Shown here: piece after piece, positions 1-64,000 of the stretch
Position numbering within the stretch: the stretch's first letter is position 1
Layout: every line of letters begins with the position of its first letter
Assembly: GCA_000165425.1 (NCBI GenBank)
Contig: CT868119.1
Coordinates: 496,001-560,000, forward strand
Origin: Paramecium tetraurelia
Lineage: Eukaryota
Length of the DNA stretch: 64,000 bases
Direction: 5' to 3'
Notes under the pieces: generated by a model
What the model was told of the DNA's origin: nothing
What the model saw: the letters and a program-made list of their open reading frames with translations, nothing else
The model's database searches: none
Position numbers and translations under genes: made by a program

Positions 1-637
1 TTTGTTGTATAGGTTATTATTGTTGTTTTTAGATTTATGAATCTTCTTTTTAAGTTGATGATTTTTATTTATCGACTTCTGGTTTTTTTTGCTTTGTTTA
101 TTTTGCACTTTATTCAGCTTGTAGTAATTTTTGCTTGTCTAATTCTGCTTATTTTTGTAATTCAATTTATTTTTACTCATCTTCTTAGGCTTCCTCTTCT
201 GATGATTCAGGTGAATCTTGTTCGATTTATTAATTTTATTCAGATTATCTAAGTTATTGCTTTTATTGTTGTTGAGATTTCTATTATTAATCACTTTTGT
301 ATTATGATTTTTTTTTTTATTATTACTTTTGGTTCAGCTTCTTGGGCTACTGGAGTTAGATGTTAACTTCATCTTGAATAAATTTTTGATACTATTTGGA
401 TTATGAAACAATATACCATTGATAACAAAATTGCTTTTGAGCTATACATGAATATACTAAAACAAATAAATTTGAATAATTACCCTATTCCTATTAAAAT
501 GGCCGCATAACCTAGGAATTTTTGTAATGCATCCGACTTTCTTCTAGTCATAAGGGTTACAATTCCTATAAGTCTAGAAATAATCAAAAGAGAGCATACA
601 TGGCAAATGAAGGCAAAAGGATTTATATTCTTTTCAT
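1..637 (-). CDS. Hypothetical membrane protein (two N-terminal hydrophobic segments, then N/Q/K-rich low complexity); 3' end outside window
   Basis: Ciliate code: MKRIQILLPSFAILIGIVTLMTRRKSDALQKFLGYAAILIGIGIFMYSS... after removing three ~25-27 nt GTA..TAG introns. Confidence 0.6.
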
Positions 638-1833
638 ATTTAAATAAAATATTAATTTTTGGATAAACTCATCAAAGATTTAAATAAATGACTCATACTA
701 TTCAAATAAGAATAATCTAGAATAAAATTTAATATCAACACAAAGCAGTACACATGAATAGGTATTGAGCAGCTGATTTCTCAAAGAAACTCTTTACAAT
801 AATGAAGGTAAATTCTGATTAATGTATTCAATCGACATGGAATAAGTATCAAAAAAATAGCAACTATTCAATTAGATTCAATATAATATAAATTATTTAT
901 GATCGAAAGAATATGGATTTATGCATATATACCTAAATTATATTAATATTATTAATTAATAAAATTCTACTTCTCACTTATAATTAAATTATAAATAGTA
1001 TTGTTAAACCTTATTGAGTCTTTTAGATAAATATTTAAGAAGTTAAAATCAAATGTCTTTTGATCCACATTTAGACCAGAATCATTAAAATATCCATATA
1101 ATATAGTAAAACACACATTTAAATTGTAATTAATATCCTATTTTATTAAAATAAAATATTATTTCTTCAAATTTTAAGAATTTTTATTTTTTATTATTCT
1201 AAATCCAAACTTGATTGTATTTTTAAGATTAAATTAACAGTTAATCATAGACTTATAAATGCAAGATTTTTTCAAATTATTAATATTCTACTTATTTTCT
1301 AATGTATTAACCTTTATTATTGTTTACATATTATGATATTAATTAAATTTATAAATGTATGCGCATTTTTCTTTTGAAATAAAAAGAATGAATGTGAAAA
1401 CTCCAAATAGTTTAAAATTATCTTTTGAACAACTATTTTTTTCCCTTTGAAAATGAGTTTAATTTAAATTTACAAGAATAGAATTCACTTCAACATTATA
1501 TATTAAGTTATTATCAATTAAACTTATATTGATTATTGCATAATTTCTTGAAGGAGAATTATAAAAATAAAAAAAATTGTATTAATTTAATTTAAATCAA
1601 AACATACATTGTTAAAAGATTTAATTTAGTGAAATGTTTGAGGCATCAAAAATTACTTGAATTGAATTTCGGATAATAAAATTATTTATCCAGAAAACAA
1701 ATACCAATCAAATTTTTCCATCTTAACAAATACACCTTTTACCTAATGTTCAAAAGGCTCTATATTGCAATTAATAATAAATGCACCTTATTTATAAGTT
1801 TTGTGCTCAAAATTTATAAATTAATTAATTATA

Positions 1834-3767
1834 ATGCATTAATAATTGCCGCCAGAATAACTAGATAGACTTATTTGTCTAGAAGCTAGAATTCATAGGA
1901 AATCAAAAGAGGAAATCATATAAGAGCAATTCTTATAGATGGAGAGCGAAAGGCAAACAGATGAAAATGATCGTAATAAACAGAATGTAGATTCTAATAA
2001 AAAATCTGATGACTTAAAATGCTCTTTAAACAGCGAAAATTCCCCATAACATTTATTTCCATCCCAAAATATGAGTCCTGTTTAAAAGAAATGCATAATT
2101 ACAAAGAAGCATTCATAGTAAAAAAAAAACAAAAAAAGTAAAGAGGGATAATAAAAAGATGTATTTTGATTTGAAAAAATTCATAGATCACTTAATATTT
2201 GCAGTTTTAAAAAAAGTAATAAAAAGTGAAGAAGTCTGAATAAAAATTGATTGAATATTCAATATAGGATTCTCCATTTAAAAATAAAAGTCCATTACCC
2301 TACGATCCAACAGTGGATAAATAACTTAAAGAAAAATAAAACTAATTAGCAATTTCTGAAATAAAAATTAAAGAACTAGAAACTCATAATTCTGAACTTC
2401 GTGAAACAATATCGGTATGTATTAAAATAATTTTAGTCATTAACAGAATAGCAATTAAAAATGTAAGATGTTGTTAAATAATTCGCTATGGAGAATGAAA
2501 AACTTAAAAAACTATAATTATAAACCTAATTATAAGCAAATCGTGTTAGACTAGGTGAGTATGTAGTTTAGAGAGAGAAAACCGCTTTGGTCGACGTTTG
2601 GATTGATGGACAGGAATTAAGGGAAGCAAAAGAATAATCAAAAAAAATAGAAAATTTGAAAGTAGATTACGAAAATAGAAAAAAAAACTGTAAAAATAAG
2701 GAAGAATAAGAGATGAGAACCTTGAATGTAAAGATAAATTTTTTGGTTAAAGAGGAATTATAATTATAAGAAACAGTCGACAGATTAGAAACAGAAAAGA
2801 ATTTACATATAAAACAAATAAAACGAGTTTATGAGGAGGAACATGCAAGATTTACAAAAAATAATGACTATCCATTAATTGGTGAAAGATATTAAGTTTT
2901 GAGTCTATTAGGAAAAGGTGGATTCAGTGAGGTTTATAAAGTAAATAGTTATAAAAAATTAGGCTTACGATCTTCAAGAATTAAGAGAAGTAGCATGTAA
3001 AATTCATCAACTCAACTCGAATTGGTCAGATCATGCAAAACAAAACTACATAAGACATGCAATTCGTGAAAACAGAGTGCATAAGGAATTAAACCATACT
3101 CATATAGTAAAGTTATATGATTCAGTTGAGATTGATAAATCTTCGTTTTGTACAGTTTTAGAATTGTGTGACGGTCCAGATCTCGCTTATTATATTAAAA
3201 AGTATAAATGTTTTCCAGAGAAGGAAGCAAAATTGTTGATTGGATAAATAATTTCAGCCATCAAATACTTAAATAATCATAAGAATAAGATAATTCACTA
3301 TGATTTAAAACCATAAAATATTTTGTTTCATCTAAACGAATTGAAAATTTCAGATTTTGGATTATGCAAGGTCTTAGAAGATGACAATTCAAAATTATAG
3401 CTGACTTCTCAAGGTGTAGGAACGTATTGGTATTTGCCTCCTGAATGTTTTCACATGGGTGACTAACCACCAAATATATCTAGCAAAGTGGATATTTGGA
3501 GTATTGGAGTAATATTTTTTGAGATGCTGTTCGGTTAAAAGCCATTTGGCTAAGGTATCAGCTAAGAAAAAATATTAAAAGAATAAGTAAATTTTATTTA
3601 AATAGTAGATTATTGTAAAATCTCAATCAGTTACTTTTCCTTAAAAGCCTCTAATTTCTAATGAATGCAAGGAATTCATTAGAGCTTGTCTTGCCTATAA
3701 TCAAATAGATCGTTTGGATGTGCATTAAGCTTCCAATCATTCATACTTTTAGAAAAAATAAAATTGA
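1834..3767 (+). CDS. TLK: Tousled-like Ser/Thr kinase
   Basis: N-terminal LEAR motif, coiled coil, then [70 protein letters not shown], which are TLK-diagnostic; several short introns. Confidence 0.93.
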
Positions 3768-3790
3768 TTATATTTCAATTATAAAACATT

Positions 3791-5484
3791 TCATTTAGCA
3801 CACTTGATCTTTGCATTAACTAATCTTTAATTGAGGATGTCTGTTAGAGTTTCTTTGGGCATTTTTCTCATCTAGTTGATAAATTATTAAAAATACTTAT
3901 TCAAAATATCTCTAATCATTAAATCTAATGTTGACATCGCTTAAATTTTTATCGAAAAAATCATTGAGTTAACTAGTCTCTAACAAATCAATTAGGCCAA
4001 TTAACAGCTTTTATTATAAGTCTTCAGTTAAATTTACTTATCTTTCTCTACTTTCTTCAATATAACTAATTAATAGAGAAGTATATAATTTCAAATTTGT
4101 AAATTATGGAGACATCAATTCATTTCTAATTTGAGTAGTTAAATCATTTTGTTGCATATGTCTAATGACTTTTTATGCTTCATTTTTAAATGACTCAATA
4201 TTCATCAATAATTATTCGCTTTCCCTTTGAAAAGTAGAATTGAATTATTTATATTCATTGCTACCTTAGAATTCTTCCCATCTGCTTTCCCTTCTGTGAT
4301 CTTAATCAAGTTGTTTTTTAATTACTTCCGTTTAATTTTATGCTAATTTCATAAGAAAGTAAGCTATAATAGCTGTTTTTTATGAGAATGACAAACTGCC
4401 GTGAAGTTAGACAGCAGAAACTGTATTTTATTCTAGAAGAAATGATACCATTTAGGCTAAGAATATAATTTTGCTTCTCTCCCTTAAGAGCACTCTTAAG
4501 TTCTAAAAGTCTTGTTGTTATTATTGCTATGGTTAATTATTGATTATGTTGGTTCTATCTTATAGTACTTGATTTGTAGAGGCTTATTTTTTCAGCATTT
4601 GAGGCAGGTTCTATATTGCATTAGTATTGGAACTACATGTGATTTATTTGGTCACATTTGGTTCTTCATAAAATGTGATTTGCATTAATTATTGCCAGTC
4701 TACTCTTTTACGAGGATCTACTTGTAACATTGTGCGTATAAGTTCTTCACATTTTCTTGAGAGTTGATTTACATGTTTTGGGAATGTGATTTCTTTGTTG
4801 TCAATTTGCATTATTAAACGAGCTATTGATTTATCTTCAAAAGGGCAAAATCCAAATAAACACTCATAGAGGACTACTCCCAAGGACCAAACATCGGCTT
4901 TACAATTATAAGAACACCCTTTTAATACTTCTGGAGCCATATAGATTGGTGAACCTACCATAGTTTAGGTTAGATCGTTGTTGTGAAGCAAACTTTTGCA
5001 AAAGCCAAAATCTGCTACCTTAACGATTTGATCATGAAAAAGAATGTTGGATGGCTTTAAATCTCTATGAAGTATATTTTCACGTATCAAAGATCTTATA
5101 ATATGTAAAATTACTAATTTACCTGAATGCGTTGAGAATCTGAGCGAATATTTTCATAGTTTCTGGTTCTGTTAGAAATTTTCTCTTTTACAATAATGCT
5201 TCCAATGTATCACCATTACAAAAGTCATAAATCAAGTACATATTGTTTTAAGTTTTGAGCATTTCAATAAATTTAACTATATTTTGATTATCTATTTTTG
5301 ACAGAGTCTGTATCTCATTAATTGTAAATTCATGTAATTTAGGGACTTCTCTGAACTTTTCCAATTTGACCACTTTGATAGCAACAATTTGATCATTTTT
5401 CATATTTTTAGCCCTATATACTTTGCCGTATTGACCACTTCCTATTACATCTTGAAGAACATAATTTTCAATCACTTTACTCAT
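3791..5484 (-). CDS. ULK/Atg1-like Ser/Thr protein kinase with C-terminal helical domain
   Basis: GSGQYGKV, AIK, HRDLKPSN, DFG, MVGSPIYMAPE, DVWSLG; frame continues through TAA/TAG to TGA at 3791-3793. Confidence 0.88.
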
Positions 5485-5633
5485 TTCAGTTAATTAATAA
5501 TTTAAAATAAAAGCAACAACTAAATATTAATACATATTTAATTCGTCAATATAAGTAATTATAAATCTATTCTTCTTACTAGAATGCATTAGATGTTGAG
5601 TATAACTTCTAAGAGTTCATTAATTTTTTTAAA

Positions 5634-6265
5634 ATGGAAATTTAATTAAATGAGGAATAACAAAAAATATACAATTTAGTAGTAAACTCAAAGAAATCAG
5701 GTATAACTAAAGCAAACCTTGCTAAAAATGCTGGGCTCAATACTAAGGAAGTTGAGAAGATCATTAAAACATTGGAAAATAGAGACAAGATCAAATCAGT
5801 CCGTCCAAATGGCAGAACAACAGGAGTTAAACTTTGGATAGATTTTAATCAAACTCTTGATTCCAGTTTACCCACTAATGTTTTTAGACAAGCTGATTAG
5901 GGTGTAGATGATGAATTGATTGAAAGAATAAAACAAAAGCTAATTTATTTTATGCAACAATAATGCGATGGCAGAGCATCTTTGGATGAAATACGTCGTG
6001 TTTATAAAGCTTAATAGTCAGAGCATTATGATGAAATGGATTTTGATCGAATAGTCAACCTTTTAAAGTATGATTCAATACTCATTGAAGAAGAAAATTC
6101 TTTCTTCAAATTAAATCCTTTTAGATAGCAAAAATTCTAATTTTATTTATCTTATTTACCTTGTTAAGTAGATAATAAATATAATTATTATAGACATGTC
6201 CTGTGTTTAATTAATGCAAACCAGGTAATACAATCAGTCCAGAAAAATGTGTTTTTGAATGGTGA
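5634..6265 (+). CDS. RPC34: RNA polymerase III subunit RPC34/RPC6, short form
   Basis: Winged-helix-like segment (GITKANLAKNAGLNTKEVEKIIKTLENRDKIKSV) and C-terminal LPCQTCPVFNQCKPGNTISPEKCVFEW matching the RPC6 Fe-S cysteine motif; one 26-nt intron. Confidence 0.85.
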
Positions 6266-6376
6266 TTCAACTAAATTAGTATAGATATATCAAAATGGAA
6301 TATAATTATTTATATTCTTTGATCTCAATATCTATAACAAATTTCAACAGAAATTGGTTATTACTTAATAATAATA

Positions 6377-9300
6377 TCAATAAAACTATTCTTCAGACAT
6401 ATAAAATTATTGACTAGTGAATCTGCTCTAAGCTAAATTTTAATGAGTATTAGTCAATTTGGATTATGTTGTCATATCTTCACTTGTATTGAATGGTTTT
6501 AGTACTGAGGTGTTAGTTTTTAATAGCTAATATTTATCATAAACTAAATACTTGTCTTTTGGAAAATATTGAGCATGTATATCCTAATCGCATAATAAAT
6601 CTTTGGAGATGACTACACATCTAATCTTATCCACATGTTTTATGGATTGCAGCTAATCTTTAATAGAAGGCTTTGAATTCATAATAAGTTATGTTTTCGT
6701 GCTTTCCTTTTTTGTAGTACTTTCTGAGTAATTCTTGCACATTTTCAACTCCTTTGGTTTTTTTGTTTTAAATTTGATTAAATAAAGTTCGTAAGAAGGT
6801 TTCTCCTTTCAATTCATTGGGTTTGATTTACTGTAATTGTTTGCCATCGTTTTCTTAGTTCTATATTTATTTCACAACCTCTTCATATGGCATCTAATCC
6901 ACTTACTCTATATTCAATTCAGCAGCCATATTAAAAATCTATTTGGCTTCCTCCTAATCAAATTATTCCTAAGGATCTATTGGTTACCTTGAGGGTTATC
7001 TTTAGACAGTTGAATCCTTTTTCTACTTTTCTTATAAAAATCTAGTTGATTTTGTTTTCGAATTTTAAATTCTTTAAGTGTCCACTTGCTACTGAGATCC
7101 TAGTTTGGAACCCATCTAAATTTGTTCCTCCTCTGATTCATGTTTTAGGAGTGATTCTTAAGATTATTTAGCACTATGATTTTTAGTTTAATTTGAACTT
7201 ACTCTTTCAGTATCAAAACCGTATTTTTAAACTACATTTTTAAAGGATTATTGTTTCTTCATTAGGTTATTTTAAATTTCAGACAATTAATTCAGATTTT
7301 TTAATGAAATTATTGCTGGCATTGTCTCCATTATCTTCTATTAAATATCCTAGGGCAATCCTAAATTAGAAATCAAGGTCTCTAATAGATTTGTTAGCAA
7401 TTCAATATCTGTTTATTACTCCTGTTCGGTAGTTCTTTGTTTCCACTAAGCTATATATTCAGAAGGGTTTTCATCATTAACTTTTATTGCCATCTTTATA
7501 GGTTATTAAATGGTAGTGCTAGCCCTTCTTATATGAGATTATGATGACTATTGTGAAGACAGACGAGATTTGGAATTCCTACTGACTTCATCTTCTTCCT
7601 TAATCAGAGGTATTCTTGTTTTATTACTTTCTATTAATCTAGTTGAGCCTCTATTTGAAGGTGGTCCAAATTATTAGTCCTCTTGGATTTCTCTTAGGGC
7701 ATCTGTTGATTTTCTGGCATATTTGTTTTTTGGTTTATTAGCCAAAAAGGTTTCAGACTTTTTATATCCTTTGAATTGTTTATTTTATTATGGAGTATTT
7801 GAAATTTGCTGGCTTTATTGCATTTAAGGTTATTGAAATTACGATTAATCAGTATATTCCGTTTGGATTCTTCTATCAGAAGGGCTTGTATCGTTTTTTC
7901 TTTCAGTCAAAGTCAGCATTCTACCAGAAGAGGTTCTTTATGTATCTTGATTAGTTTAAGCTTAAGTCAAATCAATGTCTGGAATGCTTGAGTCCCCCAT
8001 CTTCATTTAATTGACAGTAGATTTTCTAACTATGGAGGAGGGTAATTGTTAATCAGATTTCGACATAGAACTCATCTTTCGTATTATTTATGCATTCTCA
8101 TTATTAGGAGATACACTCTTTCTGACTTATTGCTATTGTTGTTGTTGCAAGAGTAAACCACTTTTTTGCATTTGCTCTTCATCTAATTCTTATATTGACT
8201 TTTAATCAATGGTAGTTTATTTATTGGGTTATTTGGATGGATGAAATTCAGTGAATGAATGTTGATTAGCTCTTTTTTTTTATTGTGTATCTGATGTTTG
8301 ACTATTATTTTTGGAGACCTTTTATTCTTTCTAAGATTAAATATGTTAAGTGAAACTCATTCTATAACCTACATCAGTGCTTTTTCTCTTTGAGTAGTCA
8401 CTAAACTAAATCTATCTATTTGATTCTCCACGATATCCGATTGAGACATTATCTTCATCTGGTGCAAAATCAAATTGAGATTTAATTTTTCCAGTCCCCT
8501 TTGGAGAATCCTTGTTTGATTGATCCTAACTATTGGCAATGTCCATTTATAAACTTCTCTAATCTGCTGGTATTGATTTCTTCTTATTTAACTCTCCTGT
8601 TAATTGATAGAGTCTTTATTACAGTTCTTAATTCTCTTTTTGTAATTTCGATATTTATTATTGCAATGATTGATCTGACACTTGAACTGCCTGATCTTGA
8701 AATGTCTTACTAGTTATAACAGACAATTGCTTTTCTAATTTTTATTTTTCATACAATAATTGAGTTCGTTCTTACTCTATAGCCTTTTCAGCAATTTTAG
8801 TAGATTCAATTTCGATATTCATTTGCATAATTTAGTTTTCCATTAATCTGACCTTGTTCCACAACTCTGCGTTCTCCATAAACTTCTTGTCCAATTCTAC
8901 ATTCTTATTTGATAACTCCTTCTACAATTACTCTGAATTATCTGCTCTTCTAATGGGAGGGGCTTTGCGATCTTTATTGGAACCAGACAATAATTATTAT
9001 GAATTTTATTGAGGTAACTTTTTCTCTGAATCTTATTTAAGTCTCCTGACTAAGAATCCAGAAACGAATTTCATCATGACTTTATATGTTTCATGCTAAA
9101 CATTCTAATAACTCTCATTCACATAGTCTATAAAGTCATTTAGGATATCTGGTATCATGTCTTGTTGAATTTATTATTTTTAAGTGTCCAATATAACAGT
9201 TTCGATATCCATAGACTTCTAAATCATTTACTTATGCACTCCCTTTAATTTATCAGTAACCTATTATGTCTACAGAGTGTATCGATAATCAATCCTTTCA

Positions 9301-10097
9301 TTCAGAAATTTCTAGAGCTCCATAGAATGTTTATCACTATCCTGCACAATCTCTTACAATTTACTTTCGTGATATTCCTATAAAATAATCATAATAAGGT
9401 GTACCTTCTTAAAATTTCTCATAACCTCCAAGATATCAAGATTAGTATCAGTTCCTTAAGATATGCATAACTTTATTTTTGGATCATATCGTTTCATCAC
9501 AATTTATACATTTAGTTTATTGCTTTGCTTCAAGACTTCATTTAAGATGCATTTCTGATTATCATCTAGTTCGTATTGCACCCTTGATGAATTATTCAGA
9601 GTCCGATCAGTTTGTTATTCAAATGAATTCAATCGAATAGATGGCAGGATATTAGAATTTTTGCTACTTAATTAACGATTCTTTATTCTCTCATTTTCAG
9701 CTAATGGTGATTGGAAGCCTCCAACTCTAGCCCCACCCAATCTCCCAGTTTGTCCTCCTTCCATCAATTTCTTTTTCATTCGTTACATAATATCTGCTCT
9801 AGACAGAGGCTCGAGTTCCTGCTCTCCTTCTGTATGCATCTGATTGTTTATCTAAACCGATTTCAATACGTCCTTCCAAACTTAAGTATATTTATTGATT
9901 GCTTGACTATAATCATTTTAATCTCTAGCTTAAAGCATGTAACACAGTTCATTTGAAGTAAGTTCTAAGTCTTACAGAAATTTAGGTAAACTAATAGAAC
10001 TCCCTTGCTTAAGCACATTCTTGCTCAAACCCATAAGAAATTCACCTATCTTCTCTAATGTGGCCTTCTCTTACTAAGAAGCAGGCGTAAAAATCAT
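6377..10097 (-). CDS. Large hypothetical coiled-coil/low-complexity protein (~1200 aa) with C-terminal HxxC-x5-CxH motif
   Basis: Ciliate-code frame from MIFTPASQQEKATLEKIGEF to ...MSEEQFY* (N-terminal and C-terminal parts and internal spot checks translated); short introns near 9380-9405 and 6528-6552. Confidence 0.7.
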
Positions 10098-10149
10098 TAA
10101 GCGAATAAAATATATAAAATATAACTAAGTAAACCTCAATTCTGTATAT

Positions 10150-11300
10150 GTTTCCTTAAAATTATCTATTTTTCTTAAAGTCTCCAATTTCCTTGCATCC
10201 TTTAAATTCACTACTTAAAATATTTAAGATTGGCCATCCTCTCCACTCTTAAATATCTTAATAACTTGGTAATCACCATATAACTTAGATTTATTTAATC
10301 GTCAAATCTATAAATAATTAACTTATCAAAATTCCAGTGCAAATTCAGTATTTATAGATAAAAAGCATTTTCTGATAAAATCTTTGTTTTTCCATTTGTC
10401 GCTTTAATTTGAAGAATTTACTTCATTTTATTAACCTTAAAATTAGATTGTATCAAAAATGAATTTCTTATCAATCCTTCTAATAAACCAGAATGTATAT
10501 ATAATCAATTTTAAGTAAGATTCTCCATTATCTATACATCATTAATTCCTATATTGGCCTCAATTTTTTATATTTTCAACCTCCTTGTGTAACTTTTTTT
10601 GATCTGTCCCAATACAGTAATTTTAGTTCTTTCAATATAACACCACAATGATTTATCTTTGTTATACAAAGAGCAACAAGTTCTTCTTTAAATCTTATGT
10701 CTTTTTCATGTAACTACATTATACCTAACTTATCACTCTTAAATTTTCATAAATTTTCATTATTTATAATTCGTATCCAAATTGTTTTATGATATTAATT
10801 ATTCAACATATTTTTCATTATCCTAGACCATTTTCAATTTGGATTTAATATTTAATTAGACAAACTTACTTTCATAGATTTAATGATTCTGAATTCTAAC
10901 TCAAATGATTAAAAATTTCCAATTTCATACTCTTTTATTAAAAATATTTCATAATCTGTTCAATATATCCTTTCTATCCCAATAATATAAAGATTCTAAT
11001 CCCTTTTACTATTTTGCAGGTATTTTTATATATTATTTTCTCTACTTCTCTCAAATTATTTAATATCTCATTTGGACTCTTCTTTTGTTCCTTTATTAAG
11101 AATCTATTGATCAAATCTTGTGAAACTGTTCTAAATGATATCATAACCAATAAATTTTGAATAAAAATAATAAAAATCTTTTTTTCTGTTATTCTTTCAC
11201 TTCTTTAAATTACAGTGCAAATCTGATCCAAAACCTGAGAAATTTTGTTTTAATCCAAATATAGTCTCAAATGTAACATATGACAGACTTTCACCATTCC
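10150..11300 (-). pseudogene. Probable decayed gene relic
   Basis: Purine-rich, coding-like composition on the minus strand with frequent TGA and no clean long frame; far longer than neighbouring intergenic gaps. Confidence 0.3.
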
Positions 11301-11729
11301 TTCCTTTTTGAAAACTCTTTTAGATTTTAATTCAAAAATAAAATTATAAAATCAAAATATGTTTAAATTCTAATACAGCAAGATTGAGTAATATTGGTAT
11401 TATCTAATGGATAATTCAATTAGTAAAGAGATTGTTTCAATTTTACTTAACGAACTAACAATATACAAACTATTTATATAATTTCTAATATTTGGCGATC
11501 TAAATGAAACTAATTAATTTAATTATTTAATTTCTCATGTAATAAGAAATTGCTGTATTTTATTAACCGTCGCTAGAATATTTAAACAAAGAATTGGAAT
11601 AGTTAAAGTTTTAATGTAATTTAAAGTTGCTATAGAAAAAAGTAATTTTGTTATTTGGTTTTCCTTCAATAAAGGTGGAAAGCGACAGAATTCACACCTA
11701 TTTATAAGGAATATACAATTAAAGCGAAA

Positions 11730-13672
11730 ATGAACAGCTTAAAAAAATTAGAGTCTTAATAAGCTTCATTGGGGAAGTCACTTCAATAAATAATTGGGAT
11801 GACAGAGGCCTTATCATCAGATAGAGAGTTCTGTAATTTCTTAATATTCAAGGATTAGAAGTCAAGTGGACTGAATAATAATGGCAGGAGGAAATTGATT
11901 CTATTGTGACGCTTAGAACAAACAACCCTTATTATGATACCATTCCAAATAAAATGTTTTCTTACACAAATTTATTTCACACTCTTGGCATTTAATTGCC
12001 AACAGAATTGAAATATCTTAAACATCAATCATTCAATCAAATGTAGACTTCCAATCTAATAGATGATTTTCACTTGCTATGTAATATAGATGAATTTAAA
12101 ATTGTTAGAAATATAAGGTAATTTATCTAAAATTTTACAGATAAGCTTGATGATTTTATGAGTCTAATAATTAACATTGAAAGCATACATTTATTTGATG
12201 TACATAGCATAACAAATAGTTATTAAACATTATGCAACCAATTATAGCAAATTCTCATCTCATTTATTTCTGAAATAACTAAACGCTAGGACGCCGAAGA
12301 TTAATAAAATTAATAATTAATAATTGATGAAAATTTGGAAGAATAAAATAAAAAGATAAGATTCAAAAAAACAATACCTGCAGCTTCTTCAACTACCATC
12401 ATCTAAGGATCATTTGGCTCAAATTTAAAGGCAAAAAAATAAAGGAGGAAACTAAAATTAATTGAATAATCAAAGGGCAGATCATCTCTCTTGTATTTAA
12501 GTGGCTCGGTAGACAATTGTATTAGTTAAGATGAAATTAGGTAGAGTTAAAATTCATCCCAAATTTATGATAATGAGAATAGCATTGATTTAATATCATA
12601 CTTATAAGATTAATTATTAAAGAACGCAGGCCTTTCAAACTATCTTTTAACTGAATACTCTCTGGAAAACCTAAAATCAAAAATTTTAACTTATGAATAC
12701 ATACAATAAAAACTTGAGTAATTAGGATATCCCTGTATTAATTTGGATGAGAAAGAACTAATATCTGTACTAGAAGAATATAAACTATTTAATAAAGACA
12801 AGAAAGCCATAGTTGTTAAGTTATTTAATATAATATCAGAATCTTTTATTAGTAAGAATGAGGGTTTGGATCCAACCTTAGAAATAAGAGATTTAGCGTT
12901 AAAATATCTATCCTAAATATCAATCGACTATCCCATATAAGAGCTAAATGAAATTTTAAAATCCTAATGCATACCACATTAAAAAATGTAAGACTTTGAT
13001 ATGAATCAAAAATTTTCTTATATGAAATTATCATAGATATTAAATCGCAAATTCCCAGAATAAGTATACCAAATAAGATGTTCATCAACAAATTAAATAT
13101 TTTAACAATGGAGTATAAACCAATTACTTGATATTTTTAATTTTTATGATCTTCAAAATATTAGAATTACACGATCATATATCAGTTAAGTTTTCACTTG
13201 CTTACAGAATTTGATCAATTTAAAGGAGTTATTGCATTCAAATATAGATGGCATTATAATTGAAGAATTTATGTAAATGGAAAAATAGTTTCTGGAAGTA
13301 ATAAATCAGCCTTTAAATTTTCAAATCAACTCTCAGTATTTTGAGAGTTCAAACTTAATTCATAAAGAATAATCATCTAATTAAAATGATCTATTTATTG
13401 AAAGACTAAAAGATTAACGTTTATAAATTTCAGATCTTGATAAAATTAATGAGCTATCAAAGTTGTAATAATAAGAAAATGATTAAATTTGTAGATAAAG
13501 TTAAGATGAATATTTATTGTTAAAGTTTAATTAACCAATCATTTCAGATTATTTCAATTTTTTGTGTTTTTAAAATTAATCAGATTCTCCTAGATTCAGC
13601 TTTATAGATAAATCGTAGCATTAATCCGATGATCAGCAATACAATTCTTTTGAAGAGGAATATTTTTCTTGA
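11730..13672 (+). CDS. Hypothetical protein (~640 aa)
   Basis: MNSLKKLESQQASLGKSLQQIIG...; one 26-nt intron near 11833-11858, then an uninterrupted frame to TGA at 13670-13672. Confidence 0.7.
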
Positions 13673-13792
13673 TGATTTGAGCGAGTGTGATGAAATTGTT
13701 TTACATTAAATTCGATAAATATTTATAAATTTAATTTAACTTTTTAATAATGAGTAAATTAAATCTCAGTAATAAATAATGTAATAAGAAAC

Positions 13793-16032
13793 TCAATGTT
13801 ATTGAAATGGAACCTTTGGTTTTTTGGCAGAATCACTTCTTTTTAACATAAACCCTTTCTATGAATACTAAATTAAATATTTACGGTTGTTTAGCGATTA
13901 ATACTAGCCAATTAAGTTGCTAAATGTTAAGCAAATTATTTAGATGATTCATCTGCAGAGTTTACTTGAGTGCGATATCTCATTTAAGCAGTTTTCACGC
14001 CGTTGGATTAATTTTTTAAGTTAACTTAACTAGTTTTCCTTGAGTTGGATAGAGATCTACTAACAGTAGCAGTGGTTTTAAATTATGAAGTCATGAGAGG
14101 ATTGAAAGTATTTGCATTTTCCTGGATCTTAGATGTTACCTGATACTTTTGTTTTAGAATGGTAATGGGCTAGTGTTTTTGTTTTAGTTTCTCTTGAGTG
14201 AGTCTAGCTTATTGATTAAGTATTTAATTCATTAAGAATTCTACTCTTTGTTTTACATCAGTCGAATTTAATGAGGTATTAGTTTTTTTGACAAATAGTT
14301 GTTGTTGCAATTGTGGAGACTTATCCTTTTCATCTTACATTGTATCCAACTTCTTATCTGAATCCGGTTAGGTGAAAGTATGCTTTTGAGGGAAGAGGAT
14401 TTGCTTTTTAACTAATATTTATTGTTAAATCTTTTGGAAAGTTGTTTGAGTGTTTTAAGATTATTTAGTTTCTGTATCTTTGGATTACGATTATTTGTTT
14501 TAATTAGGGACTTTGATGACGATGACAACTTTATTGGAGAGACTTGATTTATTGTTATAGGGGTGTGGCTTCAATAGCTTAGTATGATATTCGATTTCCT
14601 CATCTTCTGGCTAAATTATGTTTCAAATAGATTACAATAGATTATTTGTCTACTCCATATAATTTTTGATACACCTGATAAATCTAATTAAAGATGGCAC
14701 TAGAATGTGGAACATACATGTAGAATATCTCGACAGCTTTGCCAAGCCATATCTCTACTGTTAATTTATTGGATTGATTGTTGATGAATCTGAGTTCAGT
14801 GGAGATACTATAGAAACTCAACCCTGTCAACATGATCTAATAAATAGATGGATATATATTACTAATTCTAAAATGACTTCTTCAGCCATTACCATCTCAT
14901 AACTATTGATAGGGAATAACTCCTCTAAATCTACATAAGTTAATTACATCAATCCTAAAATTTACATTTGCAACATAGGATGATTATCATCAATTAATGT
15001 GAATAGTTTATTTTGCGGATTATTTTATGGTTGAAAGACGTATTCTGAAGCAAAAAGTGATTGACTCCGATTCTGATAGCTTCGGATCATTAAATTTTGA
15101 ATATTTATAACATCATTAGGTTTTTCCTCATTGGGTAGCATACTCGTAATAGAAACCAGTATTTCTTTGAAAATAATCTCTACAATTTGGGGATAGGATA
15201 AAGCTTGGGACAGTTGTGATGTTATATTGATGGTTTAGGAAGTGTAAATCTTTTGTAAAGCAGAATTAACCTCTGAATTAGCTCTTTGTTTTTTATTCAT
15301 TAATGACATTACAGTAATTTATTGACACAATTTTATAGTATTCTATATAATACTCTTTAAGATTCTTAAGGTCTTTTTGGCCATTTCTAAGGCCTGTTTA
15401 TTTCTGATTTAAAATATAGATTTTACTTTTTTGTTTCAGAAAATAACAATGTGACTTGAAAGACTAGTCTCAATCTTAACAGTTTGTTTTGGATTATTTA
15501 TGCTAAGTTCAAACTTTCAGGGGAAGTCTTTTTGAGTGCTTTGCCTTTGGTCTTGAGAATCTAATCACAATCCAATAATATCTCCAAGGCTTCATTTTGA
15601 GCTGCGTATTTCTTAAGTATTATGGCATAATTTATTTTTGAGAATAAAACTGATGTGTATTAAACTTGAATCCTAAGGTAAGAATTTGAGTTACTAATTC
15701 TGCGTATAAAATTCTAACAGTTTTGCTACTCGATTGTGATACTCTAAGGCCTAATATTCAGAGATATCCTCTTATATGGCCATGTTGGTAAGATCAGTCA
15801 AAATGAGATCTGGAACATCAGGTTTTAGGTATATAATTTCTTCATGCTCCTCAGTCTAATGATTATAAAAATAAGGTCTTACTTGAACGAGGAAATTCTA
15901 TTCTGTATTTAACAGTTCTCGTTTGAAAATGATTTTTTTCTATCTAACTATATCTATGGGAGATTTATTTGATAATTAAGTTGGTGTCATAACATTTTTT
16001 TGATGGAAGGTGTGAGCCTCCAATTTAATCAT
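13793..16032 (-). CDS. Hypothetical ciliate-type helical-repeat protein with low-complexity C-terminus
   Basis: MIKLEAHTFHQKNVMTP...; conserved-looking block LSFYSISTELRF...IWLGKAVEIFYMYVP; several short introns; TGA at 13793-13795. Confidence 0.65.
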
Positions 16033-16069
16033 TTATTATTATAATTTATATATATATATCTGATGGTTA

Positions 16070-16681
16070 TCAAAATGTCCTTTTAACCATGATATTATAG
16101 AAATCTTCTCTACTGATTTCCCTTCCATTAGAAGCTGCCCGTTCCAGCATCTCTGCTAACTCTTCTGCTGTCATCGTCTCCCCCAATTCCTTAGAAACCT
16201 AATACAATTTCAATCTCCAATCATTACTCTTTTCAAGTTATTCAAATTAATCGTATTGCTACCATCATCATCAAACAAATCAAATATTTTATTTATACCA
16301 TCCCTATGTTCCCTGTTTCCCAATTTTGATGTGATAGCATCCAAAAATTAGTCAAAATCAATATCAGTTCTATCTCTAACCTCATACTACATACCCTTCG
16401 TTTTCCAATTCAGCAATCATATTAAATATTGTTGGGTTTTTTTAATCAAATCCCAAACTTTGCATAGCTGCTTTCAATTCTCTTGGATCCACTCTCCCCG
16501 TCCCTTCTGTATCAAACAAATTGAATGCTTCTCTTATTTCATCAATCTCGTCCTCAGTCAATCCAGGTCTTCACATCTCAAACATCATACATTACCTCTC
16601 CTGTGGTTTACGAACATTTCCTTATTTTTAAGGTTATTGCTTTTGAGTTACAGGTGCTTGAGCCTGTGCTTTGCTTCTCAT
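16070..16681 (-). CDS. Centrin (EF-hand), infraciliary-lattice ICL1e-like subfamily
   Basis: [42 protein letters not shown]...[28 protein letters not shown]; three introns. Confidence 0.92.
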
Positions 16682-16759
16682 ATCTTGATTTTAAATATAA
16701 AATTATATATATTACAATCTATCCAATGGATATTCTAATTAATATAATAATATAATAAA

Positions 16760-17440
16760 ATGAATAATTAAACTTTATAACCAATATAATTTTAAATCAG
16801 TCATAGGGCTTTAAGCTCTTCTGCCAAAAGCACTCTCAGTAGAATGAAAATAAATTGAAACCAATATAATATTATAAGACTCATCCTCAGAATTCTCTTC
16901 TAAATTGAAAAATTAATCCAAAAAAAATGAAATTTATTTGTCGTACTCTCTTACACAATTTAACTATTAAAAAATGATCATTTCTTGAAAGAGATTAGTG
17001 TTCCTTTCTTTGAAATCTACGATTATTTAATCTACTAATATTCATAAAAAGAAATTTATTAACATTCAGAATTACTTTGAAATAAAAACAATTTCCAAAC
17101 CGCATATGATTTGGGCAAATCCACATATGAGAGTTTATAAAATGAATAATTCTAAAAATAGTAAGAATCTAATCTGATCATTGCGAAATTTAAAATTAGT
17201 TGCAAATCAATTCCAAGAATATATATTGGGAGAAAAGAACCAAATCATTGAATTAAAATTCATAGGTTTAAAATCAGTAGTTAAATAGAGGCATGATTGT
17301 CGGTTGTTGAATTTATAAGATTAAACTAAAAATTTATATAATACTTCTTTTGAATTGCAGTTCAAGTAAAATAGATCAATGGATGCATTGAAACTGTTAT
17401 AATGGATTTAGAAATAGGATACTTTGATTAAATAATTTAT
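16760..17440 (+). pseudogene. Possible gene relic
   Basis: Starts like a gene (MNNQTLQPIQFQISHRALSSSAKSTLSRMKIN*) but hits TGA early; coding-like sequence with more TGAs follows. Confidence 0.25.
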
Positions 17441-17457
17441 ATGAATATAACATTCTA

Positions 17458-18288
17458 TCAAATGGATAAGTAACTAGAAAATGTTGCACTAGATTTAATT
17501 TAATTTTTATACTTGGCAGGAACATAATAATCCAAAAGATTAGACAATATATCGTATGACTTCATTCCTTTATATTCTTACTCTCTAATATCATCAAAGA
17601 CTCCTAATCCATCAACTAAACCATATTTCAATGCCTATTAACCAGTGAGCAAAGTTTAATTCCACATTTCCTAATCAACTTTCTAGTTTCTGTTTTACAT
17701 AATCTCCTCTTTTAATCTTGATTCTCTATGTTTTAATTGGCCTTCGATCCTATGATCTTCATTATAATTTCTACCATTTAACATCTTCTTCTTTTAAATC
17801 ATCATAAGGACTTAATTTCACTTTTTTTTCTCCGCTATGAATAAACTTGTGTTCTCTAATTATTATGATCTTATGATATTACATCCCCAAATTTTCTATT
17901 AATTGTTTATATCCTAATCTTCTTTACACATATCCAAAATCTCCAATGACAGAATATTCGCTAGCAAAGTTTTTATCTCCAACAGTCATTAAATACACAG
18001 AACTATTCAATACAAAATCTTCTCCAAATGTGTATAAGGGTACTCTGTAAACAAATAGTATTAAAGTTACTTATAATATTTTGCATAATTTCTTATTGCA
18101 GTGGCAATATTCTTAGATTAAACAAATGAGCCTTCTCCATGTACATGAAGAGTCACTAATTTTGGCTTGATAAATTTGGTATCTTTTATGCTTTTATATA
18201 CTTTTTAGGTTCTAAATTAAGAAATTAGTTTATACAGTTTTTCGTCAATTTTGCCATAAATTTTAAATTAGACAATTCTTGAAAACAT
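17458..18288 (-). CDS. Peptidase S49 (SppA-like) family protein, probably catalytically degenerate
   Basis: VPLYTFGEDFVLNSSVYLMTVGDKNFASEYSVIGDFGYV, IHSGEKK, LTGQQALKYGLVDGLG match the S49 layout; introns present. Confidence 0.75.
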
Positions 18289-18318
18289 TAAATAAATATT
18301 TCAAATTCAAACTATAAA

Positions 18319-18900
18319 ATGAAACATCTGAGGCAAGCATCAAATAAATAAATACAGGACTACTAATTAAGTTTTAGATCAAAGTTAGGTGTGCCTTGGA
18401 TAGTAAATGAGGGTTAACCATTAGTGAAGGCAAGTGTATATTTTTATCTATAGATAGTATTGCTTATCTTAAAGTCAGTGACTAGAAATTTTACTTACCG
18501 ATTATGGTAATCATCTATTGTCTCATAAATTTAAAGGATGAAAAATTATTGATTCACATTTTGTTAAATTGGTAGACATATTTTAAAGTGCTATTAATAT
18601 TTACATCATTACTTAATTTTGTAATGGTGAAGATCTAAGAGAATTTATCAAACCAGAAGGTGCAAAATCTAAAATAATTAGAGTGATACTTGAAGAGGAA
18701 GCACTCAAATTCTAAAAAGATCGTTATAAGGAATCAAGACTTTACTGAAATAAAGTATCCTCTATTGGGACATGTAATCATACTTAAAGAAGTGTGTTAG
18801 GCTCTTTTTTATTGGGAACATCTTTGATTCTTAATTAAGTTAAATAGTATTAATGATTGCTCAAGAAGATTCTATAATTTCACTCTAACTAATACTTCAA
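18319..18900 (+). pseudogene. Decayed ULK-like protein kinase
   Basis: KQIQDYQLSFRSKLG with broken Gly-loop; separate-frame fragment DSHFVKLVDIFQSAINIYIITQFCNGEDLREFIK (kinase subdomains IV-V); then TGA/frameshifts, with no HRD/DFG found. Confidence 0.6.
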
Positions 18901-19178
18901 ATAATTTATCTCTTTGGATGTTACTCTAATATAGAAAATCAAAAAAAGTATTCAAGTATAAAAATATAAATTAAATTTTGAAATAAAACTATTAAAGAGA
19001 ACAAATGAATTAATGGTTGTGATATTATATATCTTCAAGTAACAGTTATATAACTCTAATATTTGCTATCTATATTCATTTTTAAGTAAAACTACACAAA
19101 ATTAATCAAATTATTTATCATTACGTCATTTAGATATTCTTAAAGTAGCAATTTTCATTAAATTTCACTATTTAAAAT

Positions 19179-19860
19179 ATGAAATAATTCAATTAAATCC
19201 TATTCTTGATTGTAATAGTTGTTCCAACAGTAATTGCAGTGAAAGGAGTTGATTTGAGTGCATCCTTCAATAACTTTTCATGCATCAAAAATGCTGGCTA
19301 CTAATTTGCTATTGTAAGAGGATATATGAGTTATGGTGCTGCTGATACCGTTGGTCTCCAAAATTTAAGAAATGCCAAAGCAGCTGGATTGATCGGAGAT
19401 GCATACTTTTTCCCATGCAAAGGAAGTATAAAAATAAATCCTATTTTCTTAAGAGAAGACAGCTTCAGCTTAAGTGTCCGAATTTGAAAGTGTATTTACT
19501 TCAGAGTATGGTACAGTGTGGATTGATGTTGAATACAACCCCAGTACTGGATGTGGATGGAGCACCTCAGATTATTCAGGAAATTGTCAATTTTTATAAG
19601 ACATAGTGAGAGAGTTAGGAAACAGAGGGAGATTGGTTGGAATATATGCATCTCAATATTAATGGTCAACGATTATGGGATCAGCTTCATCCTGTGCTTA
19701 TTTCACTTCAAAGCCCCTTTGGTATGCCCATTATGACAATTCCCCCTCGTTTAGTGACTATTCTAAATATTCTTTCGGTGGATGGTCCACTCCATCAATC
19801 AAACAATATTAAGGAGACACAACCTTGTGCAATGTTGGAGTTGATCTTAATTTTTATTGA
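19179..19860 (+). CDS. Glycoside hydrolase family 25 lysozyme (protist type), secreted
   Basis: Signal peptide, GVDLS, FAIVRGY, DAYFFPC, VWIDVE, GIYAS, LWYAHYD, FGGW..P..KQY, VDLN; one 28-nt intron. Confidence 0.92.
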
Positions 19861-19994
19861 AAAGTTAATTATAAATAATGAGAGTTAAAGTTATGATTTA
19901 ATAATATTTAATAATGATAAATATTTTAATATTATAAAATTAGTAACACAATTGTTATATACCAATATATATATATAAGTATGAATGATAGTAG

Positions 19995-21842
19995 TCAATT
20001 TATCTTGATCAACTTCATTTGTATCAACTGAGTCTTCTCCTATTCACTAACCACAAAGGGAGAACCATTCTCATCCAACAGACACAATCCCATATCACAA
20101 TCTATTAAATGTTTCTCAGAATCATAAGTGCATGTCAAAACTCTATCATTTTTCCCTAGATAAAGCAACCCTTTGAAATTTAATTTAATAATTTTATACT
20201 TCTTTTTATTGCCTTTGTTAATGCGTTGACCATTGGTAAAGGTGCTGATTTTCCTCTGCTTTTACAAGACAATTAGCCACTCAAGTTCTCATTTAATAGT
20301 TTATTGATGTTAGATAGTTAAGATTTCTTAAAGGGATTTCTTGGGGGACTTTAAAACTCTTCAACTTAAATTATCTTTTTGGTTTTACTGAAACCACAAG
20401 TTTCGTTAATTTCAAAACTCTCATTGGAATCAAGCAACGAATTTTCATTAAAATCTGCGAAATCATCCAGACTGATTTCATTTTTCTTGTTTACAACGCT
20501 TAATTGTTTCTTAGACTTCTAATTTGCTACTGCAGTAGAAGTAGAAAAGAAACTATTCTATTTAGCCTAAGGAGATAATTGTAAAGTCAATTAAGAGTTA
20601 GTATTTTTCAATTTAGTAATTTCAGATTGGAATTACGAAACCAAGAATTGTTGTTAAGTCAATTGTTTATTTAGTTCTTGCTTCTCCTTTTCCATCTATT
20701 TGTTTTTTTACTTTAATTATGTAATAGTTTCAATAGATTGTTATTACAATTGCTAAAACTTATTTTACAAGTTAGTGAAATGTTAACTGAGTTATTTGCT
20801 CTCGTGTTTTTTACTGTTATTCTCTTAGTCTCTTTCATTAATTGTATCATACATGTGTTGTAATTTTTGATTGACTTATTATGTTAGATGCATTAAAGTG
20901 TTTTGGATTTAATTTTTGATTTATGATAATTCATCACTCTTTTCATTGTTTATTTTATTTAACAATTAATGAGCCTATTACAATTATAATTAGTATTAAT
21001 TTTATAATTAAGCAATTTATACTTATATAGTCTATTCCACTTTTTATCTATCAGCCTTAGAATTCAATTTTGAGTTCAAATTCTCCACTTCTTATTTGAA
21101 ATGCTATTCATCCTCATTCAATCTTATTGATGTGTTGGAAGATAGATTTTTAACTAAATGTTCACTCTGTTTAGTCTTCTACTCAAAATTCTCCTATAAT
21201 TCCTTAATCTGTTCATTTAGATTGTTTTACAGATTTGAAACTTTCCTATCGATTTCCAACATAAATTATTAAGTGTAATCATTCTAAGTAATGTTTAAAT
21301 CAATATTGGTCAATTTGTGTCTAAAGTCTTCCTGAAATTTCTTGAATTCAACATTAAATCTCTCTTACAGCTATTGATATTAATGAACTTTCTCTGATAA
21401 TTGAGTTTGCAATTGTTGAATTTATTCATTCTATTGCTTGATAATAGTTGATTGATTTGTGTCATCCTATTAAACTAAATTCAATTGGGCTGAGGATCGA
21501 ACCTTACTCAATTCACATGTCTTTTGTTGCTGTTCAGTTTTCAGGGGCACACTCTATTAGTATTATTATTAGTTGTAATACGCAACAGTCTCTTACAGCG
21601 GTTTTCGAATTGGTGGGCTAGAACCTCTAAATTGCCATTAAGTCAAGACATTACCTTTGTTGGGGGTATTGAACATATTGTAATTGCGGATGAGGTAATT
21701 TTTGCTCTTAGGAGACGCATCTCATTATTTGTCTTGGTTCCAAGCTTTACTAAATGGAAGAAGGTCTTAAATGGCGCTATTCGATAGGCTGTTGGTATGC
21801 TGCGTTACCAAATGCTCTTACGGGTATGCGAGAGAGCTTCAT
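19995..21842 (-). CDS. Hypothetical coiled-coil protein
   Basis: MKLSRIPVRAFGNAAYQQP..., long Q/E/K heptad region, C-terminus ...CLLDENGSPFVVSEQEKTQLIQMKLIKIN*. Confidence 0.7.
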
Positions 21843-21877
21843 ATGTAATTTTGTTCTAACGATTAAAAAATAATTAA

Positions 21878-24365
21878 ATGAAATTCGCTGAATTCTTAAT
21901 AAACAATATTATTCCGGAGTGGGCATTAATGTATTTCAATTATAAGGCCTTAAAAGCCTATTTATCGACTTCAGGCGCTCTCAAAGATTTCCTACTCTAT
22001 GCCAAAAAAACGATGAGCACTCAGGAGTACAGGGAAATAAAGAAAGTCGTTATGGAAAAAACTTATATCATGTCAAAAATCTTGGCGGATCAGAAGGAAT
22101 TCAATAAAAAACTTAATTAAGAGTTGGTTAAAATAAGATCCTTTATGAATGCAAAGTATAACGATTTAAAGGGCAAGACTTATAAAATTTAATTATAAAT
22201 TCTGTCAATGAATAGATAAAAAAGATCATTAGAGAGGAGCAGAAAACGTTCAGTAATACGAGTGAGTTCCTAGGTAGCCGAAGAGTTAACTGAGTAATTA
22301 ACTAACAAATAAATCAAGGTCTAAGAGTCAGACTTCAATTAGAAATGCCTTAAGTTGAAAGAATTATGTTTTTAACTCTTTAACGAAGGAGTGAACTTGG
22401 AGAAGTATTTAAAAATCAACCAAGAAGCCATTCGTAAACTTTTAAAGAAATAAATGAAGAAATCCATCAAGATGAATTCAGAATAAGTAAATTTGGATGA
22501 ATGTAAGAAATTGGCTTCAGAAATCAATTTTGAATAATAACTAAATAAAGTCAAATAAATGTTATTTCAAGTTTAAAAATACCTTTTAAAGAACTTCTAC
22601 CAAACTCAATAATAGGTATGTAAGGAATAACTTCGTAAATATCAATTTCAAAATTATAAAAATAATAAAGCCTGGTTTTAATTTGGTCTATTCACAGGCT
22701 TTTCATTGATGTTGATATCGTTTATCATATTCTTAGCAACTCAAAAATAGTTGAACATTTAAAACAATGCTATTATTTATGAACAATTCCCTATTTACAG
22801 AGGAGCCTTGTTGTTTATCCTTTACTATTGGTCCTTAACTATAGTTATTTACTTATGGAGTAAATCCAAGATTAATTATAAATTATATTTCTGCTTCAAT
22901 CATCATTTCTCTACGATCAATGAGCAGTTGAAAAGAGTAATGAGTTTGACCTCGATCTTTTTGCTAGTTAGTCTTTTTTATCTATGTGATGTTTCTAAAT
23001 TAGGCATTATATTTTCAAATCTTAAAGGAGAGGAGTACTTCCCACTGATAATCTGGACTTCTGTTTTTGCAACAGTTGCATTTCCTTCAAAATTCATGAT
23101 TAATGGACAAGGTCGATTGTGGCTTTATCGTAATTTATGGCAATGCCTGAATCTGAAACTAATAGAATAACGACATTATTTCATATTCAGCCAGTTCACT
23201 TCATTAATTATCCCATTTACTGATCTCACTTATACAGTTTGTGAATATTCAAAAGGAGTACGTAATTGATTTATTTAATAGATCAACAATCAGGAGGAGA
23301 CTGACTTTAACTAGTACGACGAATGCTTTTTTATTTCTAGATATTTCACATTGGCATTGGTGTTGATTCCCTACTTGATTCTGATGATTTAGATCATATT
23401 TTTGACTCAAAAGCAGATGAACGGCAACCTTTTTATAATAGAATTCATCAGAAACATATTTTCTATTGTTTTGATAATCTTCGCCACTTTATCCTATTAG
23501 GAATCTGACCTTTTTTATTATTGGTTGGGAATGGCGATTTTTATAGCATTTTTTAATATCATATCTAGTATCAAGAAATGGAGTTATTTGGATGTCAAAG
23601 AAAGGAGAAAAAAGAAATAATTACTCTCTTATAAATAAAAACTATTAATAATATACCTACCTTTTGGAGTTATCCAGCCATTATCAATATCCACCTCTAT
23701 CTTTGGGTGTTTCGATAAGAAGGAATAACACAGTCTCCTCATCTTGTATATCGGCATTGTAGAACTAATCCGAAGTAATCATCACAATGATATTTAGGAA
23801 TGATTGTCAACTATTACATTGTTGATGCTGAGCACTTTAGACATAAATAGAAATATCAATCAGTTGGAGAGTATGAATTTCCATTTGAAGATTGTTGTCC
23901 CAAGATACAACATTAACAACTATTGTAAGGGAATCAGAAATTCTATTTAGATAAGATGAAATTGAAGATAGCGATGAAGACGAGAAAGACTTGAGAAGAA
24001 AGGATAAAGAATAGATCACCGAGATTGAAGTTATCATCACTCAGATGGAACCAGAAATGAAAAGAAGACAAGACACTGGGCTTATATCATAGGGATAATC
24101 GATATCAAACTAAGTCGAGAATCATAATTAGAAGGAAGCTAAGTATTTGGGAATATCTGAACTGGTAGTTAAGGAATCGGAAAAACCTTTGGGAGAGAGC
24201 TTTTTCAATTACGATATTGATGACTTCAAGCCGGAGGAGTTGAATCAGATTATCAATTGTTAATAAATATCAGAGAGTGATTTATAGAGTTTACACATCA
24301 ATAACAAGAATTCTAAGGAGGAGATAAATAGATTGTATGAAGAGTTTGGTATCAAAATCAAATGA
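21878..24365 (+). CDS. SPX-EXS domain protein (XPR1/SYG1/PHO1 family), divergent EXS
   Basis: MKFAEFL...IPEW...YFNYKALK and INQEAIRKLLKK (SPX); FPIYRG, SKINYKLYF, ELIRR...DAEH (EXS); acidic C-tail. Confidence 0.85.
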
Positions 24366-24433
24366 TGAATAATTATGTATAAGTATGAGTTGGTTTTTAT
24401 TACAAAAATCAAATAATAATTAACGTTTATAAA

Positions 24434-26070
24434 ATGAGTTAACGAGATTTGAGTAATTTGATTTCGATCAATCCCAACGATCCCCAACAGTATTAAGACT
24501 TGCTGGCGTATTATCGATCTAAATTGGGAGAATTCGAGAAGGAAAGATTTGAATGGTTAACAAAATTGGAGGAAATCAAAATTTAATATGAAGACAAACA
24601 TCAATAGGAATGGGAATTACTAAAGAGGAAACAGGAGATCAAGGAGTTGTAATAAACAGTGGGAGAGGCAAAAGTACATATAGAATTGATGAATTTAGTT
24701 AATGCTATTTGAGGAGAGATAAGCCAGATTGAAGTTGTAAAAGGAGAACGATGCTTTGAAAGTGAGAGAATTGGAAGATAAAAAGAAGATTGCTGAATTG
24801 ATGGCCATGATTGAACCCATTGAGGAATAAGTAGTATTATCAAAAGATTTAAGACCTGAAGTAACTACAAAATATACAGGTGACACATTGGCTGTAAGAG
24901 AGAAGCAGGGAAAGTATGTTGAATGAATTAAACTATTTAGTGTTAAGATGCACAATATCAATTAAGGAAGGAGCATATTAAAAACAGTGTATATGCCAAA
25001 CGAATAGTTGAATGCATATTAGTTGGAGAATGAAAATTTGAAAAAATAAGTTGAAAATGCAGAAACAATGTTGACTCAATAATTCGCAGCCTTGAGGGAG
25101 GAGTTGAGAGCAAAGGAAGTGGAAACCAATCTAAGAATAAAAGAAGACCAATAGAAATTAGATTAATTGGTTTAAAAAATATAAAAATTGGAGAAACAAA
25201 ATGTAGAACTTGTTAAAGGTATCTCTAATCAATATAACTTATTATAGATTGTTATGCATAAAAACAGAAATTTTAGAATAAGGAGAGGTAGATGCAAGAG
25301 GATTTGGAAGTAGCAAAGTTGAAGAATAAAAAATTGAAGATGGAATTGGATTAAATCTAAAGGAAATACAATATTGAAAATAAAACAGCTTTAGAATTGC
25401 TTGAAAAGAAGTCTGATGAATACAATAAGAAATTCAGAAGTCAAATCAAATCAAAAGACGAGCAATTGTCAATCATCAAAGAACAATATGAATAAGTTTA
25501 GAATATTTATATTAACAAAATATAATAATTGGAAGAGAATCTATCCAAATTGATTGAGAAGTATTATTTCATCATAAATTAGATATTAATAATTGGAAAA
25601 GAGAAGATCCTTGGAAGTTGAAGGGTTTAAGAATGACATCAAAATTTTAACTAAGAAAGTAAAGGATTGTGAGAAATCACATGTGGAAAAATAAAACGAA
25701 AATAAGTCTCCGGAAGATTTGGCTAAATATTAGGAAGAAGCCTAGTAACTTAAGTAGTAATTAGCCAAGGAGACAGGCATTATCTACTCTTCTGGAAAGA
25801 AGAATACTGCTAATAATAATAATTAACAATAAACTATTAAGGTGAAGGGCAGTCAATCAAGAGGAGCATCCAAAACGATGAAGCAAACAAACAAATAAAG
25901 CAAGAAGGGAATCAATAATTAGAGTACAATTTCATAGTTGATTTGTAGATTAGAACGATTAGAGGGAAGATGATGATGCATCTGAATCAGTTCCCATGCA
26001 TGAGTTGGAAGACTTACAACGATAATTGGATGAGCTGCAGTATCAAATGGATGTAGCTAAGAAATAATGA
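24434..26070 (+). CDS. CCDC77: CCDC77-like centriolar coiled-coil protein
   Basis: LLAYYRSKLGEFEKER...KHQQEWELLKRKQEIKELQ...LKVRELEDKKKIAELMA resembles the conserved CCDC77 N-terminus. Confidence 0.72.
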
Positions 26071-26155
26071 AAATATTATATCAATTTTATATATACTATT
26101 TGCTGTTAATCGGCAACTTACTTCTATTTATAAATTTAATTTGTTAATACGTTGG

Positions 26156-27572
26156 ATGCAAATTCATACTTCATCTGCTCATACCTTGGGTCAGTGCGAA
26201 TCATTCAAGCATTTATCTCCACAAGCTAAAGAGGCTTTGTTGAGTTTAAAAAAAATAAAGAACTTTGGATTTGAATAGCCGGACGATCTGGCAAACGTTA
26301 AAGCAATCACCACTAACAATCATGATAATCCATCTGCTCTAACGGAATCTATTGTAGATTAGGTAGTAAGGCATCCTTCATAGAATGAATTTATGGGTTC
26401 TTAAAATTTCTCGTTTATTTATAAGTATTCGATTGATATTAAGTATAATAAGTTCCAAATCCTTATTGGCATTTAAGAATTCAGTAGTTTTAGATGATCC
26501 AACACCTGATTTTTCGGATGCACTTTCTAGTGAGAGAGAACACATAAATGAAACTCTATAAAATCAACAACTCATTTAAAAATAGTTAAAATTATTTTCA
26601 AACTTATAAGTTAAGCAACCCAAAGATCGAATCCAAGAAAACAAGGGTTTTATAAAAAAATTCACTCAAGAAAAAGAAAACATGCTTAATCAAAATACTA
26701 AAAAGAATTATTAACTAAATAGATTAAGCGATTTAATATCGAAGGAAATTAAAAAAAATATTTTAACACCAACTTCAAATAATGTTCGCAAAACATCTTA
26801 CACAAGCTTAAACACATAGCATTCATCATAGACAAAATTCAGTTTACAGACTCAATAGGATTATCTCTTTAAAAAAGCGATATGCTTACAAGAAAAACAA
26901 AAGACCTTTATTGATTAAGGCCAATTAATAAACACCACAAAAGAAATGAAAGAATGTACATTCAATCCCAAGATTAATCAGAAATCTAAGGTTGCCCATT
27001 CCAGTAGTTTTTTCGAAAGATAAAGCACGTGGATGAGAAAGAAGAATGATAAGATAACTTAATAAGTTGAAATCTAAAAGGAGAAAGCTACTAAAGAGGT
27101 AATTATTATAATTTAATTATAGTGTACATTCAGTCCTAACTTGAGGGATACCAGTAACAATAGAATTGATAGTTGTGATGTTTATTATAGAAATCTTCAA
27201 TGGGAAAAGAAATTCAACAAAAAAAAATAACATTTTAGAAATTCAATGATGGATCTTCACAAAAATGATTTATAAAATAGCACAAGTAAGTTGTAATTAT
27301 AACGATCGAATTCTACGTAGATCATTAATCAATAAACTGATATGAAACAACTGTTAGAAATTCAACTCAAAGTGGATGATGCTCCAAAATATCTTAAATG
27401 CTTGACTCCAACTTATTAAACAACAGGAACAATCACAACTCCTAATTCTTAAAGTGGTTATTTGGACCTTGGAAAAAGAAAAAATAGTATAGAATAAATT
27501 GAATAAAAATACAAACTGCTTTATGATTTAGTTAATTATGGAAACAAAAATACTTCAAAAAAGAAAAAGTGA
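26156..27572 (+). CDS. Hypothetical protein with ECTFxP repeats
   Basis: MQIHTSSAHTLG...; KECTFNPKIN and ECTFSPNL motifs; TGA at 27570-27572. Confidence 0.65.
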
Positions 27573-27625
27573 ATGTTATCAATGCAAATACTATTATATA
27601 AATTTAATTAATTAAAGTAAAGAAA

Positions 27626-28871
27626 TCAAAATTCCAATTATTCTTCTTTCTTTTGTTAGGGAGAAGCAGAATACGAAAACCCTTAAAATGGACTCTACAT
27701 TTGTTCTTCTAAGGATAATGAGTTTGTTTAAGAGTTGATAGGTTCCTTGAGGAAACACTAAACAAAATTAGAAATCAAAATTACATCATCAAAGTATTAA
27801 ACATCATCATCACTGTTTAATATAGGTATAAATACAGGAGGCATTTGCCTTTTTAAAATCATATCCCAATCGATATTCTTAAACCAAGGATGTTTTTTAA
27901 TCTATATTTTAATATCTTTAGAATCCTTACCTCATTTGCCGAACTAATTCTATTGTTTGGATCTTTTTACAATAATTTAGATAACAAATCTTTAAATTAA
28001 GACGAAGCACCAATTTTTTTGTAATTTATTTCATGATGAAGTATTTAATTGAATAATTCTTCTTTGGTTTCTCCAAAAAATGCTGGCTAACCAATAACCA
28101 TTTCATAAATCAAAGTTCCAAATGTCCACCAATCAGCTGCTTTACCGTGGTTACCTGCTAATAATTCTGGAGCCAAATATTCTGCTGTTCCGCATTTGGA
28201 ATGTGCTCCAAAGTTACCTTAAATCCCTTATTTGGAGAATCCAAAATCAGTTAGCTTAATATAACCTTCTTAATCAATCAATACGTTCTCTGGTTTTAAA
28301 CTTATTTAAATGGTTATTTATACTCTCTATAGATTATATCTTATTCATGCAGGTATTAGAAGGCTAGAATGATTTGTGATGCATAGAATTTAGCTCTTTA
28401 GATATCAAATATGATATTTACTGTTCTTCTGTCAACTTATTTTTTTAAACTAATAATTGGTATAATTCTCCTCCTGGACAATATTGTAAGCAAAAGTATA
28501 ACTTAGTTTCATTTTAGAAGGCATATTCTAATTTTATGATGAATGGATGTTGGCAATTTTACTAAAATATAAATTCTATTATATCTACAAGAATGTTTCT
28601 TTCTGCAAAAATTTGCTTCACTGAATGATTTTCGATCAACTTGGTTTTTTTGATGACTTTAAGAGCATATATCTTTTAATTGTCCTTCTTTCTTACAAGT
28701 ACAACTTTTCCTATGGATCCTTTACCAATCACACTTAAGAGATGGAATTGGTCAATAGTTACTTTCTTTCTAACTTATGCCAAACTACATATTTAAGGGA
28801 TAGCAATACTTATGTTGTTATATTAAATAAACTAAATTTAGACCAATGTCTTGATCTTGGCTATTTTTCAT
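27626..28871 (-). CDS. AGC-family Ser/Thr kinase (S6K/Akt-like)
   Basis: [40 protein letters not shown]-terminal FQGFSY hydrophobic motif. Confidence 0.9.
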
Positions 28872-29071
28872 GATTTTTTTTGTTAATTTTAATTGTTTTT
28901 TTCTAATTTAAAAACGAAATAAATAAATAAATAAAATTGAAAGAACTATTTTCTGAATAAGTTTATATATCAATTCTCATAGATAATTTTGGATTTCAAA
29001 TGCATGTATTATATATATACATTATTAATGTTCATGTTATTAATTAAATTTGATATAAATAAGGAATTATT

Positions 29072-30487
29072 TCATATAGACTTTTTCTCTTCTTTTTTAA
29101 TCTTCTATTAGGGCTGTGTTCGAATAGGTTGCTAATTAAAATGAAAGTTTTCTTACTCTCAGGATAATAAATATCAAGATCAATCCAACGCAACTTACAA
29201 AAAAGTAAATCTAAATTAATTCTTGTAGTGCATGCACCTGTTCTAAGGAGTCGCTACTTGGCAGTTTATTTAAAAATAACCCATAGAAGCACATTTCAAT
29301 CAATCCGATTATCCATTGTATGTTTATACAATAGAGGATGCCAAATTCCGGTAATTAGTATGGGATAATCGAAAAGATTTAAGTGCCAATTCCCAAACTA
29401 TACCCGAATTGCAATAGAATGAGTGCCCAAAGGGAATTTGAAAACCCTAGGAATGCCAACGCAATACAAATGATCGCTTACCCAATCAAGGTGATAATCT
29501 TTTTTCTCTTGATGAAGTTATAGAATACCATTTGAAGCACAACCAGCGATATTCCAGTGACAAAGGCGTAAATCCACACATTGTCAACATCTTGATAGGA
29601 TTTGGTAAGCGGTGAGTAGAGGAAGGAAAAGATTAAGGTTTCCCCGGTGAATTGAGTGAGCACGATTAATAAGCAGCATTTAAAATACTTCTTTAAATAG
29701 GGTTTGGAAATCAGATACTCCGAAGTATTTTGGTGGATGTTGTTTCTGAGGGTTTCTTGTTCGAATCCAAAGTAGGTTTGAATGTTATCGTTGTGAATTT
29801 CCTAATAAATCATTTTGGATCTCCTTGAATCCTTGAGAATTTATAGATAGTATTGAGGAGTTTCGATTTATAAAAACTAAAGTAGAATCATTCGAAGAAC
29901 GCTTACAGAGTTGAGTATGAGAACTACATTCAGAAATTGTTGAAATGTGGCAAATTGATTTGAATGCTCCAACCAAAAGGCTCCCAAAAACTAGCCTATT
30001 AGCAATTAAAGGGGGATTAGTTTGAAGAAAAATTAACTCTCCTTTTTCGAACTCATCTATTTGACGTAAATGATGGATTGTGCATAATTCAATCCATTGG
30101 CAATTCCTACAAATACTCTTAAAATCAGGTAAGCTTCAATTGGTTGATTATCCATAGTTGTAATAGAGAGTAATAAGACTGTGCAATTGCTTAAAAAATA
30201 AAGTACGTCTGATAAGAGAAAAATAAATTTGCTAGACTGATTTGCTAGTAATCTAGTGCTTATGGTTAATGATGATACTTGTAGGTTTCAGATCCCAAAA
30301 CACATCCAAATATATAGATTCCATTTTATAATATCAAGGTTTCATGGGCTTGTTTTGAATTAGAATGAGATTGTAAAAGTTTATTTAAAGTATGAATAGG
30401 CATTGATTATTGGAGTGATAATTGAAAGATGGTCAATGTTCCAATCAAAGGGAATATAAATTTCTTAAGTTTTGGAATATCTAACAT
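29072..30487 (-). CDS. Major facilitator superfamily (sugar-porter-like) transporter
   Basis: Multiple TM segments, LRVFVGIANG...IIYVKQMS, LTQFTG, FGIGT..FSIIP motifs; short introns. Confidence 0.72.
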
Positions 30488-30570
30488 TAAATATACAATA
30501 ATTATTATTTTAGTTAATGAAAACAATTATACTTGGATTCTATATAGTTTCTGGATGCAAATGGGAAATA

Positions 30571-32115
30571 TCAAAACTTGATCTATTTGACAATACGTGA
30601 GATTCTCTCTCTGGGGTATTTGGGTATTATTTTTGAAAATGTGCCTGGGACATACATGGTCTTGGGCAATTTAGTTACAGAATTGGCTATGGCATATGAG
30701 GTAGGTTCAGTGAGCATGTGTTATGGAATTTGTGGTTAGGAGACTTGATGTTGAATTTGCGGCAATTTCGATGTAGTAGGTGTGATCAAGGAAGAGGGTT
30801 CTTGTACCAGCAATTCCTCATAGTGATCGGAGATGATGGAAATGGTTCCATTGAGTTTTTATAATATAGAGGAGTTAAGAGATTGGATGCTTTGATCTCC
30901 GTTAATAGATAGGGGGATGGTTTGGATATTCTGCTGCTGGAATGGTTAGGGAGTTTAGTTTTGAGTGAGACTCAAATTCTTATTAGTGGTGTAACTAGAC
31001 TACAAGGGTTGATTGGTGATGATTGAATACTCCTCCTTGCTCATTTTCAGATGGATTTAGGATAAAGTCTTCTGCAATTCTTTGGGGTCTTTGATTTCAA
31101 CCAAAGAGTGTTGACGATCATTTCTCTTCTCGTTTTTGCCTTCTATGAAAGTTACTCCCTTTTGCAATTAGATAATGTCAATTTAGGATTAGCTAATACG
31201 ATTAGATAAAGTTGAAGGGTTACATTGTTCAGTCGTCTTCTTTTTGTAATTGCAAATAGATTCTAATTTCTTTTTATGAAAAGGGAAGAGATCCTTGACT
31301 TCTAAGAGCACTCTTTTTTCTTGGATTTCCTGATTAGTCTTAGGATAGCGTTCTACATCTGGTGGCTTCTGAACTATCACTCTACCCTCAAAATCGTAAG
31401 TGTATTTGGCTACGTAAGTTGATTAATACATTTAGAATCAACATTCAATCTCTTCAGTTGTCTATTCATCTCTTGGTACTCTTGCCTTTTTATTAGATCT
31501 TGCATCTGCATTTATTGCAAATTAAATATTTATCTTGCCTTAGCTTAACGCATAGATTCAATCTCCGTATCAAAATCAACGTCGTCATCCAGATCTCCCA
31601 TCTTGACTGGTTGAGTGTCGAATCTCTCGATATCCCCTTTACTGAACTGAGTGCTCTAAATTTTAGACTCTCTTCTAAAAGATCGATTCTAAATCAAGGT
31701 CCTCTTGGGACTCTAGACCTACCCAATCATTCTTCTCCAATGTTCTATTGGACATGGCTTTGGTTCGATCTCATCCTAATTGGAATCTATGCAATTGATA
31801 TCCTCTGTAATATCTGTTATGATCATATTCATGAATTGTTCTGTCCATTTGCAACCGAAGGGTACGAGTTAATTCATTATGTAGTTCTCCTAAATGATAT
31901 TACTTGCCTTCTGAATAATCTATCGACAGATGAATCTACACACGATGACACTTTCAGTTAACATGTAACCCAGTTGCTCATCTTCGTAATTCTATGATAA
32001 CAGTTCCAAATTCGGAAAATCTCAAATATATCCAAGTGATACCATATATACTCATTTACGAAAGCATTCGTTTTGGAGATCCGGATAAACTGGAAATTGC
32101 AACACTTCTTTTCAT
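30571..32115 (-). CDS. Hypothetical ciliate-family protein (EPKPCPIEHWRR and YTYDFEG motifs)
   Basis: Ciliate-code frame with a 20-nt intron near 31410-31429 and a first intron with GAG acceptor at 32021. Confidence 0.65.
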
Positions 32116-32139
32116 TTAGATTAAATAAATCAATTAAAA

Positions 32140-35100
32140 TCAAAAAATAATCTCACTATCATCATGAATTTTAGCACTCTATCCCTCAAAATATGCATAC
32201 TTTCTCAACTCCTTTGAAACCCAATATGGACAATCCGGAATCATTATCCCTAATAAGTATTTTACTAATAATAGCATGTGTTCAATAGCTGCCAACACCA
32301 ACACTTATATCAGTGGATTGCTGTCTCCTATCAATCCTTCAAACTCAGCCTTATTCACTATCCCTATGACCAGACAATTCATGAAGGTGGAACAGTAATT
32401 CATTAATTCAAAAATGGACAACCAAATGCCAATCGAGTCAGCAGCTTATGCTCTCTTTAGTATTTAAAAATCTTACTTCTCGCCTTAGAACTCTCTGATA
32501 ATTTGATATTGAAAATTGCAAATTAATAAATTGATTCAACAGGAAAAATAAAGGGGCTGCAGCAAAAGCAGGCGAAAACATAGTCGTGTATCCAAATTGT
32601 ATCGCAATGTTCGTATACTCCTCATACAAGTCCTTCTATGGCTATTTGTTATTGCTGTCTTCCATCAACTTCATGAACTCGATCTACTGAGCCTATTTCA
32701 ATTTCTCCTTCACATACTACATATCACAAATCTTGAATTATTCCTTGAAAACCTAAAACGTTTCAAATTGATCCCTCAGACCCCACTTCAAATATTTATA
32801 TAATAGATAGGGTAGACAATTACTTTATAAATTAGAAATCAAACCTCTTGTAATAATTATACTAGCCACTGATAATGCTAATTATGTCTAATCAGTTTTA
32901 AATAACACAGCATAAACTACTGAAATGTAAGATATCAAAAATTCAAACAAAAATACTTTTAAAACATAAGAATGCTGCATCTCAGAATTAAATCTATGAT
33001 TCTCCCAATTCACCACATATTTGCATAGACGCTTATATAGATCACATAAAACAGTCATACTAACCCCATTCAATGAATTAATAATTATGGGCATATACAC
33101 ACTTTAAGGATCCTGTTACCCCTGCCATTGATTGAATGCCAAAAAACTCACCAAAATTATTGAAAACCCCAACAAAATCACAGGAAACTCAGCTATCATT
33201 CTCCTCTTGAATGTTGTAAAAGAGTCATACACTTCAATTTTGCTTGTGCATGGCTCAACTGTATAAAGTCCTGTGTACATGACTCTCTGAGGCTCCTGCT
33301 ACTTAAACTTATGCATATCCCAAATGTATTTGAGTTCTGATTCTCTGTTCTTCCACTTCTCCATAAATAGAGTAGCCCATAAAGACATAAATAAAGCATA
33401 AGATGGCAGAATCGCAGCGCTTTTGATATTTTGATATCTTACTGAATTTTATCAGCAATCAATTGATATAATTGGATTGCTGATCCAACCAAAGCCGGTA
33501 TAATCAACCATCCCACTATTTACACATTAAAGGCTATGTACCAAGCAATAACAGGTCCGTAGTATGATGCTATTGAATTCAAAGGTCTCAAGGCGATCTA
33601 ATGAGTCTTTATTCTGATAGTATCTCTAATGCAATTGTATTGAAGATCCTTCCACATTTCATTAACTTTTAATGACTTAGAACTGTCCTCCAAAGGAAAA
33701 TGGGAAGTCACCAAACCTTCCAAAACAAACTTTTCCAAATCAAATTCCTCATTTAACACATTAATGATGAGTTATTGAATTTACAATGGTTTTGGGAATT
33801 CAAAATGACCATAATCTCCATACTTAAATTTCGTTAAATGCTAGAATAGGAATTGAATTAAATTATACCTTCTTTGTAAAGTGATAGCATTCAATCTAAT
33901 AGATATCTGCCAACTTGTAGATTGTGTCTGCTGACAACTTGACCACATAATAGTGATGCTTCACACAATGCTCTTTTCCATTTTACATATACTTATAATT
34001 TGGAGTATTTATTATGAGGAATTCAAATTCCATATTTCTTTGCTAGAATGACTGCCTGATATTCTATAATTACAACAATACAATGTCCTAACATATGTCC
34101 TAATTCCCAGAAGTCTAAATGACATACATGTATCCCATCAGATTGAAACTCTGCTCCTTCCCCTTGAGATAGTGATTCTCGTAGTACTTCACCATTTTTT
34201 CATCGAATGTCAGTTCTATTGGCATCAAGCAACGATGATTCAAAACATCCATTGAAACGCCGTGTTCTACTAAGATTTTCATGCACTTGAAATTATTAAT
34301 CTCAATAGCTAAATGCAATGCATTAGAAGGATTCTATTCAGTCATCATATTAAATGCTTCGACCTATAAGAGTAAGAAGTGACATTTACCTTGTTAAATA
34401 TGTCCTTTTTAATGTATGTCTTTGAGAATTGTCCTACAGTGATTGATCTATGCAATGTTAAAAGGTCTTTTAATTCCTGATACTCGTATTCACTTTCCAA
34501 GATTTATTTTAGAATCTCATACTTCCCTTTGTTGGCAGCAATGTGGAGACAATTGAATCCTTGATATTAAATTAAAAATGGGTTGCATTTGTGTTTCAAA
34601 AAATAACTAAAGAATTCTGTTGATTCAATTCTGGCTGACCAAAACTGCAATCTGCATTCAAATAACTATTTCTTCGTCTGGCTCTTTGTGTAATGGTAGA
34701 TAGTGTAGGTCTCATTAAAGGTGGTGCTTTTCCTAGTTATCAACTTCTATCCAGGTCTTTTCAATGAAGGTCTCACAGATCTTACTCTTTAAATATCCTT
34801 CATCGAAGGCCTGATATCATTCATTGAAGGTCGATAGTCATCTTGTGATGCTTGCATTTCTTGGGATAATTGTCTTCCAAATTAAGAAGGAACTTATGAT
34901 TATAAATATTGTGAAACCATGCATTTAGATTATTCAGATCGAGAAGGTATATTGTTAGACTTGAATAGTCTACCAAATTCATCGTCTGATTATAACAAGA
35001 CTCTAAATTGATTTCGCTCACTCTCTATATCATTCTTAGAAGTAATGGGATTTTCAATGTTTTCCGTAATGTTTTGATGAGGATCCGAGAAGATTGTGTT

Positions 35101-36178
35101 TGTTGGTTAGATAATTTTTACTGACGGAATCTTCTCTGCTTCAGGTTCATGAAAATCCTATTAAGAATCTTCAAAGGGGAGTTCATTCTGCACGTATTTA
35201 CTAGGTAATTTCTTCATTCTCTCCTGGATGGATTTGAATTATTAACTAATTCTGGAACTGATTGAATCCCTCTTTTGCTAGGTTGTACTAGTTTGGTGTA
35301 TTTTTGACATTAAGGTCATTGCTGTTTATCCGCATTGCAGATGTTAATTGATTTTATCTTAATCTATGCTTTCCAACTCATTTGCTGGCTCTTTCAGAAG
35401 GAGCTAATTCTAATTCTAATTCTAGTTTTAATCATTGATCATAACTGGGTTTTCCAGATTATTTGATTTGATCTACAAGGATCCCAAGGCTATAGTTCTT
35501 TGAGTGTTCAAATTCCTAATAGTCTTGAATTGATGACCGTCGTTTTTAAAGGCGTACTCTTACACAGTCTTCACAAATATCGCCTTGTATTTTTTTCTAT
35601 ATAAAATTTCCATAACTATTACTGATATTCCTCGGGTCTGTTTTCCAGAAACAAGTAATCGATTGGATACATGTCAAATTAGTCTAATTGATATTGCAGA
35701 TCCTGGTAATTGGATAAGAGAAATTCAATTAACTCCAAGTTTCCATAATAGTATGCCCAATGCAATGGATTGGCTCTTTTGTGTTTGTTCTCAGTAGGCA
35801 TTTTGGCTTTATGATCAAGAAGCAACTTGATCAACCTAAACTGAACTTAAGAATTATATTCCTTCATAAAACTTTAAATAGAAATAATATCACTTACCCT
35901 TTTATGCTAGCAAGTTCCACGGCAGTGTAGTGGTGTAGATCAACCTGGTTGAGGTCAATAATTTATGAATGCTATGACAGCCATTTCTCTAGCAATGCCG
36001 ATTGGCCCAAATAAGCAGCCCAATGCACTACATTTCGTTTCTCCTTGTCAACCATTTTGAAAAACGAGTTCAATCCATTCTGATTTTGTTGGAGACTTGA
36101 TTCAAAGAATGTGCTCAGGGTTTCAGCGTTGCCATCCTTCACCCATTCCAAAATTTGAGTCTATGTAATTTTAAACAT
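32140..36178 (-). CDS. Ankyrin-repeat anoctamin (TMEM16 family) protein
   Basis: N-terminal and internal ankyrin repeats (NVVHWAAYLG, NCLHIAANKG, NALHLAIEIN); anoctamin motifs PLNSIASYYG, WENHR, KVFLFEF, IQFGY, APLFFLLN, DSIGIW, IEH, IIPDCPYWV. Confidence 0.88.
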
Positions 36179-36367
36179 AGTGTTTAAATTAAATAATTTG
36201 GGAGCAATTTTATTTTGATTTTTCTCAACCAAATCTCAAATGATTTAACAGCATATCACAGGATCGTTATAATATTAAATGGTTTTTCTATAATATAAGA
36301 ATATTCTTGGTTTAGTATAATAAATAAAATATCTTTAAATTATGTCACTAGTCGTAGTTCTAATTTT

Positions 36368-38200
36368 TCAAAATTTGATATTCGATCTTAGATCCTTGAC
36401 AAACTATTGGATTTCAGCAAAGTCCTTATTTTATTAGATGATGTCCAAATAGTACACATCTATCTGTTCAATCCTTTTCAATCTCACCTCAATCAACGAA
36501 TCATCGGTTAGTTTTAAAGTGATTGAGTAATTCTCATAGATAATTATTGGAAAGTGCAATTTCAAATAGTTGTGGATCATATCAATGAACAATTGAGGAT
36601 GCTTCTTGGTTATGAAAGATAAATGATAGGGACCAGTGTGTTATTCAATTCCTCGAATATTGATAGGTTGTCTGGGAGAGTTCCTCAAGCTATTTAAGCC
36701 AGACGTAAACCTTTAGAGGATGTTTTAAGTGGATTAAGATTCATCAATTTTTAGACTAGTTTGAAATTTGGTTTTTTCCAAATCACTGACATTCTTAGTA
36801 TGAGAATAGAAATGTTTAGTAGGAGTTTTAAAAGGTGCTGCATTTATATATGATTTTTAATTTCCGCTCTCATGCATACTCTAAACAACTTTTTAAAATT
36901 ATGTTTATTTCATCAAAGTTGAGTATTATCCTGAAGGTTATTTTTTATGCTTATTATAAAAAGCGTAATTATTTTGTTATTTAATAAAGATATTTTATTT
37001 ATTGACATTTGTATTATGATTACTTTTAGGATTACAATTATTCGAAGATTCATGCAATGATTTAGAGGGTGTCTATCGCATTTTAATTTTATCATAAACC
37101 TATTTATATGTACAACTTGATAATTTCGATGTAGTTGATTTGGTGTTTGGAGACTTTGTAGGAGGAGATTTAGCAACTGGTGATTTAGCATTCCTTGGGG
37201 AATATTTAGGTAAGTTGGGTATTTCTTGATTATAAGGACTGTTTGGCAGAAATTAACAAGGAATTGTAATGCATCTGGCCTTAAATGCTGACATTGGGGG
37301 ATTCTAATGATATCGAAATATTAGACATCTCTTTTCCATAATTGCCACCACTTATGTCTTTTAATTTGCTAAATTGAATATCTTTTTTATGGATTAACCA
37401 CTAAAATTTTCTTAATCAGATCCTTGGCATCAATTGAGATATGTTTTGGGAAAGTGAATTCGGCATTAATGATCTTCTAATACAGATTCTGAGTATTAAG
37501 ATCATCAAATGGCAAATAGCCACATATCATGGCGAATAGAATGATCCCACAACTCCAAATGTCAGTCTATTATCCATTGTAGGGTTCTCCTTGTATCATT
37601 TCTGGAGCTGCATAACAAGGACTACCACAACAAGTCTTGAGCATATCCTTTTGAAGGTTGCTCAAACCAAAATCGGCAATGAGAATGTCTCTATCGCTCG
37701 TTAGCAATAGGTTCTCAGGTTTCAGATCTCGGTGGATGACCTTTTGACCATGGATGTACTCTAGTCCTGAGATGATTTAATGAAAGAATTTGCAGGCTTC
37801 GTATTCTGTTACTCTACTCATTTAAAATGAATTGTCTTACTGTTTAACTCTGTCTATGTAATCAAAGAGTTCTCCGCCATTTGCATACTCCATGAACAAG
37901 TAGATGTGGTTTTCTGTCTCAATCACCTAGAGATTAATCGATGATAAATTTTAACCTCATAAAGTTTCACGATTTACGGATGATGGAGGATCTTCAATAT
38001 TTGAATCTCTCTTTTCACTCGCTCCACGTCTCCCTCTTAGTTGATTTGCTTCTTCTCAAGAACCTTTACTGCTGCCTCATGGCCAATCACTTGATTGATT
38101 GCTTGACAAACCTTGCTAAATGTGCCCTGTCCAATAGTCTTCCCTATTACATAATATTTATGGTTCCACTACCTATTAAATAATTCCCAATCTCAGTCAT
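36368..38200 (-). CDS. AMPK/SNF1-related (CAMKL) kinase with C-terminal KA1-like region
   Basis: GQGTFSKV, HRDLKPEN, DFGLSN, KTCCGSPCYAAPEM, DIWSCG. Confidence 0.9.
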
Positions 38201-38268
38201 ACCAAATATGATTGCTTAAAATATTTGCTATATATTTATATATTATGAATTAAATATAAACTGATGTT

Positions 38269-39720
38269 ATGCATTAAATATTCTAATAGGCAGATTTCCA
38301 ATCAGATCAACAATATACCAGACAGGACTTCCTGGAATACTTGAATTCTTTGGTACAAAAAACATCCTAACCAATAGATAAATGATTAATTCCCCTTCGA
38401 ATTAATAGAATCCGTCGAACAAGATTATTCAACCCAAATCAATCTACTCACTGTCGATGAGTTTGTGAACCTCATTCTCTAAGAATTTAATACCTAACTC
38501 CAAATCAAGCAAGATGCCATTAATCAGATCGAAACATACAAAAATGAATATAAACAACTCCTGGAGGAATTGAAAATAGCCAAAAAGGAAGAAAATCTAA
38601 ATGAATAAATCGACATTGACAGCACTCTATTCATCACCGTTTGTTCTGCAGAATGCTTGAAACAATCTCAATATTATGTCACTATTACGCTCTTCAATGA
38701 AGAAAAGAATACTCAGCTATCTTAGATAACTAACCATCCCATGTGGCAAGAGGAATTCAAAATGTAAAACATTCCAAAACTATTTAGAATAGTCATGTAT
38801 CCTCACCTTACGGCTAAATTATCCTTGAATTATTCAATTCATCTTCAATCTTAATTGGCTAATTGAAATTGCCACTCTATCAATTCAAAGATCAGTAGAG
38901 TTCTAATCAGGATTATATGTTGGAGGATGAGCATGGAGTATTAATAAACACTAAATTAAAACTGAATTTAACTATTTGGTGGATTCATAGCAGAGTTGCT
39001 TTGTTGGAAGATCAAATTAGCTTTATTGATGAGTATAAAAAAGAAATTAAACAACAACAAGACATAATTAAAAAAAGCAATCATTTTATTGATAGTTGTC
39101 TTTCAGCATTTGATAAATCAAGGATTGCCAAATTACATCAACATCCTTATGAAGTTAATTAAGAACCTGACTTCTACGATGAATCAGAATGGACAATCAA
39201 ATTTCAGAATAAAATGTATTAGATTGCAAAACAATTTAAAAGTATACAACTCCATAATAACATGTAGATGAACACCAAGACAGTCTAGAAGAGTGGTAAT
39301 AGATTGTGTTATTACTCAATGGATTTGTTATTATTTTTACTCTTGTCCTAATTTCCATGTCTAGACCATGCTTTTAACAAATGACAACATCCTTGTTAAT
39401 TGGAATGTTAATCATTACTTATGATTCTGATCATATTAAAACATCGAAGATATTGCCACAAGTCTCCTTGATTTTATTAATCTAATGCATTTTTGATGTT
39501 TTTTGGTTGATTGTTAATTATGTATAATTTATATAATAGATACTAGAAAGTTTGGTGGAGTAGTACATTGATTTTTGAATAGCAATTGTTTGGTAGTAAT
39601 ATTATGAATTACATCTCATTTTATTGTACCATGCTTATTTTACCCATCAATTTAGTTTTGTCAGCATGTTCATTCAACCTATCATTAAAGTATTTAGGAT
39701 TAAATAATGTTGAATTATGA
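38269..39720 (+). CDS. C2-domain membrane protein (coiled coil, C2, C-terminal TM segments)
   Basis: STLFITVCSAE...HPMWQEEF C2-like strand pattern; hydrophobic C-terminal region; short introns. Confidence 0.6.
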
Positions 39721-39800
39721 TTAAAAATATATTATAATAGAATTTATACAGTATATAAAAATACAGTTTGAATATTCAAATATATCTATTTTAATTTTAC

Positions 39801-40418
39801 ATGATATTTTTGGTAAGACATGGGGAAAGGGCTGACAATTGCGAGGTCGAAAAGTAGAACATTGTTAATCCATCAGATCCACATCTTACTCCAACTGGAT
39901 GCACCTAAGCTTTGTAGGCTGGAAAATCAATTCAATAGGAAATTCAAGCCTACTCTTGTGTTGATATTCAATCCTCTCCTTTCTTAAGGTGCATAATGAC
40001 TGCTAAAATCATCGCTAGTCACATCAATAAGGAGGAGGTATCTTTGAAAACTGAAATCTGTGAAACTTTATATCCTCATTTCTTCTCCAAGAACCCTTTG
40101 CCTGAGTTAGTTATTAATACCGATCCCACGCTCACTTACTTCACTGGGATTACCTTAATCGATTAATAATCGAATCAGAATGAAATATATCCTGAAACCT
40201 TAGAAAACGTGACCAATAGAATTATGAGTTATGTCTAGCAGCTTCTAAAAACAATTGAACCTGAACAATGTGTCATCTTAATAACCCACCAACGCCCTCT
40301 AAAGACCATTTTAGAACTGTTCAATCAGAACACCGACAATGTTGGATACTGTAAAGTGATCTCTTTACGCAAAGGAGAATCAACGCAGATAGAAGAATGC
40401 GAACTTAAAATTTATTGA
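39801..40418 (+). CDS. Histidine phosphatase superfamily (phosphoglycerate mutase-like) protein
   Basis: MIFLVRHGER, DPHLTPTG, SSPFLRCIMTA, LITHQ. Confidence 0.88.
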
Positions 40419-40504
40419 TTATTAAATAAATTTAAATTTATAAATATAATTTGATTAATTCTATTGAAATTATTTTAAAAAAAAGATCTTTTTAAAATAT
40501 TACA

Positions 40505-42407
40505 TCAATCATGGTTACGATCACCATTTTGTTACTTACTATTTTTGACTTCTTAAAGTTCGCCTTGGAAGGTAGTATGTTAATTACCATTTTGATGATT
40601 GTTCTATTCATCATCTGAATCAGAATTACTATAATCAATTTATGTTAATTCATTTCGTTTTTACTTATGTAATTCTAATTCTTCTCTCTATTGTCTAATG
40701 CTATCATCATACATCTTAAAGTCCTGTTCCTTTTCATACTTGGACTTATTTTTTTGCAATTTCTTGGCTAGACGGATATCATCCTTTCTTTAATTGTATT
40801 TATAGATTAGAAATGGCTTGATATATTTCTCATCAAAGCCCTTGAAGAATTTCTCACTTTTATTTTTAAGTTTTTTATAGGCAGCTAAATCTTCCTGTAT
40901 AAAAGTCTGTCTAATTGCGTATGATTGAGATGATTAAGTCCTTGTCTAAGCAGTCGAATTCTCTTTTTCCATTCGTCTATACGCCCATTCACATACATAT
41001 TTCAATGTCCCACCATTAATTAAAGTAGTAAACACCACCATGTACAAAGAAGTAGTTTAGATAATTTTATAATAATCTTTCCCTCCTACATCCTATTCAC
41101 ACATTAAAGCATAAGCAACGACTCCTTTAATTAGGCCAGAATAAAAAAGGAGGAAGAACTCATACTTATTTATTCTCCATGGTCCTTTGGTTTTCATGCG
41201 TATACTATGAATATGATGATCTATTTACATTATCGCAAAACCATGAGCTAAAAGCATGGATGATAATTTGGCTACAGGAGAGAAAACAAAGTATTGAATA
41301 AGAAGAAAAGTATAAACTTGAGATTTTAGATTACTATCTTATTAGTCTTTAACTATAGCATTTTCAGTCACCATATATCCAATATAAAAGTAGATAATAG
41401 TTTCACTAATATAAGCTAGTGCTTTGATTGTAATCTTAGAAGAAGTCGCTGAAATTTTAGGTAAATTGTAGGTTTAATAATGTGATAGCATAATACCACA
41501 CAATAAAACGGCTAAAACTCCACAAAATCCTATTGCTTCACAAACACAAAATGCGAAATAAGCTATGTAAATAGTAAAGGCAGTAGCTACAGAGGAATGC
41601 TCAGATAGAAATCGAGATTCCTTTGTTATCCAAGTAGCCATACTGCCGACCAAGACTCCTACGATTAAACCTACAAGTAAGTTTGCGAGAATCCAGCCAA
41701 TAAAAATGAATACACTATACCATTCCCAATCACTCTTTGATTCACTTTAATCATGAAACTTTTCCACGGTCTTACTTATTGCAAACACCACGACGTCGTT
41801 TAAGATTTGCTCACCGAATATTATACTGTGTAACTTGGGTGCATGTTCAAATTCTAACACGCTTAAAGATACAGCACTATCTTTAGAGGAGATGCAGGCT
41901 GAGTAAAATGTGGATGCATACCTAGAATTGATAGGGGTGTTATTTTAACTATCTTTTGATGGCGGTATCCAAAAAATGGCTAGCATAAATAAAAAATTTA
42001 CTTGTGTTGGTTATTGAGTAATTGAGTGCTGCCAAAACGATGAAATTGAATATAGTTCCAAAAATACCATACAAGACCACATAGAAGAAGTTCTTCATAA
42101 AGTGTTGCTTATTTAAATTGTAGCCTTCCTTAAAAACTATGATGGGAAGCAAAACAAAAAAGAAAATTTCAGATGAATTATCATAGTTAACATTCTATAA
42201 TACTTAAAATTCAGTAATGACTCCAATTAGCAATCCTATTAGGATGGCAACCGAAGCTTCCCTCAATAGATTGTAATGTCTGTGTTCACAATATGTTTAT
42301 AACAAGGCTATTACTCCTAAAATGGTTGTAAAGGCGATGAAAATTCCTCCAGTTATTAGAGATTTTGTGTCTAAATTCGAGGCCTGTATGAAAGGTTGTA
42401 TCTCCAT
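40505..42407 (-). CDS. Na+/H+ exchanger (CPA1/NHE family)
   Basis: FFFVLLPIIVFKEGYNL, IFGEQILNDVV, SGLIKGVVAYAL, multiple TM helices. Confidence 0.88.
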
Positions 42408-42574
42408 AATTATTATAAATGAATATAGAATTTATAATCGAATGTTGTTATATATTATGTATTCAACACATGTTATTAAATTAATTATATTAAATTTGAG
42501 CTTATTTTTAAGTCATCTAACAAATTGAATTTCCATTACTCTATCCTCATATTTAAATAACTAAATTACTAACA

Positions 42575-44190
<1,616 letters not shown>

Positions 44191-44228
44191 CTAAATTATG
44201 ATTTTAATTAACTACATTTTATAATATT

Positions 44229-44919
44229 ATGTACTTCTCTGATAATGAATATTATTCCCTTGTCGAGTCAATAAAGGAACTTCACAATTTTACTGTCTTA
44301 CAACAACAATCCCTGACTGATAACACTAAGGTTTTGCTGTCTTTAAACAATTCGTATCAAAACAATGCCCAGGCCATTCTAAAATTACTACTCTAAGGAA
44401 TTGGACAAAAATCTCAAGAAAGAAGTGAAAAAATTTTAGAAATCGACTTAAGAGATTGTCCTGAGATAGTAACATATATGATTAATAGTGGTAGTTAGAA
44501 ACACACTTTTAAAATAGTTTGAATCAAATTTAAAACAAGAACAAAGAGATTATTGATAAATTATTAATTTGTTAATAGAAAATAGAATTTAGAGCAAAAA
44601 GATAGAAATGTTTGTAAAAAAATGCCTATTGGGAACTGGCTTTAAAGGAAGAGGTGGAAATAATGAGGAAAAAAACTCTATAACTAAACGAAGCATTACA
44701 ATAGGTAGAAATTTGGTATATTAAACTTTGGAATAGCATTCTATAAAAATATAACATGAGGAGAGGGTGAACTAGATGCCAGTGAGAGATTTGAACGATA
44801 ATTTTGAGTAGGAATCTTTAAATTTATTAAAAAATTTAAAAGATGATTATATAAAATAATTGAAATAATTGCAATAAAGTTAAAAAGTGATAAGACAATT
44901 TAATGAAGTTTTAGAATGA
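44229..44919 (+). CDS. Small hypothetical coiled-coil protein
   Basis: MYFSDNEYYSLVESIKEL...; reaches TGA at 44917-44919 with short introns. Confidence 0.55.
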
Positions 44920-44960
44920 ACAATTATTAAATTCCTTTTTTATTATTAATATTATAAGAA

Positions 44961-45607
44961 ATGGCGCTTGTCGAAGTGACAAACATAATCTTTGAAAATG
45001 AGTTGGCTTTATTCCAAACTCCCATATCTCTGCAAATAACTTTTGAAGTTCTAAATAGTTTACCAGATGAAATAGAATGGAAGTAGGAAATTAAAATTAA
45101 ATTAGCTTGATTTACATAGGATCTCCTTTGAGTGACAAATATGATTAAGTCTTAGATAATTTTAGCATGGGTCCCTTACAAAAAGGGTTAATGCAATTCA
45201 CGATAACAAGTCAACCTCCAAATTACCAATTAATCCCATCAAAGGAGGATTTGTTTAGTGTTTCCGCCTTGATATTGACCGCTAAATATCGATAAAAGGA
45301 ATTTTTCAGAGTTGGCTATTATGTGTATAACAATTACACCGAGGCAGAATTGATTGAAAACGAGCCATAAGTAGTACTAATAGATAGAGTTTACCGACAA
45401 ATATTGGGAAGTAATCCTCGGATAACAAAATTTCCAATTGATTGGGAAGGGTAATTAACTTAACTGTACGTTCCTCCAAGCAATCAATAGTTTATGTTTG
45501 AATCCTTGATGTCGCAGCAGTAGAGTGGTGTTGGAATGCAAACAGAGAAAAATGACTTAGTCTAACAAGGATCATAGAGTAGCATATTTACACAAAATTT
45601 ATTTTGA
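44961..45607 (+). CDS. ASF1: Histone H3-H4 chaperone ASF1
   Basis: ITFEVL...IEWNLIYIGS...YDQVLD...GP...EFFRVGYYVYNNY...PRITKFPIDW; one 23-nt intron. Confidence 0.95.
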
Positions 45608-45651
45608 ATGTTTAATTATTTGTTATAATTGCAAAAATATTTAGATAATTA

Positions 45652-46033
45652 ATGATCACTGGATATTTGCAGAATAAAATAATAGCGCAATCGAGTATTT
45701 AGGAAGTTCATGGAACAGATATGTTAGCCACCATGGGTAATTGGGATTAATATTTAATATAGATAGACGAACTTCGAAAATCTATATGGGTGGATAATCT
45801 CAATAGCAATTAAATCCATTGGATTTGGTTTAAATCAGTAGTGCATTACCGCAGTTCTCCTTTCAGCAAAACACTGATTAAAGATTATAGAATCTTTTAA
45901 ACTCAAATTACTAATAGCAGATATCGTAATTGGCCAGTCCTCCCAATATTGATTTGATCAATTAGATCAAGGTATTTGAACTCAATATTTTTAGGAATAA
46001 GCAAGAGTTGTGAGATTGCATTATTAGGCCTGA
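45652..46033 (+). CDS. Small hypothetical protein (~110 aa)
   Basis: Two canonical GTA..TAG introns restore a frame MITGYLQNK...ARVVRLHYQA*. Confidence 0.55.
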
Positions 46034-46092
46034 TTAATTTATGATATATTATAATATTCTAATATATAAATATTTTTAAATTATAATACCAA

Positions 46093-47626
46093 ATGGAATC
46101 TGAAGTACCTGAGAGTTATACAAAGGATGAGATCGTCTGGGCAAAGATAAGAGGATGTAAGTGGTACACATTATTTTAGACCCCTGGTGGCCTGGAATTA
46201 TAGCTGAAGTGATAAAAGAGAAATAGTCATCAGAACCTACAAAATATCTTGTCAATTTTATTGGAGATAACTCACAGTATGATTAACCTTTGAATAGAAG
46301 TTCCACATTACCTTTTTAAAGTCTTGCCAAATATTAGGAGAAGTATGAGGAAATAGTTCAAAAAATCAAGACTAAGCAACACAAAGATTCGGTCACAGCA
46401 GCAGATTAAATTTTGAAAGGGTAATCAACATATGAAAGTATTTAAATTCTGATATTAGTTGAATCAAAAAAAATCTCTAAGAAAAAGAATATCACTAAAA
46501 CAGTCAGTAAGCGTAAGAGAACAAGATCATCTTCGAGTGAAGAACACAGTGGAATATATGGATCATCTAGAAAATCGAAGATGGATTCCGAGGATATCAC
46601 TAAACCTGACAATTTCAGTTCAGAGATTTAGGAGTTATTGAAATTGATGGCTGAGACTAAATTGAATCCACACTAAATAGAAACTAAAATATCAAGTGTA
46701 TGATCAAGCAATTAAAATGATAGCTGACTCAAATTCTTGATTTGGATAGACCAGACATAATGGAAATATTATAGGGACCGAATGGAAAATTTTTAATGTA
46801 GATACAAGCACGATTGACTGATAAAAAGAGTCTTTCTTAAGCGCAGATCGATTTTACACAGCTCCTTGAGAAATTGAAATCAATTGTATTGAGAACGGTA
46901 ATACAGAAATGAAAAATCTAGTTTTTTACAGTATTTTGATCCAACCGAAATCATCCAGTAATTGCATTAAGTATCCGGTCAAAAGAAGATCACTTAAAAG
47001 TTATTAGAGAAATTGTCAAATCAGCCGAATTTCATTTTGGATTGTATCATAAATAAAGATGATTTTATAGCTGAAGATGATAGTGAAGAGTCAGATTCAG
47101 AGGAAAGTGATGGGGAAAGCGAGGAGGATGAATCAAGTGAAGAATCAGTGAAAAAGGGAAAATGTTAGAGACAGATTCCTATTACTAAACCAATTATTAG
47201 AAAAAAATAAACTTAAAATCAATCGCCTAAGAAACCCAGAAAATAGAGTCAGGATATTCCAAATCCTTTGCTAAAAAACAAAGTGGTTTAGAAGATCTCT
47301 GAGACTATTTCAGAATACATTGACTAGAGTATTCCAAAGAGAATAAGTGAAGATGTTGAGAGCAGGATTAGGTTGTGTGATTCAAATATGGGATTTGTAT
47401 ATAAGAAAAAATATCGTACAATTGTAGACAATATTAAAGTATGAATGTTCCTTCATTTTAGAAATAAACCAAACAAGACTTAATCAATTTGTTATAAAAT
47501 AGTTCAAATTCAGAATAGTTATGGAGTAAATATAATTTTTAATTTTTAGATCTTCTGAACGGTCATACACAAAGTATGAACCAGAGCGGCAACAAACAAA
47601 GTGATTATGAATAATAATATTCATGA
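46093..47626 (+). CDS. PWWP-domain chromatin protein with acidic tract and C-terminal TFIIS-central-like helices
   Basis: IVWAKIRGYPWWPGII...YLVNFIGD; D/E/S-rich tract; ISEDVESRI...YKKKYRTIVDNIK. Confidence 0.82.
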
Positions 47627-47700
47627 ATATGTTCAACTAATATTAATCAAAAATTGGTTTGTCTGATAATTAATTTAAATTCAAATATTATCTCAACTTC

Positions 47701-50700
47701 ATGGATATTTATTAACTATTGAGTTTTGATGGATTCAACAACACCTTGGAGATCATTCTTAACAAAGTAGCCTGCTAGAAGTTGCAATAGATACAAAACA
47801 ACCTTAATATTATTTGCATTATTGGATCTCAAAAGTCTGGCAAAAGTTGGTTATTGAATAAGCTCTTTATGCAGGGTTAAGGTTTTCAATCTAGCACCAA
47901 AGTATCAATCATAATAAACTCAAGGGGTTCTATTTTACCTATGATGGTTAATTGATTATAGATACAGAAGGCTTGGGTTGTGGTGATCAAAGAAAAGACA
48001 TGCAAATCATCCTCCTTGCTTCTCTTCTATCAAGTGTAGTAATCTACTGTGGTATGCTATCATAACCAATAAACCTTAGGCTATTCAGTCGAAGATTTTG
48101 AACTCATGATTAATCTTGAAGACTATGAGGATTTTCTACCTCCTTTTATTTGGGTTTTGAGAGACATACAAAATAAGGATGCCCTCTAGCCCAAAGAACT
48201 ACTTGAAAGATAGTTTAAATCACAAAATAGAGTGAAGAAACACCTACTTAAGCTATTCTCGGATTTTGTTACAGTTCCATCATCTAGCGAAAGTATCGAG
48301 TTCATAGACTCTATGGCTTTGCTAAGGAGAAAAGTGTTGAATTATGCAAAGCCAAAGAAAATCTATCAGAACATTTATTTGAATGGTCCACTTTTGGTAG
48401 AGATGATTTAGATGGTGGTTGCTAAATTCAACAGCAATTAATCGGTTGATTTAAGGCAAGTTACTGAAACCATAGTAGACAAGCAATCTACAGTTCTATT
48501 GAATGAAGCATTTAAAAAGTATGAGCAATCTATTACATAACTCAAATTGCCAACATGTTCATTTGAAGAATTGAAGAATCATCATAAAGATTCAGAACTC
48601 AAGGCTTTGGAATATTTGAAATCTAAAATCAATGACAAAGACTTAAATGATGATTTACATCAGATGTGCAAAGAGACATTCAAGGAGATTTGCAAACGAA
48701 ATGAATAAGAAGCTACCAATTTGTGCAATTAATTTATCAATTAAGAATTTTAAACTTTGCAAAAACGATTATCTGAATATCGAAGTATCTTAGAATTTGA
48801 GAGGGACATCAAATTGTTCTATTAATTTTTATTAGAGCATGGACCTAAAACTGTGTTAAAGCAACAAGTTTATTAAGAGTTTTATAATAAAATGATGACA
48901 GAAGGTACCAACATGTTCATTAAATAGTAAAATTAACAATAATAACAATAACAATAACCTTTATCTATAAAAAATGAAAATATCAATACAGAAAAGGATA
49001 AAACCATTAATGAATTGGTTTGTAAAGTTAAAGAATAAGAAAATAAAATTTATTCTTAATAATCATAAATTAAATTATTAGAGGAATAACTATTTTCTTC
49101 AGATAAATAATTAGAAATTTTATAAGCAGAAATACTTAAATAGAAAGAACTCCATCAATAGCAATTTAAATAATTTGAAAGAAATATCTATCTAAAAGAG
49201 TCAGAATTCAACAAAATGAAGGCACTTAATGAGTAAAAGATTCAACATCTAACAAAACAATTAGAATAGAGTTAGCGAAAAGAAACCTAAATGGATTCGT
49301 CATTTCTCTCAACTAAATCAGAATACACAATTTAAATTAGAGATGTCTAATAAAAATATGAGTAAATGATCACTTAATTATAAGAAAGACTGTTAGCATA
49401 AACTGACAAAACTTAGCAGCTTCAAGATCAACTAAATAATCTAGAACAATAAAATACTTAGACCTAATTTAAACTCTAGAGCAAAGAAAGTAAAATATAT
49501 GAATATCAATAATAAATTCAAATCCTGAAGAACTCAGTAATTTAATTGCCATAATTTGATAATTCTAACAATGAAGAAAATGAAAAATAGATTACTAAGT
49601 TGAAAGAGATTATCGAAACTCAGGAGTCACAATTGAAAGAAAAGACATCATAGTTAATACAATTAAAATCCAGTTTAGAAAGAGAACAAGCATTGATTGC
49701 TTAAGAGAAACAATTCTTGGAGATTTAACTCAAGGATCTTTCAGAACAATTAAAGCTTGAGAAGAAGAATCATGAATAAACTTTAAGTCTATTTGAAAGT
49801 TAGAATGATGTGAGTAAAAGCTAAGTGTTCTCTAAATAATATATGGAAATGAAAGACATGCATTTGAATGAAATGAAATAATTAGAACAAGAATTTGAAA
49901 TCTAAAGAAGAAAAATGTAATAATAGATTGAATATTTGAATTCAGAATTAAATAAAACTGAGAGTTAAGTATTGTATCAATAAAATGATTTTACAAGGGA
50001 ATTATAATAAGCCAAAACTTAGATACTTAATTATGAAGATAACATTTAGAGATTGAATAGAGAATTCATGTTATTAGAATAGTAAAAGACTAGAATCTAA
50101 AGAGAATTGGAAGAAAAATTGATTTTGAAAACAAGGAATCATCAATAAGAAATTGAGGAATTGAAAAAGTAGAATTTGAATGAATATAGATTATTATAAA
50201 ATAAAAATGAAGAACAAATAGCGTAATTAAGATAAATGTATGATTTGGAGAGACAAAAAGTTGAATAAAAGTTTATGGAAGATAGAAAGATTATGGAAGA
50301 AAAGTATAACTAGATGGTTGAGGAATTGGAGAATCAATTTGATAATAATTAAGATGAAGAAATTTCTAAGCTTTAGAAAAAGCTAAAATAAACAGACTTG
50401 TAATTGCAACAATTGTAATAACATTGGCAAAATGAAAATGATTTAAAATAAAAATAGATTTTAACCTTAGAATAAGTAAACAACTCTTTAAAAATATCAA
50501 TTTAATAATTTTAGGATGATTAATTGAATTTATAAAAGTCAGTGCAAGATTTGCATCAGCTCAATTAAATCAAGGAGGAAGAACTTAGTATTTTGAAATA
50601 ATAAGGATCGTATGAATCTTTGAATCATATTAAACAAGATTAAATAGAAAAAATGAAATAGAATAATTCCTTAGAAAAACAGAAGCTTACAGAATAGATT

Positions 50701-52031
50701 ACTGAATTAAGAAAATAATTAGATGATGCACAAGATGAAAATATTAAAATGAAAGTAGAATATGAAAAATAATTGGCATTAATTACATAAGAAAATGAAT
50801 TTAACTCACATAAATTAGAATAACTATAAACTCAATTATAAAACAATGAGTCTAAAAACTTTACTTAATTAATTAAGATTGAAAGCAATGTTGCTCAATT
50901 AACTCTAGAAACTGATCTTAAAGAATAACAGTAAAAATATGAAAAGTTAAGACAATAATATAAAGAATAAGAAATCAATAATAATAGGATAGTTGTTGAA
51001 TTGCAATAATAGGTTGAACAATTAAAAATCTAATTGTAAGAGGAGTAAAATAATTAATAAAAGAAGAATGTAAATCTTCCAGCCCAATAAAATAATGTGT
51101 AATCAAACACTTAACTCATTAATTAATTAAAATAATAAATTGAAAATTTGCAAAGTGAATTACAGGAACTGAAATCATTACATGAACGAGATACTTTATT
51201 ATGGGAAGGAAAATTTAAGTTCTTGCAATAATAAAAGGATTAATCAAAATAAGATTTACAAGAAGCCATGAAAAAGTTTGAGTTTACTATAAATCATCTC
51301 TAAAAAGCAAGATAATAGGATTTAGAGGAGGAGAGTAATTCTATTTCTGAAATGTTGGTAACTTTAGAAAAAAAGTATTAATTATAAGTTTTAGATCTTA
51401 CAGAACATCATTAAGCAATTATTAATGAATATACACTGAAGATTGAATAATTACAAAAAGAATTAACATTGAACAATATGTCAAACCAAAATTATCAGAA
51501 AGGTGATTTGAGTGACATTTCTTCTCTTTATGAAAATCAAATTGAATAAATCAAATTATAATATGAAACAAAAATTGAAGAATTATACTTAAATCAGACT
51601 GAAGAAAGGCAGATTTGGAGAGCTAAGTTAAGTGAAGCAGAAGAAAAGTTAAAAGAAGCAGAAATAAGAAGATCAACTATGGTATTTGAGCATGAGAAGG
51701 AAAGGGCTAAATGGAACATTGAAAAGGATGATTTGAAATATCAGAAGAGTGAATTGTAAGAATAGTGCTCGAATTTAGAATAACAAAAACATAAATCTGA
51801 TAAAAAAAATAAGAAGGTTGGAACTATAAGAACAAGATTAAGTCCCAATAAATCTCCTGGTAATTGTTTATTAATATCATAGGAACTTTTTCTAATGCTT
51901 CTAAGTTAGGACAGTCCTTTGATACTTTCTAATAAGCGAGTATGGAACTCCCAGAAGAAAATAAGTCGATTCATTTGAATCCTGGAGAATCTTTCGAAGC
52001 TTATTATTAAGCGTAAAAAAAGTTTGATTGA
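47701..52031 (+). CDS. Guanylate-binding-protein-like GTPase with very long coiled-coil tail (~1400 aa)
   Basis: P-loop GSQKSGKS, STKG, IDTEGL, LLSSVVIY, FIWVLRD, LNGP; then ~1000 aa Q/E/K coiled coil. Confidence 0.85.
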
Positions 52032-52095
52032 TAATTAATATACATTTATTATTCATGATATTTGTTTGAAAGCATTAATATTATCAATTTGAATA

Positions 52096-52559
52096 ATGTT
52101 GAGTCCATCTTATTCAGTTATTTCTCAGGTATTTGAACTTCTTAAGGCTTAAAGTTGTTTATATTAAGGGATCATTAATTAAAAAACCAGAACGATGATA
52201 GACAGAGTAATTAATAGAATTATCATTGAAAATCAAAGAAGGGCAATATAAAACTCATTTTCGCAGTCCAACGTCTGATCCGATTCTTTTCATTTAGGTA
52301 TGGTGATGATAAGAAAAGACAGAATAGTATTGATTTGCAAATACATTTGCCAAAAATAAACGAAAGGAAACTTAAACAACCCTCTTATAAATCATTGATG
52401 AGCAAATAGAGAGCATGTTGTTATAATAACGGCAATGGAATGAAGGATACAAATTTCAACCTCATATTAAGTACTAAAGAACAAACAACCTAAAATCAAT
52501 AGAAGGAATAAAAATGGATTTCGTCCCTGACCTTATAACCTTGGAGTATTAATTAATGA
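52096..52559 (+). CDS. Possible small low-complexity protein or relic
   Basis: Frames can only be joined with an atypical intron; 3' part ...LTLQPWSINQ* is open. Confidence 0.25.
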
Positions 52560-52819
52560 GTCTGATAAGGATTTAAAATAGTATGATCAATTAAATGAAG
52601 AGAAGAATGACAAGAAATTTTGAAGTGAGCGCTAATTCGGCTTGATTAATATGAATTTAACCCAGAATAAAGGTATCATAAGGTATGAAAGCAAAGGTAA
52701 TGATTACTTAGTTAGATATTAATGAAACTTTATTTGTTGATTTAATAACTTATATATATTAATATTTCAAATAAGTACTTTAATTAAATTCAACAATCAA
52801 CTTTATTTATTCCTTCAGA

Positions 52820-55800
52820 ATTTGAATGGCTAGATTGAAGAAATATATAGAATTTGGATCAAGGCTAAGAATATATGAAAATTTGAAATGATCATATTAT
52901 AAAAGATATTGTTGTTTTAAAATAACTAAATAATGTATTATTTTTATATCTGAATTATTTAAACATGATTTCAGAAGAAACGGGGAAGATAGAAGATTAT
53001 ATCTCGATCTTTAGAATTGAGTCAGCATTTTAAGACCTTATATAGCGAATTCAAAAGAAGATAAAGAAGTTTCAACATTTGAAAGATGTAATGGGTGATC
53101 CAAATCTATTAAAAAATATTCTAGAAAAAGGTAAACTTTCATTATATATTCTATCCTAAGGTTAGGATGGAGAATATAGGACGAGGAGAGGAAACAATCG
53201 AATTTAGAAGGGCGATAAAAAACTATATCAATGTAGAATCTGTAAAAAGACATATCCAAAATCATAACAACTGGGAGGACATTTAAGGAAAGGCCATCCA
53301 ATAGACGAGGGTTTAGAAGTTGGTTAACCTTGAAAAGAATGAGATAATAATATATAGATTTAAAAATAATTTTTCTATGCATTAAAGATTATCCAACTAT
53401 ATCCATGTGCTATCAGCAACATTATTAATTATTTGTGGTATCTTCAAGAAAAAATTGGATAGAATCTACTTTCATAGAAGGATAAGTCATTATGATAAAC
53501 CAAATTTTACATTATAATAAAATTTATTTATTTAAAATAAAGTCTATCTCCTTATTCTTACACATTAAGAGCACTAAGAAATCGACCAAGATTTTGATAT
53601 GAAGTTTTAATGACTTTTGAAACTCAAGAATAATTTAGACCTAATCATATTAATTCTAAATCTTTTTATTATAAAAGAAATTTGTTATAATTTTGATAAT
53701 ATAAATTATTATCAAATAATTTAAGGGGGTGACCATGATACAGTATTGGAGTATCCAATAAAATAGAGAGAAGACTTTCCTAATTCAGAAAGAGAATTAG
53801 TAGGCAGATCAGATATGCTCTATGGAATTCATTTGCATATAATTTGAATTTACTAGGTAAAGAACAAAGTAGTTTCACCCAAAGGTTAATTAAAATGAAA
53901 TGAATATTTTACATGTTTGATGGTCATAGTATATTCATCATTGGAAATCATGAGAAAAAAAATAATAATTGCAATTGATGCAATTTAGTAATATTTAAGC
54001 GAATTCCAAAATCCACCAAAATCGCCAGGATTGAGGCGAAACAATAGAAAAGAAAAGCAAGTGCTATTTCTGCTGTTATTGCTTATAGTATAATCATAAT
54101 ATCCATGTGTAAATAACTACTGAACAAAGTTAAAAACGGTTAAATTGGAAATCTAAGCGAAGAATTTGGCTTGGGAGAACTACGAATTGTTTTAAAGCCT
54201 TGATGAAAGTTAAGTATGGCTAGAGATGATTGAGAAAATGATAGAAAAATTAACGAAGAAGAATGAAGAAGGGTGATCAGATAGAAAATTAAGAAAATAA
54301 ATAAAACAATAAAAAGTAAAAAATTAGATTGAGAAATACATTAACCTTATTAGAAGAACTTTTGAAAAGCCTAATATGCAATTTAAATTAGATTTAGTTA
54401 GCATTTAGATCAATAATACTCTAAATGACTTCTAAGAATGATTTATAAATTTTGAGATAAAAAGTTGAAGTTGTGAATTAAATATACTAATTGATTAATT
54501 AAGGGTAGAAGAGGATTGTAACCAAAATGAGTATGAATCTAACACATTTTAGAAAGAAATAAGAATTGTTAACTAAAAAGTTAAAGTGATAAATTTATCA
54601 AAGAGAAGTAGTAAGACTGAGGAATTTGGTCTCCTAAAGCTCATAAATCTCTTTAACAATTGAGCTATTTGTGTAATATATTCAATAAATACCTTTAAAT
54701 TAGATTAACAGAGAATCTTTAGAGAAAAGGGTAAGAATGGAACCCTTTTGAATTAATTCAAAAAATTGCAGATACCTTGGCCGATTTGATATTCTAATGT
54801 GATAAAATCTATAGAATCAGTACAGAGCAAGCTGTATAACTCAAAATTCTAATTTAAAGTTTAAAGAATTAATGTTGATTTAAGCAATCTAGAAATTCAA
54901 CAGTGGGCAGTGATTGAATCATTGTTGAATCAAATTATATTTAAATATAGTTATTCAATCTTTATTTTCAAAGTTATCATAACTAATCAAATGTTGCGAC
55001 TCTACAAAAGATTAATGTTGATTAATTAATTGAAACATTAATTTTGAGGTCTAAGGAATTATCAAAACAATTACATAGTTGAAGACAAAGTTTGGGAGGA
55101 TATTTTAATTGAAGGAATGAGAAGTTGTCAGAAATAATAAATCACCTATCACAGTTATTGCAATATTGAATAAGTTAGAGTTAGGTGAGTATTAATCAAA
55201 TAGTTCTAGCCAATCAATTTTCTTATGGTACCCTTATAGACATAGGCGTGTATCTATTGTTCATTTGTTGATTAAATAAATCAGCACTTTGAATAGAAAA
55301 ATCTTATTGAAGATTTTCCTAACAATTAAACCCCCTTTTTATTCATTTTCACAAACTTCTCTTTTGGTATAATGATAGAAAGAACTAAAATCTCAATTGT
55401 CAGATATTTCTTATACAATAGTATCCATAAATAGATTGATGGGTGGAAGCTATATTAAGAGAACTCTTAAATCTATTCTGATTGTGTGACATTGAATAAT
55501 ATAAGGTAGTACTAGAAAATATGGTTGTTGATTAATAAATTTTGAATGATGGAGTATAAGTTCTTGAGAATGAAAAATAAAGTATTTTGGAGAAAATTAA
55601 GAGGTTTAATGAGACTTGAAAGTTGATGAGAGACTGATAACTTACAAAATAAGGTTACTGAGAGATCAAAGAAATGAGAAAACAGTTAGAAGAGCAAAAA
55701 GTTTTATACAAATAATAATAACCAAGAAATTCAATTTTGGATTTATTTTATGGAAGAAATGTTGTAAAGAGTAGAACTCTGTTGATCAAATCGCCCAATA

Positions 55801-56130
55801 ATTTAGATTAGGAAATAATTTCAATGAATTTTAAAATTGAGTATAAATATTGGAGTTGAATCCGTATTATTAAAGGAGAATTAAAAACTAAAATGATATC
55901 GATTGAGAGATGAAATACACTCAATAACTAAAAGAAATGAAAAACTGTAGTTGGAAGAGAAATTGGTTTAAATGAGAAAATTAAAAAATGAAATAATTAA
56001 GAAGTACGAAAAGTTTGATGGAGAAGTAAGGTAGCAAATTTCTTATTGAAGAAATGTGGAATGAAAATTACAAAATCAGTTTTGATGAATACTTCGTAGA
56101 GAATAATAGCAGTTTGAAAATATGAGTGAA
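52820..56130 (+). pseudogene. Long decayed gene (coiled-coil-like)
   Basis: 3.3 kb of GAA/AAA-rich coding-like sequence with short plausible peptides (e.g. FPNSERELVGRSDMLYGIH) broken by frequent TGA and frameshifts. Confidence 0.45.
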
Positions 56131-56153
56131 ATAAGATCATAATATATAAAAAG

Positions 56154-56465
56154 TCATTATAATCTTCTATTATAGGTCTGTTTTAAAATTGACCTTTTAT
56201 TTAATAAAGTCTAATTGTTTTCTGAGTCTAAACAAGGGTTTATCCATCCAATATTGGAGAGCCCTTTACATTTTAATACTTGTCTCTTAATGTACGTCAC
56301 TTCTGTATTTGGATCATAATTTAGTACAATAAGGAGTTCGTTAAATTTAATTTCTTTACTATTTCCCTCAAGAATGAAGGGCTCTTCTTCTTCTAGTGCT
56401 TATTTTTGGAGAAGATTCAAAGGTGTGGGCTTTAAAATGTTCCATGGTGGTGACTAGGAATTCAT
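56154..56465 (-). CDS. Small hypothetical protein (103 aa)
   Basis: Intronless ciliate-code ORF MNSQSPPWNILKPTPL...KRSILKQTYNRRLQ*. Confidence 0.6.
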
Positions 56466-56624
56466 TAAAAATACAATTTATTATAATCACCAAATAAGAT
56501 ATAGATTTGAATTTATATTATGAATTAAATTCATGATAATTTGTCAATTTTACAAATAATGATACTAATATTATAATAATGTTTCTATATTTATAAATAA
56601 ATAATTTTAATTTATAAATAACAA

Positions 56625-57116
56625 ATGAATTAACCAAATAAAGTCTAGGAATATGAAAAGGTTATTGACCTACTTGAACACTTCTTGAAAAAATATTAAA
56701 ATTTAGGCAGGAATGCTATAGAAACTTCAATTGTCAGTCTTCTAAAAAACAATGTAAGCGGATTATTTTTTGTAGGATTTTATGAAGTTATTGATGGTAT
56801 ATTATTGGATTCTATATTAGGTAATTCTCTTGAAGTCGGTCCATATTAAAGTACCATATTGGCAACACCAAGAATTGAAAAAGGGAAGGGACAATGTGGG
56901 TAATGTTGGGCTGAAGGAAAAGTTCAGATTTAAGAAGATGTGAAGGTTTGTTAGAATTACATAGCGTGCGATAATGAGACTTAAAGTGAGATAGTGATTC
57001 CAGTTATAAAGAATGGAGTGGTGCAAAGTGTTTTGGATATTGATTCAGAACACTTGTCACGATTTGACGAAGTCGATTCTAAGTATTTATAAAGAATAGT
57101 TGAGTATTTAATTTGA
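56625..57116 (+). CDS. msrC: GAF-domain free methionine-R-sulfoxide reductase (fRMsr/MsrC family)
   Basis: FVGFY, VGPYQ, RI..GKGQCG, IACD...SEIVIP, VLDIDS...FDEVD. Confidence 0.88.
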
Positions 57117-57130
57117 TAAAATATTAATTA

Positions 57131-60100
57131 ATGACACTTTCTTTTGAGTTATTGAATTTGAGACCAACGCCTCTAAGATTTGATATCTGGCCTTTTGTCA
57201 TTGGTTATATTGCTCTGTACTCTTGGTGGAGTACATTAGATGAAGAGGCCCCTGTCGAAACAAATAATATAATGGATAAAATAAATAAGGCAACATTCTA
57301 AGGAGCTGAGAGTATTATAATGTTGAATATGTAGTTTATAATGATGAAGTATATTATGAGTCAATGGAAAATATTTACGCTAGATTAACTTTTATCGGAT
57401 TGGTGTTTTTTCATTCATTAACATACATGAGTTCATTTTGGTCTGTGTCGATGAAATCTAAAATTAGATATTTTTCAGGAGGGATCAAACTCAGCTAAGA
57501 GAATGTTAGAAATTACAAATATTGCAAAGTCTAATTCGCTAAACAACAGAAATCCTACAGCGAAATTGTAGCAATACAATCTGATTCATCTAATAAATTC
57601 TGGATCTAATTTATGGAAAACAAATATTTTTATGACTAGACAAAAGAATCGTTTACCAGATAAAAACCAAATGTTAAATTTAACCTTCAGAATTTGGAAA
57701 GTCTTGAGAAGTTAGAGGAATATGAAAAGAATTCCTTACTTATCCCAATGAAAAAATTCAACGAAGTATTAAAGGATTAATTAATGGAACCCTTCTCATT
57801 CTTTCAGATATTTAGTGTATCCCTATGGTTATTGGATGAAAGCAGGATATATGCTCTATTTACTCTATCAATGCTCTTTTTCACATCCTGTACTGTGGTC
57901 ATATAAAGAATGAAAACTATGTTGACTCTTAGATAAATGAAATTGAATCCACAATTGATTACAGTCTACCGCAAAAACTAATGGACTAAAATTTCCTCTG
58001 AATTACTTGTTCCTGGAGATGTAGTCATATTATAAACTGCAGAGTAAATCAAACCTGCTGCTAAGGACAATAATAATGATGATGAACAGTTTTTAAGATA
58101 GCAGATTCCCTTTTCAAAGCATTTGCCGCCTAAATTGTTTTAAGTAGAAACCATGAATGTTGATTCTTACAAGAATGTACCATGTGATATTCTATTATTA
58201 AATGGTTAAGTAGTAGTTAATGAGTCCATGTTGACAGGAGAGAGTGTTCCATAAGTTAAGGAGGGAATCAATAAAAATTAAAATGAACACTTGGACATCA
58301 AAAATAAGCACAAATAAAATGTAATATTTTGTGGAACTGAAATCATACAATTATAAGGGAATGCACAATATCCATCTTATATCAATAATGCTTAAAATTA
58401 GTCTCATTGTTTGGGCTTGGTGTTAAGAACAGGCTTTGATACTGCAAAAGGGAAGTTGATTAAGACTGTCTTCTACAATAATGAAAATGCAAATGCTAAA
58501 TAAACAGATGGACTATTTATAGTGGTAGTCTTACTCATCTTTGCCTTATGTGCCAGCGCATATGTCTTGATGAATGGACTTTAAGAAGAATCCAGAAACA
58601 AAAATAAACTATTTATTAGATGTATATTGATTGTAACTACTGTTGTTCCACCTGAACTGCCAATGATTTTATCAATAGCTGTGAATTAATCTTTAATGAT
58701 GTTGTAACTGAGAAAAATCTTTTGTACAGAACCTTTCAGAATTCCATTGGCTGGAAAGGTAGAGGTTTTGGCTTTTGATAAAACTGGTACCTTGACTAAT
58801 GATACTTTGTTATTTACTGGAATTGTAGATAATTGTGTTAATAGAGGAACAAAGTCAAAAAGCGATTGTTCCTTGTATTGCTAACAAATCTTGGCTGGTT
58901 GTAATCAATTAATATATGCTGATAATAAATTGCAAGGTGATCCTATCGAACTCTTATTTTTTTAACAAAATAATCCATGGAGTATTTAAACCTAACAAAA
59001 GTATGCTTAAAATAAGGATTTAGGCATTTTCCTTTATTAAAAACAAGTATTCTCCTTCAAGAGTGATTTAAAGAGAATGAGCACTGTAGTCTAGGTTGAT
59101 TAGAAAGGTCAAAGACATTATAGAATATTAGTTAAAGGTGCTCCTGAAGCATTATAATCGCTATTCTAAGAAGTCCCAGATGAGTATGAATACTGTTATT
59201 AACACTATTCGAATTTAGGATACAGAGTACTGTGTTTGGCGGATAGAGAGATTGAGGAATATGAAAATCAAGAAAGAGAGGAATTAGAAAAGAATTTAGT
59301 GTTCCGTGGATTCCTAATTTGCGAATCCCCTTTGAAGCCTGACACTCAATAATGGATTAAAAAATTCAAATCAAGTTATTTTCAACCCATCATTATTACA
59401 GGAGATAATTTACTTACTGCAATAGCAGTTGGTAAATAATTATAATTACATGATAACAAAAAGACATATATCCTAGATTATCAGGATAATAATTATGTAT
59501 TAGTTGAACATGGCAATAAGAATATAAAAGTGTTGAGCAATGTAGAAAAGGAACTTACAAAAACAGAAGGAATGTTGTGTATTTCATCATCAATTATGGT
59601 AAAATTAGAAGAATAGCATTTAATCAAACTGATAATACATTTCAGTATCTTTGCAAGAATGTCACCAAAATAAAAAGAAACTATCGTTATTTAGTTCAAA
59701 AAGCAAGGTAAAGGTGTGTTGATGTGCGGAGATGGCACAAATGATGTTGGAGCATTAAAAAAGGCTGACGTTGGAATTGCCTTAGTTACCAATTAGGGAG
59801 AGTAATAGGAAGAGATAGATGAAGAAGAGGAGGAGAGAGTGGCTAATTTATCATTTACAGATCAATTATAGTAAGTTAAAAAATAGTAGATGGAGATATA
59901 AAAGTAAATGAATGAAGCCAAAGGAGATAAGGAGAAGATGAAGAATATTGCTAATTAACATCTGCAACAATAGGCCGCTGGGTTGTTTGATATGGGACCA
60001 AGTTATAAGTTTGGTGATGCTTGTATTGCTGCTCCTTTTACATCAAAAATGTCTACGAGCATTAGATGTGTTCATACTATTGTCAAATAGGGAGTCTGTA

Positions 60101-60802
60101 CTTTAGTGACTACAATTTAAACTTATAAGATTATGGCCTTATAAAGTGTATTAAACGCATATTCTTTAAGTGCCTTACATATGCAATCATTGAAAATGAG
60201 TGAAACTCAAATGACTCTAATGGGAATCTTAGGAGCTGCTTATTATTTCTGCTATTCTTCAGCTAAAGCTTAAAGGAATTTATCAAAAGTAAAACCAAGC
60301 TTTTCCATTTTTGAATTTTCCTTTTTCATTTCATTGACACTCCAAATCGTATTGCACGTATGGTCTATGCACTTTGCTATACATCATATAGCTATGCCAA
60401 ATATGACTATTGAAGAAAAGGAAATTAAAAATGAACTTGAATTTAAGCCTACCTTTTTGAATACAACAGTGTTTCTACTGCAGTTATTACAACAAAGTTG
60501 TATATTTTTATTCAATCATCCTGGAGAACCACATATGCAAAAGATTGATGTGCGTTCTAAATTTTTCAAAAGCTTGGTAACAGTCTTAATGATATTTTTA
60601 GTTTGTTCCTCTTATCTTGTGTATAATATCAGCATTTAACTACAGTGACATTTTGAATTCTTATCTTGAACTAACATTCCCTCAAAATCAAGAGGTAAGT
60701 TTACAATTGACTTTGCTTTGCATATTTGTCACAGCAGCAAATTGGGTAATTGAGAAAGGAACCAAGACCTTAAAATACAAAAAATGGTATGGATTTATAT
60801 GA
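57131..60802 (+). CDS. ATP13A1: P5A-type ATPase (ATP13A1/Spf1-like)
   Basis: [57 protein letters not shown] (P5A-type). Confidence 0.9.
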
Positions 60803-60904
60803 TAACGAGTTTGCATAAATATTTTAATTACAAGATATATATTAATATTTTGATTTGTTTTAATAGTAATTGAGATAGAAATATTAAAAATTAGTGTTTT
60901 ATTA

Positions 60905-61840
60905 ATGAATAATCTAGCCCAGCTTGAAGAGGAAGATGGTTCCACTAAAAATACTACACGTGAAATTAAAGCGGTAAATACGACCATAAAAGCTGTATTG
61001 GGGAACCAATTGGTTCGCTCAAATTCAAGTCCAATAGTCTAACCTTTAAGTGGCAAGACCTTCAAAATTGGAGTAATCTATATAATAATTTTGCAGATTT
61101 GTGGTGGCCATTCTTCAGGAAAAGCCTTGCTAACTGAAAAATTGATGAATTAACTACAACAATTAGGATTTTAAGTGAGTGTGGTTAAATAAGATAATTT
61201 TGATGTTGATAGCAACGATTTTGACAATTAGTAATTAATTAGTAATCATTTAAGCAAGTAGAACTCTGATGTTCTCAATAATGTTCCCTATGTTAATAAT
61301 TAGGATTATTAAAAGTTTTTGGTATCAATTTATACTAAGTTTAGTCAACAGCCATCAAGACTCTCTTAACCACAAGGGATAAGAATGTAATTATAATTGA
61401 AGGAACTTTAATTTTTTATGACAGACAACTTAGAGATTTGCTTGATTTAAAGATATTCTTGCATCATGATCAGGATGTGAGACTATCTAGAAAAAGTATT
61501 TATATAACGAATGTTTTTAGTTTATAAGGAAGTGTGTGCGAAAGGCAAAGATGTGGAAAAAGTCATTCACAATTATTTGAATAGATTGAAGCCGCTTTAT
61601 GAATCAATTATTAAGCCCACTGAATAATATGCAGATATTATTGTACCGAAATTCGGAGGAGAGTTTACCTTGAAACCATAAGAAAATTAGGGTGAAACTT
61701 AATAAATGCATGCAGGCTTTAGCCAATTTAATCCAAATATCTTAAACTTACTTATAGAGATTACAAAGGAAAATATTCTAGGAAGTGATAAATTAGATAA
61801 GCTAGAAAAACTTGACAAGATTTAAGCAAGTTCAAAATGA
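60905..61840 (+). CDS. Uridine kinase/phosphoribulokinase-family protein, divergent
   Basis: IGICGGHSSGKA, IIIEG, LDLKIFL...DVRLSR, KP.Y..II.P...YADIIVP; several short introns. Confidence 0.8.
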
Positions 61841-61943
61841 TTTCATTGATTGTTAATTGAAAAATTAATCTGGTATTCTAATATGTATTGATGCAATTTT
61901 TATATGATAATCAATAATAATTTCTGAGAGTAATTATAAATAA

Positions 61944-62497
61944 ATGATAAAAAATTATTATAAACAGTCAAAGCAATAATCATACATTTCAACTTAAAAA
62001 AAAGGTTCTGAATTTCATCAGAATTAAAGATCAAAATCAAAATCTCCAGGTCCCAATAAGCATTAAGCTCAACCTAAATAATCTAATTCAAATCTTACAT
62101 CACATTATAAAATGGCAATCGGAGAGTTTAAATACTTTTAGGAATGCTTTCCAGAAGAATATACCATACTCTCAATAAACAATGAAATCTTCTTTGAAAA
62201 GGATATTATTAAATGCAAGTAAAAGGATTCACAACTTAATACAACTTTAGAAGGTTCATCAGATGAGGATTAAACTCTAATACAAGACTATACTCTCCAG
62301 ACTTCTTTCAATCCTATAAACTAAACTTAATATTAGCACAGCTCTCGCTTTGTTTATTCAAATAGAGAGAGAATATTCCAAGAAAGGAGAACATCTTTAA
62401 GTAGTTCTTAAGCAAATACATAGGTCCTTTGTAGAGAAGCTTATATTGTAGACACAACAGTCAATTACAAAGTAGCAAAAGGAGAATATTTGATTGA
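61944..62497 (+). CDS. Hypothetical low-complexity protein
   Basis: MIKNYYKQSK... open frame; a 23-nt intron at 62401-62423 gives ...KRRIFD* (unspliced frame would end near 62645). Confidence 0.5.
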
Positions 62498-62541
62498 ATA
62501 TTATTGCGTTACTAATACTACTAACGAAATTGGAAAGAGTA

Positions 62542-62886
62542 TCATAATTATTTATACTGTGTTTCAAATTATTTATTCCGAAATAATTTAAATTTTTTAT
62601 CATCTCTTTTTTATTCAGACTTTGGTAAATGATAATTTTTTGTGAAGTTATATTATGTTTTCTTCCTTTCAATAAACTTGAATTGAAAGGATTATTTTAT
62701 TTGATAATTATTCTGTTCTTGTGATTCTTTGATTTTGAGAAATAAGCAGATAGTCTTGAGTGGTAAAGTATAATTATCAAATAGACTTTAACCAATTAAG
62801 AAAAAGAGATATTTGAAATCATTCGATTGCTTTAGAATATTTGATAGACAAAATTACCTTGATCCAAACTATAGTTGGAACTGCAT
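62542..62886 (-). CDS. Possible small hypothetical protein (114 aa)
   Basis: Open ciliate-code frame ATG to TGA; no recognisable motif. Confidence 0.3.
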
Positions 62887-62931
62887 TCTATTTAGGTTTG
62901 TTGAATATTTATATATATATATAATAATAAT

Positions 62932-63273
62932 TCATTTGGGATTTGTTTTTTTAACAAATTTTTTAGCGATTCTTTTTCTAATTTTCACAATTTGAGATTT
63001 TGATTCTGAATGACATTGGGATTAACTCTTTTATTCAAATTTCAGATTTAGTGGAACAGTTCGTTTATAAAGAACTTTAAACTTACATGTTTGTTTACGA
63101 GTAGATTTAATTTCAGTATCACTATAAGAAACTGGCTACAATGTTCTCAGATAGTTAGGCTTGAATTAATAATTTAAATTTTCAAAGTCATCCTCTAAAA
63201 AATTAGTTTTATTTAGACGTTGCTAGAGAGATTCAACTTCTAATCTATCTTAGTAATAATTATCCTAATCCAT
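62932..63273 (-). CDS. Small hypothetical protein (113 aa), basic C-terminus
   Basis: MDQDNYYQDRLEVESL...KIRKRIAKKFVKKTNPK*. Confidence 0.55.
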
Positions 63274-63317
63274 TATAATTAATCAAAATTAAATAAAAAA
63301 AATAATAAAAAATTACA

Positions 63318-64000
63318 TCATTGATGAAAATGATCACGATATCTTTTAACCATTTTTTTTATTTCATTTTTGCTTGCTTACTTTGTCATTACAGGCTTTA
63401 ATTTCAATTTCATATTACATTCAGAATAGGTTGTTATCATAATTTTATTTTCTTCAATTTATTTGATTTGATTCCCACTCAATAATAACAGAGCCCTAGT
63501 GCATTATTTGGTAGACAATTCTCTACAATAATAAATATCATAACTTACTAAGGTTGAAAATGATCAACATTTACAGATTTCGAAATCTCTATGCAATCAT
63601 CTCCCTTTCTATCAGTATATTTAATATATAAAAAGTCTCGTGGGTCCATGAACATAATCTTTTTATATCTTAAGTAATTAATCTATAAATTTATGTCTTC
63701 ATAATGCATCTCAAACGCATCAATACTATTATCCATTTATTTTTATAATTGCAAATCCCTCATGAATTCTATGTAGGAATCAATCGAAGTATTCAAAGTG
63801 TATGTATATTTCATTATACCAATCTAAAATTTTTCAGGAGTCTCGATGTATTTAATCCAAAAATTGAAGTCCTGTTCTTCTTCTAATAATTCAAATCCCT
63901 CCATTTTATCAATCACAGAAGTAAATGCCATCACTGCTCTTTCTCCTATTTCTTTAATAAATTCAGTTTAAGAAAATGAGATATGAGGAATATCATCTAT
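63318..64000 (-). CDS. START-domain lipid-binding protein (5' part outside window)
   Basis: YLRYKKIMFMDPRDFLYIKY...ISKSV...CTRA...ITTYSECNMK, a START-type layout. Confidence 0.75.

Follow-up and report, generated by a model that had tools for sequence, protein, structure and literature searches.

The question raised by this locus of Paramecium tetraurelia is whether two clusters of ankyrin repeats (ANK) and an anoctamin (TMEM16) domain, which the original prediction had read as parts of one gene, belong together, and what a TMEM16 protein of such architecture, altered at its Ca2+ site, would do. The window, by which we mean the whole stretch of 64,000 nucleotides that was analyzed, carries on its minus strand a gene whose product (the window protein) has the N- to C-terminal order of ANK1, a polar linker of about 290 aa, ANK2, a cytosolic α/β domain, and an anoctamin domain with ten transmembrane (TM) helices (Table 1). 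The observation of a gene that combines ankyrin repeats with an anoctamin is confirmed as real. Removal of six GTA...AG introns (26, 26, 26, 28, 23, and 22 nt) leaves a coding sequence of 3888 nt, which encodes a protein of 1295 aa in the ciliate code (table 6; TAA and TAG read as Q), with a lone TGA at its end. The start codon at 36178-36176 is the first in-frame ATG past an upstream stop and coincides with the end coordinate given in the original prediction. The P. octaurelia protein P0001 (1291 aa) is collinear with this gene model, showing 32 differences composed of 28 substitutions and one 4-residue deletion, and its precomputed Pfam annotation lists Anoctamin together with five ankyrin families.

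Table 1. Features of the ankyrin-anoctamin gene, in positions of the window
Feature	Position	Strand	Details
Whole gene	32140..36178	minus	ATG 36178 to TGA 32142-32140; 7 exons, 6 introns of 22-28 nt
Seven exons	36178-35898, 35871-35623, 35596-34390, 34363-33869, 33840-33443, 33419-32477, 32454-32140	minus	
Intron 1	35872..35897	minus	26 nt (GTAAGT...AAAG); position as in annotated orthologue
Intron 2	35597..35622	minus	26 nt; absent from X3 RNA contig (place 35597, 26 letters)
Intron 3, within ANK2	34364..34389	minus	26 nt; absent from X3 RNA contig (26 letters, place 34362, equal within alignment slack)
Intron 4	33841..33868	minus	28 nt; absent from RNA contig (place 33841, 28 letters)
Intron 5	33420..33442	minus	23 nt; absent from RNA contig (place 33420, 23 letters)
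Intron 6	32455..32476	minus	22 nt; absent from RNA contig (place 32455, 22 letters)
ANK1, aa 1-196	35539..36178	minus	N-terminal helical cap, ~4-5 hairpins, signature NPLHWAYYYGN, trailing basic helix KKYKAIFVKTVQEYAF
Polar linker, aa 197-484	34675..35538	minus	NQ run; three RPS[ML] motifs, then basic stretch near aa 432-480
Conserved linker island, aa 310-340	35107..35199	minus	(E/D)DS..(D/E)..EPE.EKIP..K(I/V)
ANK2, aa 485-641	34178..34674	minus	Four helix hairpins; signatures GFNCLHIAANKGK and NPSNALHLAIE
Cytosolic α/β N-terminal domain of TMEM16 body, aa 642-830	33583..34177	minus	AlphaFold2 strand/helix pattern, model residues 169-305
Anoctamin/TMEM16 transmembrane domain, aa 831-1260	32248..33582	minus	PF04547
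Degenerate Ca2+ site	32510..32836	minus	S1072, S1076 (TM6); E1144, N1147 (TM7); N1176, S1180 (TM8)

The gene is one expressed Paramecium gene. Contigs of the X3 data set, which we treated as RNA-derived because they lack introns (the set is not on record as RNA, and its origin is taken from the missing introns), show the exact removal of five of the six predicted introns. They tile 32197-32834, 32807-34585, and 34559-35744, and together reach from ANK1 across the linker and ANK2 to the anoctamin domain. All but a trace of the 548 raw RNA reads (X20, X21, X22) have their first mate on the plus strand, which agrees with RNA of the minus strand, and RNA depth dips on either side of the gene (bins 36198-36371 and 32022-32195). 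A single gene with a single spliced RNA, as originally proposed, is therefore supported by intron-free contigs that cross ANK1, linker, ANK2, and anoctamin and by the stranded reads. Removal of intron 1 was not seen in the RNA contigs, where depth is 1.7-2.5, the contigs are tiled rather than one piece, and a contig crossing two genes would not by itself prove a single transcript. These points would suit an annotation artefact, in which an adjacent ankyrin-protein gene and an anoctamin gene had been misread as one. However, such a misreading is extremely improbable, as the spliced frame is unbroken, with no TGA over 1295 codons, and a spliced contig of 1702 nt joins ANK2 to the TM domain and overlaps by 27 nt a second contig that joins the linker to ANK1. 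Moreover, all 13 of 13 Paramecium homologues (1215-1293 aa) carry Anoctamin and ANK in the same order, which is also found on single transcript-sized contigs (3.3-5.2 kb) outside Paramecium.

The two ankyrin modules were examined with Pfam, searched exon by exon, and with AlphaFold2 models of P0001. Within ANK1, exon 2 matched Ank_2 with 28.9 bits (cut-off 27.3, E 1.8e-6) and Ank with 24.3 bits (cut-off 21.1), and exon 1 gave a weak Ank_2 match of 16 bits. The ANK1 model (P0001 residues 1-200; pLDDT 88.4, pTM 0.85) consists of stacked helix hairpins followed by a basic amphipathic helix (180-196), and its best Foldseek matches were DARPins and other ankyrin domains, with a TM-score by target of 0.75-0.80. 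For ANK2, Ank_2 matches of 24.6 bits at the end of exon 3 and 22.1 bits at the start of exon 4 are each under the cut-off, because an intron splits the module. In the model of P0001 485-1291, the ANK2 hairpins (helices 2-12/15-23, 38-44/48-56, 106-112/116-124, and 139-142/146-157) precede the TMEM16 body, and hairpins 2 and 3 are separated by an insert of ~40 aa modeled at low confidence. Both modules combine ankyrin profile matches with the stacked helix-hairpin fold, and the two N-terminal clusters (36178-35539 and 34674-34178) correspond to those first placed at about 35600-36178 and 34200-34600. A modeled complex of ANK1 (P0001 1-178) with ANK2 plus TMEM16 (P0001 491-1291), run without controls, gave a score of 0.31 and a mark of 0.34 and is given no weight for or against any reading.

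The linker between the modules is coding: exon 3 has 0 in-frame TGA over its 402 codons, compared with 18 and 12 when it is read in either alternative frame. Its composition (Q 13%, S 10%, K 9%, N 8%; net charge +9) is polar, but it is not strictly low-complexity as had been noted, with an entropy of 4.0 bits that is similar to other regions. The linker is fast-evolving. Identity to the old paralogs is 21-25% there, with 72-90 gaps, compared with 52-57% in ANK1, 54-59% in ANK2, and 61-62% in the TM domain. From these features we infer that the linker is disordered or flexible. Within it, one island contains the only 12-aa windows with mean conservation of at least 0.70 over 14 Paramecium copies (linker mean 0.43) and may represent a short linear binding motif.

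The C-terminal part of the protein is a TMEM16 body. PF04547 matched exons 5, 6, and 7 with 23.8, 204, and 60.6 bits (cut-off 28), which together span profile positions 1-459 of 460, and the AlphaFold2 monomer (P0001 485-1291; pLDDT 87.3, pTM 0.88) shows the TMEM16 fold of a cytosolic α/β domain and ten TM helices. A clade HMM of the cytosolic α/β region also matches anoctamins without ANK. The best Foldseek matches of the TMEM16 body were TMEM16K, TMEM16F, afTMEM16, nhTMEM16, and TMEM16A. TMEM16K (anoctamin-10; PDB 5oc9, 6r65, 6r7x-z) occupied ranks 1-7 (E 3e-28 to 3e-25, TMt 0.77-0.79, 20-21% identity) and was the best sequence match among solved chains (phmmer against PDB, E 2.1e-19). It has the same 10-TM fold and the same cytosolic α/β domain as the window protein but no ankyrin modules or long N-terminal linker, so the match is limited to the TMEM16 body. 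TMEM16K is thus the nearest solved fold, with nearness measured by match score and not by orthology.

According to a recent paper, the regulatory site of TMEM16 proteins comprises five acidic residues on TM6-TM8 that bind two Ca2+ (PMC12618243). Six positions of this site, placed in the window protein by alignment to TMEM16K, read S, S, E, N, N, S, whereas TMEM16K has N, E, D, E, E, D and the family N, E, D/E, E, E, D. Only E1144 is kept among the five acidic positions, the others being replaced by S1076, N1147, N1176, and S1180. The loss of the Ca2+ site claimed in the original prediction therefore holds in the sense that the canonical site is degenerate. Pfam detected no EF-hand, no IQ motif, and no other Ca2+-sensor domain in the window protein at E ≤1.

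Outside Paramecium, Pfam ANK was present in 6 of 149 anoctamin representatives, all at ranks 2-66, and the remaining 143 showed none; together with solved structures that match the TMEM16 body alone, this is in keeping with the earlier statement that characterized animal and fungal TMEM16 proteins are free of ankyrin repeats. Both ANK modules lie in register in P0017, P0185, P0186, P0028, P0079, P0037, P0024, P0048, and P0042, which are ENA/Logan transcript-sized contigs. The ANK-anoctamin relatives outside Paramecium share the cytosolic domain and a degenerate Ca2+ site, with Asp or Glu at the first TM8 site position in several of them, at an overall identity of 21-25%. The long linker is particular to Paramecium and the P0017 group, and in other clade members ANK1 and ANK2 are joined by tens of residues.

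These ANK-anoctamins and those of Paramecium form one clade in a FastTree phylogeny (SH-like 99; 134 rows) and in an IQ-TREE phylogeny (LG+G4, SH-aLRT 97; 45 rows), both built without named TMEM16K sequences. The four clade rows without Pfam ANK are all N-truncated: in P0042, ANK2 is still found by the clade HMM (E 3.6e-21), and P0018, P0026, and P0029 begin within the cytosolic or TM domain. Every full-length clade member found has the same two ANK modules in register. Throughout the clade, one or two of the five acidic residues of the canonical two-Ca2+ site remain, compared to at least four of five in 110 of 116 other anoctamins, as counted in columns aligned by hmmalign, of which the TM6 column is poorly aligned (E in just 61 of 116 non-clade rows). 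As the gain of ANK and the loss of the Ca2+ site each fall on approximately one branch, their co-occurrence represents a single event and not a statistical association. A further ANK-anoctamin, P0020, harbors an EF-hand pair inside the anoctamin domain (residues 975-1048), keeps two of the five site acids, and is placed outside the clade on a long branch, beside proteins with an intact Ca2+ site.

The ANK-anoctamin architecture is already auto-annotated in databases and was not found in the literature searched. No paper on an ANK-anoctamin fusion or on a Paramecium TMEM16 was identified in that search, whose scope did not extend to subscription journals, InterPro, and ParameciumDB, and the same literature yielded no functional, localization, or interaction results for any clade member. 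A preprint on HGT chimeras names an anoctamin only in a damselfly ABC fusion, and a Stentor preprint names one anoctamin and no ankyrin. Word-based homologue searches (alignment A1, with words drawn from the first 500 residues and matches mostly to generic ankyrin proteins; and P0017 residues 440-1290) gave no named ANK-anoctamin outside Paramecium. The original prediction named as a refutation that the architecture be widespread and characterized as that of an ordinary Ca2+-activated protein. This applies in part: the architecture is common to a whole clade, but the clade is uncharacterized and is not of the ordinary Ca2+-activated kind. An Atlas cluster whose 53 members all carry Anoctamin and 94% of them Ank (representative of 1742 aa) scored 0.89 against a lead threshold of 0.9 and is given here as a lead only.

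The window protein is most likely a Ca2+-independent, scramblase-type TMEM16 that is placed or regulated via ANK-bound partners. As the best explanation, we favor on balance an expressed TMEM16 of a distinct clade, with two ANK modules, a degenerate Ca2+ site, and a partner-controlled mechanism. Gating of such a protein would not depend on Ca2+ bound directly to the TM6-8 site and, judging by fold, the protein may be a TMEM16K-like, intracellular TMEM16 of the scramblase type. By analogy to yeast IST2, it might be constitutively active, or bound partners rather than Ca2+ might be in control. ANK2, located directly on the cytosolic domain, would serve as a fixed protein-docking platform, while ANK1 would swing on the flexible, fast-evolving linker with its one conserved short motif. 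Through ANK1, the protein could be recruited or anchored to a partner, be it the cytoskeleton, a further membrane, or a regulator, which would set where or when the TMEM16 unit acts. Because the long linker is limited to Paramecium and the P0017 group, a swinging arm would not be clade-wide. The window protein could also be inactive as a transporter.

IST2 is the closest functional analogue and not a demonstrated relative; it was absent from the best 50 structural matches. IST2 has lost the conserved Ca2+ site and scrambles constitutively without Ca2+, with a lysine salt bridge standing in for the ion, and it tethers via a disordered linker that also binds OSH6 (PMC12618243). The likeness lies in a TMEM16 body with an altered Ca2+ site and a long cytosolic extension, presumably unstructured, with a motif for binding a partner, which in the window protein is a candidate (PMC12618243). 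Like an IST2-type tether, the window protein has a TMEM16 body without the conserved Ca2+ site. However, three of five site acids are substituted in IST2, with the lysine mimic (PMC12618243), against four of five in the window protein with no basic replacement. With a site of S/S/E/N/N/S that lacks a basic substitute such as the IST2 lysine (PMC12618243), an open, constitutive state is not implied. The IST2 extension is C-terminal with a basic lipid-binding cluster at its end and no ANK (PMC12618243), whereas the window protein has a C-terminal tail of 35 aa and its long polar stretch is N-terminal, ending in ANK1.

Recent work on IST2 indicates that loss of the Ca2+ site can accompany constitutive scrambling and tethering (PMC12618243). 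A second, independent lineage with site loss and gained, conserved ankyrin docking modules would be a natural experiment on Ca2+-free control of TMEM16 proteins. TMEM16 research has been almost wholly devoted to Ca2+-activated channels and scramblases. For ciliate membrane biology at the cortex-ER interface or the alveolar sacs, the gene offers a concrete and testable candidate, and its host cell is genetically tractable; RNAi by feeding, GFP tagging, and electrophysiology are standard methods in Paramecium. Interest would be modest if the protein proved to be nothing more than an intracellular scramblase of the usual kind to which an adaptor domain is attached.

Other functions can be weighed on the same evidence. 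In an IST2-like contact-site tether, akin to the membrane-contact-site protein suggested in the original prediction, the TMEM16 body would reside in an internal membrane (ER or cortical alveolar sacs) and ANK1, on its ~290-aa linker, would grip a plasma-membrane or cortical partner and bridge the two membranes, with constitutive scrambling feeding lipid transfer and the linker motif recruiting a lipid-transfer protein. The polar, fast-evolving linker with its one conserved island is consistent with this arrangement, as is the nearest fold, TMEM16K, which is described as resident in the ER; IST2 follows the same logic, combining a TMEM16 that lacks the Ca2+ site with a disordered linker in which a partner motif lies (PMC12618243). 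Nevertheless, a tether of this kind appears unlikely, as the extension lies at the N-terminus and has ANK at its end instead of a C-terminal polybasic lipid-binding patch, and the long linker is missing from most non-Paramecium clade members. Alternatively, the protein may still be regulated by Ca2+ by way of an accessory sensor, with calmodulin, for instance, binding the linker or the basic helix that follows ANK1, so that the TM6-8 site was replaced and not abandoned. Paramecium channels are under calmodulin control, the basic amphipathic helix is predicted in a suitable place, and the EF-hands of P0020, with two of five site acids, suggest that relatives can outsource Ca2+ sensing. We consider an accessory sensor decidedly improbable, given the lack of a Pfam Ca2+-sensor domain in the window protein and the position of P0020 outside the core clade. 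The partner-controlled TMEM16 favored above can also be extended to a bolder and quite unlikely scenario, in which a protist TMEM16 lineage dropped direct Ca2+ gating at about the time it gained two ANK modules and handed control of the scramblase or channel to partners. The long linker of Paramecium would then be a reach-out tether (for example, from cortical Ca2+ stores or the ER to the cortex), making the protein an ANK-based, convergent counterpart of IST2, if not a scramblase gated by force or by contact.

The original prediction, upheld in part by the results above, had also drawn an analogy to TRPN/NompC and TRPA, by which the ankyrin arrays would act as a gating spring pulling the TMEM16 pore or groove open in a tethered mechanosensor. 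In its favor, ankyrin repeats precede a membrane transport domain in both cases, and the window protein appears to have lost direct gating by Ca2+. TRPN/NompC and TRPA carry ~29 and ~16 ankyrin repeats, respectively, in long unbroken arrays, and the membrane domain of NompC/TRPN and TRPA1 is a TRP domain unrelated to the TMEM16 of the window protein, in which no TRP or ion_trans domain was found (Pfam, E ≤1). Rather than a long uninterrupted array joined to a TRP channel domain, the window protein has ~5 and ~4 repeats in two short modules separated by ~290 residues of poorly conserved polar sequence, which is unlikely to pass force as a defined spring. With arrays that are too short and that a floppy linker divides, a NompC-like gating spring is unsupported, as is the analogy itself, and a tethered mechanosensor is very unlikely. 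ANK1 instead resembles ordinary binding domains of 4-5 repeats.

The minus-strand gene at 36178-32140 carries a real fusion of ankyrin repeats to an anoctamin domain, which is conserved, expressed and coupled to loss of the regulatory site that is the hallmark of the family. The region is AT-rich (GC 0.30-0.35), and its open reading requires TAA and TAG to be translated as glutamine (table 6). The start was placed at the first ATG past an upstream stop, 36178 on the minus strand, which equals the end coordinate of the original prediction. Six GTA...AG introns (26, 26, 26, 28, 23 and 22 nt) separate seven exons, giving a coding sequence of 3888 nt and 1295 residues with a sole terminal TGA at 32142-32140. 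Tiny introns of 22-28 nt are typical of Paramecium. The third exon contains the entire linker between the two ankyrin modules, ANK1 and ANK2. In-frame TGA occurs at 0 of its 402 codons, whereas the two alternative frames contain 18 and 12, so the linker codes for protein and is not a spacer.

The Pfam search was performed on each exon and not on the spliced protein. Ankyrin families matched exon 1 (Ank_2, 16 bits), exon 2 (Ank_2, 28.9 bits, and Ank, 24.3 bits, each over its cut-off) and both sides of intron 3 (Ank_2, 24.6 bits upstream in exon 3 and 22.1 bits downstream in exon 4). The anoctamin profile (PF04547) matched exons 5, 6 and 7 at 23.8, 204 and 60.6 bits, and these matches together extend over positions 1-459 of its 460. 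Two segments of the near-identical, collinear P. octaurelia protein P0001 (1291 residues; 32 differences over 1295 residues, comprising 28 substitutions and one 4-residue deletion) were modelled with AlphaFold2 from input alignments of relatives. Residues 1-200 (pLDDT 88.4, pTM 0.85) formed about five stacked helix hairpins and a trailing helix, with 4-5-repeat DARPins and natural ankyrin domains as the best PDB matches (TM-score by target 0.75-0.80). Residues 485-1291 (pLDDT 87.3, pTM 0.88) formed four hairpins, an alpha/beta cytosolic domain and then transmembrane (TM) helices; in ANK2, some 40 inserted residues of low model confidence separate the second hairpin from the third. Together with the coordinates, these results confirm almost to the base the two ankyrin clusters predicted ahead of the anoctamin domain.

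Features of the ANK-anoctamin gene in window coordinates, with regional identity to the old Paramecium paralogs P0006-P0013
Feature	Position	Strand	Length	Identity to P0006-P0013
ANK1	36178-35539	-		52-57%
Linker	35538-34675	-		21-25% (gapped positions 72-90)
ANK2	34674-34178	-		54-59%
Cytosolic domain	34177-33583	-		52-54%
TM domain	33582-32248	-		61-62%
Intron missing from X3 contigs	35597		26 nt	
Intron missing from X3 contigs	34362		26 nt	
Intron missing from X3 contigs	33841		28 nt	
Intron missing from X3 contigs	33420		23 nt	
Intron missing from X3 contigs	32455		22 nt	

RNA contigs from the run X3, examined over 31500-36700, lacked five of the six predicted introns exactly where predicted; removal of intron 1, where depth was about 2, was not seen in them. 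The contigs tile 32197-32834, 32807-34585 and 34559-35744 as pieces and not as one molecule, and because they tile intron-free, spliced RNA spans the TM domain, ANK2 and the whole linker and reaches into ANK1. Three paired oligo-dT runs with the same species label mapped 132, 254 and 162 reads over 27-29 of 30 bins, with nearly all first mates in plus-strand orientation, as is usual for an RNA from the minus strand, and depth dropped in the intergenic-spacer bins 36198-36371 and 32022-32195. The claim of one gene with one spliced RNA is thus borne out by the contigs and the strand-consistent reads, and the homologues agree. Upstream, the same-strand neighbour encodes a protein kinase domain (36916-37956, minus; Pkinase, 187.9 bits). 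An open frame at 36371-37429 (minus) without a Pfam match comes next and stops about 190 nt short of the start codon of the ANK-anoctamin gene. Over these neighbours the RNA depth exceeded that over the anoctamin gene. Downstream, same-strand transcription at 31500-32021 (minus) reached a contig depth of 31-52 versus 6-9 for the anoctamin gene, and its open frames gave no Pfam match. Three reads of X22, one of the stranded runs, have their loose ends at 31625, where this downstream gene may have a splice site.

All 13 Paramecium homologues (1215-1293 residues, five aurelia species) carry Anoctamin and five Ank Pfam families and lend independent support to the fusion gene; a fourteenth match was an insect anoctamin without this architecture. 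On the basis of the regional identities to the old paralogs, ANK1 and ANK2 are conserved to about the same degree as the core. Polar residues (Q, S, K, N) characterize the linker, which has a net charge of +9, three copies of the RPS[ML] motif and a basic stretch immediately ahead of ANK2 and is presumably disordered. An island at residues 310-340, (E/D)DS..(D/E)..EPE.EKIP..K(I/V), is kept in 14 of 14 Paramecium copies; outside this island, the linker is free to drift. An NQ-repeat run at about 35420-35445 (residues 236-243) is four residues longer than in P0001, an in-frame, microsatellite-type difference.

The lost Ca2+ site had been read correctly. In a phmmer alignment with human TMEM16K, the site residues S1072 and S1076 (TM6), E1144 and N1147 (TM7), and N1176 and S1180 (TM8) face N and E, D and E, and E and D, respectively. 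In hmmalign columns of 116 other anoctamin representatives, the four TM7 and TM8 positions were D/E in 115, E/D in 111, E/D in 112 and D/E in 112; alignment was poorer in the TM6 column, where just 61 of 116 had E. Of the 116, 110 had four or more of the five acids and 66 had all five. The remaining six (P0045, P0078, P0151, P0080, P0105 and P0114) are all non-ANK proteins, so erosion of the site occurs sporadically elsewhere in the family without ankyrin repeats. Position 1147 (32609-32611), Asn here, is N or S in most orthologues and Asp in P0001; it varies even among close relatives, which suggests that it is no longer constrained to be acidic.

A phmmer search with exon 6 against 1.84 billion representatives returned 2605 matches at E ≤0.001; all listed representatives except the Paramecium one, 149 in total, were scanned with Pfam. 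Ankyrin repeats were found in six of these 149 (P0017, P0020, P0028, P0037, weakly, P0048 and P0079), all within the 65 at ranks 2-66, followed by 0 of 61 and 0 of 23. A full-length alignment placed ANK1 and ANK2 in register across these six and P0024, with NPLHWAxYYGD and NTxLHLA as common signatures. Only Paramecium and the P0017 group have the long linker. Contigs of the relatives (ENA/Logan) measured 3.3-5.2 kb. Trees were built from TM-domain sequences, leaving out 23 rows that were fragments below 85% of the domain or the multi-copy P0015, as well as seven near-duplicate Paramecium rows and P0014. FastTree (134 rows) recovered a clade of 18 (SH-like 99) comprising 13 ANK rows, P0024 and four others, and IQ-TREE under LG+G4 (45 rows) recovered the same clade (SH-aLRT 97). 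The four others lack their N-termini: P0042 begins within ANK2 (clade HMM E 3.6e-21), and P0018, P0026 and P0029 begin inside the cytosolic or TM domain. Every clade row retains one or two of the five acids. P0020 fell outside the clade: its long branch neighbours P0110 and P0023, both with all five acids, a placement compatible with more than one order and number of events. This 1314-residue protein retains two of five acids and has an EF-hand pair (residues 975-1048) inserted inside its anoctamin domain (610-1259), to which Ca2+ sensing may have moved. C-terminal EF-hand pairs were also observed in two anoctamins without ankyrin repeats, P0051 (964 residues) and P0138 (699 residues), paired in the tree with support of 100. 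P0015 (2374 residues), with five matched anoctamin stretches (1214 bits), may represent a tandem anoctamin, a concatenated one, or a chimera of assembly or annotation.

TMEM16K is closest to the TMEM16 body in sequence (phmmer E 2.1e-19) and in fold, occupying Foldseek ranks 1-7 (E 3e-28 to 3e-25, TMt 0.77-0.79), followed by TMEM16F and fungal scramblases and then TMEM16A at rank 26. We somewhat favor an adaptor-regulated, Ca2+-independent TMEM16 protein. In such a protein, Ca2+ would not act as the gating signal at TM6-8. ANK2 directly adjoins the cytosolic domain and was co-modelled with it at pTM 0.88; it would serve as a fixed docking surface, and ANK1 on its linker would recruit or anchor a partner that determines the place or the activity of the protein. 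By analogy, the nearest functional precedent is yeast IST2, for which PMC12618243 describes a TMEM16 part without conserved Ca2+-site residues, constitutive lipid scrambling, and a long unstructured C-terminus that reaches across to the plasma membrane and interacts with OSH6. The two share a lost site and a long polar extension with a conserved motif inside it; however, the extension studied here is N-terminal and ends in ankyrin repeats, whereas that of IST2 ends in a basic lipid-binding cluster, and the Paramecium protein has no lysine standing in for Ca2+. An IST2-like contact-site tether is a possible but less probable reading.

Regulation through an accessory Ca2+ sensor is rather unlikely: the insert of P0020 shows that relatives can adopt this solution, but Pfam found no such domain in the window protein. 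The NompC-like gating spring of the original prediction is unsupported and quite improbable, because a floppy linker divides the arrays, which are short and resemble ordinary binding modules. An artefact of the gene model, against which the spliced RNA and the homologues speak, is extremely improbable.

A literature search that covered few subscription journals turned up neither an ANK-TMEM16 fusion nor any Paramecium TMEM16. The architecture is already in public records through automatic Pfam annotation of Paramecium proteins, and one Atlas cluster, taken as a lead only, also displays it.
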